NCBI GenBank assembly: GCA_044238735.1 | Contig: JBIICS010000004.1 | Coordinates: 1 to 45,858 of the forward strand | DNA from: Bacteroidia bacterium | Lineage (GTDB): Bacteria; Bacteroidota; Bacteroidia; UBA4408 | DNA length: 45,858 nucleotides | Reading direction: 5' to 3' | In this document: piece after piece, positions 1 through 45,858 of the stretch | How positions within the stretch are numbered: the stretch's first letter is position 1 | Layout: each line of letters begins with the position of its first letter | Notes under the pieces: model-generated | The model's input: only the letters and a program-made list of their open reading frames with translations | Told to the model about the DNA's origin: nothing | The model's database searches: none | Program-made: the position numbers and the translations under genes

Positions 1-1686
1 ATTTGGACTAAATTTTAAAATAGTAACAATATCTTGAATGGCCATAAGCCTTTTAGCGTTTAATGAATAAATTCCACTTCCATCATTAAACCATTCTTCT
101 GTTTCTATCAATATCTTTTTTAATTCCTCTTCTTTACAATCAGGTCCCCTCCAGTTATGTACATTGTCACGAATAGTTAGAAATTCTTCCTTTGAAAACT
201 CTCCATCATTATATATAGCAACATATAAGTTGATGAAACATAAAAGGTGAGAAGTAGTGAATTTGTCAATGCCCATTTTCTCCCAATCAAGATTCAGAAC
301 CATTTTACTATTATTAGCATTATTATATTTGGTGTCAGAAAATTTATTTGGATACATTTTCTGATTATTATTGCCAAGAGAATTATAAATCATTTCAATA
401 TCATTAAGTACGTCTTCCTTAAAAGCATCATTACAATTGAAAACAAAATCGATATAACGCTCATCACGCGGATCTATTAAATTCAGACTTTTAATTTTAG
501 GTGAAGAGCCATCGGTAATTCTTAAACTTAGTCTTCCATCAGTTTTACCTTTAGGGAATAGCATTACAATATTATTATTACCCACCTTTACCGAAACACG
601 CGAAGAAGATTCAACAATTGAATAATTTAAAAGATTTTTAGCATTTAAAAAAGATATAATAGATTCTAACTGTTTTTTGAATAAATTTATTTTACCGAAC
701 TGATCCTCAGGCAATTTTCCCGGTAGTTCCAATTTATTATAGTTTAATTCCGTTTCAAAAGACTCTTTGTTCTTCTTATTATCAGCTGCATTTATCATTT
801 TGGTTGTCTTTTTTTTATCATCTAAACTTGATTCATCAATGGCTAAATCTATTAGATGTCTAACTTTGCTTTCTTCCAAACCCATTGCCCTTCCTAATTC
901 CATAATCCATAATTTTTCTTCCTTTAATAATCCTCTGTTATTTAATGCTAAAATGATTATCAGCCTTAAGATGATGATGTTTAATTTGTTTGGCGACGAT
1001 GCGTTTTTTTCTTTTTTATTTGTAGATTTAGCAAACTCTATAATTTGCTCCTTTGTTTTTAAGTCTTTTGTTAATTGGTAGTACATCTTAAAATATGTAG
1101 CAGTAGCAATTATTATATAATCATTCTCCGTATTATTTGTTAAAACATGATCAGTATACTCTTCATCTAATTTGTTAATATTTCCAATTCTTAAGGTTTT
1201 ATCATAATCCCCATAGATTTTTTTCATTTCATCCAAAAATGCATTTAAGTCTTTTTCGGCCCCCACAAGGAATCCATTTTTAAGCTGAATGTTGTAATAA
1301 TATTTTAAATTATTTGAAATTATTTCCTCCTTTTCTCTTTCATTAAAATCCCAATCGAATTCCCTATAATCAGAATGAACTTTATATGTAAAATCGAAAT
1401 CAAATTCACTTAATTTTACTCCATCTCCATTTCGAAGCATGTTTTGAGTATCTCTTTCAATATTATTAATATCAAAACATATGCATTCAACGTCATTGTA
1501 GAATAAAAGCCAGAAATTATCCTCATTATCCAATACCGAAGGGTCATTTGTTAATCCGTTTATTAAACCAACAAAATTCTCTTTAGCTTCCTCCTCACTG
1601 TATTCATCTTTACTATAAGTTTTGGAAAAATTGTAAAGAACTCTAATTGTTTTAAATTTTACGTTGGAAGCGCTTATTTTTGGCAT
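1..1686 (-). CDS. Large modular TerB-like protein, 3'-partial (>562 aa, runs off the left edge)
   Basis: Hand translation from the ATG at 1686 (MPKISASNVKFK...) stays open to base 1; absent from the ORF track because no stop lies in the window. Contains TerB-like segments (IILALNNRGLLKEEKLWIMELGRAMGL; LYVAIYNDGEFSKEEF) and a copy of the C-terminal domain of the 2804..4534 protein. Confidence 0.85.
   Translation of the reverse strand, partial: MPKISASNVKFKTIRVLYNFSKTYSKDEYSEEEAKENFVGLINGLTNDPSVLDNEDNFWLLFYNDVECICFDINNIERDTQNMLRNGDGVKLSEFDFDFTYKVHSDYREFDWDFNEREKEEIISNNLKYYYNIQLKNGFLVGAEKDLNAFLDEMKKIYGDYDKTLRIGNINKLDEEYTDHVLTNNTENDYIIIATATYFKMYYQLTKDLKTKEQIIEFAKSTNKKEKNASSPNKLNIIILRLIIILALNNRGLLKEEKLWIMELGRAMGLEESKVRHLIDLAIDESSLDDKKKTTKMINAADNKKNKESFETELNYNKLELPGKLPEDQFGKINLFKKQLESIISFLNAKNLLNYSIVESSSRVSVKVGNNNIVMLFPKGKTDGRLSLRITDGSSPKIKSLNLIDPRDERYIDFVFNCNDAFKEDVLNDIEMIYNSLGNNNQKMYPNKFSDTKYNNANNSKMVLNLDWEKMGIDKFTTSHLLCFINLYVAIYNDGEFSKEEFLTIRDNVHNWRGPDCKEEELKKILIETEEWFNDGSGIYSLNAKRLMAIQDIVTILKFSPN
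385..714 (-). repeat. Duplicated coding module, copy 1 (110 codons; paralog of 2819..3148)
   Basis: Ungapped alignment at offset 2434; 90/110 aa identical by hand count; 482..564 is identical to 2916..2998. Confidence 0.95.
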
Positions 1687-1766
1687 AGTGTTTTAATAAA
1701 GAGATAGGCGTTTGTTAATATATTCGATGGGATATAATAAGAAAAAAGGGGTGTTCTTAAACCAAT

Positions 1767-2453
1767 TTATTTACCAACAATTTTGTTATAAAAATTATAA
1801 AGCATTCTATCTAACTCCCAACCTTCCATTCCTAAATTATTTGCTACTTCTATCAAGAATTCCTCACTAGACTTATAGTCAGTATGTGACAGATTACTAT
1901 ATTTAAAAATAGCTTGTATTCTGGAATCTATTGCAATACTATTTCTGAAATCCCTATCATAAATATCCATCCAAAAATTTCTTGAGTATTTCGGGCCAAA
2001 TCCTTTAAACTTCTTAACGAAATTAATTTTCTCATCCCGACCTTTTAAAAGACTAATTTTTTCATCAACTTTAGAAAGATAATCTTTCCCATATTCCTTT
2101 TCTAACATTGAAAGATTGTCATGTATCCACTCAGCTTTTTTATTTGCATATCGAACACCTTGTGTCTTCAGGTATGATTGCAAATAGTGAAGTCTGTCAG
2201 AAGATTTTAAACCTAAAACCGTACTGTGTTGTATTTCTTTATTTAAATTACCTTTCTTGTCAAAAAGCTTTGCGTAACCTTTTGAACCACCTAGACTACT
2301 ATAACACTGAATCATTAAGTTATAGAAAAAGGGCTTGGTTTTACCTAACTCTTTAGCAACCTTTTTTTGTTCCGATAAAAAATTATCAATTTCGTTTTTA
2401 TTTGTTTGGTAAAATTTATTTATAAATTTTTCGAATTGTTTATTTTCTTTCAT
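1767..2453 (-). CDS. Helix-hairpin-helix DNA glycosylase/AP lyase, divergent Ogg2-like
   Basis: HhH motif KKFKGFGPKYSRNF with candidate catalytic Lys, downstream Asp in AIDSR, LKTQGVRYANKKAEWI and ANNLGMEGWELDRMLY segments resembling Ogg2, and a C-terminal Lys. Confidence 0.7.
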   Translation of the reverse strand: MKENKQFEKFINKFYQTNKNEIDNFLSEQKKVAKELGKTKPFFYNLMIQCYSSLGGSKGYAKLFDKKGNLNKEIQHSTVLGLKSSDRLHYLQSYLKTQGVRYANKKAEWIHDNLSMLEKEYGKDYLSKVDEKISLLKGRDEKINFVKKFKGFGPKYSRNFWMDIYDRDFRNSIAIDSRIQAIFKYSNLSHTDYKSSEEFLIEVANNLGMEGWELDRMLYNFYNKIVGK

Positions 2454-2472
2454 TTTTTTATTTTTTTGATTA

Positions 2473-2781
2473 TTAACTCTTCTTTTTAAAAAGCATTTCT
2501 GTTTCGGAAATTTTCACTATTTCATCTTCATCATTTAGTTTAGCAGCTTTATTTTGCTTCTCAATAGTATCAGAAGCAGCGCTTTTATTTACCGTATTAT
2601 GGACTGTAGCTGATTTTATTTGCCCTACACTATTTTGAGAAACGCCAGCCGGCGCATTATCTTTATTTTGTGAGGGGTTATTATTAATTACCGTTGCCTT
2701 GGAAAAAAAATTAGAAATTCCTTTTACCAGAAGCAAAACCGCCACAATAATTAATATCAGGATTGCTAATATAACTTGCAT
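2473..2781 (-). CDS. Small single-pass membrane protein, unknown function
   Basis: N-terminal hydrophobic helix (VILAILILIIVAVLLLV) then a polar tail; about 20 nt gaps to both co-oriented neighbours. Confidence 0.7.
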   Translation of the reverse strand: MQVILAILILIIVAVLLLVKGISNFFSKATVINNNPSQNKDNAPAGVSQNSVGQIKSATVHNTVNKSAASDTIEKQNKAAKLNDEDEIVKISETEMLFKKKS

Positions 2782-2803
2782 CTTTTTTTATTTGAATAAT
2801 TTA

Positions 2804-4534
2804 TTAAACGTATGCCTTATAAACCCTTTCAATATCCTTAAGCACATCTTCCTGAAAGGCCTCATTATAATTGAAAACAAAATCGATGTAACGCTCATCA
2901 CGCGGATCAATTAATTTCAGACTTTTAATTTTAGGTGAAGAGCCATCGGTAATTCTTAAACTTAGTCTTCCATCAGTTTTACCTTTAGGGAATAGCATGA
3001 TAATATTATTACTACCAACTTTAACCGAAACACGAGAGGAAGATTCTGCTACAGAATAAGCATTAAGCCCTTTAGCCTTTAAAAAGGAAACAACAGATTC
3101 CAACTGTTTTCTAAAGAGATCAATCTTGCCGAATTGGTCAGCCGGCAAAGCAGAAGCTGCATTATCTTTTGCTGCTGGTGGATTTTTTACTTTTGATTCC
3201 ACTTCCTTTTTAGGTTTATTGTCAGAAGAACTTTGCTGAACCTTCTGTTTAACCTCTGATACGCCCCAACACTCCTTTTTTAAAAGATCATTTAAACTGT
3301 TAAAATTCACATAAGCTTCGCCCCCGGCCCCATGTTTCCATGTTTCTAAATCTCGGCTGGCCTCAATAACCGGCTTATAGGTATTATAAATTTCAATCAG
3401 AACATCCAGATAACTTCCTCTGTTATCCGGAATAAATTCATCCAAAGACAAGTACTTTTCTCCAGTTTCATCTACGCATAAATTTACAGTTCTTAAATTT
3501 CCTTCCGGCCAATCTTGGTAAATATGATCAATCTGGTCCCAGGCAAAAATTGTTGCCACGTTATTATCATCTTCATGCAACGCATGTATTCCGTTTTTGT
3601 CAACTAATATAAATGAAGCAAGCTTATCGCCATAAATAGCAAAAGGGATTACCCAAAACGCCGTTTTGGTATATTCATGTATTTCTTTTGGTAAAAATTT
3701 AAGTATTGGTATTTTATTCTCCTTAATTCTATCGCAAATAAATTTAATCTGGCTTTCGGTATATAAAGGACAAGATTTTACAATATCGGGTAAGAAATCC
3801 GGTATATAAGCCTTAATACTCATGCTTCTGGCATAATAAGAAGTTTTAGCCACATGATTATTCAAATAAGCGTTTACAACATCCTTTGATTTGGCTAATA
3901 CCGTTTTTTCAATATTTCTAAATCTTATTCCGGGATAATCGATATCATTTTCCTCATCACCATCACTGTTAACATCATCATCCACTTCCTCTTCCTCTTC
4001 CTCTTCCTCTTCGTCTTCGTCTTCATCAATATCTTCATTGTTATTTTGGGTAAATTTTGCACCTTCTATTTTTATATTAGCTTTTTCTATATCTAAATGA
4101 GCCTGAATGAGATTTTCAACTTCATTTCTTTCGATATTCATTTGTTCCCCAATTTCATATAACCACGAAATCTCTCCTTTTTTCAGCTCCCCATCACTCA
4201 ATGCCAATTCAATAACATATGTAAACATTAAATATGCTACATCTAAATCATTGCCTAAACTTTTGTGTATATTTCTAGCAATTTCTTTAACGGAATTTAA
4301 TAATTGATTATCGACTTTAAAATCACTAATAATAGCTTGAGAAAGTTGTGTTCCGACTATCATAGCTGTTACAACTTTACCAGCATCACCATCTGATAAT
4401 TCAGTTAATATATCCTTTATTTTATCACTCTCTTCTTGAGATAATTTTCCATCGCTTTTGGTTGCAAATATCATTAATAAAGTAGCGAAATAGTCAAGCA
4501 TAGTAGGATTATAATTTTCTTCCTTTTTTTTCAT
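2804..4534 (-). CDS. TerB-like domain protein with acidic linker, possible PH-like middle domain and duplicated C-terminal domain
   Basis: Two TerB-type DG-x-L-xxx-E motifs (KSDGKLSQEE, LSDGELKKGE), poly-E/D tract, FILVDKNGI...FAWDQI segment, C-terminal module shared with 1..1686. Confidence 0.75.
   Translation of the reverse strand: MKKKEENYNPTMLDYFATLLMIFATKSDGKLSQEESDKIKDILTELSDGDAGKVVTAMIVGTQLSQAIISDFKVDNQLLNSVKEIARNIHKSLGNDLDVAYLMFTYVIELALSDGELKKGEISWLYEIGEQMNIERNEVENLIQAHLDIEKANIKIEGAKFTQNNNEDIDEDEDEEEEEEEEEVDDDVNSDGDEENDIDYPGIRFRNIEKTVLAKSKDVVNAYLNNHVAKTSYYARSMSIKAYIPDFLPDIVKSCPLYTESQIKFICDRIKENKIPILKFLPKEIHEYTKTAFWVIPFAIYGDKLASFILVDKNGIHALHEDDNNVATIFAWDQIDHIYQDWPEGNLRTVNLCVDETGEKYLSLDEFIPDNRGSYLDVLIEIYNTYKPVIEASRDLETWKHGAGGEAYVNFNSLNDLLKKECWGVSEVKQKVQQSSSDNKPKKEVESKVKNPPAAKDNAASALPADQFGKIDLFRKQLESVVSFLKAKGLNAYSVAESSSRVSVKVGSNNIIMLFPKGKTDGRLSLRITDGSSPKIKSLKLIDPRDERYIDFVFNYNEAFQEDVLKDIERVYKAYV
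2819..3148 (-). repeat. Duplicated coding module, copy 2 (paralog of 385..714)
   Basis: Same alignment as copy 1; here it forms the protein C-terminus. Confidence 0.95.
3985..4026. repeat. Hexamer microsatellite (CTTCCT)4(CTTCGT)2CTTCAT encoding the poly-Glu/Asp tract
   Basis: Read directly from sequence; unit length preserves frame. Confidence 0.85.
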
Positions 4535-4727
4535 AATTGTGCTTTTTTTAAATTTTATTTATAATTTCTTATAAAATACTCATTTATAACACCACAACTC
4601 AATCAACTTGTTGTAATACACTTTTTACTCGCTGTAATTAATTATTTACTATTTAATATATTGTTTTAAGCAGCATAATAATTTAATTTGTATAAACAAG
4701 TTAAAACAGAATTACTTAGCTTTAAAC

Positions 4728-6173
4728 ATGAAACTATTATTTGTAGTCTTTTTTATTTATACTGTGGCCTTTGCCCAAAAACAATGTAGTTTATTACAAC
4801 AACAGGGCAAATGGGACGAATCGTTACGTTGCTCATTTGAAGTATTAAATGAGTTTAAGCTTAAGAGTGGTAAACAGGCCGATGAGATTAAAGCTGATGC
4901 CTGTTATAATATCGGTAATATTTATTTTAAAGTAACTGATAAAACCTACAGTAAATTATATTTTGATAGCGCGTTATATTTTGCAACAAAAACAAAATAT
5001 CATCTATTGAAAGGGAAAATTTATTTAATACGCAATCAGTTAGACAGTGTGCGGCTAATAAATAATAAACTTAATAATGCAGATTTATGGATGTCTTATC
5101 ATCTAAAAAAATGCAACTTTAGGGATAATAACAGGTTTGGCAATACCCACCGGAACATCGATAGTGCAATTACTTTTTATAACTCTTCTTCCGACTTAAA
5201 AAAGTTTCAGTATAACATTGGATTTGCTCAATTTTTGAGCCATTGCAAAATACACGACACTGCTTTAATTTATTTAAATAAAGCAAAGAGCTTCCTCAAA
5301 AATATAGCCGATATGGAAGCAGACCATCATTATGCTTTAATTGCCTGCGAAATTTATCTTAACTGTAATAATCAAGATCAGGCGTTTTATTGGTATCGCC
5401 AACAAGATAGCTTAATTAAGAAGTTCTCTTCTAAACCGGCTTTAATTGCTATGAGAGAATTGGAAGATATTCGGCAATTTAAAATAAAGGATGCTAGGTT
5501 AATAGAAGAACGTAATCGGTTTTTTATTATTAGTATAGTCTCTTCTTCTTTATTAATTATTCTGGGTATTCTACTTTACTTTATTAGAAAAAACAGAAAA
5601 CAACTGATTATAACTACTCAACTAAACCAACACCTTTCTTTCTTATTGTCCACTCTATCGCATGATATTCGTTCGCCCCTGGTTTCTCTTTTTTATATGA
5701 ATAATAAGGAGCATACCGAACAAACCATTAGAACAACTAAGCAATTAAAAAAAATTATCGCAATGGTTGATGATCTTTTACACTGGTCTTCCTCTAATTT
5801 AAATTTAATTACTACCCATAAAGTAAAAATTGATCTACTTGAAATTATTGACGAATGGAATGAATTTTTTAAAGAGGATCTAAAGGCTAAAAATTTAACT
5901 CTACAATTAAATGCGCCCAAACCATTAATCTATTTCGATATGCAGATATTACAACTAATTTTAAGAAATACACTTACCAATGCCATAAAATATAGTAAGT
6001 CTGACCAAGAAATTGAAATAAACCTTAATTACACCGATTTTAACGAAGGTTGCCTACGAATACTGAATACAATTGATACTGAAGCAACGCATCATACAAT
6101 TCCATCGAAAGGTTTGGGTCTTAAATTAATTATTCCGCTGTTAAAGAAGGAGAAAATAGAGTTAACACATTGA
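4728..6173 (+). CDS. Sensor histidine kinase (signal peptide, TPR-like periplasmic region, TM, HisKA, HATPase); C-terminus probably clipped
   Basis: H-box SHDIRSPL, N-box RNTLTNAIKYS, G2 KGLGL; frame continues past TGA 6171-6173 to TAA 6210-6212. Confidence 0.85.
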   Translation: MKLLFVVFFIYTVAFAQKQCSLLQQQGKWDESLRCSFEVLNEFKLKSGKQADEIKADACYNIGNIYFKVTDKTYSKLYFDSALYFATKTKYHLLKGKIYLIRNQLDSVRLINNKLNNADLWMSYHLKKCNFRDNNRFGNTHRNIDSAITFYNSSSDLKKFQYNIGFAQFLSHCKIHDTALIYLNKAKSFLKNIADMEADHHYALIACEIYLNCNNQDQAFYWYRQQDSLIKKFSSKPALIAMRELEDIRQFKIKDARLIEERNRFFIISIVSSSLLIILGILLYFIRKNRKQLIITTQLNQHLSFLLSTLSHDIRSPLVSLFYMNNKEHTEQTIRTTKQLKKIIAMVDDLLHWSSSNLNLITTHKVKIDLLEIIDEWNEFFKEDLKAKNLTLQLNAPKPLIYFDMQILQLILRNTLTNAIKYSKSDQEIEINLNYTDFNEGCLRILNTIDTEATHHTIPSKGLGLKLIIPLLKKEKIELTH

Positions 6174-6208
6174 ATAAACAAAGATAAGTACGAAGTAAAT
6201 ATTAAATT

Positions 6209-6940
6209 TTAATGGTGGTCTTTTTTTCTGGATTCACGCTTTAAAATTTTATTATTAATGTAATTTTTAAAAAAGTTATCTCTATATGTATTTCCGATTG
6301 GTAATTGATAATCTTGTATATGAATTAAGTCATCCACAACTTTTTCAATTAAAGTTAAATTAACCAAAACCGATCTGCTAATTTGTCCAAATATTTCTTG
6401 GGGCAATTGTTTCTTTAGATCTTTTAACCCCAAGTAGGCGAGTAAATTCTTATTGTCTCTGCAGATTATTTTAACATAATCGCCTTCGGCTTTAACGTAG
6501 TAAACATCATTATAGTTTAAACGATGAAACTCGTTGTGACCAATTTTACAATAAAAAAAATTATTGTTCTGTATGGTGTTTTGAAACTTATTTAATAGCA
6601 CATCCACTACTTTTAAAAAACTAGTAAACTCGATTGGTTTAACTAAAAAATGAGCAACCTCTGTATCAAATGCTTCAATTGCATATTCAGGATATGAACT
6701 GGTAACCACAATTTGGGTTTTAGGTTCAAGAAGCTTTGCCCATTTTAGACTATTCTTTTTGTTTATTTCAATATCTAAAAAGAGTATTTTAGGTTGGTGT
6801 TGCTGAAAAAGCACATTAGCATCGGGGAGCGATTCGGCTTTAAATACCAATTCGAGCTTATGATGAGCATTAATTAACTCCTCCATAGCCTTAGCATGTA
6901 TTTGATTATCCTCTACAAATGCTACCGGTATTTTTTGCAT
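6209..6940 (-). CDS. LytTR-family response regulator
   Basis: Receiver motifs VED, FLDIEI, FLVKP; LytTR segments YVKAEGDYVKI and QISRSVLVNL. Confidence 0.92.
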   Translation of the reverse strand: MQKIPVAFVEDNQIHAKAMEELINAHHKLELVFKAESLPDANVLFQQHQPKILFLDIEINKKNSLKWAKLLEPKTQIVVTSSYPEYAIEAFDTEVAHFLVKPIEFTSFLKVVDVLLNKFQNTIQNNNFFYCKIGHNEFHRLNYNDVYYVKAEGDYVKIICRDNKNLLAYLGLKDLKKQLPQEIFGQISRSVLVNLTLIEKVVDDLIHIQDYQLPIGNTYRDNFFKNYINNKILKRESRKKDHH

Positions 6941-7174
6941 GTTTTTTATTTGCGAATATGAATAAACTAAATTTATTTCAATTTTAACTTAAAACCTTTT
7001 GGCACTTTAATTTTACTGGCTAAAATAAGCTATTTACTCGATGAACAAAAAAGATCAATCAATAAATCACCTTTAATATAATTACTATAAATCATATAAA
7101 AAGCTTTTTAAGTTTTAGGGGTTGCAAACGAGGATGAGTGGAGTTAAGCTAAGTGATTAAAGCCACTATGTATT

Positions 7175-7202
7175 AAAAAAAGCGCAGTAATAACTGCGCT
7201 TT
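7175..7202 (-). terminator. Intrinsic terminator after the DUF4412-like pair
   Basis: AGCGCAGT-AATA-ACTGCGCT hairpin with an A tract on + (U tract on -). Confidence 0.85.
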
Positions 7203-7249
7203 AATTATAGTCGGTTAATTGTAATCTTAAATTAGGAAATCGGAAATTT

Positions 7250-7927
7250 TTACTGGCCTCCGCCCATCATTCCACCCATCTGCTTTCTAAAATCTTCCGG
7301 ACTCATAATTTTATATTCAGCCGGAATCTGAGCTAAACTCTTCCCTACTTTTTCTTTTTTTACAGATTTTGCAGAAAATTTCATTGTTAGGCCCTGTTGT
7401 TTCATTTGGTACTCTAAAGGAAATCCCTTAATACCACTCATCTGTTTGTTAGACCAATTAGATCCTCCAGTAATAATATCTGGAGTAGCATATACATCAT
7501 ATGACTTCTCTTCCCCATCCTTATCCGTATATGAAATAACCGATTTTTTGCATTTATAACCTGCAATTTCTTTGGTTTCCTCGGTTTCGGTTACCTTAAA
7601 TTCTGTATTTCCATCTTTCTTTTTTAAATCCTCCTCTGTTGACTTGATACCCATTTTATTTCCCATCATATCCATTAACATGGTTGATGTTTTGCTTTTA
7701 TTGTCATTAATAACAACGGTATTTCCCATTGCAGAGGCTTGTTCTACACGCGTAAAATTTTCATTAACAAACATCGACATTTCTTTGGGCATCATACTTT
7801 CGTATTGTTTCATTTCCGAAGGCACATCCGTAAAGGTAATATCGAAAACTATTTTACCTTCGAAAGACTGAGCATAACTAGATGCAGACAGTAATAATGA
7901 TGCAAATAAAAATTTGATTTTTTTCAT
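7250..7927 (-). CDS. Secreted DUF4412/GLPGLI-like protein
   Basis: ETKEIAGYKCKK and GIKGFPLEY motifs; start moved from 7969 to ATG 7927 (MKKIKFLF signal peptide), which removes the overlap with the upstream gene. Confidence 0.8.
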   Translation of the reverse strand: MKKIKFLFASLLLSASSYAQSFEGKIVFDITFTDVPSEMKQYESMMPKEMSMFVNENFTRVEQASAMGNTVVINDNKSKTSTMLMDMMGNKMGIKSTEEDLKKKDGNTEFKVTETEETKEIAGYKCKKSVISYTDKDGEEKSYDVYATPDIITGGSNWSNKQMSGIKGFPLEYQMKQQGLTMKFSAKSVKKEKVGKSLAQIPAEYKIMSPEDFRKQMGGMMGGGQ

Positions 7928-7940
7928 GGTTGATTTATTA

Positions 7941-8645
7941 TTATTGAGTAAAATTTTCAAAAATTTCATCGATCTCTTGCTGACTCACTAAACGATATTC
8001 GGGAGAGGGCAGGAATAATTTCTCGTCTACTTCTTTTTTCTCAACAGATACAGCCTCAAATCGGGTTTCAATACCCCAACGCTTAACCTGATACTCAAGT
8101 ATTACGCCATCTATTTGATTAAACTGATTGTACCAATTGGGATTCTTAATTTGTATTTGCTTCGTATAAAAAATATCAAACGGCTCACGTTCCTCATCCG
8201 GAAATGTAACTGTAGCTTTTTTACATTTATAACCGGCTATTTCTTTAGTTTCACTCTTAAGCTCTATTTTCATTTTCGGCTCCTCAGTTAAAATTTTCTT
8301 AAGGTCCTCTTCCGAAAAAGTTATACCCTTTTGCTCGCTTAACACCTTTACTTGTTGAGTTAACGTTTTATTTTCGGGATTGGTAATTAAGCACATGTAA
8401 AAGAGCCCCATTCCGGCATTAAACTCAGATATTGTTTTATCTTTTTTAAACTTTAAAGACATTTTGTTAGGCATAATGGCCGTCATCATGTTATCTTCCT
8501 GCCCGGGATACGATACTTTAAAAGTAATTTCGCCTTCTTTTAATTTTAAAATGCCCAAATGATCACACCCGCTTATTACGAATGTTGTAACCGCAACTAT
8601 AAAAAAAGCTAAATACTTTATGACGTAAGTGAAGCCTGTGTTCAT
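7941..8645 (-). CDS. DUF4412/GLPGLI-like lipoprotein (paralog of neighbour)
   Basis: Lipobox-like ISGC; ETKEIAGYKCKK and IDGVILEY motifs. Confidence 0.78.
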   Translation of the reverse strand: MNTGFTYVIKYLAFFIVAVTTFVISGCDHLGILKLKEGEITFKVSYPGQEDNMMTAIMPNKMSLKFKKDKTISEFNAGMGLFYMCLITNPENKTLTQQVKVLSEQKGITFSEEDLKKILTEEPKMKIELKSETKEIAGYKCKKATVTFPDEEREPFDIFYTKQIQIKNPNWYNQFNQIDGVILEYQVKRWGIETRFEAVSVEKKEVDEKLFLPSPEYRLVSQQEIDEIFENFTQ

Positions 8646-8709
8646 TTTAACCCTATGGTTAAATATACAACTTTTAAATAAAATAAAGAGTTTAATCTTT
8701 ATTGCTATA

Positions 8710-10605
8710 TCAGTTTTGGCTTAACTCCTGAAGTTCAATCCACCTTTCCGTTTTAGCGTTAATTTGTTTATCCAAATTGGTAATTTGGGTAGCCAGTTCG
8801 GTTAACTTATGATGTTCGTGCATACCGGAGTTTAGCTCGGCGGTAAGCCGGCCTTTTTCAGCTTCTAATTTTTCTATTTCTTTATCAATTCCTTCCAGTT
8901 CTTTTTTTTCGATATAACTAAGCTTACGCTTAATGCTGGCACTGTTTTCAACTTCCAGGGGTTTATTTTCCTGTTTAATAAACGATTCTAACTCTTTTTC
9001 CTCAGTTTTAACTGTTTCTTCATCCCTGTACTCGCTGTAATTACCCCAAAAATCTCTTATTAGTCCTTTACCCTCAAAAACAAATAAGTGTTCTGTAAGT
9101 TTGTCCATAAAATAACGATCGTGAGATACAATAATTAAACAGCCACGAAATTTAAGCAGAAAATCCTCCAAAATTTGCAGAGTGGCCAAATCCAGATCGT
9201 TGGTAGGCTCATCTAAAACCAAAAAGTTTGGATTTTTCATTAATATCCTGCATAAATACAAACGTTTTCGTTCGCCTCCACTTAGTTTTGATACCAAAGA
9301 ATATTGCATTTCATTAGTAAACAAAAACATATTTAGTAATTGCGATGCGCTAACCGAAGTATTATTATTTAACTCAATATGTTCGGCCACTTCTTTAATC
9401 ACCTCAATAACCCGCATATCTTCTTTTAGCTTCAGCCCTTGCTGAGAATAATATCCAAAAATAACGGTATCCCCATGTTCTATCTTACCACTGCTCAATT
9501 CTTCCAGTCCCATTATTACATTAAGAAATGTTGATTTACCAACACCATTGGGCCCTACAATTCCAATTCGCTCCCCTGCTTTAAAAATATAATTAAAGTG
9601 ATCGATTAAATTTAATTCGCCGTAACTTTTACAAACGTCTTTTAGTTCAATAATTTTATTTCCTAAACGCGACATTTTTACCTGCAATTCTAATTCGCGT
9701 TCAATTTTCTTTTTGGTTGCGCGTTCTTTTAATTCGTAAAAAGCATCGATTCTGGATTTAGATTTGGTAGTACGCGCCTTTGGCATTCGCCGAATCCAAT
9801 CGAGTTCTTTACGCATGGTGTTTTGCGCCTTTTCAATTTCAGCATTTTCTATAGCTTTACGTTCGGCCTTTTTCTCTAAAAAATATTCGTAATTGCCATC
9901 GTAAGTATAAATGGTATTATCATCCAGCTCTACAATTCTATTACAAATTCTATCTAAAAAATAGCGATCGTGGGTTACAAGTAGTAAGGTAACATCACTC
10001 CGTATCAGATAATTTTCCAACCACTCAATCATGTCTAAATCCAAGTGATTGGTGGGCTCATCCATAATAATCAAATCGGGCAGATCAATTAAAACCTTAC
10101 AGAGTGCCACCCGTTTTTTTTGTCCCCCCGAAAGTTTAGTAACATCCAATTCTAAATTATGGATATTTAATTGAGATAAAATTTGTTTTACCCTTAGCTC
10201 GGCATCCCAGGCGTTGTTGTACTCCATTAATGAAGTTGCTTCTTCCAATAAACGCTGATTGGCATCATCAGGATTTGTGCTGTATTTTTCGAGTGCTACT
10301 TCATACTTTTTAACGGCCTGTAAAGTTGGAGAATCATCACTAAGAACATAATTTAGAACTGTCATAGGAATACTCATATCCGGATCTTGGGATAAATAGG
10401 CTATACGAATATCCTTTTTAAAAACCACCTTACCTTCGTCGGCAATTTCCGAACCCGATATAATTCTTAAGAGTGTTGATTTACCGGCACCATTTCGGGC
10501 CACTAAGGCAACTTTTTCACCTCTTGCAATACCAAAACTAATGTGATTAAAAAGCTTTTTTGCTCCAAACGATTTTGAGAGCTGCTCAATTGACAAATAA
10601 TTCAT
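8710..10605 (-). CDS. uup: ABC-F family ATPase (Uup/YfmR-like)
   Basis: Two NBDs (NGAGKST/LSGGQ/DEPTNHLD; GPNGVGKST/LSGGE/DEPTNDLD), no TM segments, C-terminal coiled coil KRKLSY...RWIEL. Confidence 0.9.
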   Translation of the reverse strand: MNYLSIEQLSKSFGAKKLFNHISFGIARGEKVALVARNGAGKSTLLRIISGSEIADEGKVVFKKDIRIAYLSQDPDMSIPMTVLNYVLSDDSPTLQAVKKYEVALEKYSTNPDDANQRLLEEATSLMEYNNAWDAELRVKQILSQLNIHNLELDVTKLSGGQKKRVALCKVLIDLPDLIIMDEPTNHLDLDMIEWLENYLIRSDVTLLLVTHDRYFLDRICNRIVELDDNTIYTYDGNYEYFLEKKAERKAIENAEIEKAQNTMRKELDWIRRMPKARTTKSKSRIDAFYELKERATKKKIERELELQVKMSRLGNKIIELKDVCKSYGELNLIDHFNYIFKAGERIGIVGPNGVGKSTFLNVIMGLEELSSGKIEHGDTVIFGYYSQQGLKLKEDMRVIEVIKEVAEHIELNNNTSVSASQLLNMFLFTNEMQYSLVSKLSGGERKRLYLCRILMKNPNFLVLDEPTNDLDLATLQILEDFLLKFRGCLIIVSHDRYFMDKLTEHLFVFEGKGLIRDFWGNYSEYRDEETVKTEEKELESFIKQENKPLEVENSASIKRKLSYIEKKELEGIDKEIEKLEAEKGRLTAELNSGMHEHHKLTELATQITNLDKQINAKTERWIELQELSQN

Positions 10606-10623
10606 ACCGTAAAGGTAAGGATT

Positions 10624-10654
10624 AGTTTAGAGTTTTGAGTTTAGAGTTTTGAGT
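10624..10654. repeat. Heptamer array AGTTT(A/T)G x4
   Basis: Read directly; AGTTTAG and AGTTTTG alternate. Confidence 0.85.
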
Positions 10655-10680
10655 GGTGAAAAATACACTAGTTATTTTCA

Positions 10681-10736
10681 AAAGTTGAGAGTTGAAAGTT
10701 GAGAGTTGAAAGTTGAGAGTTGAAAGTTGAAAGTTG
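10681..10736. repeat. Heptamer array A(A/G)AGTTG x8
   Basis: Read directly; AAAGTTG and AGAGTTG alternate. Confidence 0.95.
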
Positions 10737-10755
10737 TAGTTTATAGCCACCCCAT

Positions 10756-10790
10756 ACTAACTACTAACTACTAACCACTAACTACTACCC
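10756..10790. repeat. Heptamer array ACTAAC(T/C) x5
   Basis: Read directly; last unit degenerate (ACTACCC). Confidence 0.9.
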
Positions 10791-10809
10791 ACCATAATTC
10801 ATAGCCAAT

Positions 10810-10890
10810 CCTTCCAAACCTTCCAAACTTTCTAAACCTTCTAAACCTTCCAAACTTTCTAAACCTTCTAAACCTTCCAAACTCTCTAAA
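10810..10890. repeat. Nonamer array C(C/T)TTC(C/T)AAA x9 with a 27-nt higher-order unit
   Basis: Read directly; CCTTCCAAA-CTTTCTAAA-CCTTCTAAA occurs twice in tandem. Confidence 0.95.
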
Positions 10891-10898
10891 CTAACAAA

Positions 10899-12455
10899 CT
10901 ATCCTTTTGGATTTAATACGATATAAGGTATGATCATTTCTTCCATAGATACGCCTCCATGCTGGAAAGTATTTCGATAATAGCTAACGTAATGGTTGTA
11001 ATTATTAGGGTAAGCAAAAAACTTGTCTTCCTTGGCAAAAACATAGCACGAACTCACATGTTGTTTAGGAAGAAAAGCATCATGCGGATTCTTCACCTCA
11101 AACACATCGCGCTTTTCAAAGGCTAAACTTTTACCTGTTTTGTAACGCAAATTAGTATTCGTGTTTTTATCTCCTACTATTTTAGACGCCTCTTTAACAT
11201 GAACAGTACCATGATCGGTTGTAATAATTACCTTCACCTTTTTGGTGGCTAAAAACTTTAATGCTTCCTGCAAAGGCGAGTGTTCAAACCAACTTTCGGT
11301 AATAGAACGGTAAGCTCTTTCTGTATCTGCCAGTTCTCTTATTACTTCCATTTCGGTTCGAGCATGAGAAAGCATATCTACAAAATTATACACGATAGCA
11401 TTAAACTTATTCTGTAAAAGATTTGGCAGATTTTCTACCATTTTTTTTCCTGCGTTTAAGTTGGTAATTTTTGTATACGAAAACTTAATATTTTTACCAA
11501 GTCGCTTTAATTGATCAGCCAAAAAAACATCTTCAAAATTGTTTTTACCATCCTCGTCTTCATCGTTTTTCCATTGTTGCGGAAATCGCTTTTCCATTTC
11601 TAAAGGCAATAAGCCCGAAAAGAAAGCATTTCGTGCATATTGGGTTGCCGTAGGCAATATAGAACAATAAGTTTCTTCTCGTTCTATTTTGTAAAATTCT
11701 GTTATAATTGGCTGCAAAACTTTCCATTGATCAAAACGCAGATTATCGATAAGAAATAAAAATACAGTCTCATCGCCGTCTATTTCCTTTACAATGTTAT
11801 TTTTAAATAGTGTATGCGAAAAATTAGGCTTATCCGGATTTTTACCATTTAACCAATCAATGTAGTTTCGTTCTATAAACTTAAAGAAAAGTGAATTGGC
11901 ATCTGACTTTTGTGTTTTTAAAATATCTATTAAATTTTCGTCGTTAGAGTTTTCTAATTCAAGCTCCCAATAAATCAATTTTTTATAGGTCTCTTCCCAC
12001 TCTTTCCAACTTAGCCTATCGGATAGATTCATGCTAATGTTCCTAAATTCTTGCTGATAATTGGAAGTGGTTTTTTCACTCACCAAACGCTTATTGTCCA
12101 AATTCTTTTTTAAAGAAAGTAGAATCTGTTTTGGATTAACCGGTTTAATTAAATAATCAGAAATTTTACTTCCAATGGCATCTTCCATAATTAATTCCTC
12201 TTCGCTTTTCGTTATCATAATTACTGGCCAGGCTGGATGCTTAACTTTTAACTTTTGTAGGGTTTCCAGGCCGGATAGCCCCGGCATATTTTCATCCAGA
12301 AAAACAATGTCAAAATCTTGTTGAGCAGCTAAATCAAGGGCATCGGATCCGCTGTTTGCGGTAATTACCTCATAGCCCTTATCCTCCAAAAATAAGATGT
12401 GAGGTTTCAGCAAATCAATTTCATCATCGGCCCACAATATTTTAACTTTTTCCAT
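10899..12455 (-). CDS. porX: T9SS response regulator PorX (receiver plus PglZ/alkaline phosphatase domain)
   Basis: ILWADDEIDLLKPH, FLDENMPG, IDNLRFDQW, LPTATQYARNA, TTDHG, FQHGGVS. Confidence 0.95.
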   Translation of the reverse strand: MEKVKILWADDEIDLLKPHILFLEDKGYEVITANSGSDALDLAAQQDFDIVFLDENMPGLSGLETLQKLKVKHPAWPVIMITKSEEELIMEDAIGSKISDYLIKPVNPKQILLSLKKNLDNKRLVSEKTTSNYQQEFRNISMNLSDRLSWKEWEETYKKLIYWELELENSNDENLIDILKTQKSDANSLFFKFIERNYIDWLNGKNPDKPNFSHTLFKNNIVKEIDGDETVFLFLIDNLRFDQWKVLQPIITEFYKIEREETYCSILPTATQYARNAFFSGLLPLEMEKRFPQQWKNDEDEDGKNNFEDVFLADQLKRLGKNIKFSYTKITNLNAGKKMVENLPNLLQNKFNAIVYNFVDMLSHARTEMEVIRELADTERAYRSITESWFEHSPLQEALKFLATKKVKVIITTDHGTVHVKEASKIVGDKNTNTNLRYKTGKSLAFEKRDVFEVKNPHDAFLPKQHVSSCYVFAKEDKFFAYPNNYNHYVSYYRNTFQHGGVSMEEMIIPYIVLNPKG

Positions 12456-12544
12456 GTTGTTAGTTTAAATCATTTTAAAATCGGAACTTTACAAATATTA
12501 TTGTTTTTATTAATAAGAAAAATTAATTAACTAATTTTTATACT

Positions 12545-13783
12545 TTGATTAAGGCTTTCAAAACTAAAATATTTAATGACCCAATTTACGGATTTATTAC
12601 CGTTGAGGATGAGTTGATTTTTAAACTAATCGAACATCCCTATTTTCAACGTTTAAGAAGAATTAAGCAACTGGGTTTAACGCATATGGTATATCCAGGT
12701 GCTTTGCATACTCGCTTTCATCATGCAATGGGAGCAACACATTTAATGAGTGAAGCCATAGAAACCCTAAGAGACAAAGGGATAGAAATTAGTGCTCATG
12801 AGGAAACTTCTGCTAAAGCTGCTATTTTACTGCATGATATTGGACATGGACCTTTTTCGCATGCACTGGAAAACAGTATTGTAAGCGGGGTTAATCACGA
12901 AGATATATCCGATCTGTTTATGGAGGCCTTAAACCAAGAATTAAACGGACAATTAACCACAGCGATAGAAATCTTCAACGATAAATACGCTAAACCTTTT
13001 CTACATCAATTAGTTTCGGGGCAGTTAGATGTAGACCGTCTGGATTATTTAAACAGAGACAGTTTTTATACCGGGGTTTCGGAGGGCGTAATTAGTTGGG
13101 ACCGAATTATTAAAACCATTAATGTTTGTAACGATAAATTGGTAGTAGATTCTAAAGGTATTTATTCTATTGAAAAGTTTATAATTGCCCGAAGATTGAT
13201 GTACTGGCAGGTGTATCTGCATAAAACCGTACTTTCAGCCGAACACCTCCTGGTTAAAATTTTAAAAAGGGCCAAAGAGCTAATGGAAAAAAACCATCCT
13301 CTATTTGCTACTCCTGCTTTTGGCTTGTTTATGAAAAACAATTTTACAAAAACCGATTTTGAAACCAAACCTAATTTATTAAAAACCTTTGCCGATTTGG
13401 ACGACAATGATGTTTATGCTTCCATTAAAGTTTGGAAAAACGATAGCGACTTTATTTTGTCTAATTTGTGTAGTTATTTGCTGGACCGAAAATTATATAG
13501 AATCGAATTACAAAACAAACCTTTCGATAGCCAAAGAATAGAAAAGCTAAAGGAAAAGATTGGAGCCTTATACTCTATTAGCCTCCTCGAAACAGATTAT
13601 TTTGTATTTACAGATTCTATTAAAAATAGTGCCTACAATCCCGAAACCGAGAAAATTAATATTCTTCAAAAGGACGGAACCCTTATTGATATTGCAGAAG
13701 CAAGCGATCAGCTTAATATACAAGTTTTGAGTAATACTGTTGAAAAGTTTTTCCTGTGTTACCCTAAAAACCTGGTTTTTTGA
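12545..13783 (+). CDS. HD-domain phosphohydrolase (dNTP triphosphohydrolase-like)
   Basis: FQRLRRIKQLG, HTRFHH, LLHDIGHGPFSH, DVDRLDY; TTG start; usual position upstream of lpxD in Bacteroidota. Confidence 0.92.
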   Translation: MIKAFKTKIFNDPIYGFITVEDELIFKLIEHPYFQRLRRIKQLGLTHMVYPGALHTRFHHAMGATHLMSEAIETLRDKGIEISAHEETSAKAAILLHDIGHGPFSHALENSIVSGVNHEDISDLFMEALNQELNGQLTTAIEIFNDKYAKPFLHQLVSGQLDVDRLDYLNRDSFYTGVSEGVISWDRIIKTINVCNDKLVVDSKGIYSIEKFIIARRLMYWQVYLHKTVLSAEHLLVKILKRAKELMEKNHPLFATPAFGLFMKNNFTKTDFETKPNLLKTFADLDDNDVYASIKVWKNDSDFILSNLCSYLLDRKLYRIELQNKPFDSQRIEKLKEKIGALYSISLLETDYFVFTDSIKNSAYNPETEKINILQKDGTLIDIAEASDQLNIQVLSNTVEKFFLCYPKNLVF

Positions 13784-13785
13784 GC

Positions 13786-13793
13786 TAAGTTTG
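13786..13793 (+). promoter_or_regulatory. Bacteroidota -7 promoter element upstream of lpxD
   Basis: TAAGTTTG matches TAnnTTTG, 23 nt before the lpxD ATG. Confidence 0.55.
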
Positions 13794-13816
13794 AGTAAAC
13801 AGAACGTTAAAAAGGC

Positions 13817-14860
13817 ATGGAATTTAGCGCAGCACAAATAGCCGGAATGATTGGTGGAATTGTTGAAGGAGACCCTAACATTACCGTAAATACTTTAGCT
13901 AAAATTGAAGAAGGAAAACCCAAATCACTCTCGTTTTTGGCCAACCCAAAATACACCGAATTTATTTACAACACCCTCTCTTCTATTGTTATTGTAAACA
14001 AAACTTTTGTAGCCGAAAAAACAATAAATGCTACTTTAATCAGGGTAGATGATGCTTACGCCAGCTTTGCTAAATTATTGGAAGCATACTCTCAACTTAA
14101 TCGCGATAAAAAAGGGATTGAACAGCCTTCTTTTATTTCTCCTAATGCCACACTGGGCTCAGATGTTTACATTGGGTCATTTGCTTACTTAGGACAAAAC
14201 GTTAAGATTGGCAACAAAGTGAAAATTTATCCAAACTGCTATTTAGGCGATAACGTTGTAATTGGTGATAATACTACTCTTTTTGCTGGCGCTAAAGTTT
14301 ATAGCGATTGCGTAATTGGTAAGGAATGCACCATACACAGTGGTGTTATTATTGGAGCTGATGGATTTGGATTTGCACCAAATAGCGAAAATAATTATCA
14401 GAAAGTTCCTCAAATAGGAAACGTAATTATTGAAGATCATGTTGAAATTGGCGCCAATGCTACAATAGACAGAGCAACACTAGGCTCTACTATTATTCGC
14501 AAAGGAGTAAAAATTGATAACTTAGTACAGATTGCCCATAATGTAGAGGTAGGCGAAAATACGGTTATTGTTGCCCAAACAGGTGTAGCCGGTTCAACCA
14601 AAATTGGTAAAAACTGCATGATAGGCGGACAAGTAGGCATTGTTGGGCATTTAACCATTGCCGATGGTGTTAAAATTGCCGCACAATCAGGTGTTGGACA
14701 AAGCATTACTAAAGAAAATGATATTGTTCAAGGTTCGCCGGCATACAGCATTGGTGATTATAAACGTTCGTATGTTTTGTTTAGAAAACTTCCCGAATTA
14801 CAAGCCAGAATTAATGAACTGGAAAAAGAATTAAAAGCACTTAAACATATTTCTAATTAA
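13817..14860 (+). CDS. lpxD: UDP-3-O-(3-hydroxymyristoyl)glucosamine N-acyltransferase
   Basis: [29 protein letters not shown], hexapeptide repeats. Confidence 0.97.
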
Positions 14861-14864
14861 AAAA

Positions 14865-16304
14865 ATGGCAGACAAGCAAAGAACACTGGCCGGCGAAGTT
14901 ACGGTAAGCGGTGTAGGACTTCACAAAGGATTAAATGCGAACTTAACACTAAAACCTGCACCCGATAATTTCGGATTTAAATTTCAGCGTATTGATGTTG
15001 AAGGTAAACCCATCATAGAAGCAGATTGCGATTTAGTTGTTGATACTTCCAGGGGCACTACGTTAGGTAAAAATGGTGTAACTGTTAGCACTATCGAACA
15101 TGTGCTTGCTGCTTTAGTTGGTTGCAAGATTGATAATGTATTAATGGAGATTGATGGTCCGGAAGTGCCTATCTTAGACGGAAGCTCTGCTCCCTTTGTT
15201 AAAGCAATTCAAGCGGCTGGCTGCATTGAACAGGAAACAGAACGAGTATACTTCGAAATAAAAGAAAATCTTACGTTTGAGGATCACGATCGCCAAATTG
15301 AAATGTTGGCAGTACCACAAGACGATTTCAGGGTTACTGTAATGGTAGATTATAATTCACCTATATTAGGCACACAACATGCAGCCATGTATAGGCTGGA
15401 TGAATTTATAAACGAAATTGCGCCCTGCAGAACTTTTGTGTTTGTTCGCGAATTGGAAGTATTGGTAAAAAACAATCTGATTAAAGGAGGCGATTTGGAT
15501 AATGCGATTGTAATTTGCGATACAGATATACCACAGGATAAATTAGATGAACTGGCAAAACTTTTAGGAAAGCCCAGTGTTAAAGTAGAAGGTAAAGGCA
15601 TTTTGAATAATACAAAACCACTTTTCCTTAACGAACCGGCCCGCCATAAATTGCTGGATATTGTGGGAGATTTAGCCCTTGTAGGTATGCCTATTAAAGG
15701 ACATATATTAGCCGCTCGTCCGGGCCACTATGGGAACGTTGCCTTTGCCAAAAAAATTAAAGCGCTTATACAGGAAGAGAAACAAAAGAAACGTAAAGGT
15801 ATATACGAACCCTACGACTTAAACAAACCTGCTGTAATAGATATCCATGAAATACAAAAGTTATTACCCCACCGTCAGCCCTTTTTACTAATTGACAAGA
15901 TTGTGGAATTAAATGATGACTCTATTGTTGGTATCAAAAACATTACCATGAACGAAGACTTCTTTAGAGGTCATTTTCCGGATGCTCCTGTAATGCCCGG
16001 TGTATTGCAAGTGGAGGCCATGGCCCAGGTTGGTGGTGTTTTCGCCTTAAAAAGAGTACCCGATCCCGAAAACTATCTTACTTTTTTTATGAGTATTGAT
16101 AAAGTAAAATTTAAGAACAAAGTAATACCGGGAGATACGGTAGTTTTTAAATTACAATTATTAACTCCGATTCGTAGAGGTATTGTTCACATGCGCGGTG
16201 AAGCCTTTGTTAGAGAAAAACTGGTAATGGAGGCCGAAATGATGGCACAGTTAGCTAAAGTAAAATCAACTGAAACAACTGCTGCAGCAGCCTCAAGCAA
16301 TTAA
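14865..16304 (+). CDS. lpxC/fabZ: Bifunctional LpxC deacetylase / FabZ dehydratase
   Basis: GVGLH, TIEHVLAA, HKLLDIVGDL then LPHRQPFLLID, FRGHFP, PGVLQVEAMAQ. Confidence 0.97.
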   Translation: MADKQRTLAGEVTVSGVGLHKGLNANLTLKPAPDNFGFKFQRIDVEGKPIIEADCDLVVDTSRGTTLGKNGVTVSTIEHVLAALVGCKIDNVLMEIDGPEVPILDGSSAPFVKAIQAAGCIEQETERVYFEIKENLTFEDHDRQIEMLAVPQDDFRVTVMVDYNSPILGTQHAAMYRLDEFINEIAPCRTFVFVRELEVLVKNNLIKGGDLDNAIVICDTDIPQDKLDELAKLLGKPSVKVEGKGILNNTKPLFLNEPARHKLLDIVGDLALVGMPIKGHILAARPGHYGNVAFAKKIKALIQEEKQKKRKGIYEPYDLNKPAVIDIHEIQKLLPHRQPFLLIDKIVELNDDSIVGIKNITMNEDFFRGHFPDAPVMPGVLQVEAMAQVGGVFALKRVPDPENYLTFFMSIDKVKFKNKVIPGDTVVFKLQLLTPIRRGIVHMRGEAFVREKLVMEAEMMAQLAKVKSTETTAAAASSN

Positions 16305-16306
16305 TT

Positions 16307-17089
16307 ATGATTAGTCCACAAGCTTTTATTCACCCCAACGCAAAAATTGGCCCAAATGTAACGGTAGAGCCCTTTGCCACTATTTACGATAATGTAGAAA
16401 TTGGAGAAGGCACCTGGGTTGGACCCAATGCTGTTTTAATGAGTGGTGCCCGTATCGGAAAATTTTGCAAAATATTCCCGGGAGCCGTAATATCGGCCAT
16501 TCCGCAAGATTTAAAATTTGCAGGAGAAGAAACCACTGCTATTATTGGAGACAATACTACCATTCGCGAGTTTGTTACTGTTAACAGAGGAACTAAAGAT
16601 CGTTTTTATACCAAAATCGGTAACAATTGTTTAATTATGGCCTATTGCCATGTAGCCCATGACGCCGTAATAGGTAATAACGTTATCCTGGCTAACTCCG
16701 TTAACCTTGCCGGCCACGTTACAATTGAAGATTACGCTATTTTAGAGGGAATTGTTGCTGTTCAGCAATTTGTAATTATTGGAGCACATAGCTTTATAAC
16801 CGGTGGATCGTTGGTAAGAAAAAATGTTCCCCCCTATGTAAAAGCCGCCCGCGAACCTTTGTCATACGTTGGTATTAATTCGGTTGGATTGCGCAGAAGA
16901 GGCTTTACGGATAAACAAATTCTGGAAATTGAGGATATTTACCGTACTATTTATGTTAGAGGATACAATGTTTCTAATGCTTTAAGTATAGTGGAAGCAG
17001 AGGCTCCTCAGAGTGATGCCAAGGTGGCTATTTTAGATTTTATCAGGAATTCTACTAACGGAATAATGCGAGGCGTTAGTACTACCTAG
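16307..17089 (+). CDS. lpxA: Acyl-ACP--UDP-N-acetylglucosamine O-acyltransferase
   Basis: PQDLKF, IREFVTVNRGT, HVAHD, GINSVGLRRRGF. Confidence 0.97.
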   Translation: MISPQAFIHPNAKIGPNVTVEPFATIYDNVEIGEGTWVGPNAVLMSGARIGKFCKIFPGAVISAIPQDLKFAGEETTAIIGDNTTIREFVTVNRGTKDRFYTKIGNNCLIMAYCHVAHDAVIGNNVILANSVNLAGHVTIEDYAILEGIVAVQQFVIIGAHSFITGGSLVRKNVPPYVKAAREPLSYVGINSVGLRRRGFTDKQILEIEDIYRTIYVRGYNVSNALSIVEAEAPQSDAKVAILDFIRNSTNGIMRGVSTT

Positions 17090-17137
17090 CCTTCTTAATT
17101 TATATACATCTCCTGAAATAAAGTTGAAACTTTTTTA

Positions 17138-17764
17138 ATGAATATCCATTTAAATAACGTAGGGAAAAAATTTAACAAAGAATGGATATTTAAAGATGTT
17201 AACTGGACTTTTAACCCCGATGAGTTTACAGCTATAGTTGGGAATAATGGTTCCGGAAAATCTACATTACTTCAAATTATTGGCTCCTTTACCTATTGCA
17301 GTTTAGGTGAAATACGTTATGAATTTAATGCTAATACCATTCATCCTGATAAATTATATCAGCACCTTTCTTTTACAGGTCCTTATCAGGAATTAATGGA
17401 AGAACTCACTTTAGAAGAACATATCCACTTCCACCAGAAATTTAGAAAATTTAAGCCCCACATTACATCCGGTGAATTTTTAAAAATAACACATTTAGAA
17501 AAACATCGCCTTAAATCGGTTTACCAGTTTTCATCCGGAATGAAACAAAGACTAAAACTAGCTCTTGCTATTTTATCCGATACTCCCCTCCTATTACTTG
17601 ATGAACCCACCTCTAATCTGGATAACGAGAGTATTAACTGGTATAAAAATATCTTAACAACGTATTCAAACAATAGAACCGTAATTATCAGCTCCAACCA
17701 CAACAGCGATGAAATATTTATCTGTAAAAAACACTTAGACATACGTGATTATAAGAATTCTTAA
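17138..17764 (+). CDS. Single-domain ABC transporter ATP-binding protein
   Basis: GNNGSGKST, FSSGMKQR, LLLLDEPTSNLD. Confidence 0.9.
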   Translation: MNIHLNNVGKKFNKEWIFKDVNWTFNPDEFTAIVGNNGSGKSTLLQIIGSFTYCSLGEIRYEFNANTIHPDKLYQHLSFTGPYQELMEELTLEEHIHFHQKFRKFKPHITSGEFLKITHLEKHRLKSVYQFSSGMKQRLKLALAILSDTPLLLLDEPTSNLDNESINWYKNILTTYSNNRTVIISSNHNSDEIFICKKHLDIRDYKNS

Positions 17765-18671
17765 TATTCTCCTCTACTTTTTATTTTGCCTAATTTTCGC
17801 TTCATGTTTCGGACCCAAAAATATGTTCTTAAGCGGAAAGGTCACTCCAAAAGGAAGTTTTGCAGTAGGATCGAACGTAACAGCCAACATCAGCACATCA
17901 GGAGTTTCTCAGGCCTATAAAACCATTAAGAGCGCTGCCTCTGAATACAACAATAGAGATAGTACCTTTATAGACGAACAACTCAATAATATTAGCAAAA
18001 CGGCAATAGCTTATTCCATTGATCCTGTTTCGGCCGGATATGATTTTTATATTCGTTATGGCTTAGTAAATAAGGTTGACTTGGGATACAGGTATAATAA
18101 TGGCGCTCATGTATTAGATGCAAGATATCAGTTTATAGGTACAACTGGCACCTTTAAGAATAACGCCGAAAATACAAACCCAAAAAGGTGGCACGGTTCT
18201 TTGGGCATTCAATATTCTTCTCAATCGAGCGGAATCCCTTTCGACTATTTTGGTTTAATAGGGCAACCATTTAATTTTAGCTTAAGCAGAAAAGACCTGT
18301 TAATTCCACTTACCTTAAGTTATGCTTTTGGACCCGAAGAGAAATATGGTGCATTTTGCTTTGGTTTGCTTTTTACCAAAACCCGCATTAAATATAGTTT
18401 TAGTCCACAAGGGATCTATCAGCTTAATCAGGGAATTCCACAATTAATCCCGGCATTTAAAGAAGACAAATCATTTATTTCGGGAGGTGCTTTTATACAT
18501 CTTAAGTTTGGATTCAAATTTATATATGGTGTTTTAGGTACGGCACTTTATTATCAAAATTTCGGAAGTTTTAAATCGTTAAATCAAACCACATTTGGAT
18601 TTAAGGGATTTACACTGGTTCCAAATGCAGGAATTATAATTACCAGTCCCTCTACCTTTAGAAAAAAATAA
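17745..18671 (+). CDS. Hypothetical outer-membrane lipoprotein / beta-barrel-like protein
   Basis: Lipobox-like FASC; amphipathic aromatic strands (YDFYIRYG, LDARYQF). GTG start uncertain. Confidence 0.65.
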   Translation: MIIRILNILLYFLFCLIFASCFGPKNMFLSGKVTPKGSFAVGSNVTANISTSGVSQAYKTIKSAASEYNNRDSTFIDEQLNNISKTAIAYSIDPVSAGYDFYIRYGLVNKVDLGYRYNNGAHVLDARYQFIGTTGTFKNNAENTNPKRWHGSLGIQYSSQSSGIPFDYFGLIGQPFNFSLSRKDLLIPLTLSYAFGPEEKYGAFCFGLLFTKTRIKYSFSPQGIYQLNQGIPQLIPAFKEDKSFISGGAFIHLKFGFKFIYGVLGTALYYQNFGSFKSLNQTTFGFKGFTLVPNAGIIITSPSTFRKK

Positions 18672-18784
18672 AACCACTATTATTAGGTAACTTGGTTAAT
18701 GTTATATGTTTTTTTGTAAAATTTGAGCAAAAGAACATAAAATGGAACGCTTTTTGAAATTGTAAAAGAATAAACCTATAATTT

Positions 18785-19564
18785 ATGAAAACAATAATTA
18801 GTTTGCTGGTAGTTTTGGTTATTGCCTGGAATGTGAAAGCGCAAACATTAAGGAAAATGAATAACCGAGCTTTTGAAAAAGGGGAAAAATTAACTTTTAG
18901 AGTGCATTATGGAATTATTGACGCCGGTACCGCACAAATGGAAGTTTTAGAAGAAGATAAAAAAATAGGATCTAGGTCCGTTTATCACATAGTTGGAACA
19001 GGAAATACCAATAAAGCATTTGACTTATTCTTTAAAGTAAGAGACCGATATGAAACCTTTATAGATGAGGAAGCACTTGTACCGTGGATGTTTATAAGAA
19101 AAGTTCAGGAGGGCAGCTACAACTTAAATCAGTTTGTTGTTTTTAACCAAATTAAAGATGAAGCAAAAAGCGATAAAGGGGTTTATAAAACACCGGATAA
19201 TATTCAGGATCTTCTTTCCACTTATTATTATTTAAGAAATTTGGATTTTTCTAAATCTAAACCCGGTGATGTTTTTGCACAAACTGCTTTTTTAGATAAT
19301 GAGGTCCATAAATTTTATTACAAATATTTAGGAAGAGAAACCATAAAGACAGAATTAGGGACTTTCAACTGCATTAAATTTTGTCCTTCGCTTTTAAAAG
19401 GGCGTGTATTTAAACACGAAGAAGATATGGTAGTGTGGGTTACCGACGATGAAAATAAAATTCCGATAAGAGCAGAAGCCAGAATTTTAGTGGGGTCTGT
19501 TAAAATGGATTTGCAGAGTTACAGTGGAGTTAAACAACCTTTGGCAGTAGTTAGCAAAAAGTAA
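18785..19564 (+). CDS. DUF3108-family secreted protein
   Basis: Signal peptide; GEKLTFRVHYG, FFKVRDRYET, VWVTDDENKIP, VGSVKMDL. Confidence 0.85.
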   Translation: MKTIISLLVVLVIAWNVKAQTLRKMNNRAFEKGEKLTFRVHYGIIDAGTAQMEVLEEDKKIGSRSVYHIVGTGNTNKAFDLFFKVRDRYETFIDEEALVPWMFIRKVQEGSYNLNQFVVFNQIKDEAKSDKGVYKTPDNIQDLLSTYYYLRNLDFSKSKPGDVFAQTAFLDNEVHKFYYKYLGRETIKTELGTFNCIKFCPSLLKGRVFKHEEDMVVWVTDDENKIPIRAEARILVGSVKMDLQSYSGVKQPLAVVSKK

Positions 19565-19570
19565 TTATTA

Positions 19571-19601
19571 GAAAAAAGCATCAAAATTTGATGCTTTTTT
19601 C
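19571..19601. terminator. Bidirectional intrinsic terminator
   Basis: Perfect inverted repeat GAAAAAAGCATCAAA-A-TTTGATGCTTTTTTC between convergent genes. Confidence 0.9.
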
Positions 19602-21947
19602 TTATCCAACAATTTTCAATTTCGCAAACTGTAATAATAACTGCTTATCACCTACCCCATCAAAGCTAACCGTAGCCTTAAGTTGTGGCGGTCGTCCTTC
19701 AATATTTTTAACCGTTCCCTTTCCAAATCGTTGATGCTCTACACGCATTCCAACTGATAATTTGCTGGTATCATCTCCTACAAAATCATTACCCGAATTA
19801 TTAGAAGGAGCTTGCTTGGCTGCATCAGTCACTTTAACTAAATTTTTAGGCTGGCCTGAGGCAGTAGATTTCTTTACAGGCGCTTCAAACGTAAATGTTT
19901 TGTTGGAGCGTTTATCCCAACCGGTATATTGCTCGCGTTCACCATCAAAACCACCATTTCGTTTTGCGGGAGCAGAAATCATATTTAAATAAACGCTATC
20001 GATCTCGTCTATAAATCGGCTCGGCTCGCAATAAATTAAATTACCCCAACGATAACGGGTTTCGGCATGTGTAATGTTTACTTGCTTTTCGGCTCGTGTA
20101 AGCGCAACATAAAATAATCTGCGTTCTTCTTCTAATTCTTCGCGACTATTTAAAGCCATTTGAGAGGGAAAAAGATTTTCCTCTAATCCAACTAAATATA
20201 CAAAAGGAAACTCCAAACCTTTTGCAGCGTGAATAGTCATCATCGAGACCTTATTTTTATCATCCTCATCCTCACTCTCGGCATCCGTTAATAAAGCAAC
20301 ATCGGCCATAAATTCATCCAAGGTTAAAAGCTTTTGCTCCCCATCTTCGTTGGCAATGGGTTTTTCGGTAAATTCCTTTATACCATTTAATAATTCCTGA
20401 ATGTTTTCGTAACGACTTACCCCCTCAGGCGTTTTATCGGAATACAACTCTTTTAAAATTCCACTCGATTGAGCAATATAAGTTGCCAAATCGAATGCGT
20501 TTTTAGTTTTAAGCTGCACTGCAAAACTATGTATAAGGGTTTTAAACTCACTTAGCTTTGTTGCTGTACCCGCGTTAATCCCGTGCATGCCGGACTCTAA
20601 AGAATCCAATAAATGCATTATGCTACAATTAGACTCGGCAGCTGCTACAATTAATTTATCAACTGTAGTTTTACCAATACCCCTTGCCGGATAATTAATT
20701 ACACGTTTTAAAGCCTCTTCATCATTTGGATTTAGAGTTAATCGGCAATACGCCAAAATATCTTTTATCTCTTTGCGTTGATAAAAACTCAGGCCTCCAT
20801 AAATTCTATAGGGAATATTAAGCTTTCTTAGTGCTTCCTCAAACGAGCGCGACTGAGCATTTGTTCGGTATAAAATTGCAAAATCGCTTGGTTTCGCCTG
20901 TTTATTTTGTTGCGTTTCAAAAATGGAATTAGCAACAATACTACCTTCCTCATTATCAGTGTAGGCCTTTTGAACTGTTATTCTTTCCCCCTCTTCATTG
21001 CTGGTCCAAACCGTTTTTTTAATTTGTTCTTTATTATTATTAATTACACTATTGGCTGCATTAACAATAACTTTAGTAGAACGATAATTTTGTTCTAGCT
21101 TAAAAGTTTTAAAATCGGGATAATCCTTTTTAAAATTTAAAATATTTTGAATGTTTGCACCTCGGAAGGCGTATATGCTTTGAGCATCGTCACCTACCAC
21201 ACAAAGATTTTCGCGTAGAGCGGCCAGTTTTTTTACTATCAAGTACTGAGAAAAATTAGTATCCTGATACTCATCAACCAAAATATAATTAAAGCGGTGC
21301 TGATATTTCAATAATACTTCGGGATGATCGCGAAGTAACACATTAGTATTAAATAATAAATCATCAAAATCCATAGCAGATGCAGCCTTTAATCGCTGAT
21401 TATAAATTTGATACACCTGTCCCATTTTTGGCTTCCCTGCTAATTTATCTTCATTATTAATCTCAACGTTATTTAAATAGGCTGCTGGTGAAATTAAATT
21501 ATTTTTTGCTGAAGAAATTCTTCCTAACACTAAGGAAGGTTTGTAAATTTTATCATCCAATCCTTGCTCGCCCAATATGGTCTTAATTAAACTTTTACTG
21601 TCATCGGTATCATAAATAGTAAAGTTGGTTGGATAACCTATCAAATGAGCCTCTGCACGTAAAATTCTACTAAATACCGAATGGAATGTGCCCATCCAAA
21701 GATTTTTACCATTTGCACCTACAATTTTAACTATACGCTCCTTCATCTCGCGTGCAGCTTTATTGGTAAAAGTTAACGCCAATATATTAAAAGGATCTAC
21801 GCCTTTATTGATGAGATGTGCAATACGATAAGTTAAAACTCTGGTTTTACCCGAACCGGCACCTGCTATAACCATAACGGGTCCCTCCGTAGCTTCAACT
21901 GCCCCTCTTTGCGACTCGTTTAGTTCGTTTAAGTATGAGAATTCCAT
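19602..21947 (-). CDS. uvrD: UvrD/PcrA ATP-dependent DNA helicase
   Basis: AGAGSGKT, TFTNKAA, VDEYQD, LEQNYRS, HAAKGLEF, YVALTRA, C-terminal Tudor-like domain; ATG 21947 preferred over TTG 21953. Confidence 0.96.
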   Translation of the reverse strand: MEFSYLNELNESQRGAVEATEGPVMVIAGAGSGKTRVLTYRIAHLINKGVDPFNILALTFTNKAAREMKERIVKIVGANGKNLWMGTFHSVFSRILRAEAHLIGYPTNFTIYDTDDSKSLIKTILGEQGLDDKIYKPSLVLGRISSAKNNLISPAAYLNNVEINNEDKLAGKPKMGQVYQIYNQRLKAASAMDFDDLLFNTNVLLRDHPEVLLKYQHRFNYILVDEYQDTNFSQYLIVKKLAALRENLCVVGDDAQSIYAFRGANIQNILNFKKDYPDFKTFKLEQNYRSTKVIVNAANSVINNNKEQIKKTVWTSNEEGERITVQKAYTDNEEGSIVANSIFETQQNKQAKPSDFAILYRTNAQSRSFEEALRKLNIPYRIYGGLSFYQRKEIKDILAYCRLTLNPNDEEALKRVINYPARGIGKTTVDKLIVAAAESNCSIMHLLDSLESGMHGINAGTATKLSEFKTLIHSFAVQLKTKNAFDLATYIAQSSGILKELYSDKTPEGVSRYENIQELLNGIKEFTEKPIANEDGEQKLLTLDEFMADVALLTDAESEDEDDKNKVSMMTIHAAKGLEFPFVYLVGLEENLFPSQMALNSREELEEERRLFYVALTRAEKQVNITHAETRYRWGNLIYCEPSRFIDEIDSVYLNMISAPAKRNGGFDGEREQYTGWDKRSNKTFTFEAPVKKSTASGQPKNLVKVTDAAKQAPSNNSGNDFVGDDTSKLSVGMRVEHQRFGKGTVKNIEGRPPQLKATVSFDGVGDKQLLLQFAKLKIVG

Positions 21948-21950
21948 ACT

Positions 21951-21958
21951 CAAATTTA
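21951..21958 (-). promoter_or_regulatory. Bacteroidota -7 element directly before the uvrD ATG
   Basis: Minus strand reads TAAATTTG-AGT-ATG; no clear -33 TTTG seen. Confidence 0.55.
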
Positions 21959-22071
21959 CAAAATGAAAAAAAGGGACTTGTAGCGAAGGTGCTGATTTTT
22001 TAAGGAGTTATTAACGCATTTTTTTGGCTTATTAGCTTAATGGTTTAGTATTTAACAGAATTAAGAGCAAC

Positions 22072-22096
22072 AAAAAAGGCTCCATATGGAGCCTTT
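22072..22096 (-). terminator. Intrinsic terminator after the deoxynucleoside kinase
   Basis: Palindrome AAAGGCTCCATATGGAGCCTTT with A6 on +. Confidence 0.85.
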
Positions 22097-22117
22097 ATAT
22101 TTAAATATATTGATATA

Positions 22118-22732
22118 TTAAAATAATCCGTTGATTTCAGAATTTATTTTATTTACGATAATTCCCAGGTCTTCTTTCTTTTCGGGAAAATTATTCGAAT
22201 CGATATCTATAATTAATAATTTACCCTTATCGTATGTGCTAATCCATGCTTCGTAACGTTCATTTAAACGTTTTAAATAATCTATACGTATTGCCTCCTC
22301 GTATTCACGACCACGTTTGGAAATTTGACCAACCAATGTTTGAACACTGGCCCTTAAATAAATTAAGAGATCGGGTGGTTTTATAAATTCCTCCATTACT
22401 TTATATAAAGAAAAGTAATTATCAAAATCGCGGGTTGTCATTAACCCCATAGCATGAAGATTTGGTGCAAAAATGTAAGCATCTTCATAAATGGTACGAT
22501 CTTGTATAATGGTTTTTTTGCTTTTTCTGAATTTCTGAACTTGTGCAAAACGTGTATTTAAGAAATAAACCTGAAGGTTAAAAGACCAACGCTGCATGTC
22601 CTCATAAAAATCGTATAGATAGGGGTTTTCATCGGCATCTTCGTAATGCGCTTCCCACTTGTACTGTTTTGCGAGTAGGGTTGTTAAAGTTGTTTTTCCT
22701 GAACCAATGTTTCCAGCTACGGCAATATGCAT
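22118..22732 (-). CDS. Deoxynucleoside kinase
   Basis: IAVAGNIGSGKTT, QDRTIYED, PDLLIYL, RGREYE. Confidence 0.95.
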   Translation of the reverse strand: MHIAVAGNIGSGKTTLTTLLAKQYKWEAHYEDADENPYLYDFYEDMQRWSFNLQVYFLNTRFAQVQKFRKSKKTIIQDRTIYEDAYIFAPNLHAMGLMTTRDFDNYFSLYKVMEEFIKPPDLLIYLRASVQTLVGQISKRGREYEEAIRIDYLKRLNERYEAWISTYDKGKLLIIDIDSNNFPEKKEDLGIIVNKINSEINGLF

Positions 22733-22854
22733 AATAAATATTTATTAAAATTTAGCTCCTTTGTTTTACTAAAATACTAATAATTAACTAAAATCAAAAA
22801 GGAATATTTAAATTGAAATTTAGCCTAAACCCTAATGTTTATAAGGAATTTACG

Positions 22855-23646
22855 TTATCTAGACTTGTAAACAGAAATACCAGCATTGGTTAAAAAGTAG
22901 ATTTTACCCTGATTTACATGCCAAGCCCTAACGTTATTGTTTACTTTTATTTCGGCAGACTGAAGGGTTTTGAGACTATAAGAGAATAATTTCTCGTTAA
23001 TTGAATAAAACAAATGAGTTTCGTTTATTTCGAATGATTGTAAATCTTTAAAAGGGATGGTTTTAAAATACGTGCCATAAATATCAAATACAAGAATTCC
23101 CGTTTCGGGATCATTAATATAAAGTTGATTATTGTATTCGCAGATAAAATTTGGATGAATATCTGCCCTCACAATTTGATTTATAAAATTAACCTCAACG
23201 GTTTTACGTAAAATTTCATCGAATCGGATTATAGAAAAGTTAACCGGGTTATAAGTCCAAAATGCATTGTTATAGGATGAACAGGTTAAACTAACGGTAC
23301 CTAAATTGCTTTCATTCAAGTTAATTTCGGTTGTTGCCTTACCCATCATGTTGTCCAAAAAAATAATAGTAGACAAAGACTGGCTAAAAAGCAAAACCTT
23401 TAACGGGTTTAAAACATCCAGAGTAAATTCATTTCCGATTTGTTTGTTACTGTATCGGCCAATAAATTTTTGATCTGAATTGTATTTCGAAATCTCGTTC
23501 TTATTAACTAGATAGTAATTACCTAAATTATCAACCTTAAAATTATCAGCAGTAACATTCCAATCAGAAATTTTTATTAAAGCAGAATCCTGCGCTAACA
23601 AAAGAGAAGAACACAAAATGAAAACAATTACTAAAAACTTACTCAT
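22855..23646 (-). CDS. Hypothetical secreted beta-propeller-like protein
   Basis: Signal peptide; VDNLGNYY and ILVFDIYGTY blade-like repeats; 4-nt overlap with the GH3 gene. Confidence 0.7.
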   Translation of the reverse strand: MSKFLVIVFILCSSLLLAQDSALIKISDWNVTADNFKVDNLGNYYLVNKNEISKYNSDQKFIGRYSNKQIGNEFTLDVLNPLKVLLFSQSLSTIIFLDNMMGKATTEINLNESNLGTVSLTCSSYNNAFWTYNPVNFSIIRFDEILRKTVEVNFINQIVRADIHPNFICEYNNQLYINDPETGILVFDIYGTYFKTIPFKDLQSFEINETHLFYSINEKLFSYSLKTLQSAEIKVNNNVRAWHVNQGKIYFLTNAGISVYKSR

Positions 23647-25157
23647 GTTATATTCTTTTTAATTTGATCTATAATGTCGCGGTTATTACTTAAACGCGGG
23701 ATTTTATATTGACCACCGAGTTTATTATTACTTTTTAACCATTCGTAAAACAAATTACGATTAGCGACCCTTATTTCAGGCATTTTTAAGATGTAATTCC
23801 CGTAACGTTTTGCCTCGTAATCAGAATTAATTGCTTTGAGTGCATTATCCAATACTTCTGCAAAATAATTTAAATCAACCGGCAATTTATCAAATTCGAT
23901 TAACCATTCGTGAGCTCCAGAACTTTTTCCATCAAAATAAAAAGGTGCAGCGGTATATTCTTTAATAATAGCAGCTGTTTTCTCGCAAGCAACACTTAAT
24001 GCTTTTTCAGCGTTATCAATCATCAGTTCCTCACCAAAAGCATTAATAAAATGTTTGGTACGTCCCGAAATAGTAAAACGATATGGCAAAACGGAAGTAA
24101 AGCGGATTGTATCTCCTATTTGATAACGCCATAATCCGGCATTTGTAGTAATTACCATCGCATATTCTTTATTAAGCTCAACATCCTGTAATTCGATAGT
24201 ATTAAAAGAGGATGATCCATGTTCCTCAATTGGTATGAATTCATAATAAATACCATAGTCCAACATCAAAAGCATCTCATTACTATTATTAATATCCTGC
24301 AAACCAAAAAATCCCTCCGATGCATTATATGTTTCCAGATAAGAAATATTATTCTCCTTTAATAATTGATTAAACTGAAATCGGTAAGGGGTAAAACTAA
24401 CGCCACCATGAAAATAAACTTCCAGATTAGGCCAAATATCCTTAAAACTAATATCGCCCTTTAATTCTTTTATTTTTGTTAAAAGTAGCAATAACCAAGA
24501 GGGAACACCGGCAATAGAGGTTACATTTTCATTCATAGTTGTTTCTGCCATCTTCCACAACTTATCGTCCCAATTATTCATGAGGGCAATTTGCAAATTA
24601 GGCGCACGCAAAAACTCGGCCCACAAAGGTAAATTTTGAATAATTATTGCTGAAACATCACCATAGTAACTTTCATAATCTTCAAACCTAAATACATCGT
24701 GACTACCCCCAAGCGCAAGGTTTTTACCGGTAAAAAGCAAAGTATCTTCGCGATTATTACAATGTATTGTAACCATATCTTTTCCGCCGCGATAATGGCA
24801 CTCCTCGAGCGATTCTATACTTACCGGAATAAACTTAGATTTATCGCCTGTTGTTCCTGATGATTTTGCGAACCATTTAATTTCAGTGGGCCATAAAATA
24901 TTTTGCTCCCCTTTCCGTATGCGCTCTATATCACCCTTTATACTTTCGTAATCCTGAAGGGGAACACGGTTTATAAATGTTTTAAAATTATTGATAGAAC
25001 CAAACTCATAACGTTTTCCCCATTCGGTATTTTGCGCCTGAAACAAAAGTCTTTTCAGCCACTCGTTTTGAACGTCTACCGGATATTTCATAAAAAGCTC
25101 CATCTGATGGATTCTTTTTTTCATTACCCAGGCCGCTATGGAATTGATGATAGGCAT
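23643..25157 (-). CDS. GH3 auxin-responsive promoter family acyl-adenylate ligase
   Basis: AKSSGTT, YNASEGFF, WRYQIGD, GGQYKIPRL. Confidence 0.93.
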   Translation of the reverse strand: MPIINSIAAWVMKKRIHQMELFMKYPVDVQNEWLKRLLFQAQNTEWGKRYEFGSINNFKTFINRVPLQDYESIKGDIERIRKGEQNILWPTEIKWFAKSSGTTGDKSKFIPVSIESLEECHYRGGKDMVTIHCNNREDTLLFTGKNLALGGSHDVFRFEDYESYYGDVSAIIIQNLPLWAEFLRAPNLQIALMNNWDDKLWKMAETTMNENVTSIAGVPSWLLLLLTKIKELKGDISFKDIWPNLEVYFHGGVSFTPYRFQFNQLLKENNISYLETYNASEGFFGLQDINNSNEMLLMLDYGIYYEFIPIEEHGSSSFNTIELQDVELNKEYAMVITTNAGLWRYQIGDTIRFTSVLPYRFTISGRTKHFINAFGEELMIDNAEKALSVACEKTAAIIKEYTAAPFYFDGKSSGAHEWLIEFDKLPVDLNYFAEVLDNALKAINSDYEAKRYGNYILKMPEIRVANRNLFYEWLKSNNKLGGQYKIPRLSNNRDIIDQIKKNIT

Positions 25158-25212
25158 TAAGTAAAATTAAGATTTAATTATTACTAATTAAATAAATAAT
25201 AACCAAAAAATA

Positions 25213-25797
25213 TTACTCTAAATCTGCCTGATCATCAACAAAATTAATTAATTGAGGAAAATAATCTGAAAAGAGAAATTGAAGCTGCTCGTAATGCTTA
25301 ATAAAAGAAGCTTGAGCAAGGTGCATAGTATTTTCCACTTTAATTCTCTTGTGCATTCCTCTAAAAACTTCATCAATTCCATCAATATCTTTATAACGAT
25401 ACAAGCGATCTGTTTGTTTTGCATAATCGAAGAACGATTTTGAATGCCCGGGAAGTAAATGATAATAATTGCCAATAACATCCATAATACGATACGTATA
25501 AACTCTAAAATCCTCCGTATGAAAACGCTTCCATGCCCTCGCCAAAAAATGATCAAAATAAATATCTAACGCAACTCCCGAATATTTGCCTAATTCAGGA
25601 CGCAATAAAACCAGTCCGTTTTTTACTATTGGATGATGATCCGTATAATGATCAATAGCTCGATGTAACAAAATTCCTTTTTGGATTCCAGGTGAAAATT
25701 GATTAAGGTCTTTTCCCTTTATAGAATCTGCTATATAATTACCAATAATTTTTTCTTCGTTATTACCGGATAAATAAATATGTGCAAGGAAATTCAA
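25213..25797 (-). CDS. acpH: Acyl carrier protein phosphodiesterase
   Basis: MNFLAHIYLS, GNYIAD, LHRAIDHYTD, DIYFDHFLA; TTG start. Confidence 0.92.
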   Translation of the reverse strand: MNFLAHIYLSGNNEEKIIGNYIADSIKGKDLNQFSPGIQKGILLHRAIDHYTDHHPIVKNGLVLLRPELGKYSGVALDIYFDHFLARAWKRFHTEDFRVYTYRIMDVIGNYYHLLPGHSKSFFDYAKQTDRLYRYKDIDGIDEVFRGMHKRIKVENTMHLAQASFIKHYEQLQFLFSDYFPQLINFVDDQADLE

Positions 25798-26044
25798 ACT
25801 TTAATTAGTAATTGTATTTAGAATAAATGATATATTTCTTATAATTTAAATTATACTAGCATATAAATAATTACTTTTTAATTGTTGTAGTTAAAACAAT
25901 CTATACTTCTTTATTGGGTTCTCTATGCTTAATAAACTCAAACACTTATTTTCTAAATTTAGGTTACAAATATATTCTTAAACTACCAGAAAGTTACCTT
26001 ATAAAAAGTAAACTAAAAGTAAAAACACTTTTCAGCCTATTTAG

Positions 26045-26455
26045 TTATTTCAATTCTGATAGAGCAAGAATATGATCAAACTCTTCAACTCTAACAGGCA
26101 TAACAGAAAGCCGAGATTGCTTAATTAGGCCTATATTTTGCAATTTTTTATCCGCCTTTATTTGAGCAAGTGATACTGGATTTTTGAGCGTTTTAAAAGG
26201 ACTTAGATCTACCACTACCCAATTAGCATCATCCGTTGTGGGATCCTGATAATATTCTTTCACTACTTTTGCAATTCCAATAATTTCCATTCCTTCGTTG
26301 CTATGATAGAAGAAAACCAAATCTCCTTTTTTCATTGCTTTTAAATTGTTTCGGGCCTGATAATTTCTGACACCATCCCAAAATGTTTTTTTATCCTTCA
26401 GAAACTTTTCCCAAGAATATTTAAAAGGCTCTGATTTTACTAACCAATAATTCAT
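26045..26455 (-). CDS. EVE domain protein
   Basis: YWLVKSEP, WDGVRNYQARN, FFYHS, SRLSVMPV. Confidence 0.95.
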   Translation of the reverse strand: MNYWLVKSEPFKYSWEKFLKDKKTFWDGVRNYQARNNLKAMKKGDLVFFYHSNEGMEIIGIAKVVKEYYQDPTTDDANWVVVDLSPFKTLKNPVSLAQIKADKKLQNIGLIKQSRLSVMPVRVEEFDHILALSELK

Positions 26456-26460
26456 CTTAT

Positions 26461-27477
26461 TTAATGTAAAATTTTAAAAATCATTTCTTTCATTAATTCG
26501 CTATCGCTCGCTTCGCCTGCTTCCACGCCTTTTCCTTTTAAATCGTATTCGCGTAAAACACTAATGATATTAACCAGTTTAGCCGGAGTATATTTTTGGG
26601 CTGCCGAAACATAATCATTAACAAAATAGGGATTTACTCCTAAAACAGATGCTAATTTATTTTTATCGCTCACCTTATGTGTTAACATTAATTTAGTAAA
26701 GTATCCGAATAGTGTGCCGGGTAAAATTACAAATGGATGCTCTTTAGGATTAGAAGCAAAATAATTAATAATCTGATTTGCTTTATAAACCTCGCGGTTA
26801 CCCAGTGCATTCTGCAATTCAAAAACATTAAAGTCTTTACTTATTCCAATATTTTTTTGAATTAAATCGGGAGTTACTTCGGTTCCTTGAGGAATATTTA
26901 TGAATAATTTATTTAGTTCGTTTTCTATTTTGCTTAAATCGGTTCCTAAATTATCGGCAAGAAGTTTTGCTGCTACAGGACCCATTTGATAACCTTTTTC
27001 ACGTACCAAGGAAGAAATCCAATCGGGTATTTTATTATCGTATAACTTCGACGATTCAAAATAAACTGCCTTATCCTTTAAAGTTTTTCCAAAGCTTTTT
27101 CTTCCATCGGGTGTTTTATATTTATAACAAATAACTAACACGGTTGATGGGGAAGGAGATTTTACATATGATTCTAATTTCTCAATATCCTTAACCCCTT
27201 GCGCTTCTTTAACTACTATTACAGTTCTATCAGCCATCATTGGGAAACGTTTACTTTCGCTAATAATTTGCGACGCATTAACTTCGTTTCCATACAATAC
27301 AGATTGATTAAAAGATTTTTCTGTTTCGTCTAAAACAAAATTCTCTATATAATCACTTAATTTATCAATGTAATAAGGTTCTTCACCACACAAGAAATAA
27401 ACAGGACTGTAATTTTTCTTTTTAAGCGAGGCTAAGATATCGCTATAAACTTTTTGACTGTCTTCTTTTTTTGCCAT
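26461..27477 (-). CDS. holA: DNA polymerase III delta subunit
   Basis: PVYFLCGEEPYYID, FNQSVLYG, IGISKDFNVFEL. Confidence 0.95.
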   Translation of the reverse strand: MAKKEDSQKVYSDILASLKKKNYSPVYFLCGEEPYYIDKLSDYIENFVLDETEKSFNQSVLYGNEVNASQIISESKRFPMMADRTVIVVKEAQGVKDIEKLESYVKSPSPSTVLVICYKYKTPDGRKSFGKTLKDKAVYFESSKLYDNKIPDWISSLVREKGYQMGPVAAKLLADNLGTDLSKIENELNKLFINIPQGTEVTPDLIQKNIGISKDFNVFELQNALGNREVYKANQIINYFASNPKEHPFVILPGTLFGYFTKLMLTHKVSDKNKLASVLGVNPYFVNDYVSAAQKYTPAKLVNIISVLREYDLKGKGVEAGEASDSELMKEMIFKILH

Positions 27478-28250
27478 TAGTCGAAACGAAGATGACGAAC
27501 AGTTAAACCATTATTTTTTAAAACATTAAGCGAATCTATTCCTATGCGCAAATGGATATCCACAAAATTGCTAGTTACCTGTTTATCGCTCTCTTCAGTT
27601 TTAACTCCCTCAGGTACCATAGGTTGATCGGAGACTAAAAGCAATGCACCGGTAGGAATATGATTTTTAAACCCTACCGAAAACAAAGTTGCTGTTTCCA
27701 TATCAATACCCATTACTCGGATTTTACGTAAATATTCTTTAAACTCTTCGTCGTGTTCCCAAACCCTGCGATTAGTCGTGTAGACCGTTCCGGTCCAATA
27801 ATCTTTATCGTGATTGCGAATGGTAGTAGATACTGCTTTTTGTAAACTAAAGGCGGGTAGGGCTGGAACTTCAGGAGGAAAATAATCATCCGATGCACCC
27901 TCGCCTCTAACCGCAGCAATAGGCAGGATTAAATCGCCGAGTGCGTTTTTTTTCTTTAACCCCCCACACTTACCCAAAAACAAAACCGCTTTGGGTTCTA
28001 TTGCAGTTATTAAATCCATTATAGTAGCGGCATTTGCCGAACCCATCCCAAAATTAATCATGGTTATTCCATCAGCTGTTGCATTAGGCATAGCCTTGTC
28101 TATACCCTTTATTTCTACATTATGCATTTGGGCAAACATGTATACATAATTATTGAAATTAGTAAGCAAAATATATTTACCAAATTCATTTAACGATGTA
28201 CCCGTGTAACGAGGCAACCAATTGTTTACAATTTCTTCCTTACTTTTCAT
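27477..28250 (-). CDS. amn: AMP nucleosidase (Bacteroidota type)
   Basis: MKSKEEIVNNWLPRYTG, FGMGSANAA, DMETAT; ATG 28250 preferred over GTG 28271; TAATG coupling to holA. Confidence 0.93.
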   Translation of the reverse strand: MKSKEEIVNNWLPRYTGTSLNEFGKYILLTNFNNYVYMFAQMHNVEIKGIDKAMPNATADGITMINFGMGSANAATIMDLITAIEPKAVLFLGKCGGLKKKNALGDLILPIAAVRGEGASDDYFPPEVPALPAFSLQKAVSTTIRNHDKDYWTGTVYTTNRRVWEHDEEFKEYLRKIRVMGIDMETATLFSVGFKNHIPTGALLLVSDQPMVPEGVKTEESDKQVTSNFVDIHLRIGIDSLNVLKNNGLTVRHLRFD

Positions 28251-28306
28251 TTTAGTACCAGATAGAGTCACTAATTTAGTGAAAATAAGTCCACGAACTA
28301 TTTTTT

Positions 28307-28726
28307 ATGAAGCCTTTAGAAATAAAGATTAAGGAAGAAAACCAAAAAAGGTTTATTCAATGCTTAATTCGCAAAAAATGGCTGGTGTTAAGTCCGGAAG
28401 AATGGGTAAGACAACATTTTGTTTTACATTTAATTAACGATTTAAACTATTCTATCATTCAATTAGGAATTGAAGTAAGCTTGAAATATAACCAGATAAA
28501 TAAAAGAGCCGATTTGGTAGTTTACAATAAACAAGGGAATGCCAGCTGGGTTATAGAATGTAAGGAACAATCTGTTAATTTAACAAACGAAGTTTTACAT
28601 CAGGCATTGATCTATAATAGTGTTTTAGATGTAAAGTATGTAAGCATAACAAATGGAATTTTAGTTTTTACCTGGGAGAAAACCGATCATGAGTTTAAGC
28701 TTTTAGAGAAATGGCCCGAAGTTTAG
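28307..28726 (+). CDS. Stand-alone HsdR N-terminal-like PD-(D/E)xK domain protein
   Basis: IRKKWLVLSPEEWVRQ, RADLVVY, IECK, ITNG. Confidence 0.88.
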   Translation: MKPLEIKIKEENQKRFIQCLIRKKWLVLSPEEWVRQHFVLHLINDLNYSIIQLGIEVSLKYNQINKRADLVVYNKQGNASWVIECKEQSVNLTNEVLHQALIYNSVLDVKYVSITNGILVFTWEKTDHEFKLLEKWPEV

Positions 28727-28802
28727 TATTAAAAATTTCTTTAATGTAGTTTAAAAAGGATAATCATTTCTTAACCTAAACCGAATATTAAACCAAAAAA
28801 GG

Positions 28803-28851
28803 CTTCGATTCCTCAGCCTGACAACATCTCTGTTATTCGGAAGAATCGAAG
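28803..28851. repeat. Degenerate REP-like inverted repeat
   Basis: CTTCGATTC...GAATCGAAG arms with inner TGACA/TGTTA pairing, between convergent genes. Confidence 0.5.
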
Positions 28852-28860
28852 GATAATAAA

Positions 28861-30381
28861 TTAAACCAATGAAACTCCGTCCATTTCCATTGGCTGTTTA
28901 ATATCCATTAGCTTTAAAATGGTTGGAGCCAAATCGGCTAGCTTTCCATTTCTAACATCCTTAACATCCTTATCTATAATTATACATGGAACCGGATTTA
29001 AACTATGCGCCGTATTGGGAGAACCATCTTCATTTAAAGCATAATCGGCATTGCCATGATCGGCCGTAATAATAAAAGAATAATCTTGCTTTAAGCCGGC
29101 TTCAACAACCTGCTTTAAACAAATATCTACTGTTTCAATAGCCTTTACAATAGCACTATAAACACCTGTATGGCCAACCATATCGGGATTAGCAAAATTT
29201 AAACATATAAAATCAGTGTTGCCTTTTTCTAACTCAACACCAATTTTAGCAGCAATCTCGGGCGCGCTCATTTCGGGTTGCAAATCGTATGTAGCTACTT
29301 TAGGAGAATTAACCAAAATTCGAGACTCCCCTTTATATTCCTGCTCTCGTCCTCCACTAAAGAAGAACGTTACATGTGGATACTTTTCTGTTTCGGCTAT
29401 TCTAATTTGTGTTTTACCTGCATCAGACAAAACTTCTCCAAGCGTTAACTTTAAATTATCTTTTTCAAAAATTACCTGTACATTTTTAAAAGAGCTGTCG
29501 TAATTGGTCATGGTTACATAATGCAAAGCTATTGTATTCATACCATGCTCCTGCATGTTTAATTGAGTAAGCACCTGCGTAATTTCTCTGCAACGGTCTG
29601 TCCTAAAGTTAAAACAAACAACTGCATCGCCTTCTTTTATGGTTGCTATTGGATTATCGTCTTGATCGCTGATACATATAGGTTTAATAAACTCATCGGT
29701 TACTCCATTTAAATAGGATTCGTTAACCGCTTTAACCGGATTAACAAACTTTTCTCCTGTTCCATTTACCAATAAATCGTATGCAATTTTAACCCTTTCC
29801 CAGCGCTTATCACGATCCATCGCATAATAACGACCAATGATGGTTGCTATTTTTGCATTTGTATTTTTTAAATGTTGATCTAATTTTTCTATGAAACTTA
29901 AGCCGCTTTTTGGATCACAATCTCTTCCATCGGTAAAAGCATGAACAAATATTTTATTTAATCCATAATCGGTTGCAATCTCACATAATCGATGCAAGTG
30001 CTCCTGAGATGAATGCACTCCGCCATCCGAAACAAGCCCCATAAAATGCAAGGACTTACCATTCTCCTTAGCATATTTCAGAGCTTTTAACAAAACCTCA
30101 TTACTATCCAACGTTTTTTCCCTAATGGCTTTATTTATCCTAACCAGTTCCTGGTAAACGACTCTGCCGGCACCTATGTTTAAATGTCCAACTTCCGAGT
30201 TTCCCATTTGTCCATCGGGTAATCCCACATGCTCGCCACAAGTAAGTAATTGTCCATTTGGATAGTGTTTTATTAAATAATCAAAATATGGTTTTTTTGC
30301 ATTTGCAATGGCATCCGATTTATCGCCTTTACCTTTACCCCACCCGTCCAAAATAATTAATGCTACTTTTTTACTGCTCAT
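28861..30381 (-). CDS. gpmI: 2,3-bisphosphoglycerate-independent phosphoglycerate mutase
   Basis: LIILDGWG, GQMGNSEVGH, GRYYAMDRD, ETEKYPHVTFF, NPDMVGHTG, TADHGN. Confidence 0.98.
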   Translation of the reverse strand: MSSKKVALIILDGWGKGKGDKSDAIANAKKPYFDYLIKHYPNGQLLTCGEHVGLPDGQMGNSEVGHLNIGAGRVVYQELVRINKAIREKTLDSNEVLLKALKYAKENGKSLHFMGLVSDGGVHSSQEHLHRLCEIATDYGLNKIFVHAFTDGRDCDPKSGLSFIEKLDQHLKNTNAKIATIIGRYYAMDRDKRWERVKIAYDLLVNGTGEKFVNPVKAVNESYLNGVTDEFIKPICISDQDDNPIATIKEGDAVVCFNFRTDRCREITQVLTQLNMQEHGMNTIALHYVTMTNYDSSFKNVQVIFEKDNLKLTLGEVLSDAGKTQIRIAETEKYPHVTFFFSGGREQEYKGESRILVNSPKVATYDLQPEMSAPEIAAKIGVELEKGNTDFICLNFANPDMVGHTGVYSAIVKAIETVDICLKQVVEAGLKQDYSFIITADHGNADYALNEDGSPNTAHSLNPVPCIIIDKDVKDVRNGKLADLAPTILKLMDIKQPMEMDGVSLV

Positions 30382-30397
30382 ATGTTTAACTTTACTG

Positions 30398-30405
30398 CAA
30401 ATTTA
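30398..30405 (-). promoter_or_regulatory. Bacteroidota -7 element for gpmI
   Basis: TAAATTTG on the minus strand, 16 nt before the ATG. Confidence 0.55.
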
Positions 30406-30569
30406 CACTTTTAAGCATACCACATTCTCTCTTTTAAACACAAGTGATTCAACAAAAAGGGCGTTTGGTATACTATTTAAAATCATTCATAAATTATTCT
30501 TGTTTTAACCTCCTCTTAATCATACCTTAATGTTGTTAAATTACTTTTGATTATTAAATATTAAATAAA

Positions 30570-30773
30570 ATGAGTTTAAAAGAAACAATTATTGAGCTAA
30601 AAAGCGGTAAAAGAATATACGGAATGCTTGTGGACCGTGGAGTTGAAAATACAGAAATCCTGGAATACATCTGTAATAACAAAATTAAAAGTACCGAAAA
30701 CACATCCATAGAACAATTAATCGAACAATTACCTCTATCGGAAGTTAAATCAGTAGATCTCGACTTAAAATAA
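30570..30773 (+). CDS. Small protein (67 aa), possible Sm/LSm-like beta-barrel
   Basis: A-rich leader, ATG start, own terminator; IIELKSGKRIYGMLVD and LPLSEVKSVD segments. Confidence 0.7.
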   Translation: MSLKETIIELKSGKRIYGMLVDRGVENTEILEYICNNKIKSTENTSIEQLIEQLPLSEVKSVDLDLK

Positions 30774-30794
30774 TATCCTTTTAACTTGCCTATC

Positions 30795-30819
30795 AAATCC
30801 CCGAAAGGGGATTTTTTTT
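30795..30819 (+). terminator. Intrinsic terminator
   Basis: AAATCCCC-GAAA-GGGGATTT followed by a T tract. Confidence 0.92.
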
Positions 30820-30979
30820 GCTATTAACCCCTATAAAATCGGTAGATAATTTTTTTCAACTACGTAAACAATACCCTTAATTAATAAGGAAAAAACTACT
30901 AAAATGTTGGAAAATATTATGGACATTCTTTTTAAAATTTTATACTTTCGCTGAAATTTATTATAAAATAGTACCAAAT

Positions 30980-31840
30980 ATGATTAAAAATCTTACCGTT
31001 TGTTTATTGGCCTTTTCCGTGCTAATTTTCTCTTGCAAAGAAAATTCAGAAACTAAATCACCTGAATCAAAAGATACGGTTTCAGCCAAGACTGATACTA
31101 CTTCTACTAATATCAACGATAAAGAGAAGGAGTTTAAGTTCCTTCAGTTAGTAGCCTCTCTTCCATCCCCTGCATTCCATGTTTTGGAATTTAAATCATC
31201 CGGTATTAAACTAAATGAATCGCTTTGCAATTCCCCCTCAAATGCCGATAATTACGCTACCCCATTTAAACAATCTGCCAACTATGGTGTCTATTTGGCC
31301 GATCTGGCGTATCTAGCAGCTTATAAAAACGAAAAAGGCATTAAAGCTTACATAGAAGTTTCTGGTAAGATGGCTGATGCAACCGGTGTAAAAGGGAAAT
31401 TTGATGATGTAGTTAATAACAGACATTTTATAGATCATATAAATAACCCTGACTCTTTGGAGGTAATAATTGAAAATATCTACAAAGCTACCGACGATTT
31501 TTTAATTAGTGACAAACATCTGGATCTAGCCTCTGAGGTATTTATCGGAAGTTGGATTGAAAACAATTTCATTACTCTGGCCAGTTTAAAGGGCCAAAAG
31601 CAAAACGAAAAAAACAAAGCGCTGTTTAATAAAGTTTATGAACAAAAACTTCATATAGCTAATATTTTAACTCTATTAAAAGAATTCGAAAACCATCCTG
31701 AGTTATCTAATTTTTATAAACAGTTTGAAGATTTAACTAATTTATATCAGGGAGTGTCTTCTGTAGAGAACGTAAACGAGGCCTTTTTAACTAAATTAAA
31801 CGAAAAAATTAAAACCATGCGTGAAAGCATTATAGCGTAA
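30980..31840 (+). CDS. Helical lipoprotein, unknown function
   Basis: Lipobox IFSC; LPSP, NYGVYLADLAY and GSWIE motifs. Confidence 0.8.
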   Translation: MIKNLTVCLLAFSVLIFSCKENSETKSPESKDTVSAKTDTTSTNINDKEKEFKFLQLVASLPSPAFHVLEFKSSGIKLNESLCNSPSNADNYATPFKQSANYGVYLADLAYLAAYKNEKGIKAYIEVSGKMADATGVKGKFDDVVNNRHFIDHINNPDSLEVIIENIYKATDDFLISDKHLDLASEVFIGSWIENNFITLASLKGQKQNEKNKALFNKVYEQKLHIANILTLLKEFENHPELSNFYKQFEDLTNLYQGVSSVENVNEAFLTKLNEKIKTMRESIIA

Positions 31841-31889
31841 AAATTTTTAATAATTCTGAATAATAATAAATATCCAAATAACATAATCG

Positions 31890-32951
31890 ATGAAACTAAA
31901 ATTTATTACCTCCATCCTACTTTTTTCCGGTTTATCCTTAAATATTACCAAAGCTGCAGTTTTAACTGTAAGCAATAATACGGCATTACCGGGAAGTCCG
32001 GGTCAGTATTCAACCATTTCGTCTGCCTTAACAGCAGCAAGTAATGGGGATACTATTTTAATTCAGCCTTCTCCGTTACCTTACAACGAGAGTTTAAACA
32101 TTACCAAAAGCCTTACCCTTATTGGTGCCGGGTATAACCCGCAAAATAATAACAATTATTTTAGTAAGATTAATGGAAGCATTTCCTTTAAAGATGGTTC
32201 CAGCAACTGCAAATTAATTGGTTTGTGGGTATCATCAAGCATTGGGTTTAGCAATCAATTTGCTAATGTATCCGAGTTTCTTTTTTCGCGTTGTTATTTT
32301 GAATCAAGTATTAATTTATTCAATGGGGGACCAGCTACAAGTAATCAGGCTAGCGGTTTTACGGTAGAAAATTGTTATGTAGCAGGGGCAATATGGTATG
32401 CTTACAGTTCGATTACAGTTAGAAATTGTATTTTAGGAAGTAGGATACAAGACGCTACTAATACAAGTACTACAACCCTTTATATTCGTAATAATTTATT
32501 TTTAAACTCATCCACCCCTCTTTATTATGTTCAAAATTCTGTTTTCGAAAATAATATTTTTTGGGGCTTAACCACTTTAGACCCTAATCTTGTAAAGAAT
32601 AATACGTTTAATAATAACTACGTTTACGGTTCTTTTAACTTGCCTTTTGCTACCAATGTAGGTTCAGGAAACATTACCGATCAGGTTTCACCCTATAACG
32701 GAAATCCTTCTCCATTTTCCGTTTCATTTAACTATCGTCCGTTACCTGGTTCGGCTATTGCTAATGCCGGAACAGATAGCAAAGATATTGGACCTACCGG
32801 TGGAGCATTTCCTATTTACTTGTATCCAGCACCGTATCCATTAACTGGGGAGCCCAATATCCCTCAAATTCAAACCATCAATATGCCGGTTTCTTCAGCA
32901 CCGCAAGGTGGAAACATTAATGTTACGGTTAAAGCTCGTAATCGTAAATAA
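31890..32951 (+). CDS. Secreted right-handed parallel beta-helix protein without a T9SS CTD
   Basis: Signal peptide; YSTISSALTAASNGDTILI cap, Asn-rich coils (RNNLF, ENNIF, NNNYV), SAIANAGTDSKDIGPTGG closure, Ig-strand-like tail. Confidence 0.85.
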   Translation: MKLKFITSILLFSGLSLNITKAAVLTVSNNTALPGSPGQYSTISSALTAASNGDTILIQPSPLPYNESLNITKSLTLIGAGYNPQNNNNYFSKINGSISFKDGSSNCKLIGLWVSSSIGFSNQFANVSEFLFSRCYFESSINLFNGGPATSNQASGFTVENCYVAGAIWYAYSSITVRNCILGSRIQDATNTSTTTLYIRNNLFLNSSTPLYYVQNSVFENNIFWGLTTLDPNLVKNNTFNNNYVYGSFNLPFATNVGSGNITDQVSPYNGNPSPFSVSFNYRPLPGSAIANAGTDSKDIGPTGGAFPIYLYPAPYPLTGEPNIPQIQTINMPVSSAPQGGNINVTVKARNRK

Positions 32952-33029
32952 TAAGTTAAGATTATAGATCGGTTTTTTAAAAATACCTTTTATCGAACTA
33001 TAATTAAAAACTTAACTAAAAAAATCAAA

Positions 33030-35828
33030 ATGAAACGATTATTGCTACTTCAAATTCTTTTTTGCATGTGCTTTTATAAGTTATATGCACAGGATTCGGT
33101 TATCCAAGGGGAATATTACATTGATACTGACCCGGGTATGGGTAATGGCACCAACTTAAACTATAGCGCACAAGGGGATTCAGCTAGTTCAACGCTTAAT
33201 TTTTCAACTACTGGCTTAACAGCAGGTTTTCATAAAATATATTTTCGCTATAAAAACAATTTAGGCAACTGGGGTCCCAGTGGCGAACAGTTATTTTTTG
33301 TAATTGATACAAATTTTCAGTCCGCAAGCAACACAGCTCCTCTCCTAAAATCGGGAGAATACTATTTTGATGTTGATCCCGGTTTTGAAAACGGAACTCC
33401 TTTTCAAGTTAATCCGCTTGATAGTATAACTGTAAATCTCAATTTACTAACACAAAATTTAGCTGTAGGTTTTCATAAAGCCTATTTTAGAGTTAAGGAT
33501 CAACTGGGTGTATACAGTACCAGTGGGGAGAAATTATTTTATATATATGACACCACTAAAACGAATACACAAGCAAATTTGCCCAAAATTATAGCCATGG
33601 AATATTTCTTCGATCAGTTAGATCCCGGAGCAGGAAATGCAAGTCCTTTTTCGGTATTTAGCGCTAACGACAGTGTAAATATTCCACAATTAATTCAGGT
33701 CATAGATCCTCTTTTCCTAGATCCATTACCTGTTGGCGTTCATGTATTAAACGTTAGAGCTAAAGATCAAAGTGGCAATTGGGGTATGACTTACTCTGTG
33801 GCTTTTACCGTTTGCGATCAACCCGCCACTGCAAATTTTACATACCAGGTTAGTGGAACCACCGTAACATTTACAAATACATCTACACAAGATTATGGAA
33901 CTAAGTGGATTTTTGGCGATGGTAATGTTGCCACCAGCAGAAATGCCACCCATAATTATGGCTTAGGCGGCCAAATAAGAGTGGGTTTAATTTCTTACAG
34001 TGGTTGTGGTAACGATACTGCCTGGCAAATTATAACTTTAAATTGCGTTAGCCCTGTAGCTAGTTTTACCAAAAGTGTAAGCGACTTAAGGGTGAGTTTT
34101 ACCGCACCCTTTTATTTGGGCGCAACCTACTCATGGACTTTTGGCAACGGAAAATCAAGTACGTTACAAAACCCGGTTGCCGTGTTTCAAAACACCGGAA
34201 CCTTTAACGTTTGCCTTACTATAACGACTTCTTGCGGTTCCAGTGTTTATTGTGAAAACGTTAGTGTTAGTTGTGCTCCACCAGTTTCTTCTTTTACTAC
34301 TGATGTTAATGGATATACCGTTAACCTAACCAACAACTCTACCAATGCTTTCCAGTTTATTTGGCAATTTGGTGATGCTACCACTAACAACATCGATTTT
34401 AATGCGGTTAAGCAATACGCATCTTCAGGTACTTACAACATTAAACTAATTGTACAGAATGGCTGTGGGACTAATCAAACGACTAAAAGCGTAACCATTA
34501 ATTGCTCCTCCCCCACATCCAACTTCGAATTTATCACCTCAGGTTTGCAAACCGAAGTAAGTAATGCCTCTGTAAATGGCACTTCATGGTTATGGAATTT
34601 TGGTGATGGCACAACCAGCCCATTTAAAAATCCCTCCATTCATACATTTCCTAACACAGGCACCTATAATGTATGTCTTAAGACCACTAATAACTGTGGA
34701 GCAGATAGTATTTGTAAAGAAGTATATGTGTGTACAGGTCCAACAGCTAATTTTTCTTATACATTGGCCGGTTTAAGTATTAATCTTACCGATTTAAGTT
34801 TAAATTCCGAAAACACCTTCTGGACATTAGGAGATGGCAACGGAACAAACCTCTTAAATCCAACTTACACCTATAATTCATATGGAAATTATAACGTTTG
34901 TGTTGAAGCCAGCAATTCTTGTGGATCCAATAAATTATGTAAAAACATAAGCACAACCTGTAGCGAACAAAGTAGCCAGGAAGTTTGTCAGGCTACCGTA
35001 GAAGGTTTACTGGCAAAACGTTATGAGATTTATTGGGAAAAACCACAAACCACTTCGATAGATAGTTTTGTAGTTTATCGAAAAATTACCTCTACACAAT
35101 ATCAACGCATAGGAGCAATCGGATACAACCTGCCTTCTTTTTTTACTGATCTTCAGATCTTGGCGGGTACACAGGCTCAATCCTATAAAGTTTCTCTTAA
35201 AGATACCTGCGGTATTGAAAGTCCGCTTAGCAACGTAGAACACACTACCGTTCATGTAGTAGTTGATTTTACAGCATCAAACGAACCTCGTTTAACGTTT
35301 AATGAATATCAAGGCAGAGCAGTTTCTTATTACAGAATTTTAAGAAGTACAATTGGAATACCCGGATTAGACAGTATAGGTGCGGTTGCCGGCGGTGTTC
35401 TGCCAACCTACCAATACGTTGATTTAACTGCGCCTTCTGCTGATAGCGTTTGGTATAGAGTGGAAACTATATGGCAAGATGGTGGAGATTGTAATCCAGA
35501 TAGGGCTCGTATTGCAACTTCACGCTCTAATATTAAGAATGTAAATACTCGTTTAACTAAGCTAAACCAGCAACAAATGGAGAAGTTAGTTAACGTTTAC
35601 CCTAACCCGGCAAACAACACTCTAAACATTAGTATGGAATACAACATGCGCGAAAAAGTAACGCTTCGCCTTTTTGATATGCAGGGCAAAATGTTAATGG
35701 AGCAGAAGGAAGAAGCCAGAGGCTATTTCCAAACACAACTTAACCTTAGCGATTTAAGTATTGGCGCTTATCAGCTTCAGATACAAACCGAAGGTGGATT
35801 TATAAACAAAAAAATAATAAAGCAGTAA
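33030..35828 (+). CDS. T9SS type A cargo: 3 EY(Y/F)xDxDPG modules, 5 PKD domains, FN3-like region, CTD
   Basis: PKD cores WIFGDG, WTFGNG, WQFGDA, WNFGDG, WTLGDG; CTD VYPNPA...GAYQLQI...KKIIKQ. Confidence 0.92.
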   Translation: MKRLLLLQILFCMCFYKLYAQDSVIQGEYYIDTDPGMGNGTNLNYSAQGDSASSTLNFSTTGLTAGFHKIYFRYKNNLGNWGPSGEQLFFVIDTNFQSASNTAPLLKSGEYYFDVDPGFENGTPFQVNPLDSITVNLNLLTQNLAVGFHKAYFRVKDQLGVYSTSGEKLFYIYDTTKTNTQANLPKIIAMEYFFDQLDPGAGNASPFSVFSANDSVNIPQLIQVIDPLFLDPLPVGVHVLNVRAKDQSGNWGMTYSVAFTVCDQPATANFTYQVSGTTVTFTNTSTQDYGTKWIFGDGNVATSRNATHNYGLGGQIRVGLISYSGCGNDTAWQIITLNCVSPVASFTKSVSDLRVSFTAPFYLGATYSWTFGNGKSSTLQNPVAVFQNTGTFNVCLTITTSCGSSVYCENVSVSCAPPVSSFTTDVNGYTVNLTNNSTNAFQFIWQFGDATTNNIDFNAVKQYASSGTYNIKLIVQNGCGTNQTTKSVTINCSSPTSNFEFITSGLQTEVSNASVNGTSWLWNFGDGTTSPFKNPSIHTFPNTGTYNVCLKTTNNCGADSICKEVYVCTGPTANFSYTLAGLSINLTDLSLNSENTFWTLGDGNGTNLLNPTYTYNSYGNYNVCVEASNSCGSNKLCKNISTTCSEQSSQEVCQATVEGLLAKRYEIYWEKPQTTSIDSFVVYRKITSTQYQRIGAIGYNLPSFFTDLQILAGTQAQSYKVSLKDTCGIESPLSNVEHTTVHVVVDFTASNEPRLTFNEYQGRAVSYYRILRSTIGIPGLDSIGAVAGGVLPTYQYVDLTAPSADSVWYRVETIWQDGGDCNPDRARIATSRSNIKNVNTRLTKLNQQQMEKLVNVYPNPANNTLNISMEYNMREKVTLRLFDMQGKMLMEQKEEARGYFQTQLNLSDLSIGAYQLQIQTEGGFINKKIIKQ

Positions 35829-36388
35829 TGAAAGCAAATTTTATTATAAAACTATCAGTTTCGGTTTTTGTTGCTGCACTAATAAACTCATGTTCTTCAA
35901 ATGCCGTTAAGGACAATGGAAATAAAACCGATAATCAAAACATCCAACTTCTTGCCGGAGTTAGCAGCTTTAATAACAATTGTTGTTCAAGCGACACTAG
36001 CTCATGCTGCACACTTGATCTTTTAAAAGAATTTGTAGAACAAGTTAAGCAAGGAAAACTAAAAGTATACGCTACTCCCGATGACACAATTCCAATGTCA
36101 ACAGAGGATGTTAACCGCTATTTAGGTCCTCCTCCGGCTGACACCTTGTTAGTTGAAGACCCAGAAAACCCAAGTAAAATGGTAATGAAAGTAATTGAAC
36201 ATAAGGCTTTAGACTTGTCAAGCGGTGATGCCAGCTTTTATTTTATTGAAGACTGGAAAGTAAATAAAGAGTCTTTTAGAATTGAAAAAGTTATTAAAGC
36301 AGTTGGATTAGGCGAAACCAAATATTCAGAAGAAGGAACCCCAAAAGGAGTTAGGGTTTATTTTTATTACAAGTACCCTAATTCTTAA
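35828..36388 (+). CDS. GldN/PorN-like lipoprotein (short)
   Basis: Lipobox INSC; VKQGKLKVY, PMSTEDV, FIEDWKVNKE, KVIKAVG resemble the GldN core; TAATG coupling to the cargo gene. Confidence 0.6.
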   Translation: MKANFIIKLSVSVFVAALINSCSSNAVKDNGNKTDNQNIQLLAGVSSFNNNCCSSDTSSCCTLDLLKEFVEQVKQGKLKVYATPDDTIPMSTEDVNRYLGPPPADTLLVEDPENPSKMVMKVIEHKALDLSSGDASFYFIEDWKVNKESFRIEKVIKAVGLGETKYSEEGTPKGVRVYFYYKYPNS

Positions 36389-36432
36389 TTATTGTTTTAA
36401 ACAAATCCAATTCTACAATACAGATAACTGTC

Positions 36433-36460
36433 AAAAGCGGCTTTAAAAGCCGCTTTTTTT
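36433..36460 (+). terminator. Intrinsic terminator closing the beta-helix/PKD/GldN-like operon
   Basis: AAAAGCGGCTTT-A-AAAGCCGCTTTT followed by further T. Confidence 0.9.
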
Positions 36461-36472
36461 GTTTAAATTTAC

Positions 36473-39400
36473 TTGTTGCTTCGTTATATATTTATACCAC
36501 TTTTATTCTTCATCATAGCTACTAAAATTAGTTTTAGCCAGCGCTTAAATCTCACTTATTTCTCCGAAAAACAAGGTCTGCCTATTGCACAAATTTCTTG
36601 CGTTCACGAAGATAAATATGGCTTTATTTGGACCGGAACCATGGGAAGTGGATTGGCTCGCTATAAAGGTGAAAAGTTTGAAACATTCAATATAAATAAC
36701 GGTTTGCCCTTTGGTGATATTATTACTTTAAATTCATCTCCAAAAGACAGTGCACTTTGGATTGGCACAAACGGCAGTGGCATTATCAAATATCACAAAG
36801 GAAAATTCTCTCTTATCAATAAAGGATTAAACGGTAAACTCATTTATTCCATTTATTTTACCCAAAACAACCAGGTATTGATAGGTACAAAAGATGACGG
36901 ATTGTATTATGGTACTGAAAATAATTACAAAAAAATAAATCATTTTAACTCACATTCGATCTATGCCATATCAGAATTAAATAATAATTTATACATAGCT
37001 ACCAGCAAAGGCGCATATGTTTGCGACCTAAACTTTTCTAACGTAAAGAAAATTGAATTGCCGATAAAAGGCCCTCTCTTTTCCATATTTATTGATAAGC
37101 AAAAAACGATATGGTTTGGTTCATCTAATGGCGAGATCATCAACCTAAATAAAGATATAATAACACTCATTACACATCCCGATATAAACGAAACAATTAT
37201 TGGAGGTTTTACTCAAGATAGAAGCGGAACAATATGGGCTGTTTGTGATGCCGGTCTTTTAAAAATCCAAAATCTTAAACTCAAAATATTAAACTCGGAA
37301 AACGGTATATTAGACCCCACTTTGTATTGCATAACTTCAGATCGCGACGATCATATTTGGATTGGGAGTGACCTTAAAGGCCTGGCTGAATTTTCTAATA
37401 ATGGAATAGTTTCTTTTTATCGCGATGACTATTTAACTGATAACACAGCAAGCTCCAGTTTATATGTTAATCAAAATAAAATTTGGCTTGGTAATAACAC
37501 AGACGGTATACTAGAGATTAACAACAACGAAGAATTAAATTCTATTAAACAAATTTTATCCAAAGAAAGAATCATTCAGATATGCAAACTAAACGATTTA
37601 CTTTTAGTTACAACTGAAAACTCGGAATTAATTACAATTGAGGGCGAAAAAATATCCCGCATCAAATTAGTAGATGGTGAAAATAACTACATAATATCAC
37701 AAATTTCGTCTGCCTCATCTTCCAAACTAATTGGTGTTTCCTATGGTCATGGTATTTGCGAAATAGATTTAAAATATAAAACCTGTAAATCAATTAGCAT
37801 TGATAATATTGACAATAGCCTAATGAGTATTGAAAAACTCAATAACACTTATTACTTGGCTTCTTACCAAATGGGATTATTTAAATGGAACGGAAACAGT
37901 TCTAAAGCAAGTGAGATTTCATTTAACCAGAAACAAAGCATAAAAAGCATCTTCTGCTTGGCAAACTCTAATAACTGCATTCTTGCCGGAACTTTAGATT
38001 TAGGCATATTTATTATTAAAGATGATAAAATAATTTCTAACATAAGCATCAAAAACGGCTTGCCTTCAAACGAAATTAAATCAATTAAAGCTATTGGTAA
38101 AAATAAAATTGTTGTTGGAACATCCAAAGGCATATCCTTACTAAATTTCGAAAACAATATCTTTAAAGTGGTAAAAAATTATGGTTCAATGGATGGAATT
38201 GATATTGAAAATCTGTTACCCGACATTTTATATTGCGATGAACAAAAAAACAAAGTATACGTTGGACTAAAACACGGTTTTCAGCAGATAGACATTACAA
38301 AGGAGTACAACCCTGATTTACCTCTTTTTTCAATTTCAAAAATCCACATAAACAATCAAGACAGTTCCATCATTGAAAAAGATATTTTCTTTTTTGAAAA
38401 AAACAGTAGCATTATTTTACCCTATAGCAAGAATAATCTTAAGATAACATTTGAAGCACACTCTCCTCTCGAAAAATTAGAATACACTTTCCTGCTCGAG
38501 AACTTTGATGAAAACTGGACAGACTGGTCAACTTCAGGTGAGTTCATTAATAACAATATACCCCCCGGAGAATATATACTTAAAGCAAAATCGCGAATTA
38601 TTAATTCGGAAATCGAATCTAAAACACAATACATTAAAATACTAATTTCTCCACCTTTTTATAGGACCTGGTGGTTTATATCGTTATGTGTAATTTTTGG
38701 TGCGATTAGCATATACCTTTTCATACAATACAGAACTCAAAAACTAATTAAAGAAAAGGAAATACTGGAAGCAAAAGTTGAGGAGCGTACGCATGAATTA
38801 AAAGAATCTAACTTAAAATTAGAACATGCCTATACAGACATTAAAGACAGTATAAACTATGCTGAAAAAATCCAAAGGGCTATATTACCAATGGATGATT
38901 TAATTAAAAAATATTTACCAGATTCCTTTGTTTTATTTCAACCAAGAGATATAGTAAGCGGCGATTTTTATTGGTTTGGAACCATTAATGTAGATGAAGA
39001 TTACGAAAAGGACTATATCCTTTTTGCAACAGCCGATTGCACCGGCCATGGTGTTCCGGGAGCATTTATGAGTATGGTAGGTAATACTATTCTTAATGAA
39101 ATTGTTTTAACAAACAAGGTTTTTAAGCCCGGCGAAATTTTACATCAATTGCATTTAGGAGTAAAGAAAGCATTAAAACAAAACGAAAACCAATCGCGCG
39201 ACGGCATGGATATCGCCTTATGCTGTATCGATATTAGAAACAATAAATTATTGTATGCTGGAGCTAATCGGCCATTATGGCTTATTGATGCAAACGGTTT
39301 AACCGAAATGAAAGCAACAAAAAGTGCAATTGGAGGTTTTACAGACGATTCGACTGTTTTTCAGGAACACGAGATAACTTTAACCCCTGATATGCAGTTT

Positions 39401-39607
39401 TATACATTTAGCGACGGATACCCCGATCAATTTGGCGGACCGGAAGGTAAAAAATTTATGACCAAACGATTAAAAGACTTAATTGTTGCAAAGAAAGACA
39501 TTTCATTTAAAGAAAAGAAAGAATTCTTTACAACTACCATAAACGAATGGATGGGTAAAGAACACGAACAAATAGACGATATACTTTTAGTTGGATTTAA
39601 AGTGTAG
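36473..39607 (+). CDS. Membrane sensor phosphatase: Reg_prop beta-propellers, Y_Y_Y, TM, SpoIIE/PP2C
   Basis: EDKYGFIWTGT-type repeats, NIPPGEYIL, PPFYRTWWF, ADCTGHGVPGAFMS, SDGYPDQFGG, QIDDILL. TTG start uncertain. Confidence 0.92.
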   Translation: MLLRYIFIPLLFFIIATKISFSQRLNLTYFSEKQGLPIAQISCVHEDKYGFIWTGTMGSGLARYKGEKFETFNINNGLPFGDIITLNSSPKDSALWIGTNGSGIIKYHKGKFSLINKGLNGKLIYSIYFTQNNQVLIGTKDDGLYYGTENNYKKINHFNSHSIYAISELNNNLYIATSKGAYVCDLNFSNVKKIELPIKGPLFSIFIDKQKTIWFGSSNGEIINLNKDIITLITHPDINETIIGGFTQDRSGTIWAVCDAGLLKIQNLKLKILNSENGILDPTLYCITSDRDDHIWIGSDLKGLAEFSNNGIVSFYRDDYLTDNTASSSLYVNQNKIWLGNNTDGILEINNNEELNSIKQILSKERIIQICKLNDLLLVTTENSELITIEGEKISRIKLVDGENNYIISQISSASSSKLIGVSYGHGICEIDLKYKTCKSISIDNIDNSLMSIEKLNNTYYLASYQMGLFKWNGNSSKASEISFNQKQSIKSIFCLANSNNCILAGTLDLGIFIIKDDKIISNISIKNGLPSNEIKSIKAIGKNKIVVGTSKGISLLNFENNIFKVVKNYGSMDGIDIENLLPDILYCDEQKNKVYVGLKHGFQQIDITKEYNPDLPLFSISKIHINNQDSSIIEKDIFFFEKNSSIILPYSKNNLKITFEAHSPLEKLEYTFLLENFDENWTDWSTSGEFINNNIPPGEYILKAKSRIINSEIESKTQYIKILISPPFYRTWWFISLCVIFGAISIYLFIQYRTQKLIKEKEILEAKVEERTHELKESNLKLEHAYTDIKDSINYAEKIQRAILPMDDLIKKYLPDSFVLFQPRDIVSGDFYWFGTINVDEDYEKDYILFATADCTGHGVPGAFMSMVGNTILNEIVLTNKVFKPGEILHQLHLGVKKALKQNENQSRDGMDIALCCIDIRNNKLLYAGANRPLWLIDANGLTEMKATKSAIGGFTDDSTVFQEHEITLTPDMQFYTFSDGYPDQFGGPEGKKFMTKRLKDLIVAKKDISFKEKKEFFTTTINEWMGKEHEQIDDILLVGFKV

Positions 39608-39634
39608 AAGTAATATACATCAGTCCAATTAGCC

Positions 39635-40708
39635 TCACATCCATTTCTTCTTTCTGAAATAAATTAACATTCCAATAAATAATATACCCATAAATATAAG
39701 CACCAGAGGATAACCCAGCTTATAATCTAGTTCGGGCATAAATTTAAAATTCATTCCATATATACCTACGATAAAAGTTAGCGGAATAAACAACGAAGAG
39801 ATTATAGTAAGCACTTTCATCACCTCATTCATTTTATTTGAGTTTGTACTTAAATATATTTCAGTTAACTCAGCTAATAGTTCACGCTGAGCTTCTATTG
39901 TTTCAATAATTCTAACGGTATGATCGTATACATCACGCAGGTATAAATTAGTGTTTTCAGCCATTAAAGGGTGATCAATGCGCTGCATGGAGGCAATTAA
40001 TTCGCGTAAAGGCCAAATAGACTTACGTAAATAAATCATTTCTCTTTTGGTCTGGTGGATCTTTTTAATTACAGATTTATCAAAATTCTCATCAATAATT
40101 ATATCCTCCAAACTTTCAATATATACTCCAATCTTTTCTATAATTGAAAAATAGGTATCCACAATTGTATCTAACAAAGCATATGCTAAATAGTCTGCCC
40201 CGCTCCTTCTTACTCTTCCACTTTTATTTCTGATACGTTCTCGTATAGGATCAAAACCATCTTGTTTATCGGCTTCCTGAAAGGTGAGTACAACATTATT
40301 TAATAGAATTATACTTAACTGTTCGCTTGTAACACAAGAATTGTAATAAATTTTTCTAACAATAGTAAGCGTATAATTAGCATAATCTTCAAACTTTGCA
40401 CGCTGGTCATTGTTAATTATATCTTCGAGTGTTAAAGGATGTATATTAAATAATTTACCTACTTCCTCAATTACTTTTAAATCATGAATCCCATCTATAT
40501 CAATCCATTTAATAGTAGATCTGGATAAAGCATCCTTACAATCATTAATATTTTCAAGTTTGGTTTCTATATAATGTTGGTCATCAAACTCAAACATGGT
40601 AATATGGGCATTCGATTCTGATGGCTCACCAACCGCATGAAGACTTCCGGGCGGAAGACCACTCTTTATAACACGCTGTCTTTTAACCAAACGACTTTTA
40701 TTCGTCAT
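39635..40708 (-). CDS. corA: Magnesium/cobalt transporter CorA
   Basis: IHPLTLEDI, MNEVMKVLT, YGMNF. Confidence 0.97.
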   Translation of the reverse strand: MTNKSRLVKRQRVIKSGLPPGSLHAVGEPSESNAHITMFEFDDQHYIETKLENINDCKDALSRSTIKWIDIDGIHDLKVIEEVGKLFNIHPLTLEDIINNDQRAKFEDYANYTLTIVRKIYYNSCVTSEQLSIILLNNVVLTFQEADKQDGFDPIRERIRNKSGRVRRSGADYLAYALLDTIVDTYFSIIEKIGVYIESLEDIIIDENFDKSVIKKIHQTKREMIYLRKSIWPLRELIASMQRIDHPLMAENTNLYLRDVYDHTVRIIETIEAQRELLAELTEIYLSTNSNKMNEVMKVLTIISSLFIPLTFIVGIYGMNFKFMPELDYKLGYPLVLIFMGILFIGMLIYFRKKKWM

Positions 40709-41393
40709 TACTTATATCCTTTTTAGAAACACCCTTCAAAACAACAACAAATTCGCCTCTGGGTTCTGAGTGATCAAAATGATTCTTAATTTGTTGCAAA
40801 TTTCCCCTCACATGCTCTTCAAATTTTTTACTTAACTCTCTTACAATGCATATTTCTCTATCGGCACCGAGTACTTCTATTAACTGTAAAATTGTTTTCT
40901 GAAGCTTATGAGGAGATTCGTAAAATACTATCGTTTTTGGTTCGTTTAACCAAGCAGTTATTCTGGAGTTTCTACCTTTTTTGGGAGGCAAAAATCCTTC
41001 AAAAACAAAACGATCGGTTGGGAAACCCGAAACTACTAGTGCCGGAATTAACGCTGTAGGTCCTGGTAAACATTCTAACGGAATATTTTCTTTTATGCAA
41101 GCATCTACCAGCAAATATCCAGGATCAGATATAGCCGGAGTTCCAGCATCGCTTATAAGCACAACGTTATTACTTTGTTTTATTCTTTCAACTAAACTAA
41201 GGAGTATTTTATGTTCGTTATGAATATGGAACGAAACTAAACTTTTCTGAATATTAAGATGCCTTAATAAATTTCCCGATGTTCGGGTATCCTCGGCAAT
41301 TACAAAGTCACACTCGTTTAAAACAGAAATGGCTCTTAGTGTAATATCTTCCAGATTACCAATAGGCGTAGGTACTACAATAAGTTTTGGCAT
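40698..41393 (-). CDS. rsmI: 16S rRNA C1402 2'-O-methyltransferase
   Basis: PTPIGNLEDITLRA, AEDTR, SDAGTPAISDPG, FYESPH, RELSK. Confidence 0.97.
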   Translation of the reverse strand: MPKLIVVPTPIGNLEDITLRAISVLNECDFVIAEDTRTSGNLLRHLNIQKSLVSFHIHNEHKILLSLVERIKQSNNVVLISDAGTPAISDPGYLLVDACIKENIPLECLPGPTALIPALVVSGFPTDRFVFEGFLPPKKGRNSRITAWLNEPKTIVFYESPHKLQKTILQLIEVLGADREICIVRELSKKFEEHVRGNLQQIKNHFDHSEPRGEFVVVLKGVSKKDISNDE

Positions 41394-41398
41394 TTAAA

Positions 41399-41794
41399 TT
41401 AGTTGAAACCGTTTCTCAATTTTAAAGACATTTCGGCCAGTTTATCCTGACTCGGATTTAATTTTGGTCGAGAAAAATTCATATCATCCATAGTATTTAT
41501 TGGAATTAAATGAATATGTGCGTGAGGAACTTCCAAACCAATTACTGCAACTCCTACACGCTTACAAGCACAAACTTTTTTGATAACTTCTGAAACCCTC
41601 TTTGCCGTCTCCATTAATTTTAAATAATCTGGTGTTTCAATATCAAATAAATAATCGGTTTCCTTTTTTGGAATTAAAAGGGTATGACCCATGGTTAAGG
41701 GTGAAATATCTAAAAATGCCAGAAACTCTTCATCCTCATAAACTTTATGAGAAGGGATCTCACCACTTACAATTCTTGAGAAAACACTTGGCAT
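41399..41794 (-). CDS. HIT family nucleotide hydrolase
   Basis: GHTLLIPK, VPHAHIHLIP. Confidence 0.95.
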   Translation of the reverse strand: MPSVFSRIVSGEIPSHKVYEDEEFLAFLDISPLTMGHTLLIPKKETDYLFDIETPDYLKLMETAKRVSEVIKKVCACKRVGVAVIGLEVPHAHIHLIPINTMDDMNFSRPKLNPSQDKLAEMSLKLRNGFN

Positions 41795-42267
41795 TATCTA
41801 GAAATTTCCAGGATTTCAAATTTCATTTTGCCAGATGGAACTGCTATTTCCGTTACATCTCCAACTTTTCTACCCAACAAGCCTTTACCTATGGGGCTAT
41901 CCACCGAAATTTTTCCTGCCTTTAAATCGGCTTCGGTTTCCGCTACTAAGGTATAAGCCATTTGCATATTATTAGCTGTATTCTTAATTTTTACCTTACA
42001 AAGAATAGAAACTTTTGAAGTATCTAATTGGCTCTCATCTATAATACGAGCATTAGCAAGTAAATCCTCCATTTTAGAGATTTTTAATTCCAACAATCCC
42101 TGAGCTTCTTTTGCAGCATCATATTCTGCGTTTTCACTCAAATCACCCTTATCCCTGGCTTCTGCAATTTGTTGAGAAATTTTTGGTCTTTCCACCGACT
42201 TTAAATGTTGTAGCTCTTCTCTTAATTTCTTTAAACCTTCTTCGGTAAAATAGTTAACCTGACTCAT
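41794..42267 (-). CDS. greA: Transcription elongation factor GreA
   Basis: [30 protein letters not shown]. Confidence 0.98.
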
Positions 42268-42291
42268 GATTTATTAATTTACGTTCACTCC

Positions 42292-42330
42292 TAAAAATAA
42301 AGAATCCCGACTGCGTGTCGGGACTCTTTA
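42292..42330 (-). terminator. Terminator-like hairpin between the PorV-family gene and greA
   Basis: Minus strand AAAGAGTCCCGAC-ACGCA-GTCGGGATTCTTT followed by ATTTTT. Confidence 0.75.
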
Positions 42331-42338
42331 CAAATATA
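42331..42338 (-). promoter_or_regulatory. Bacteroidota -7 element upstream of greA
   Basis: TATATTTG on the minus strand, immediately 5' of the hairpin. Confidence 0.5.
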
Positions 42339-42353
42339 AAAAAATAGTATTAA

Positions 42354-43415
42354 TTAAAGTGCTAAACGCACGCCAATACTGTGCACACCATTTAAAGGGT
42401 TGGTAACTCTGTAAGAATAATCAATTCCAAAAGTAGTTCCTGTTTTAGTAATAGGTCTTTCTAAAGTAAAACCAGCTGTTGGACCAGTATAAAGTGTTGT
42501 TCTGGTATCAGCATTATTAATTCCATCTTCAAAAGCGTAACCACCTCTTACCATAAAAAAGTCGGTAAAGCCATATTCAACCCCAAAATTAAATTGATTT
42601 TTACCATATGAATTAGAGATGAAGTTTCCGGCAGCCGTTACTCTGTGCTTATCTCCAAAAAGGAAGTCATAAGCACCCGAAATACTCAACAAAGCGGGAA
42701 GTTCTATTAGGGAGCTTCTTTGTTCTACATTTGTCATTTGACCATTAGTAGGACTTGCCCTTTTGGTAGACAATCCACTGCCGGAGTATTTCATAGCCGG
42801 ACCTACGTTTTTTAAAGCAATTCCAAAATGCACATTATTTCTCTCTTCGTTATTACCCGTTAAATACTGAATACCTGCATCAATTGCAATACCTCTAGCA
42901 CTTAAACTTGGGATAGTTTGAGAAATAGCTTTAATATTAATACCTCCAAAAATACTATTGGAAAATTCCTTAGCATAAGATAAATTAATATTATTGAACG
43001 AGGCTCCGTATTTACCAATTCCACCTTCCGGATTATCTACTGTAGTAATATCAATCTGCCCGAAATTAAGTGAGTTTACAGCAAGTGCCATAACACCACC
43101 TTTTCCTACTTTTTGTGAGAACCCGAATGCGTTATATTTAATCCCTGCACTAGCTAAGATGGTAGTATTAGAAAACAAAAGCTCTGTTTTTTTAGTAAAT
43201 GCCAAACCTGCAACATTAAGAAACTGACTTTCAAGGCCTCTTACTGAAGAAGCATTTGCATTAGCAAAACCTGTGCTTCTGGCCCACGGATTAAGCAATA
43301 GTTCATTAGCGCCCGCTTGAGCTACACGATCCTTATTACCAGCAAATGATACATAAGTTAATCCACCAGATAAAACTAATGAAAGAGCTAGAAATTTATT
43401 TAAGTTAATTTTCAT
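42354..43415 (-). CDS. PorV/PorQ-family outer-membrane beta-barrel
   Basis: ARSTGFANA...FLNVAGLA plug motif, GIALKNVG, FMVRGGY, IDYSY, terminal strand HSIGVRLAL. Confidence 0.85.
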   Translation of the reverse strand: MKINLNKFLALSLVLSGGLTYVSFAGNKDRVAQAGANELLLNPWARSTGFANANASSVRGLESQFLNVAGLAFTKKTELLFSNTTILASAGIKYNAFGFSQKVGKGGVMALAVNSLNFGQIDITTVDNPEGGIGKYGASFNNINLSYAKEFSNSIFGGINIKAISQTIPSLSARGIAIDAGIQYLTGNNEERNNVHFGIALKNVGPAMKYSGSGLSTKRASPTNGQMTNVEQRSSLIELPALLSISGAYDFLFGDKHRVTAAGNFISNSYGKNQFNFGVEYGFTDFFMVRGGYAFEDGINNADTRTTLYTGPTAGFTLERPITKTGTTFGIDYSYRVTNPLNGVHSIGVRLAL

Positions 43416-43436
43416 AGTATAAGAAAATTCAAATTA

Positions 43437-45858
43437 TTAAAATTGGTCTAAGTCGATTGGGCGTAAAACACCAAACCATTTTAAAACTTTTTCACCTATT
43501 CCGTCGGCTTGAATGTGAATTAAGTACATTCCACTGGCTACGTTAATACCCGCATAATTTTTCAGATCCCAATCAAGAAATGTAATGTCATCATCTTTTT
43601 TATATTTTCTAACCAATACACCGTTTGGAGTATAAATTGAAACTACACATTTCTTTGGAAGGTATGTAATACGAACTCTGTTATCAACTTGAGAACGAAT
43701 ACCTCTATCAACGCCCTCATACTCAGAAAAAGCATAGTAAGGGTTAGGAACTACATTCACCATTTGTAAAGCAGTTTTAGCAGCCGCCTCATTATTGGTT
43801 ATTGTAGCAATATCCTTAGTACTGAATTCGTATTCATTTAAATCGGTTGATTTCGGATAAGGGGCATATGCACTAGGTACTCTAATTTTGATGTGAACAT
43901 CACTTGATAATAATTCTTGTCCTTCTGCTAACAAAGGAATATTAACCCACATGGCGCTCTTAAACACATTTCCCAATTTAAAACCTTTCTGTGTGTTACT
44001 AGTTCCAGGTATTGACCAATTAGAACCATATCGAATATTATCAACAATAGACCATCCTGCATCATAAGCGCCAATCTTTGTTGAATTAGGCATTGGAGGA
44101 ACGTCAGTATTGTAAATATATATTACATGTTTACCTCCGTTAATTAAGTTGCCCGAATTGTCAATCCAAGTTGAAGTTGGATTCCATTTCATATCTGCAC
44201 CGTTTTGTCCAATTAAGCGAGAGTCCTCTCCAAAAGCAATGTTTAAACGTTCTCCCGAAATTGGATCAACCGCATAACCAGGGAACCAACCCATACCAGA
44301 ACCAGAGATATAATTTGGATTATTCGGATCGGAACTAGAAACAGTATCATTAGCTACATTACCATTTTTATCAACTGAATTATGACGTCGAAGTAAAAAC
44401 TTTCTCCCTCCGTTTTCATTTAAAGCATTATCCTCTCCCATTTCAAAAATTGGGGAACGGGTCCATTTGCTTTTATCGGAAGTAATAATCAAATCAAAAC
44501 TTCTAATTAACTTGTAATCGAATGAGCCTCTATTACATAAATTAGTTGCATCGCTAGCCGAAACAGCTGCAATAGGAGAGTGAGGCATAACTGTACCCTC
44601 ATAATAGTAATTCCTACTATTAAAAGTTAACCTTCCACTGCCTCCTAAATAAGCCGGAGCCCAAGTTCCTCCTAGTATTTTTTCAAAAAACTGATCATTG
44701 TCTTTATCACAGAAATCTGAAGACTCTGATGGACAAGAAGGATTTGACTCACAACCTTGAGTACCCGATCTAATCCAGTTTAATGTTGAGCAACCATCAA
44801 TATCAACCACTCCAGTTAACCATCTTTTTTTATCGTCTTTATAAATAACCTCTGAACCAATAAAATCAGTTTCAAGAGCATTACCAGACGCAAAAGGTCC
44901 ACCACTTTGAAGTATTTTAACTGATAGACCCAATTCCGGGATCAATTGTTCATAATCCACACTGATTGAAGTATCGCTTGTTGCTATTAATGAATTATCT
45001 GCCTTTTTACGAATCTCCCATTTAGAATCCTTAAATAACGCCGTCCCACCATTGATAAATTTCAAGGTATACTCATCTGAGGGAACATTTAAAGGATCTA
45101 TTACTTTAATTTCAATTGGACTTTTTCCAGACTTGTATTCCAAGACATCTGTAGAATCGTTAGACATAGATTCTAGCGTTTCATCGGTAAGATCAACAAA
45201 GTTAGATCCCGCACCTTTACCCTTTATTCTTTTAACTGATAGACCTTGACCATAATACGCAGTAGCAATTGTTCCACCATTTTCTAACATGGGTGTATGA
45301 GGAATGGCAATTTTCTTAATAATATTTAAACGGCCAGGTAAAAATTCAATTTTTTGACCATCACGGGCCGGATCATTGGTAGGGATACCCAAAGCATCAT
45401 AAGTTACATCCGCATCCTGTTTATACTTTTTAAAAGAATTATAACCATAAGCAACCGCTACAAAATAATATTTTTTATGATTAACTAATTTTGAAGAACC
45501 GATTGCAAACTTGTCTTCGGTAATTTTAAATGAATGTTTGATTCCATCATCCATTTTAAAACCTTCCACTTCTTTAACCATAACTTTACCAAAATTGGCA
45601 TTAATTGCGGGATCGAAAGAAAAATTAACCAGTTCTGCAACACCATCCTTAAGGTCACATTGGAAAACAGGTATCGCCTTAGTTTCATCATATAAATCGT
45701 TTACCGAAACTTCCTCACTCTTTAGCTGGTAAACGATATATCCTTGAAAATCATAAGTCTTGTCGTAAGTATAAGTAGCTCCAGCTGGAGTACTAGGAAT
45801 ACGTGGATCAATTTCCCTGTAAGTTTCTTTATAATTATTTGAAGCAGGTTTATTATCA
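43437..45858 (-). CDS. Large T9SS C-terminal-target protein, 5'-partial
   Basis: Frame stays open from 45581 to the window end (...YDFQGYIVYQLK...FQCDLKDG...), so the tracked start is internal; CTD NVVPNPYY...WDLKN...ASGMYLIHI...KVLKW. Confidence 0.88.
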   Translation of the reverse strand, partial: DNKPASNNYKETYREIDPRIPSTPAGATYTYDKTYDFQGYIVYQLKSEEVSVNDLYDETKAIPVFQCDLKDGVAELVNFSFDPAINANFGKVMVKEVEGFKMDDGIKHSFKITEDKFAIGSSKLVNHKKYYFVAVAYGYNSFKKYKQDADVTYDALGIPTNDPARDGQKIEFLPGRLNIIKKIAIPHTPMLENGGTIATAYYGQGLSVKRIKGKGAGSNFVDLTDETLESMSNDSTDVLEYKSGKSPIEIKVIDPLNVPSDEYTLKFINGGTALFKDSKWEIRKKADNSLIATSDTSISVDYEQLIPELGLSVKILQSGGPFASGNALETDFIGSEVIYKDDKKRWLTGVVDIDGCSTLNWIRSGTQGCESNPSCPSESSDFCDKDNDQFFEKILGGTWAPAYLGGSGRLTFNSRNYYYEGTVMPHSPIAAVSASDATNLCNRGSFDYKLIRSFDLIITSDKSKWTRSPIFEMGEDNALNENGGRKFLLRRHNSVDKNGNVANDTVSSSDPNNPNYISGSGMGWFPGYAVDPISGERLNIAFGEDSRLIGQNGADMKWNPTSTWIDNSGNLINGGKHVIYIYNTDVPPMPNSTKIGAYDAGWSIVDNIRYGSNWSIPGTSNTQKGFKLGNVFKSAMWVNIPLLAEGQELLSSDVHIKIRVPSAYAPYPKSTDLNEYEFSTKDIATITNNEAAAKTALQMVNVVPNPYYAFSEYEGVDRGIRSQVDNRVRITYLPKKCVVSIYTPNGVLVRKYKKDDDITFLDWDLKNYAGINVASGMYLIHIQADGIGEKVLKWFGVLRPIDLDQF

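Follow-up and report, generated by a model that had tools for sequence, protein, structure and literature searches.

At the left end of the window, the whole 45,858-nucleotide stretch of a Bacteroidia bacterium contig that we analyzed, the ORF listing shows four ORFs, p1 to p4, all on the minus strand (Table 1). They are co-oriented and closely spaced, with gaps of 22 nt (p1-p2), 19 nt (p2-p3), and 80 nt (p3-p4), just as an earlier sequence-only reading of this DNA had described. That reading also held that the locus continues past the left edge, and it does: contig C11 and the window start share 24 exact bases, the p4 frame runs on into C11, and the join was verified by a 646-amino-acid database protein (from a 70,068-base contig) that equals the window part of p4 plus its C11 part. 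After p4, C11 carries two further co-oriented genes, p5 (999 amino acids) and p6 (108 amino acids, an orphan), so that the whole cassette comprises six co-oriented genes in about 8.4 kb. A terminator-like hairpin with a 10-bp stem lies 3′ of p6 (L001 3823-3845), and a search of the coding strand between the cassette genes found no terminator-like site. A sigma-70 promoter scan returned 31 sites against 25 expected from shuffles, which is not above the shuffles. Genes p1 to p6 probably form one transcription unit.

The GC content is 30.6% in the window part of the cassette and 28.6% in the C11 part, versus 34.6% in the genome; the cassette falls in the lowest 2.7% of the genome's 4.5-kb windows. 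PADLOC gave no match to defense genes on the locus, in agreement with the earlier description of an unnamed, non-housekeeping gene set. The flanking genes are housekeeping genes by Pfam, and the same criterion shows no defense island in the 45-kb window. Searches for relatives of the N-terminal part of p4, of p5, and of p6 detected none.

Table 1. Genes and features of the cassette within the window
Feature	Positions	Strand	Description
p1	2804..4534	-	576 aa: TerB, acidic linker, helical and PH-like domain, DUF5655-like module
p1 TerB domain	4112..4498	-	residues about 13-141
p1 poly-acidic linker	3935..4027	-	D or E at 25 of 40 residues
p1 middle domain	3260..3952	-	residues about 195-425; conserved family without Pfam model
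PH/PTB-like core of p1 middle domain	3338..3703	-	residues about 278-399
Module copy 1	2807..3172	-	p1 residues 455-576; paralog matches, atlas structure matches
p2	2473..2781	-	102 aa: N-terminal transmembrane-type helix (about 2725-2778), then low-complexity tail
p3	1767..2453	-	228 aa: Ogg2-like HhH-GPD DNA glycosylase/AP-lyase candidate
p3 HhH-GPD active-site stretch	1914..2012	-	Lys155 at 1989-1991, Asp176 at 1926-1928
p4	1..1686	-	first 562 of 646 aa; frame open at window edge
Module copy 2	376..735	-	p4 residues 318-437
p4 C-terminal TerB-like domain	1..252	-	residues 479-562; runs to about 581 on C11
Divergent intergenic region, p1/histidine-kinase-like gene	4535..4727	.	193 nt; presumed promoter region

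The TerB domain read from the p1 sequence is genuine, scoring 28.2 bits over residues 20-141 against the Pfam cutoff of 24.4, 31.3 bits as a six-frame match, and 39.9 bits with a TerB-subfamily profile built from small TerB proteins adjoining p1 relatives. The middle domain of p1 is matched by 96 non-self representatives among 1.84 billion proteins. Its AlphaFold2 model (pLDDT 90.5) gave Numb PTB and FERM F3 as top Foldseek matches, and among the VIA-align matches listed, 50 of 50 were PH/PTB/FERM-like (Z 5.8-8.2). The 78 relatives that were scanned include proteins with TerB (8), ankyrin (17), TPR (4), MORN (2), and DUF4116 (1) domains. Metagenomes yielded 77 p1-family loci on short contigs (fewer than five called genes in 30 of them). 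Here a TerB-like domain occurs in the same ORF in 20 of 79 middle-domain proteins, and a stand-alone small TerB-like gene is present at 35 of the 77 loci. An ion channel or exchanger adjoins the TerB/PH-like genes at 22 of 77 loci (21 of the 47 with at least five genes), one of these channels being an Ion_trans-NUDIX fusion, and some p1 relatives adjoin DUF2779, GmrSD, or STAND-type genes.

The most distinctive feature of the locus, absent from the sequence-only reading, is a module common to three of the six cassette proteins, p1, p4, and p5. Its copies are 71 to 80% identical (75 to 84% at the DNA level) and are under purifying selection, with dN/dS values of 0.22, 0.09, and 0.20 across copies; copies 1 (p1) and 2 (p4) have an 83-nt exact tract in common. 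In the structure atlas, the module matches DUF5655 clusters (TM 0.60-0.69 over 98-115 residues), and its structural kin include DUF5655 domains placed C-terminally on GmrSD, KAP NTPase, NucS-like, and GIY-YIG proteins. The predicted relation to DUF5655 comes solely from such structure matches, with none from sequence: there were zero matches to Pfam at E up to 1, zero non-self matches in 1.84 billion representatives or in 5.8 billion word-indexed proteins, and one marginal match (E 3.4e-4) among 400 further genomes from the class. The module would resemble DUF5655 (PF18899) in predicted fold and size (about 110 amino acids), but it differs in sitting on non-enzymatic proteins, in three copies in one locus, and without a match to the Pfam model.

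Protein p4, which has no Pfam match, begins with 230 amino acids without a recognized fold. A half-TerB-like stretch follows, then module copy 2 and, toward the C terminus, a TerB-like domain. Its earlier description as TerB-like is right for the C-terminal part, where residues 479-581 score 31.2 bits with the TerB-subfamily profile (the window-truncated residues 479-537 give E 3.4e-6 among the genome's 3249 ORFs), but not for the remainder. Protein p2 has one strongly hydrophobic segment at its N terminus (Kyte-Doolittle maximum, 3.37) and only a weak Pfam match, to DUF4834 (18.6 bits versus 27.8). No hydrophobic segment was found in p1, p3, p5, or p6, and the term "membrane-linked" applied to the locus before is not supported beyond this single helix and the TerB literature.

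The assignment of p3 as an HhH glycosylase was borne out by its AlphaFold2 model (pLDDT 93.9). In the PDB it is matched best by Ogg2 enzymes from Thermotoga (Tm1821, 3n0u), Methanocaldococcus (MjOgg, 3fhf/3knt), and Sulfolobus (SsOgg, 3fhg), with TM 0.63-0.74 and E 3e-5 to 7e-4. They share with p3 a two-domain, all-helical HhH-GPD fold matched over the whole length (about 225 aligned columns), a size of about 205-230 amino acids, and the hairpin catalytic Lys with an Asp about 20 residues on. In p3 these are Lys155 and Asp176, which are invariant in 58 sequences and fall, in the alignment, on the Lys and Asp that 9o00, a solved Ogg2-type enzyme, has in its GxGxK...IDxHI stretch. It is plausible that p3 acts catalytically as a stand-alone glycosylase. 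Against these similarities, p3 has only 16-19% identity to its Ogg2 counterparts and scores far under the curated family cutoffs (Ogg-HhH, 20.6 versus 27; PRK01229, 29.4 versus 183), and its family is patchy across phyla and often found in accessory contexts. Since the comparison covered fold and catalytic residues, specificity for 8-oxoguanine is not implied.

The p3 family was found by one peptide pattern at at least 79 loci, a lower bound, in many phyla on contigs representing one genome per species (185,579 species). There is no conserved neighbor, the biggest neighbor cluster being present at 6 of 79 loci. As to whether glycosylase homologs sit in defense islands, a check put forward with the earlier reading, 23 of 78 loci have genes for toxin-antitoxin systems, restriction, CRISPR, transposases, or integrases no more than two ORFs away, sorted by our own reading of Pfam names; the neighbors are ordinary or unannotated at 55.

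The sequence-only reading had paired a TerB scaffold with a base-excision effector, and co-occurrence in other genomes was its own test. TerB was found in 0 of 277 neighbor ORFs of 78 p3-family loci, and of 1174 ORFs around the 77 p1-family loci none matched the glycosylase profile, so that the pairing is not supported. When the 5987 ORFs lying up to 10 kb from 80 glycosylase loci were searched with profiles for the TerB subfamily, for the middle domain of p1, and for the module, none matched. The glycosylase family and the TerB/PH-like/module genes do not co-occur in either direction; as they were found together nowhere else, the locus is a one-off and not a proven new defense system. Because it is a singleton, the same absence is compatible with a recently assembled working system. 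Each part, taken separately, has a conflict-like setting elsewhere, and defense-flavored relatives or neighbors are present for each component.

In Shango, one of the known TerB systems, a TerB protein is combined with an ATPase and a helicase. Pfam and NCBIfam found neither type of enzyme in the locus, nor a pore-forming multipass membrane protein, and the PADLOC models of Shango and Bunzi did not match it. The Ter stress clusters (terZABCDE) have the TerB domain in common with the cassette, but TerD/TerZ/TerA/TerC/TerE-type proteins were not found by Pfam among the six locus proteins and 38 other window and C11 proteins. A general proposal of Anantharaman et al. from 2012 is said to tie TerB to DNA-processing functions. 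According to two preprints, TerB has been proposed as a membrane-surveillance module (Bunzi and Shango, bioRxiv 10.1101/2022.05.11.491447; Dionysus, bioRxiv 10.1101/2025.09.30.679545), and the cassette is like these systems in having a TerB protein and a membrane protein in a small multigene accessory locus. What sets the cassette apart from TerB anti-phage systems is the fusion of TerB with a PH-like domain and a DUF5655-like module.

For p3, a parallel in concept is Brig1, reportedly a single anti-phage glycosylase of the UDG family that attacks modified phage bases. Brig1 has the uracil-DNA-glycosylase fold, unlike the HhH-GPD fold of p3, and HhH glycosylases too have been reported as single-gene phage defenses (bioRxiv 10.1101/2025.10.29.685425). 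According to that preprint, the Dags come from integron cassettes of Vibrio and target phage DNA carrying 7-deazaguanine modifications, and Dag1 behaves as a bifunctional enzyme (bioRxiv 10.1101/2025.10.29.685425). Compared by description only, p3 resembles Dag1, Dag2, and the other Dags as described there in being a small stand-alone HhH glycosylase, divergent from housekeeping enzymes and located in accessory DNA, and Lys155 suggests that it may be bifunctional like Dag1. It differs in belonging to an operon-like cassette in a freshwater Bacteroidota-type genome.

We tentatively favor, with a probability of roughly 0.45, a composite accessory island in which a self-sufficient Dag-like glycosylase sits beside a TerB/PH-like adaptor set. 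The cassette would be lineage specific and horizontally acquired, joining two mutually independent parts. One would be p3, an Ogg2-like HhH-GPD enzyme that stands alone and carries the catalytic Lys and Asp found in bifunctional glycosylase/AP-lyases; most likely it would flip out and excise an unusual purine and nick DNA unaided. Its target might be a base that is modified in foreign DNA, as with the Dags, or else oxidized guanine. The other would be p1, p4, and p5, to which p2 and p6 may also belong, as non-enzymatic adaptor proteins with TerB, PH/PTB-like domain, DUF4116-like repeats, and poly-acidic linkers for binding, the module presumably binding one common ligand, DNA or a shared partner. 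An anti-phage or stress role of the cassette would be conceivable. The p3 family is scattered thinly across many phyla, with no fixed partner. Counting against the composite reading is the tight packing of the genes, with p3 within an array of module-bearing genes; in bacteria, tight gene packing often means a functional link.

That operon-like arrangement, with p3 between module-bearing genes, would be expected of an integrated system, in which the modules of p1, p4, and p5 would bind DNA or each other and recruit or license p3, while TerB, the PH-like domain, and p2 would place the module proteins at the membrane and p3 would attack modified DNA entering the cell or act during stress. It would also fit the terminator-like site solely after p6, the low GC over the entire cassette, and the purifying selection seen for the module in all three proteins that carry it at this locus, which with the identical p1/p4 tract suggests joint evolution. 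DUF5655-like folds occur on DNA-targeting defense enzymes, and TerB proteins in the defense systems Bunzi, Shango, and Dionysus, which are reported as validated. However, with no co-occurrence in either direction and a glycosylase family clearly self-sufficient elsewhere, such a system is unlikely. In run X5, moreover, a joint from 2476 to 4547 in a metagenome contig would take out exactly p1 and p2 and keep p3; with only 24 letters on its shorter side, this joint is weak.

Alternatively, p3 could be the organism's Ogg2-type 8-oxoguanine glycosylase, replacing a missing Fpg/MutM among unrelated orphans. Its nearest solved structures are Ogg2-family 8-oxoguanine glycosylases, and in the host genome, which is 98.5% complete, HhH-GPD genes of the Nth-like and MutY-like kinds are present but an Fpg domain and a second Ogg-HhH match are not. 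But Fpg is absent from all of the family's 27 genomes and p3 from 26 of 26 relatives in the family, so the lineage manages without either. The atypically low GC of p3 (28.5%), the patchiness of its family, the wide margin by which it misses the curated Ogg cutoffs, and the mobile, toxin-antitoxin, or restriction genes adjoining about 30% of the family also make a housekeeping repair role doubtful.

The channels and exchangers near p1 relatives, together with the ankyrin and PH/FERM-like adaptors that are classical channel anchors in eukaryotes, would suit a channel-associated TerB/PH-like cluster that regulates ion flux or membrane stress, of which the locus would be a remnant or variant unrelated to DNA. 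This is improbable, as the locus itself encodes no channel (35 kb separate it from the nearest transporter, a CorA gene), the predicted structural kin of the module sit on DNA enzymes, and the glycosylase is left unexplained.

Decaying or meaningless ORFs, which AT-rich composition alone could keep open over long frames and which would account for the missing relatives of the p4 N-terminal part, p5, and p6, are scarcely credible given the module dN/dS of 0.09-0.22, the confident AlphaFold2 folds for two domains, the coverage of the locus, with zero differing letters, by DNA contigs from three runs that belong to different studies, and the short metatranscriptome contigs that map to p1, p2, p3, and the p4 start, with DNA carry-over possible in these. 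All or part of the locus is present in 20 runs from 19 studies, and full-identity copies occur in several lake metagenomes.

The four open reading frames that the sequence-only reading had placed at the left end of the window are present exactly as described, all on the minus strand, with gaps of 22, 19, and 80 nt between p1 and p2, p2 and p3, and p3 and p4. The first base of the window is also the end of a contig, and the expectation that the locus runs past this edge was borne out. In the reverse complement of a second contig from this assembly, C11 (L001), the terminal 24 bases are the first 24 of the window, and the p4 frame carries on across them, followed by p5 and p6. We consider the join real because a 646-aa database protein, from a 70,068-base contig, equals both parts joined, that is, the 562 aa in the window plus the C11 continuation, with an 8-residue overlap. 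The whole unit is six genes in about 8.4 kb. Three of its proteins share a DUF5655-like domain, here called the module.

Positions of the six genes, of the hairpin behind them, and of the module copies (nucleotides of the window unless C11 or its reverse complement L001 is named; residues for the module)
Feature	Position	Strand	Size	Remark
p1	4534..2804	minus	576 aa	
p2	2781..2473	minus	102 aa	
p3	2453..1767	minus	228 aa	glycosylase
p4	1686..1	minus	562 aa in window	frame open at edge
p5	on C11, 127 nt after p4	co-oriented	999 aa	
p6	on C11, 6 nt after p5	co-oriented	108 aa	
Terminator-like hairpin	L001 3823-3845		10-bp stem	after p6
Module, p1	455-576			C-terminus
Module, p4	318-437			middle
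Module, p5	876-999			C-terminus

The cassette sits between housekeeping genes. Beyond the hairpin are convergent genes for a family-2 glycosyltransferase, an Lpd-like flavoprotein, a CxxCxxCC protein, and a glyoxalase-fold protein, and the remaining window is core genome, encoding LpxD, LpxC-FabZ, LpxA, UvrD, a deoxynucleoside kinase, the DNA polymerase III delta subunit, GreA, a PorX-type response regulator with a PglZ domain, and a type IX secretion substrate. The cassette is a singleton, and its GC content (30.6% in the window part and 28.6% in the C11 part, versus 34.6% for the genome) falls in the lowest 2.7% of 4.5-kb windows. Orthologs of the Lpd-like flank gene were found in 25 of 26 family genomes, and eight 20-kb regions showed no synteny besides this gene and the CxxCxxCC gene. 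With 59 to 68% identity (best match per listed genome) in the conserved flavoprotein, the relatives are too distant to reveal an empty or insertion site. Scans for sigma-70 promoters, whose scope does not extend to Bacteroidota-type promoters, gave no excess over shuffled sequences. Three other genes of the window deserve mention. The response-regulator receiver fused to the PglZ domain (10899-12455) has no other BREX gene nearby and presumably resembles PorX-type regulators of type IX secretion rather than a BREX component. Next to the gene for DNA polymerase III delta lies a stand-alone EVE-domain protein (26045-26455; 169 bits). An HSDR_N_2 protein of 139 aa (28307-28726) also stands alone, having no restriction-modification partner within the window.

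The p3 protein scored 20.6 bits against the Pfam Ogg-HhH model (PF22175; cutoff, 27) and 29.4 bits against NCBIfam PRK01229 (cutoff, 183), and the Pfam HhH-GPD model PF00730 did not match it in the genome search. An AlphaFold2 model built from a 58-sequence alignment (pLDDT of 93.9) had the Ogg2 enzymes Tm1821, MjOgg, and SsOgg as its best PDB matches (TM scores of 0.63 to 0.74 at 16 to 19% identity), with endonuclease III and OGG1 clearly poorer. Each of the best 50 PDB matches (all with E values of ≤0.05) was an HhH-GPD enzyme, which speaks against a Brig1-type enzyme with a UDG fold. Lys155, Asp176, Gly151, and Gly153 are invariant across the 58 sequences, and the stretch GxGPKY...AIDSRI is conserved; together with the matching predicted fold, this stretch puts p3 in the HhH-GPD superfamily, whose mark is a helix-hairpin-helix with a Gly/Pro-rich loop and a conserved catalytic Asp after it. 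In a profile alignment (E value of 0.21), Lys155 and Asp176 align with the Lys and Asp in 'GLGMK...IDRHI' of 9o00, an 8-oxoguanine glycosylase/AP lyase of solved structure. The hairpin lysine is the nucleophile in bifunctional HhH-GPD glycosylase/AP lyases, and as judged from its sequence p3 has such a lysine in the hairpin's second helix. Since both residues are invariant and aligned with 9o00, p3 appears equipped as a bifunctional HhH-GPD enzyme. It lies outside the curated Ogg2 equivalog; the predicted fold is that of Ogg2, and the mode of action is probably likewise.

Relatives of p3 are thinly scattered. Nine word-index matches were found in 5.8 billion proteins, and a single peptide pattern, which sets a lower bound, found at least 79 loci in one-genome-per-species contigs, from Acidobacteriota, Planctomycetota, Verrucomicrobiota, Proteobacteria, Deinococcota, a Methanothrix, and others. 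Of 26 genomes from the same family as the window, none has p3. The family has no conserved partner, the largest neighbor cluster being a LysR regulator (Pfam of the representative) at 6 of 79 loci. Of 78 glycosylase loci, 23 by our own sorting of Pfam names have accessory-type genes within two ORFs (toxin-antitoxin pairs; HNH, Mrr, PLD, and PD-(D/E)XK nucleases; a C5 methylase; Cas2; WYL; SLFN_AlbA_2; AAA_15/21 ATPases; transposases; an integrase; and a resolvase). At the other 55, the neighbors are metabolic or unannotated. An AAA_15/AAA_21 ATPase recurs at four p3-family loci and may form a recurrent two-gene unit with the glycosylase within the family. In L022 (with DUF3696), L043, and L069, three loci of one four-locus BLASTP cluster, the ATPase lies directly upstream of the homolog, and L078 has an AAA_21 protein near the homolog. 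Just one clear glycosylase homolog (E value of 1.8e-22) came from 60 sampled relatives; at its locus, L003 (G034:C11:80836-84390), it sits between an AAA ATPase (PF00004) and a DUF7663 protein, and all three share a strand.

The Dag enzymes are described in a preprint (bioRxiv 10.1101/2025.10.29.685425) as all HhH-fold, polyphyletic, and single-gene, with Dag1 bifunctional, and as defending bacteria against phages with modified guanines. Compared by description, p3 is Dag-like in its predicted HhH fold, in having no conserved partner, and in being distinct from the Nth-like and MutY-like genes that its own genome carries separately. With its catalytic residues intact and its frequent mobile or defense-type neighbors, the p3 family is a candidate for single-gene glycosylase defense outside Vibrio integrons, even if p3 is independent of the genes around it.

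The sequence-only reading had taken the locus for a candidate defense or stress locus in which a TerB sensor or scaffold is paired with a base-excision effector, and co-occurrence of the two in other genomes was the test that it set. This test fails both ways. Around 80 glycosylase loci, neither phmmer with p1, p2, p4, p5, and p6 nor profiles of the TerB subfamily, the p1 middle domain, and the module matched any of 5,987 ORFs, and Pfam detected TerB in 0 of the 277 nearest ORFs (up to four per locus at 78 loci). Conversely, the glycosylase and module profiles had no match in 1,174 ORFs of 77 metagenome loci with relatives of the p1 middle domain (p1-family loci). The reading that we favor, at a probability of about 0.45 and so short of even odds, is composite: p3 would be a self-sufficient base-excision enzyme of the Dag-type kind, and the TerB/PH-like/DUF5655-like proteins would be a separate, non-catalytic adaptor set. 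That the whole cassette works together as an integrated system we consider unlikely; it retains some weight because p3 is embedded operon-like among module-bearing genes. Ranked just behind, and also unlikely, is housekeeping 8-oxoguanine repair by p3. The own genome has no Fpg, and the Fpg/MutM domain (PF01149) occurs in 0 of 27 family genomes, 23 of which are at least 90% complete; however, the 26 relatives manage without both Fpg and p3, so that p3 is unneeded as an Fpg replacement.

The TerB domain of p1 (residues 20 to 141) scored 28.2 bits against Pfam PF05099 (gathering cutoff, 24.4) and 31.3 bits in a six-frame search, and it is followed by a poly-acidic linker in which 25 of 40 residues are D or E. 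Acidic stretches separate the N-terminal from the next domains in both p1 (window 3935-4027) and p5 (L001 about 826-1020), the one in p5 being 65 residues long with 37 D or E. A HMMER search with p1 against 1.84 billion representatives gave 98 matches, two of them fragments of the own organism (P0013, recognized by sequence against p5, and P0048, judged self as 100% identical to the p1 C terminus). All 96 non-self relatives align to residues of about 180 to 425, the middle domain, which has no Pfam model. An AlphaFold2 model of this domain from 33 sequences (pLDDT of 90.5) has strands at 98 to 173 and a helix at 181 to 199 (model numbering). Foldseek matched it to the Numb PTB domain (E value of 5.9e-4) and to FERM F3, and VIA-align matched it to the TFIIH p62 PH domain with a Z score of 8.2, a size that may reflect merely a common arrangement; its best 50 rows were all PH/PTB/FERM-like. 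The core of the middle domain is thus predicted to have the PH/PTB-like fold, a sandwich of seven beta strands with a C-terminal helix cap.

Pfam scanning of 78 of the 96 relatives (18 of >1,100 aa or <150 aa were omitted) showed the middle domain together with ankyrin in 17, TerB in 8, TPR in 4, MORN in 2, and Sel1, DUF4116, F5/8-C, and DUF7669 in 1 each; 46 had no Pfam family. The 77 p1-family loci, obtained by a metagenome scan with an 8-row alignment of relatives, have 25 to 49% GC, and several of the records are labeled marine. A TerB-like domain is in the same ORF in 20 of 79 middle-domain proteins at these loci, and 35 loci encode a small TerB-like protein (≤170 aa) separately. These counts make TerB plus the PH-like domain a recurrent undescribed pairing; no literature linking 'TerB domain' and 'ankyrin' was found, with subscription journals outside the coverage. 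This PH-like family, which folds well, is repeatedly joined to TerB or encoded beside it, frequently near ion channels, and it offers a handle on TerB function. An ion channel or exchanger is present at 22 of the 77 loci, and DUF2779, GmrSD_N, a 1,347-aa AAA_16 protein, or SLFN_AlbA_2 is present at 18; other Pfam names include an Ion_trans-NUDIX fusion, KAP NTPase, NT5C, and phage integrase. The explanation that the proteins of our locus are channel-related adaptors draws on these neighborhoods, and we regard it as improbable.

Several of the gene sets at p1-family loci are of interest in themselves. In L149 (7847-9103; also in L147-L163), a voltage-gated-type ion channel is fused to NUDIX (Ion_trans, 138 bits; NUDIX, 60 bits), an architecture that we take to resemble the ADP-ribose-gated TRPM2; the protein might be a nucleotide-gated effector. 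The L149 gene run is conserved and encodes small TerB proteins, a TerB-ankyrin-PH-like protein (about 820 aa), a protein of 221 aa, the channel itself, DUF4262, and DUF2779; the channel cluster recurs at 13 of 77 loci. At 6 or 7 of the 77 loci, the STAND-like AAA_16 protein of 1,347 aa occurs together with a BRCT protein of 94 aa and a short protein carrying the PH-like domain (L100:3749-8938; also L101, L102, L110, and L155), followed in L100 by an Na/H exchanger with TrkA_N and an SLFN_AlbA_2 protein. Elsewhere in the own genome (G000), two regions (G000:C32:4661-4849 and G000:C15:18399-18638) gave weak TerB matches of 27.2 and 17.9 bits in 1,032-aa open frames, and a 130-aa small TerB-like gene (C144:30635-31024) has housekeeping surroundings.

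That p4 is TerB-like, as the sequence-only reading had it, stands by a custom profile but not by Pfam. A TerB-subfamily profile that we built from small TerB proteins of metagenome loci matched residues 479 to 581 with 31.2 bits (genome-wide E value of 3.4e-6 for the window-truncated protein), and the same region directly matches small ORFs beside p1 relatives. Pfam TerB gave no match at E values up to 1, and BLASTP against the p1 TerB domain aligned only 32 residues (E value of 0.003). The first 235 residues of p4 had no usable match in the ESM Atlas (TM score of ≤0.31). p2 has a single N-terminal helix, which is strongly hydrophobic, and then a tail of low complexity. In p5, a DUF4116 repeat scored 21.9 bits, below the cutoff of 24.9, and a Mab-21 match was weak and likewise below the cutoff (E value of 0.018); residues 1 to 870 had no homolog among 7,998 scored candidates. 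Inspection of p5 by eye showed no GS...DxD nucleotidyltransferase motif near residue 760. p6 is an orphan. A PHROGs search gave nothing better than an E value of 0.003.

The three module copies are 71 to 80% identical to each other in protein and 75 to 84% in DNA, with dN/dS values of 0.22, 0.09, and 0.20, and those of p1 and p4 have an exact 83-nt tract in common. Three otherwise unrelated proteins of this presumed operon have retained one private domain under selection, a clear case of its kind; that these are junk ORFs is very improbable. The module occurs nowhere else in the own genome, and 400 other genomes of the class gave one marginal match (E value of 3.4e-4). Neither a word search nor the full HMMER search with p1 gave a non-self match to it, and the isolated module had none in Pfam, including DUF5655 (PF18899), at E values up to 1. 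In the ESM Atlas model of p1, the module part matched DUF5655 clusters with TM scores of 0.60 to 0.69, one row reaching the bar for naming the DUF5655 family, with both sides being predicted models. Kinship with DUF5655 is thus a lead, short of membership. The matched clusters are stand-alone or C-terminal on GmrSD, KAP NTPase, NucS-like, and GIY-YIG proteins; essentially no DUF5655 literature was found. Complex prediction for p3 with the p1 and p4 modules scored 0.00, which carries no weight either way.

None of the six proteins fits a named system, in agreement with the initial view that the gene set is unnamed. PADLOC gave no family below an E value of 0.017 for p1 to p4, and none at E values up to 0.01 for full-length p4, p5, and p6; the weak matches were Cas6, PDC-S48, and LeoBC (0.017 to 0.069), none of them Shango or Bunzi. 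Literature searches turned up neither this gene set nor the TerB/PH-like family, again with subscription journals outside the coverage. Ter stress clusters (terZABCDE) have TerD-family, TerC, and TerA genes beside TerB, whereas Pfam detected none of these in the six locus proteins and 38 other proteins of the window and C11. Shango combines a TerB protein with an ATPase and a helicase, and these domains are absent from all six. Dionysus comprises DinA (MAEBL plus TM), DinB (TerB-like), and DinC, a toxin that forms pores and has four TM helices (bioRxiv 10.1101/2025.09.30.679545). Our locus, set apart by this description, has no four-helix membrane protein, p2 being the only one of its proteins with a clear hydrophobic helix. 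In Bunzi, Shango, and Dionysus, the proposed role of TerB is that of a membrane-surveillance module (bioRxiv 10.1101/2022.05.11.491447 and 10.1101/2025.09.30.679545).

TerB-containing accessory loci and stand-alone HhH glycosylases are already known kinds; what is added here are variants on them, namely the TerB/glycosylase combination, the family with the PH-like domain, and the private module in triplicate. If the cassette functioned as a unit, it would be the first case of a TerB system that has a base-excision effector, and it would give a testable role to the DUF5655 fold, which is found on many defense nucleases. We doubt that it is a single membrane-proximal DNA-surveillance system of a new type with an Ogg2-like glycosylase/lyase, the composite reading being more likely. 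In such a system, three adaptors with differing sensing heads (TerB plus PH-like, TerB-like, and DUF4116-like repeats) would share one private module, which would dock either on DNA or on a shared hub and would pass incoming modified DNA to the glycosylase/lyase. A second, bolder reading, drawn from the relatives, would see in TerB plus PH-like proteins an undescribed type of adaptor locus in aquatic bacteria with interchangeable effectors, which would be ion channels (including the Ion_trans-NUDIX fusion), nucleases, and, here, a glycosylase.

The locus was detected in 20 lake or freshwater runs from 19 studies, 11 of these runs having at least half of the sampled words. One metatranscriptome (X20) contains five short contigs, on p1, p2, p3 (twice), and the start of p4, with 0 to 2 differences and 10 of 30 bins covered, which hints at expression, DNA carry-over being possible. 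Contigs of three DNA runs match the locus letter for letter, and two of them extend past the left end of the window. A contig joint of 2476 to 4547 in run X5 would delete exactly p1 and p2, a weak hint, and one of 1042 to 4550 in run X3 is likewise a hint only, the two joints having short sides or low depth. Loose ends, each seen in a single contig of X1, X3, or X5, lie at or near gene boundaries (1791, 2442/2443, 2475, 2820, 4560, and 4691). Together with the joint, they hint at gene-by-gene variation of the cassette between co-occurring strains.

Follow-up and report, generated by a model that had tools for sequence, protein, structure and literature searches.

A conserved two-gene cassette that probably encodes docking of a putative beta-helix protein on a type IX-secreted stalk by donor strands

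The gene pair and its proteins

Within the analysed window, i.e. the whole stretch of 45,858 nucleotides, two neighbouring genes lie on the forward strand: P0001 (31890-32951, 353 aa) and, downstream of it, P0002 (33030-35828, 932 aa). Both ORFs agree in coordinates and length with the first-pass annotation, which had proposed that the C-terminus of P0001 completes truncated Ig-like modules of P0002. The span in question, 32862-33812, consists of the final 29 codons of P0001, its stop TAA TAA, a 75-nt spacer, and codons 1-261 of P0002. No terminator-like site was found between the two genes, i.e. in the double stop and the A+T-rich 75-nt spacer (32949..33029, forward strand). RNA contigs from three libraries span this spacer, which, being contigs only, do not imply a single transcript.

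P0001 starts with a signal-peptide-like N-terminus (aa 1-22, 31890..31955, read from the translation), in which, by eye, a basic start is followed by a hydrophobic run and small residues ahead of AVLTVSNN. It belongs to a family of ~350-aa proteins, for which 166 matches were obtained and alignment A1 was built. Pfam and NCBIfam searches of P0001 returned 0 families each, and hence no match to a type IX secretion system (T9SS) C-terminal sorting domain (CTD). We infer from remote leads outside any family match that its body (aa 23-305, 31956..32804) is a putative right-handed beta-helix 'head': an Atlas lead points to PF13229 clusters (0.95), a weak match to the GH28 structure 3jur was obtained (E 0.018), and the A1 profile matches NosD/Beta_helix proteins. 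As the helix family has no conserved acidic catalytic set, our guess is that the head serves in binding or adhesion. The body is followed by a Pro-rich linker (aa 306-324, 32805..32861) that varies in length; in A1, 12-23 residues separate a conserved TGG from the invariant P325, with most rows gapped. The last 29 residues (aa 325-353, 32862..32948) form a putative two-strand tail, the proposed donor of strands A and B on the basis of its conservation and a fusion model. The tail is conserved and lies at the extreme C-terminus in 36/36 aligned homologues of A1 and in 37/37 separately aligned tails; judged by its sequence, it is not a chance feature. The signal peptide, lack of a CTD, Pro-rich linker, and conserved terminal tail are thus seen in P0001 as first described, as far as the translation and the Pfam and NCBIfam searches cover them.

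In P0002, a signal peptide (aa 1-21, 33030..33092, read from the translation) is directly followed by three units of 73-81 aa each. Scored with a repeat model of 70 repeats, all from other proteins, these are repeat 1 (aa 24-96, 33099..33317, E 2.3e-22, AF2 pLDDT 91-97), repeat 2 (aa 107-179, 33348..33566, E 7e-21, AF2 pLDDT 93-97), and repeat 3 (aa 187-267, 33588..33830, E 8.1e-18, lower AF2 confidence with blocks at pLDDT 65-94), which confirms the three repeats previously placed at aa 24-93, 105-174, and 186-261. Repeat 3 has an insertion ahead of strand 4 and a sub-threshold Pfam match to Y_Y_Y at aa 232-261 (25.4 bits, cut-off 26.6). The array precedes a PKD stalk (about aa 268-640, 33831..34949; PF18911 E 1.2e-46 in five stretches, PF00801 E 3.1e-28), a region with no notable Pfam or NCBIfam match (about aa 641-855, 34950..35594), and a T9SS type A CTD (aa 856-930, 35595..35819; PF18962 E 9.6e-15, TIGR04183 E 2.1e-12). 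The genome-wide search for T9SS CTDs, which gave 92 matches, found the P0002 domain at the same place. The repeat model starts a median of 24 residues (IQR 22-26) past a signal-peptide-like Met in 144/161 scaffold ORFs, and repeat 1 is also the mature N-terminus in 140/150 representatives. Exceptions are P0205, P0210, and P0238, in which other domains precede the array, and L097, in which the array is internal. Thirty-three of 50 scaffolds match Por_Secre_tail and 14 match CHU_C (the sets may overlap), while at least 3 match neither.

Predicted fold of the repeats and the tail

AF2 modelling of aa 300-500 of the natural fusion L081 (tail, R1, and R2) gave a mean pLDDT of 92.3, with 91-97 in the tail strands, and placed the homologous tail as two strands inside one sandwich with R1; the construct excludes the helix body, and the tail therefore had no other packing surface. 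Residues 15-120 of this model (tail and R1) were aligned by VIA-align over 96/97 residues of the PKD domain 4xed (Z 11.2, rmsd 2.8) and 88/90 residues of 3pe9 (Z 10.3, rmsd 1.9). They reached Z>=8 with 102 chains, compared to 0 chains for the window's repeats alone, which match the same chains from about residue 30 onward only. Repeat 2 covers residues 31-96 of 97 in 4xed (Z 5.2), 29-90 of 90 in 3pe9 (Z 5.7), and 719-784 in the BT4663 Y_Y_Y domain 4a2l (Z 5.0, rmsd 3.6, 62 aligned), and repeat 1 aligns to no more than the final two thirds of Ig-like domains, e.g. 1sox 377-466 and 4ofp 358-429. Because tail and R1 together cover whole domains and the repeats alone only the last two thirds, the repeats are modelled as modules that lack strands A-B, and the tail as A-B. 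Strand E has its full nine residues in the tail-adjacent R1 of the L081 model and not in the tail-less R2.

Direct coupling analysis (DCA) of 1640 repeats (Meff 1444) showed ladders C-F, F-G, and C-C', with cross-sheet contacts only for strand E, whose missing ladder is an absent signal in the most gapped region; no ladder was seen between adjacent repeats. The E-F-G part of the repeats is similar to the Y_Y_Y profile (P 5.6e-5), and the A-B part of the sequence comparison gave no significant similarity to Y_Y_Y domains (P 0.0043, Prob 8; global P 0.029). According to PMC5121618, the Y_Y_Y domain of BT4663, a Bacteroides hybrid two-component sensor, adopts a 3+4 topology (b1-b2-b5 / b4-b3-b6-b7) and comprises about 120 residues. 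AF2, VIA-align, and DCA agree in silico with the first-pass annotation that the initial two strands, here those of a PKD/FnIII/Y_Y_Y-type sandwich, are missing from the repeats; likewise in silico, the inter-repeat linkers do not provide these strands, and the homologous tail supplies them to the first repeat in the L081 model. AF2 is also confident on tail-less modules (mean pLDDT 89.0 for the P0002 repeats without tail, 94-98 for R2 of the fusion), and the repeats may thus be stable without a partner.

Conservation of the cassette and natural fusions

The helix-repeat pair is a conserved cassette, with 154 cassettes at 158 loci, many of which are related to one another or stem from duplicate assemblies. 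At each of the 78 genome loci that the helix profile detected, a helix ORF is directly followed by a repeat ORF on the same strand, and conserved neighbours from the window are P0001 (78/78 loci) and P0002 (75/78) only; the other 12 ORFs tested recur in 0-3. Among 301 genomes of the class, 63 had a strong helix match, 63 the repeat, 57 both, and 232 neither. Inspection of the 12 discordant genomes identified nine real pairs, two cases cut by contig ends, and one genome (G274) with a deviant C-terminus and no repeat gene. Tail-bearing and repeat genes thus co-occur nearly one to one, and the case that would have refuted the first-pass annotation, DPG-repeat genes that commonly lack a partner, was not observed. 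One helix ORF (L077) had no detected repeat gene. Cassettes were found in Bacteroidota and in records of Ignavibacteriae, Latescibacterota, and Balneolales.

A second helix class (A5) aligns with A1 through the tail to the C-terminus (hhalign Prob 98.7, E 2.4e-16), and the tails of both classes are homologous. Its 80 metagenome loci comprise 73 pairs, four cut loci, and three loci (one sequence) with a diverged repeat missed by the model. Repeats paired with class 1 and class 2 differ most in the C'-E region (JS 0.32) and strand G (0.34) and least in strand C (0.13), the DPG loop (0.08), and strand F (0.15), a contrast that rests on kin and short segments. Tail-less beta-helix relatives had no repeat gene nearby (15/15), and two of the 15 carry their own Por_Secre_tail.

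Eleven natural fusions (L081-L083, L084, two in L085, P0188, P0221, P0244, P0272, and P0273) have the order helix, tail, 8-20 aa, and repeat 1, with PF18962 present on P0272 and P0273.

Proposed strand docking and known systems

The complex prediction with A2 and residues 23-353 of A1 gave an ipSAE of 0.59 and returned no interface, so that it says nothing specific of the tail; the best of three controls scored 0.00. Of the three runs, one reached 0.02; agreement between runs was at least 0% of contacts, and partner pLDDT was at least 83 (83-89 for the P0001 side). The mark applied is reached by 58/80 solved complexes and 2/110 mismatched pairs, and scores <=0.60 in this benchmark include seven of the 80 solved complexes and both passing mismatches. 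The prediction weakly suggests that P0001 and P0002 bind in trans. Completion of a module by the tail is modelled in cis in the fusion; in trans, as first claimed, it received this weak pass.

We consider it rather probable that the pair constitutes a self-contained head-and-stalk cassette with strand docking; the observation is real, and the system is probably a new one of donor-strand docking; our literature search found no published description of it. P0002 would be a T9SS cargo that is carried across the outer membrane by its CTD. Type A CTDs leave their cargo anchored via the C-terminus, and the PKD stalk would hold the three N-terminal modules at its distal end. Each module would be a PKD/FnIII/Y_Y_Y-like 3+4 beta-sandwich with strands C, C', E, F, and G only; strands A and B are missing, and strand E would therefore be without a sheet partner. 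P0001 would be a Sec-exported, CTD-less beta-helix head, whose last 29 residues form an A-B hairpin on the flexible Pro-rich linker. In the periplasm, this hairpin would insert next to strand E (and G) of a module, thereby completing the sandwich, so that one protein would complement another by donating two strands. At least the first module, and thus one to three, would be occupied, and the head, fixed to the stalk, would exit the cell with it via the T9SS. If true, a tail-bearing protein could ride out on the stalk. PMC9251779 states that the T9SS transports folded proteins and describes Tat 'hitchhiker' and peroxisomal 'piggyback' transport, in which a signal-less partner likewise crosses with a signal-bearing one by a folded-protein system. 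P0001 may, by analogy, piggyback through the T9SS, for which no description was found in the literature searched, passages of that article included.

In chaperone-usher pili and the type V pili of Bacteroidota (FimA/Mfa; PMC4789730), an Ig-like fold is likewise completed by another polypeptide, either in the periplasm of Gram-negative bacteria or on their surface. Here, however, the missing piece would be the two N-terminal strands and not the last strand, the donor would be a tail at the C-terminus of an unrelated beta-helix protein rather than a chaperone or the following pilin, and the acceptors would be tandem modules of a T9SS cargo that form no polymer. Among the window ORFs, none for a chaperone, usher, or processing protease recurs next to the pair across the 78 loci. 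Strands A and B are also provided in trans to anastellin (PDB 5j6z), an FnIII fragment that lacks A-B and is bound to these two strands from a second FnIII domain, and the apo repeats match 5j6z_B structurally, if weakly (Z 4.9, rmsd 8.2, 85 aligned). Anastellin, however, comes from a eukaryotic matrix protein as a fragment and is not an encoded two-gene system. SpyTag/SpyCatcher was engineered from one CnaB2 domain and is locked by an isopeptide bond. In such pairs a short peptide likewise completes the larger part of a split Ig-like domain, whereas nothing here suggests a covalent bond. The 3+4 sandwiches of the BT4663 Y_Y_Y domain and of PKD and T9SS-CTD domains share the C-to-G strand order with the repeats, and Y_Y_Y also the G-x-(Y/H) start of strand F; in contrast to the ~70-residue repeats, the solved BT4663 domain has ~120 residues and N-terminal strands of its own (PMC5121618).

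Alternative explanations

The docking reading would extend to a multivalent, cellulosome-like brush if every module captured one beta-helix subunit (3:1 here), possibly with mixed head paralogues; we regard this only as a tentative option. As this scaffold would, the cohesin-dockerin cellulosome holds one or several different heads on repeated acceptors via a short C-terminal tag, but cohesins are complete domains whose surface is bound by dockerins, whereas the tag here would join the acceptor fold, and Pfam detected no cohesin or dockerin family in P0001 or P0002. Internal repeats share the consensus of repeat 1 (maximum JS 0.13, i.e. no specialisation of repeat 1) and its A-B-less fold, and L081-L083 and L085 retain a free tail-bearing helix gene despite a fused, cis-complemented first repeat, both in favour of the brush. 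Up to four helix paralogues precede one scaffold, and their tails are more alike than their bodies (0.60 vs 0.42, 23/25 pairs within one locus, comparing kin and short segments). In all 99 complete cassettes, repeats are at least as numerous as helix genes, a weak test given that most scaffolds have at least three repeats anyway. Against the brush, AF2 confidence is as high for tail-less modules as for the complemented one, and full occupancy is doubtful because arrays reach about 37-50 units with 1-4 helix genes per locus. 'Cellulosome-like', the term originally used, also overstates the modularity, as 32/32 matches of the tail search fall on helix genes and on no other kind of protein.

Alternatively, no complementation in trans may occur: the tail would belong to P0001 or fold back on it, the two proteins would share a target or pathway, and the fusions would be ordinary. 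The confident prediction of the repeats by themselves and the weak complex score without an interface are in line with this, and Rosetta-stone fusions indicate linkage and not the mode of contact. We nevertheless judge it unlikely: the linker is Pro-rich and variable, the fission point lies exactly at the B-C loop, with the tail terminal and repeat 1 at the mature N-terminus, the tail lies inside the R1 sandwich of a fusion model that spans whole PKD/FnIII domains, and tail-less relatives lack the repeat neighbour.

In chaperone-usher pili, incomplete Ig folds are known to be capped by donor strands in the periplasm. With this precedent, P0001, having a Sec signal and no CTD, could be a chaperone-like protein whose hairpin caps the modules transiently before export, is released at the T9SS, and stays periplasmic. 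This is quite improbable, as the helix forms the N-terminal portion of the cargo in the 11 natural fusions, and so is exported there, some related helix proteins carry a CTD of their own, and a ~300-aa body that diversifies among paralogues fits a displayed head better than a chaperone. That the split is a decaying, functionless remnant of a fused gene is hardly credible: fused forms do occur and the class-2 helix gene of L091 is broken by a stop, but decay is contradicted by conservation across the 154 cassettes, with intact ORFs, own signal peptides each, and a conserved tail, and by the double stop that closes P0001.

A conserved pair of head and scaffold genes

P0001 (31890–32951, + strand), the 353-aa upstream helix ('head') protein, and P0002 (33030–35828, + strand), the 932-aa scaffold, are ORFs on the same strand separated by 78 nt, and P0001 ends in TAA TAA. 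We found no terminator-like site between the two genes; the next strong terminator-like hairpin after the pair (36433–36457) lies downstream of a 186-aa ORF (35828–36388, + strand), whose start overlaps the P0002 stop and whose N-terminus reads as lipoprotein-like. This ORF had a sub-threshold match to GldN (E = 5.5e-4, 20.1 bits vs. a cut-off of 23) and was a conserved neighbour of the pair in 0 of 78 loci. Both genes are covered by RNA-library contigs of four freshwater runs, and those of three runs span the spacer, although contigs cannot show a transcript, its ends, or its level. In the contigs of two runs, the intergenic spacer has an extra AA (window position 32978) and about 34 single bases over 4.1 kb differ from the window, which points to strains of one freshwater organism.

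A repeat model built from repeats of other proteins only recovered three units in P0002 at aa 24–96, 107–179, and 187–267 (E = 2.3e-22, 7e-21, and 8.1e-18, respectively). P0002 further contains five PKD stretches and a type A CTD at about aa 856–932, which exceeded the curated cut-offs of PF18962 (55.1 bits, cut-off 27) and TIGR04183 (46.8 bits, cut-off 23), and qualifies by this C-terminal domain as putative T9SS cargo. Its putative signal peptide was read from the sequence and with a crude pattern applied over 161 scaffolds. The window's genome has 92 matches to the T9SS sorting domain, which would imply that it has a T9SS. P0001 matched 0 Pfam and 0 NCBIfam families, and cohesin and dockerin families were absent among the Pfam matches of both proteins at E ≤ 1. 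The first-pass annotation had described the two ORFs in the same way (three repeats right after the signal peptide of a T9SS cargo, no CTD in P0001), and these results show its description of both proteins to be correct. Downstream, a 1044-aa protein (36473–39607, + strand) with Reg_prop propeller repeats and a C-terminal SpoIIE phosphatase domain carries a true Y_Y_Y domain (aa 667–708), one of the genome's 11 Y_Y_Y matches.

The helix profile identified 78 genome loci, and in each of them a helix ORF is followed directly by a repeat ORF on the same strand; for an extra helix ORF in locus L077 no repeat gene was detected in 6 kb. Among the records with the cassette are the culturable carriers Rufibacter psychrotolerans, Lishizhenia tianjinensis, Lunatimonas lonarensis, a Pontibacter sp., and Flaviramulus multivorans. 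The two genes were conserved neighbours in 78 and 75 of the 78 loci vs. 0–3 for other window genes, and no third conserved neighbour gene was present beside them at these loci. Among 301 genomes of the class, a strong helix match was present in 63, a repeat match in 63, both in 57, and neither in 232 (genome G180 enters these tallies only). The discordant genomes mostly resolved as pairs. Four 'helix only' genomes have a gene with 2–3 repeats downstream, one contig ends there, and in G274 the helix protein has a deviating C-terminus and a repeat gene is absent. Of the six 'repeat only' genomes, five encode a helix protein of a second class (class 2, described below) directly upstream, and the last one begins at the end of a contig. 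The notion of 'orphan' repeat genes was dropped, as the fetched ones have a class-2 helix gene upstream, except L097, in which the repeats are internal, and L094, which is cut by a contig end. A class-2 scan of metagenome contigs (80 loci) yielded 73 pairs and four loci cut by contig ends; at the remaining three (one sequence, three assemblies) a diverged repeat follows that the model missed. Both sets together hold 154 cassettes with one (n = 137), two (n = 10), three (n = 6), or four (n = 1) helix genes per scaffold, counts that are not independent trials because many of the loci are related and some sequences recur across several assemblies. Class-2 loci have up to four tandem helix paralogues per scaffold, and one scaffold reaches 9780 aa (G231:C1). 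The expected co-occurrence of tail-bearing and repeat genes was thus borne out by the 57 genomes with both, and repeat genes commonly lacking a partner, which had been named as a refuting outcome, were not what the pairs at 78/78 and 73/80 loci revealed. A natural control is given by 15 tail-less beta-helix relatives: a repeat gene is absent from the neighbourhood of all 15, and two carry their own Por_Secre_tail.

The head family and its C-terminal tail

The P0001 family comprises 166 matches to proteins of ~350 aa (mostly 327–402 aa among the 120 listed). In 36/36 aligned homologues (alignment A1) the tail is the C-terminal end of the protein, following a linker of variable length, with the consensus TG.P.IPQ....T.P.SSVP.GGTLNV.VKARK.N (36 aligned members; 37 tails were aligned separately). 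None of the 36 members matched a Pfam family at E ≤ 0.01, and no family-level match to Beta_helix (PF13229) or NosD was above threshold for P0001; PF13229 was precomputed for 3 among the 120 listed homologues. We nevertheless infer a right-handed beta-helix for the P0001 body from an ESM Atlas lead (0.95, 177 features shared with PF13229 clusters), weak profile matches including that to 3jur in the PDB (E = 0.018), and matches of the A1 profile (E about 1e-8 to 1e-13) to NosD/Beta_helix proteins, over their N-terminal half. The invariant columns of A1 include no conserved acidic pair, for which reason our guess is that the head would bind rather than catalyze.

Class-2 helix proteins are longer (about 405–450 aa; e.g., L086:1528–2736 and L099:8970–10259) and have a two-strand tail of the form ..ARVY.V.AP....G.T.N.K...FDR, ending in ..FDR or ..YSK (loci L086–L099 and L133–L212). 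The two classes are homologous (Prob 98.7, E = 2.4e-16), with an alignment that extends across the tails. All 32 matches of a tail-only profile in 151 genomes were the ends of helix genes, and the idea that the tail more generally tags other proteins was therefore dropped. Helix paralogues at the same locus are more alike in their last 30 residues (0.60) than in the body (0.42), which applied to 23/25 pairs. One full-length class-1 helix gene (L100, G274:C73, ORF 4022–5125) stands alone among those seen in two respects: its C-terminus is not the tail, and no repeat gene lies within 7 kb downstream. At L091:5153–6478, a stop at about 5908–5912 divides a class-2 helix gene into two ORFs, which reflects a sequencing error or else a recent break; the gene's tail is intact, as is the scaffold downstream.

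The repeat family and natural fusions

Among 1.84 billion representative proteins, 5218 matched the three-repeat region at E ≤ 0.001, a very large family that is unnamed and for which Pfam and NCBIfam have no model. In tandem arrays the unit recurs every 68–82 residues, with up to 37 motif matches in one 4532-aa protein. Pfam matches on the repeats were partial, restricted to the last two strands, and pointed to Y_Y_Y, Big_13, and GbpA_D3. On P0002 the Y_Y_Y model (PF07495) covered positions 34–64 of 65 only and scored 25.4 bits, below the cut-off of 26.6; 0 stretches passed singly, and in relatives only partial F–G matches add up. What stays constant among the scaffolds is the presence of repeats at the N-terminus and of a T9SS signal at the C-terminus: among 50 complete scaffolds, Por_Secre_tail was present in 33 and CHU_C in 14, sets that may overlap, and the middle part is variable (PKD, Ig_7, Big_9, SprB). 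The repeat model begins a median of 24 residues (IQR 22–26) after a signal-peptide-like Met in 144/161 scaffold ORFs, and repeat 1 starts within the first 60 residues in 140/150 best representatives; as read from these sequences, the first repeat is at the mature N-terminus.

In eleven natural fusion proteins a single chain invariably runs from helix through tail to repeats, with 8–20 residues between tail and repeat 1 (L081–L083 from three related genomes, L084, two in L085, and the representative proteins P0188, P0221, P0244, P0272, and P0273). The break in the split form is exactly where the loose helix C-terminus and the loose mature scaffold N-terminus would meet. PF18962 is present in P0272 and P0273, and in the fusions the helix belongs to the exported cargo. 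A free tail-bearing helix gene is retained even at loci whose first repeat is fused.

Predicted fold of the repeats and the tail

Mean-field DCA of 1640 repeats (Meff 1444) recovered antiparallel ladders between strands 1 and 4, strands 4 and 5, and strand 1 and the DPG loop, which together define a C'-C-F-G sheet. Strand 3 (E) had no ladder partner in this analysis and made cross-sheet core contacts only. That adjacent repeats complete each other was dropped, because DCA of 1254 adjacent pairs gave same-position and intra-repeat echoes only and no inter-unit ladder. A sequence relationship to complete domains was detected with hhalign, in which the repeats aligned to E-F-G of 10 complete Y_Y_Y domains from this genome (P = 5.6e-5); the fusion profile was colinear with Y_Y_Y from the tail's second strand onward at a non-significant level (P = 0.0043, Prob 8, global P = 0.029). 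According to the available text of PMC5121618, the Y_Y_Y domain of BT4663 has about 120 residues, a G-X-Y signature in b6, and the 3+4 topology of the T9SS CTD (b1-b2-b5/b4-b3-b6-b7).

AlphaFold2 modelled the window's three repeats alone with a mean pLDDT of 89.0 (pTM 0.48); C, F, and G of each unit were long strands and the C'-E region had short or partial strands only. Given this high confidence, the tail-less modules may be stable by themselves. A construct of the L081 fusion (aa 300–500: linker, tail, R1, R2; without the helix body) reached a mean pLDDT of 92.3 (pTM 0.62), with tail strands at 20–26, 29–31, and 35–43 (pLDDT 91–97). Strand E was full in R1 of this model (76–84) and not in the same segment of the tail-less R2.

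VIA-align searches against 48,161 PDB representatives separated the two situations. Tail plus R1 (residues 15–120 of the fusion model) covered whole single domains, including the PKD domain 4xed (Z 11.2, rmsd 2.8, 96/97 aligned), the FnIII-like domain 3pe9 (Z 10.3, rmsd 1.9, 88/90 aligned), and 9kvu (Z 10.1, 92/94), with 102 chains at Z ≥ 8. The window's repeats alone matched the same chains from about residue 30 onward only (4xed residues 31–96, Z 5.2, 66 aligned; 3pe9 residues 29–90, Z 5.7, 62 aligned), covering 62–67 residues of 90–97-residue domains, and had 0 chains at Z ≥ 8 among the 48,161 representatives. They also matched BT4663 (4a2l residues 719–784, Z 5.0), 5x83, and anastellin (5j6z), an FnIII fragment without strands A-B that is bound to A-B strands. 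No complete A-B-containing domain was found by VIA-align within the chain of the apo repeats. Taken together, the DCA ladders, the AlphaFold2 and VIA-align comparisons, and the hhalign match to E-F-G of Y_Y_Y indicate that the repeats have C, C', E, F, and G in the canonical PKD/FnIII/Y_Y_Y-like 3+4 order. Because tail plus R1 cover whole domains and the repeats alone match only from about residue 30, our reading is that the sandwiches of the repeats lack strands A and B and that the tail is an A-B hairpin. Two proposals of the first-pass annotation thereby gain support from modelling, namely that the repeats lack the first two strands and that the neighbour's tail matches them, the latter through the 96/97 coverage of 4xed by tail plus R1 of a natural fusion.

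The tail as a degenerate piece of a repeat was dropped, since a first, weak hhalign match to C'-E-F (P = 0.02) was not recovered with larger profiles (Prob 0.5, E = 0.11). PDB sequence searches returned one chance match for the repeats (E = 0.18), three chance matches for the fusion profile, and weak matches only for the helix profile. Foldseek with the three-repeat model found only low-TM matches to tandem Ig-like arrays, in contrast to the informative domain-wise VIA-align searches. ESM Atlas contained no structure of P0001 or P0002, and its feature matches for the repeats (0.88) served as leads only.

Possible binding in trans

Complex prediction of the three repeats with mature P0001 (residues 23–353) gave weak support, with a score of 0.59 and 0.00 for the best of three controls. 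In a benchmark the mark was reached by 58/80 solved complexes and 2/110 mismatched pairs; 7 of those 80 and both passing mismatches were at 0.60 or under. The three runs scored 0.59, 0.62, and 0.02, with a contact agreement of at least 0% and a partner pLDDT of at least 83; pLDDT of the repeat chain was 74, 75, and 70 with the true partner vs. 61 and 58 with unrelated proteins. In view of the strong prior from cassette, architecture, fusions, and fold, we count this as modest support for a P0001–repeat complex with an unspecified contact site. Capture of the head by the repeats, as first suggested, may thus occur: the score exceeded the controls, but one run gave 0.02, and the tail would be a candidate contact only. 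An alternative is that the P0001 tail may rest on its own helix; in the L081 construct, the tail had no other surface to choose because the helix body was left out.

Repeats associated with class-1 and class-2 helices differ most in the C'-E region and strand G, which would be the neighbours of strands B and A, and least in C, the DPG loop, and F. Repeat 1 did not differ from internal repeats (max JS 0.13), so that any unit could be the acceptor and, equally, none is marked out. Repeats were fewer than helix genes in 0/99 complete cassettes, which is a weak test.

Proposed mechanism and relation to known systems

We consider donor-strand docking overall to be the probable mechanism. In the periplasm, the CTD-less beta-helix heads (1–4 paralogues per locus) would insert their C-terminal two-strand hairpin into A-B-less Ig modules and in this way be loaded onto the arrays. 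We suggest only tentatively, and hold it somewhat doubtful, that this is a T9SS tag/catcher system in which hairpin-loaded heads hitchhike through the SprA translocon on the CTD-bearing scaffold and form a multivalent surface brush, with arrays of one unit to tens of units; co-export through the T9SS, stoichiometry, and head function are parts that we infer. The T9SS moves folded proteins, and in the available text of PMC9251779 hitchhiking is described for Tat and peroxisomes only (PMC9251779). A literature search, with supplements and most subscription journals outside its scope, found no description of the gene pair, the repeat, or T9SS hitchhiking.

As in donor-strand systems, the acceptor is modelled as an Ig-like fold that lacks strands. 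A second chain may complete it; in the model of a natural fusion the tail does so in cis. Unlike in those systems, no dedicated chaperone/usher or protease is conserved beside the pair (78 loci), and for lack of a third conserved neighbour the pair would work like the chaperone-usher and type V pilus families and not be a member of them. It would also work like anastellin with A-B strands. Its logic resembles that of cohesin-dockerin scaffolds, but P0001 and P0002 contain no cohesin or dockerin, and that of engineered split-Ig tag/catcher pairs, to which family it does not belong. Nothing in the pair points to a SpyTag-like isopeptide (Lys-Asp/Asn, catalytic Glu, CnaB-type fold).

If true, the mechanism would add complex export to the T9SS as its first hitchhiker route, give the repeat family a function, and account for the route to the surface, in Bacteroidota and relatives, of an entire secreted protein family that lacks a sorting domain and occurs in about one fifth of the sampled genomes of the class (63/301). 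The pair would be a new, genetically encoded, natural non-covalent split-Ig peptide/acceptor pair and a candidate protein-docking tool, directly testable with two recombinant proteins and the 29-residue peptide.

Variation among repeats and scaffolds

Diverged repeats with EYW.D.. or ARYWFDSG and without the DPG loop were seen at L022, L041, L069, L077, L078, and L162:3207–7202, some of them well inside the chain (aa 760 or 1175); a sister repeat family that our model detects poorly may account for them. The C-termini of a 572-aa fusion (L085:10379–12094) and of the L094 and L095 scaffolds are D.NGDG.VN..D-type repeats instead of a T9SS CTD, which resemble dockerin/EF-hand repeats.

Each P0002 repeat has D-S-(A/I/V) in the loop that immediately precedes strand E (33177–33185, 33420–33428, and 33669–33677; aa 50–52, 131–133, and 214–216), which fits the Bacteroidota O-glycosylation motif D-S/T-A/L/V/I/M/T as given in the available text of PMC12871550. 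A glycan at this site, if present, would be at the edge of the face proposed to be covered by the tail. D occupies this model position in 144/290 internal and 31/81 first repeats.
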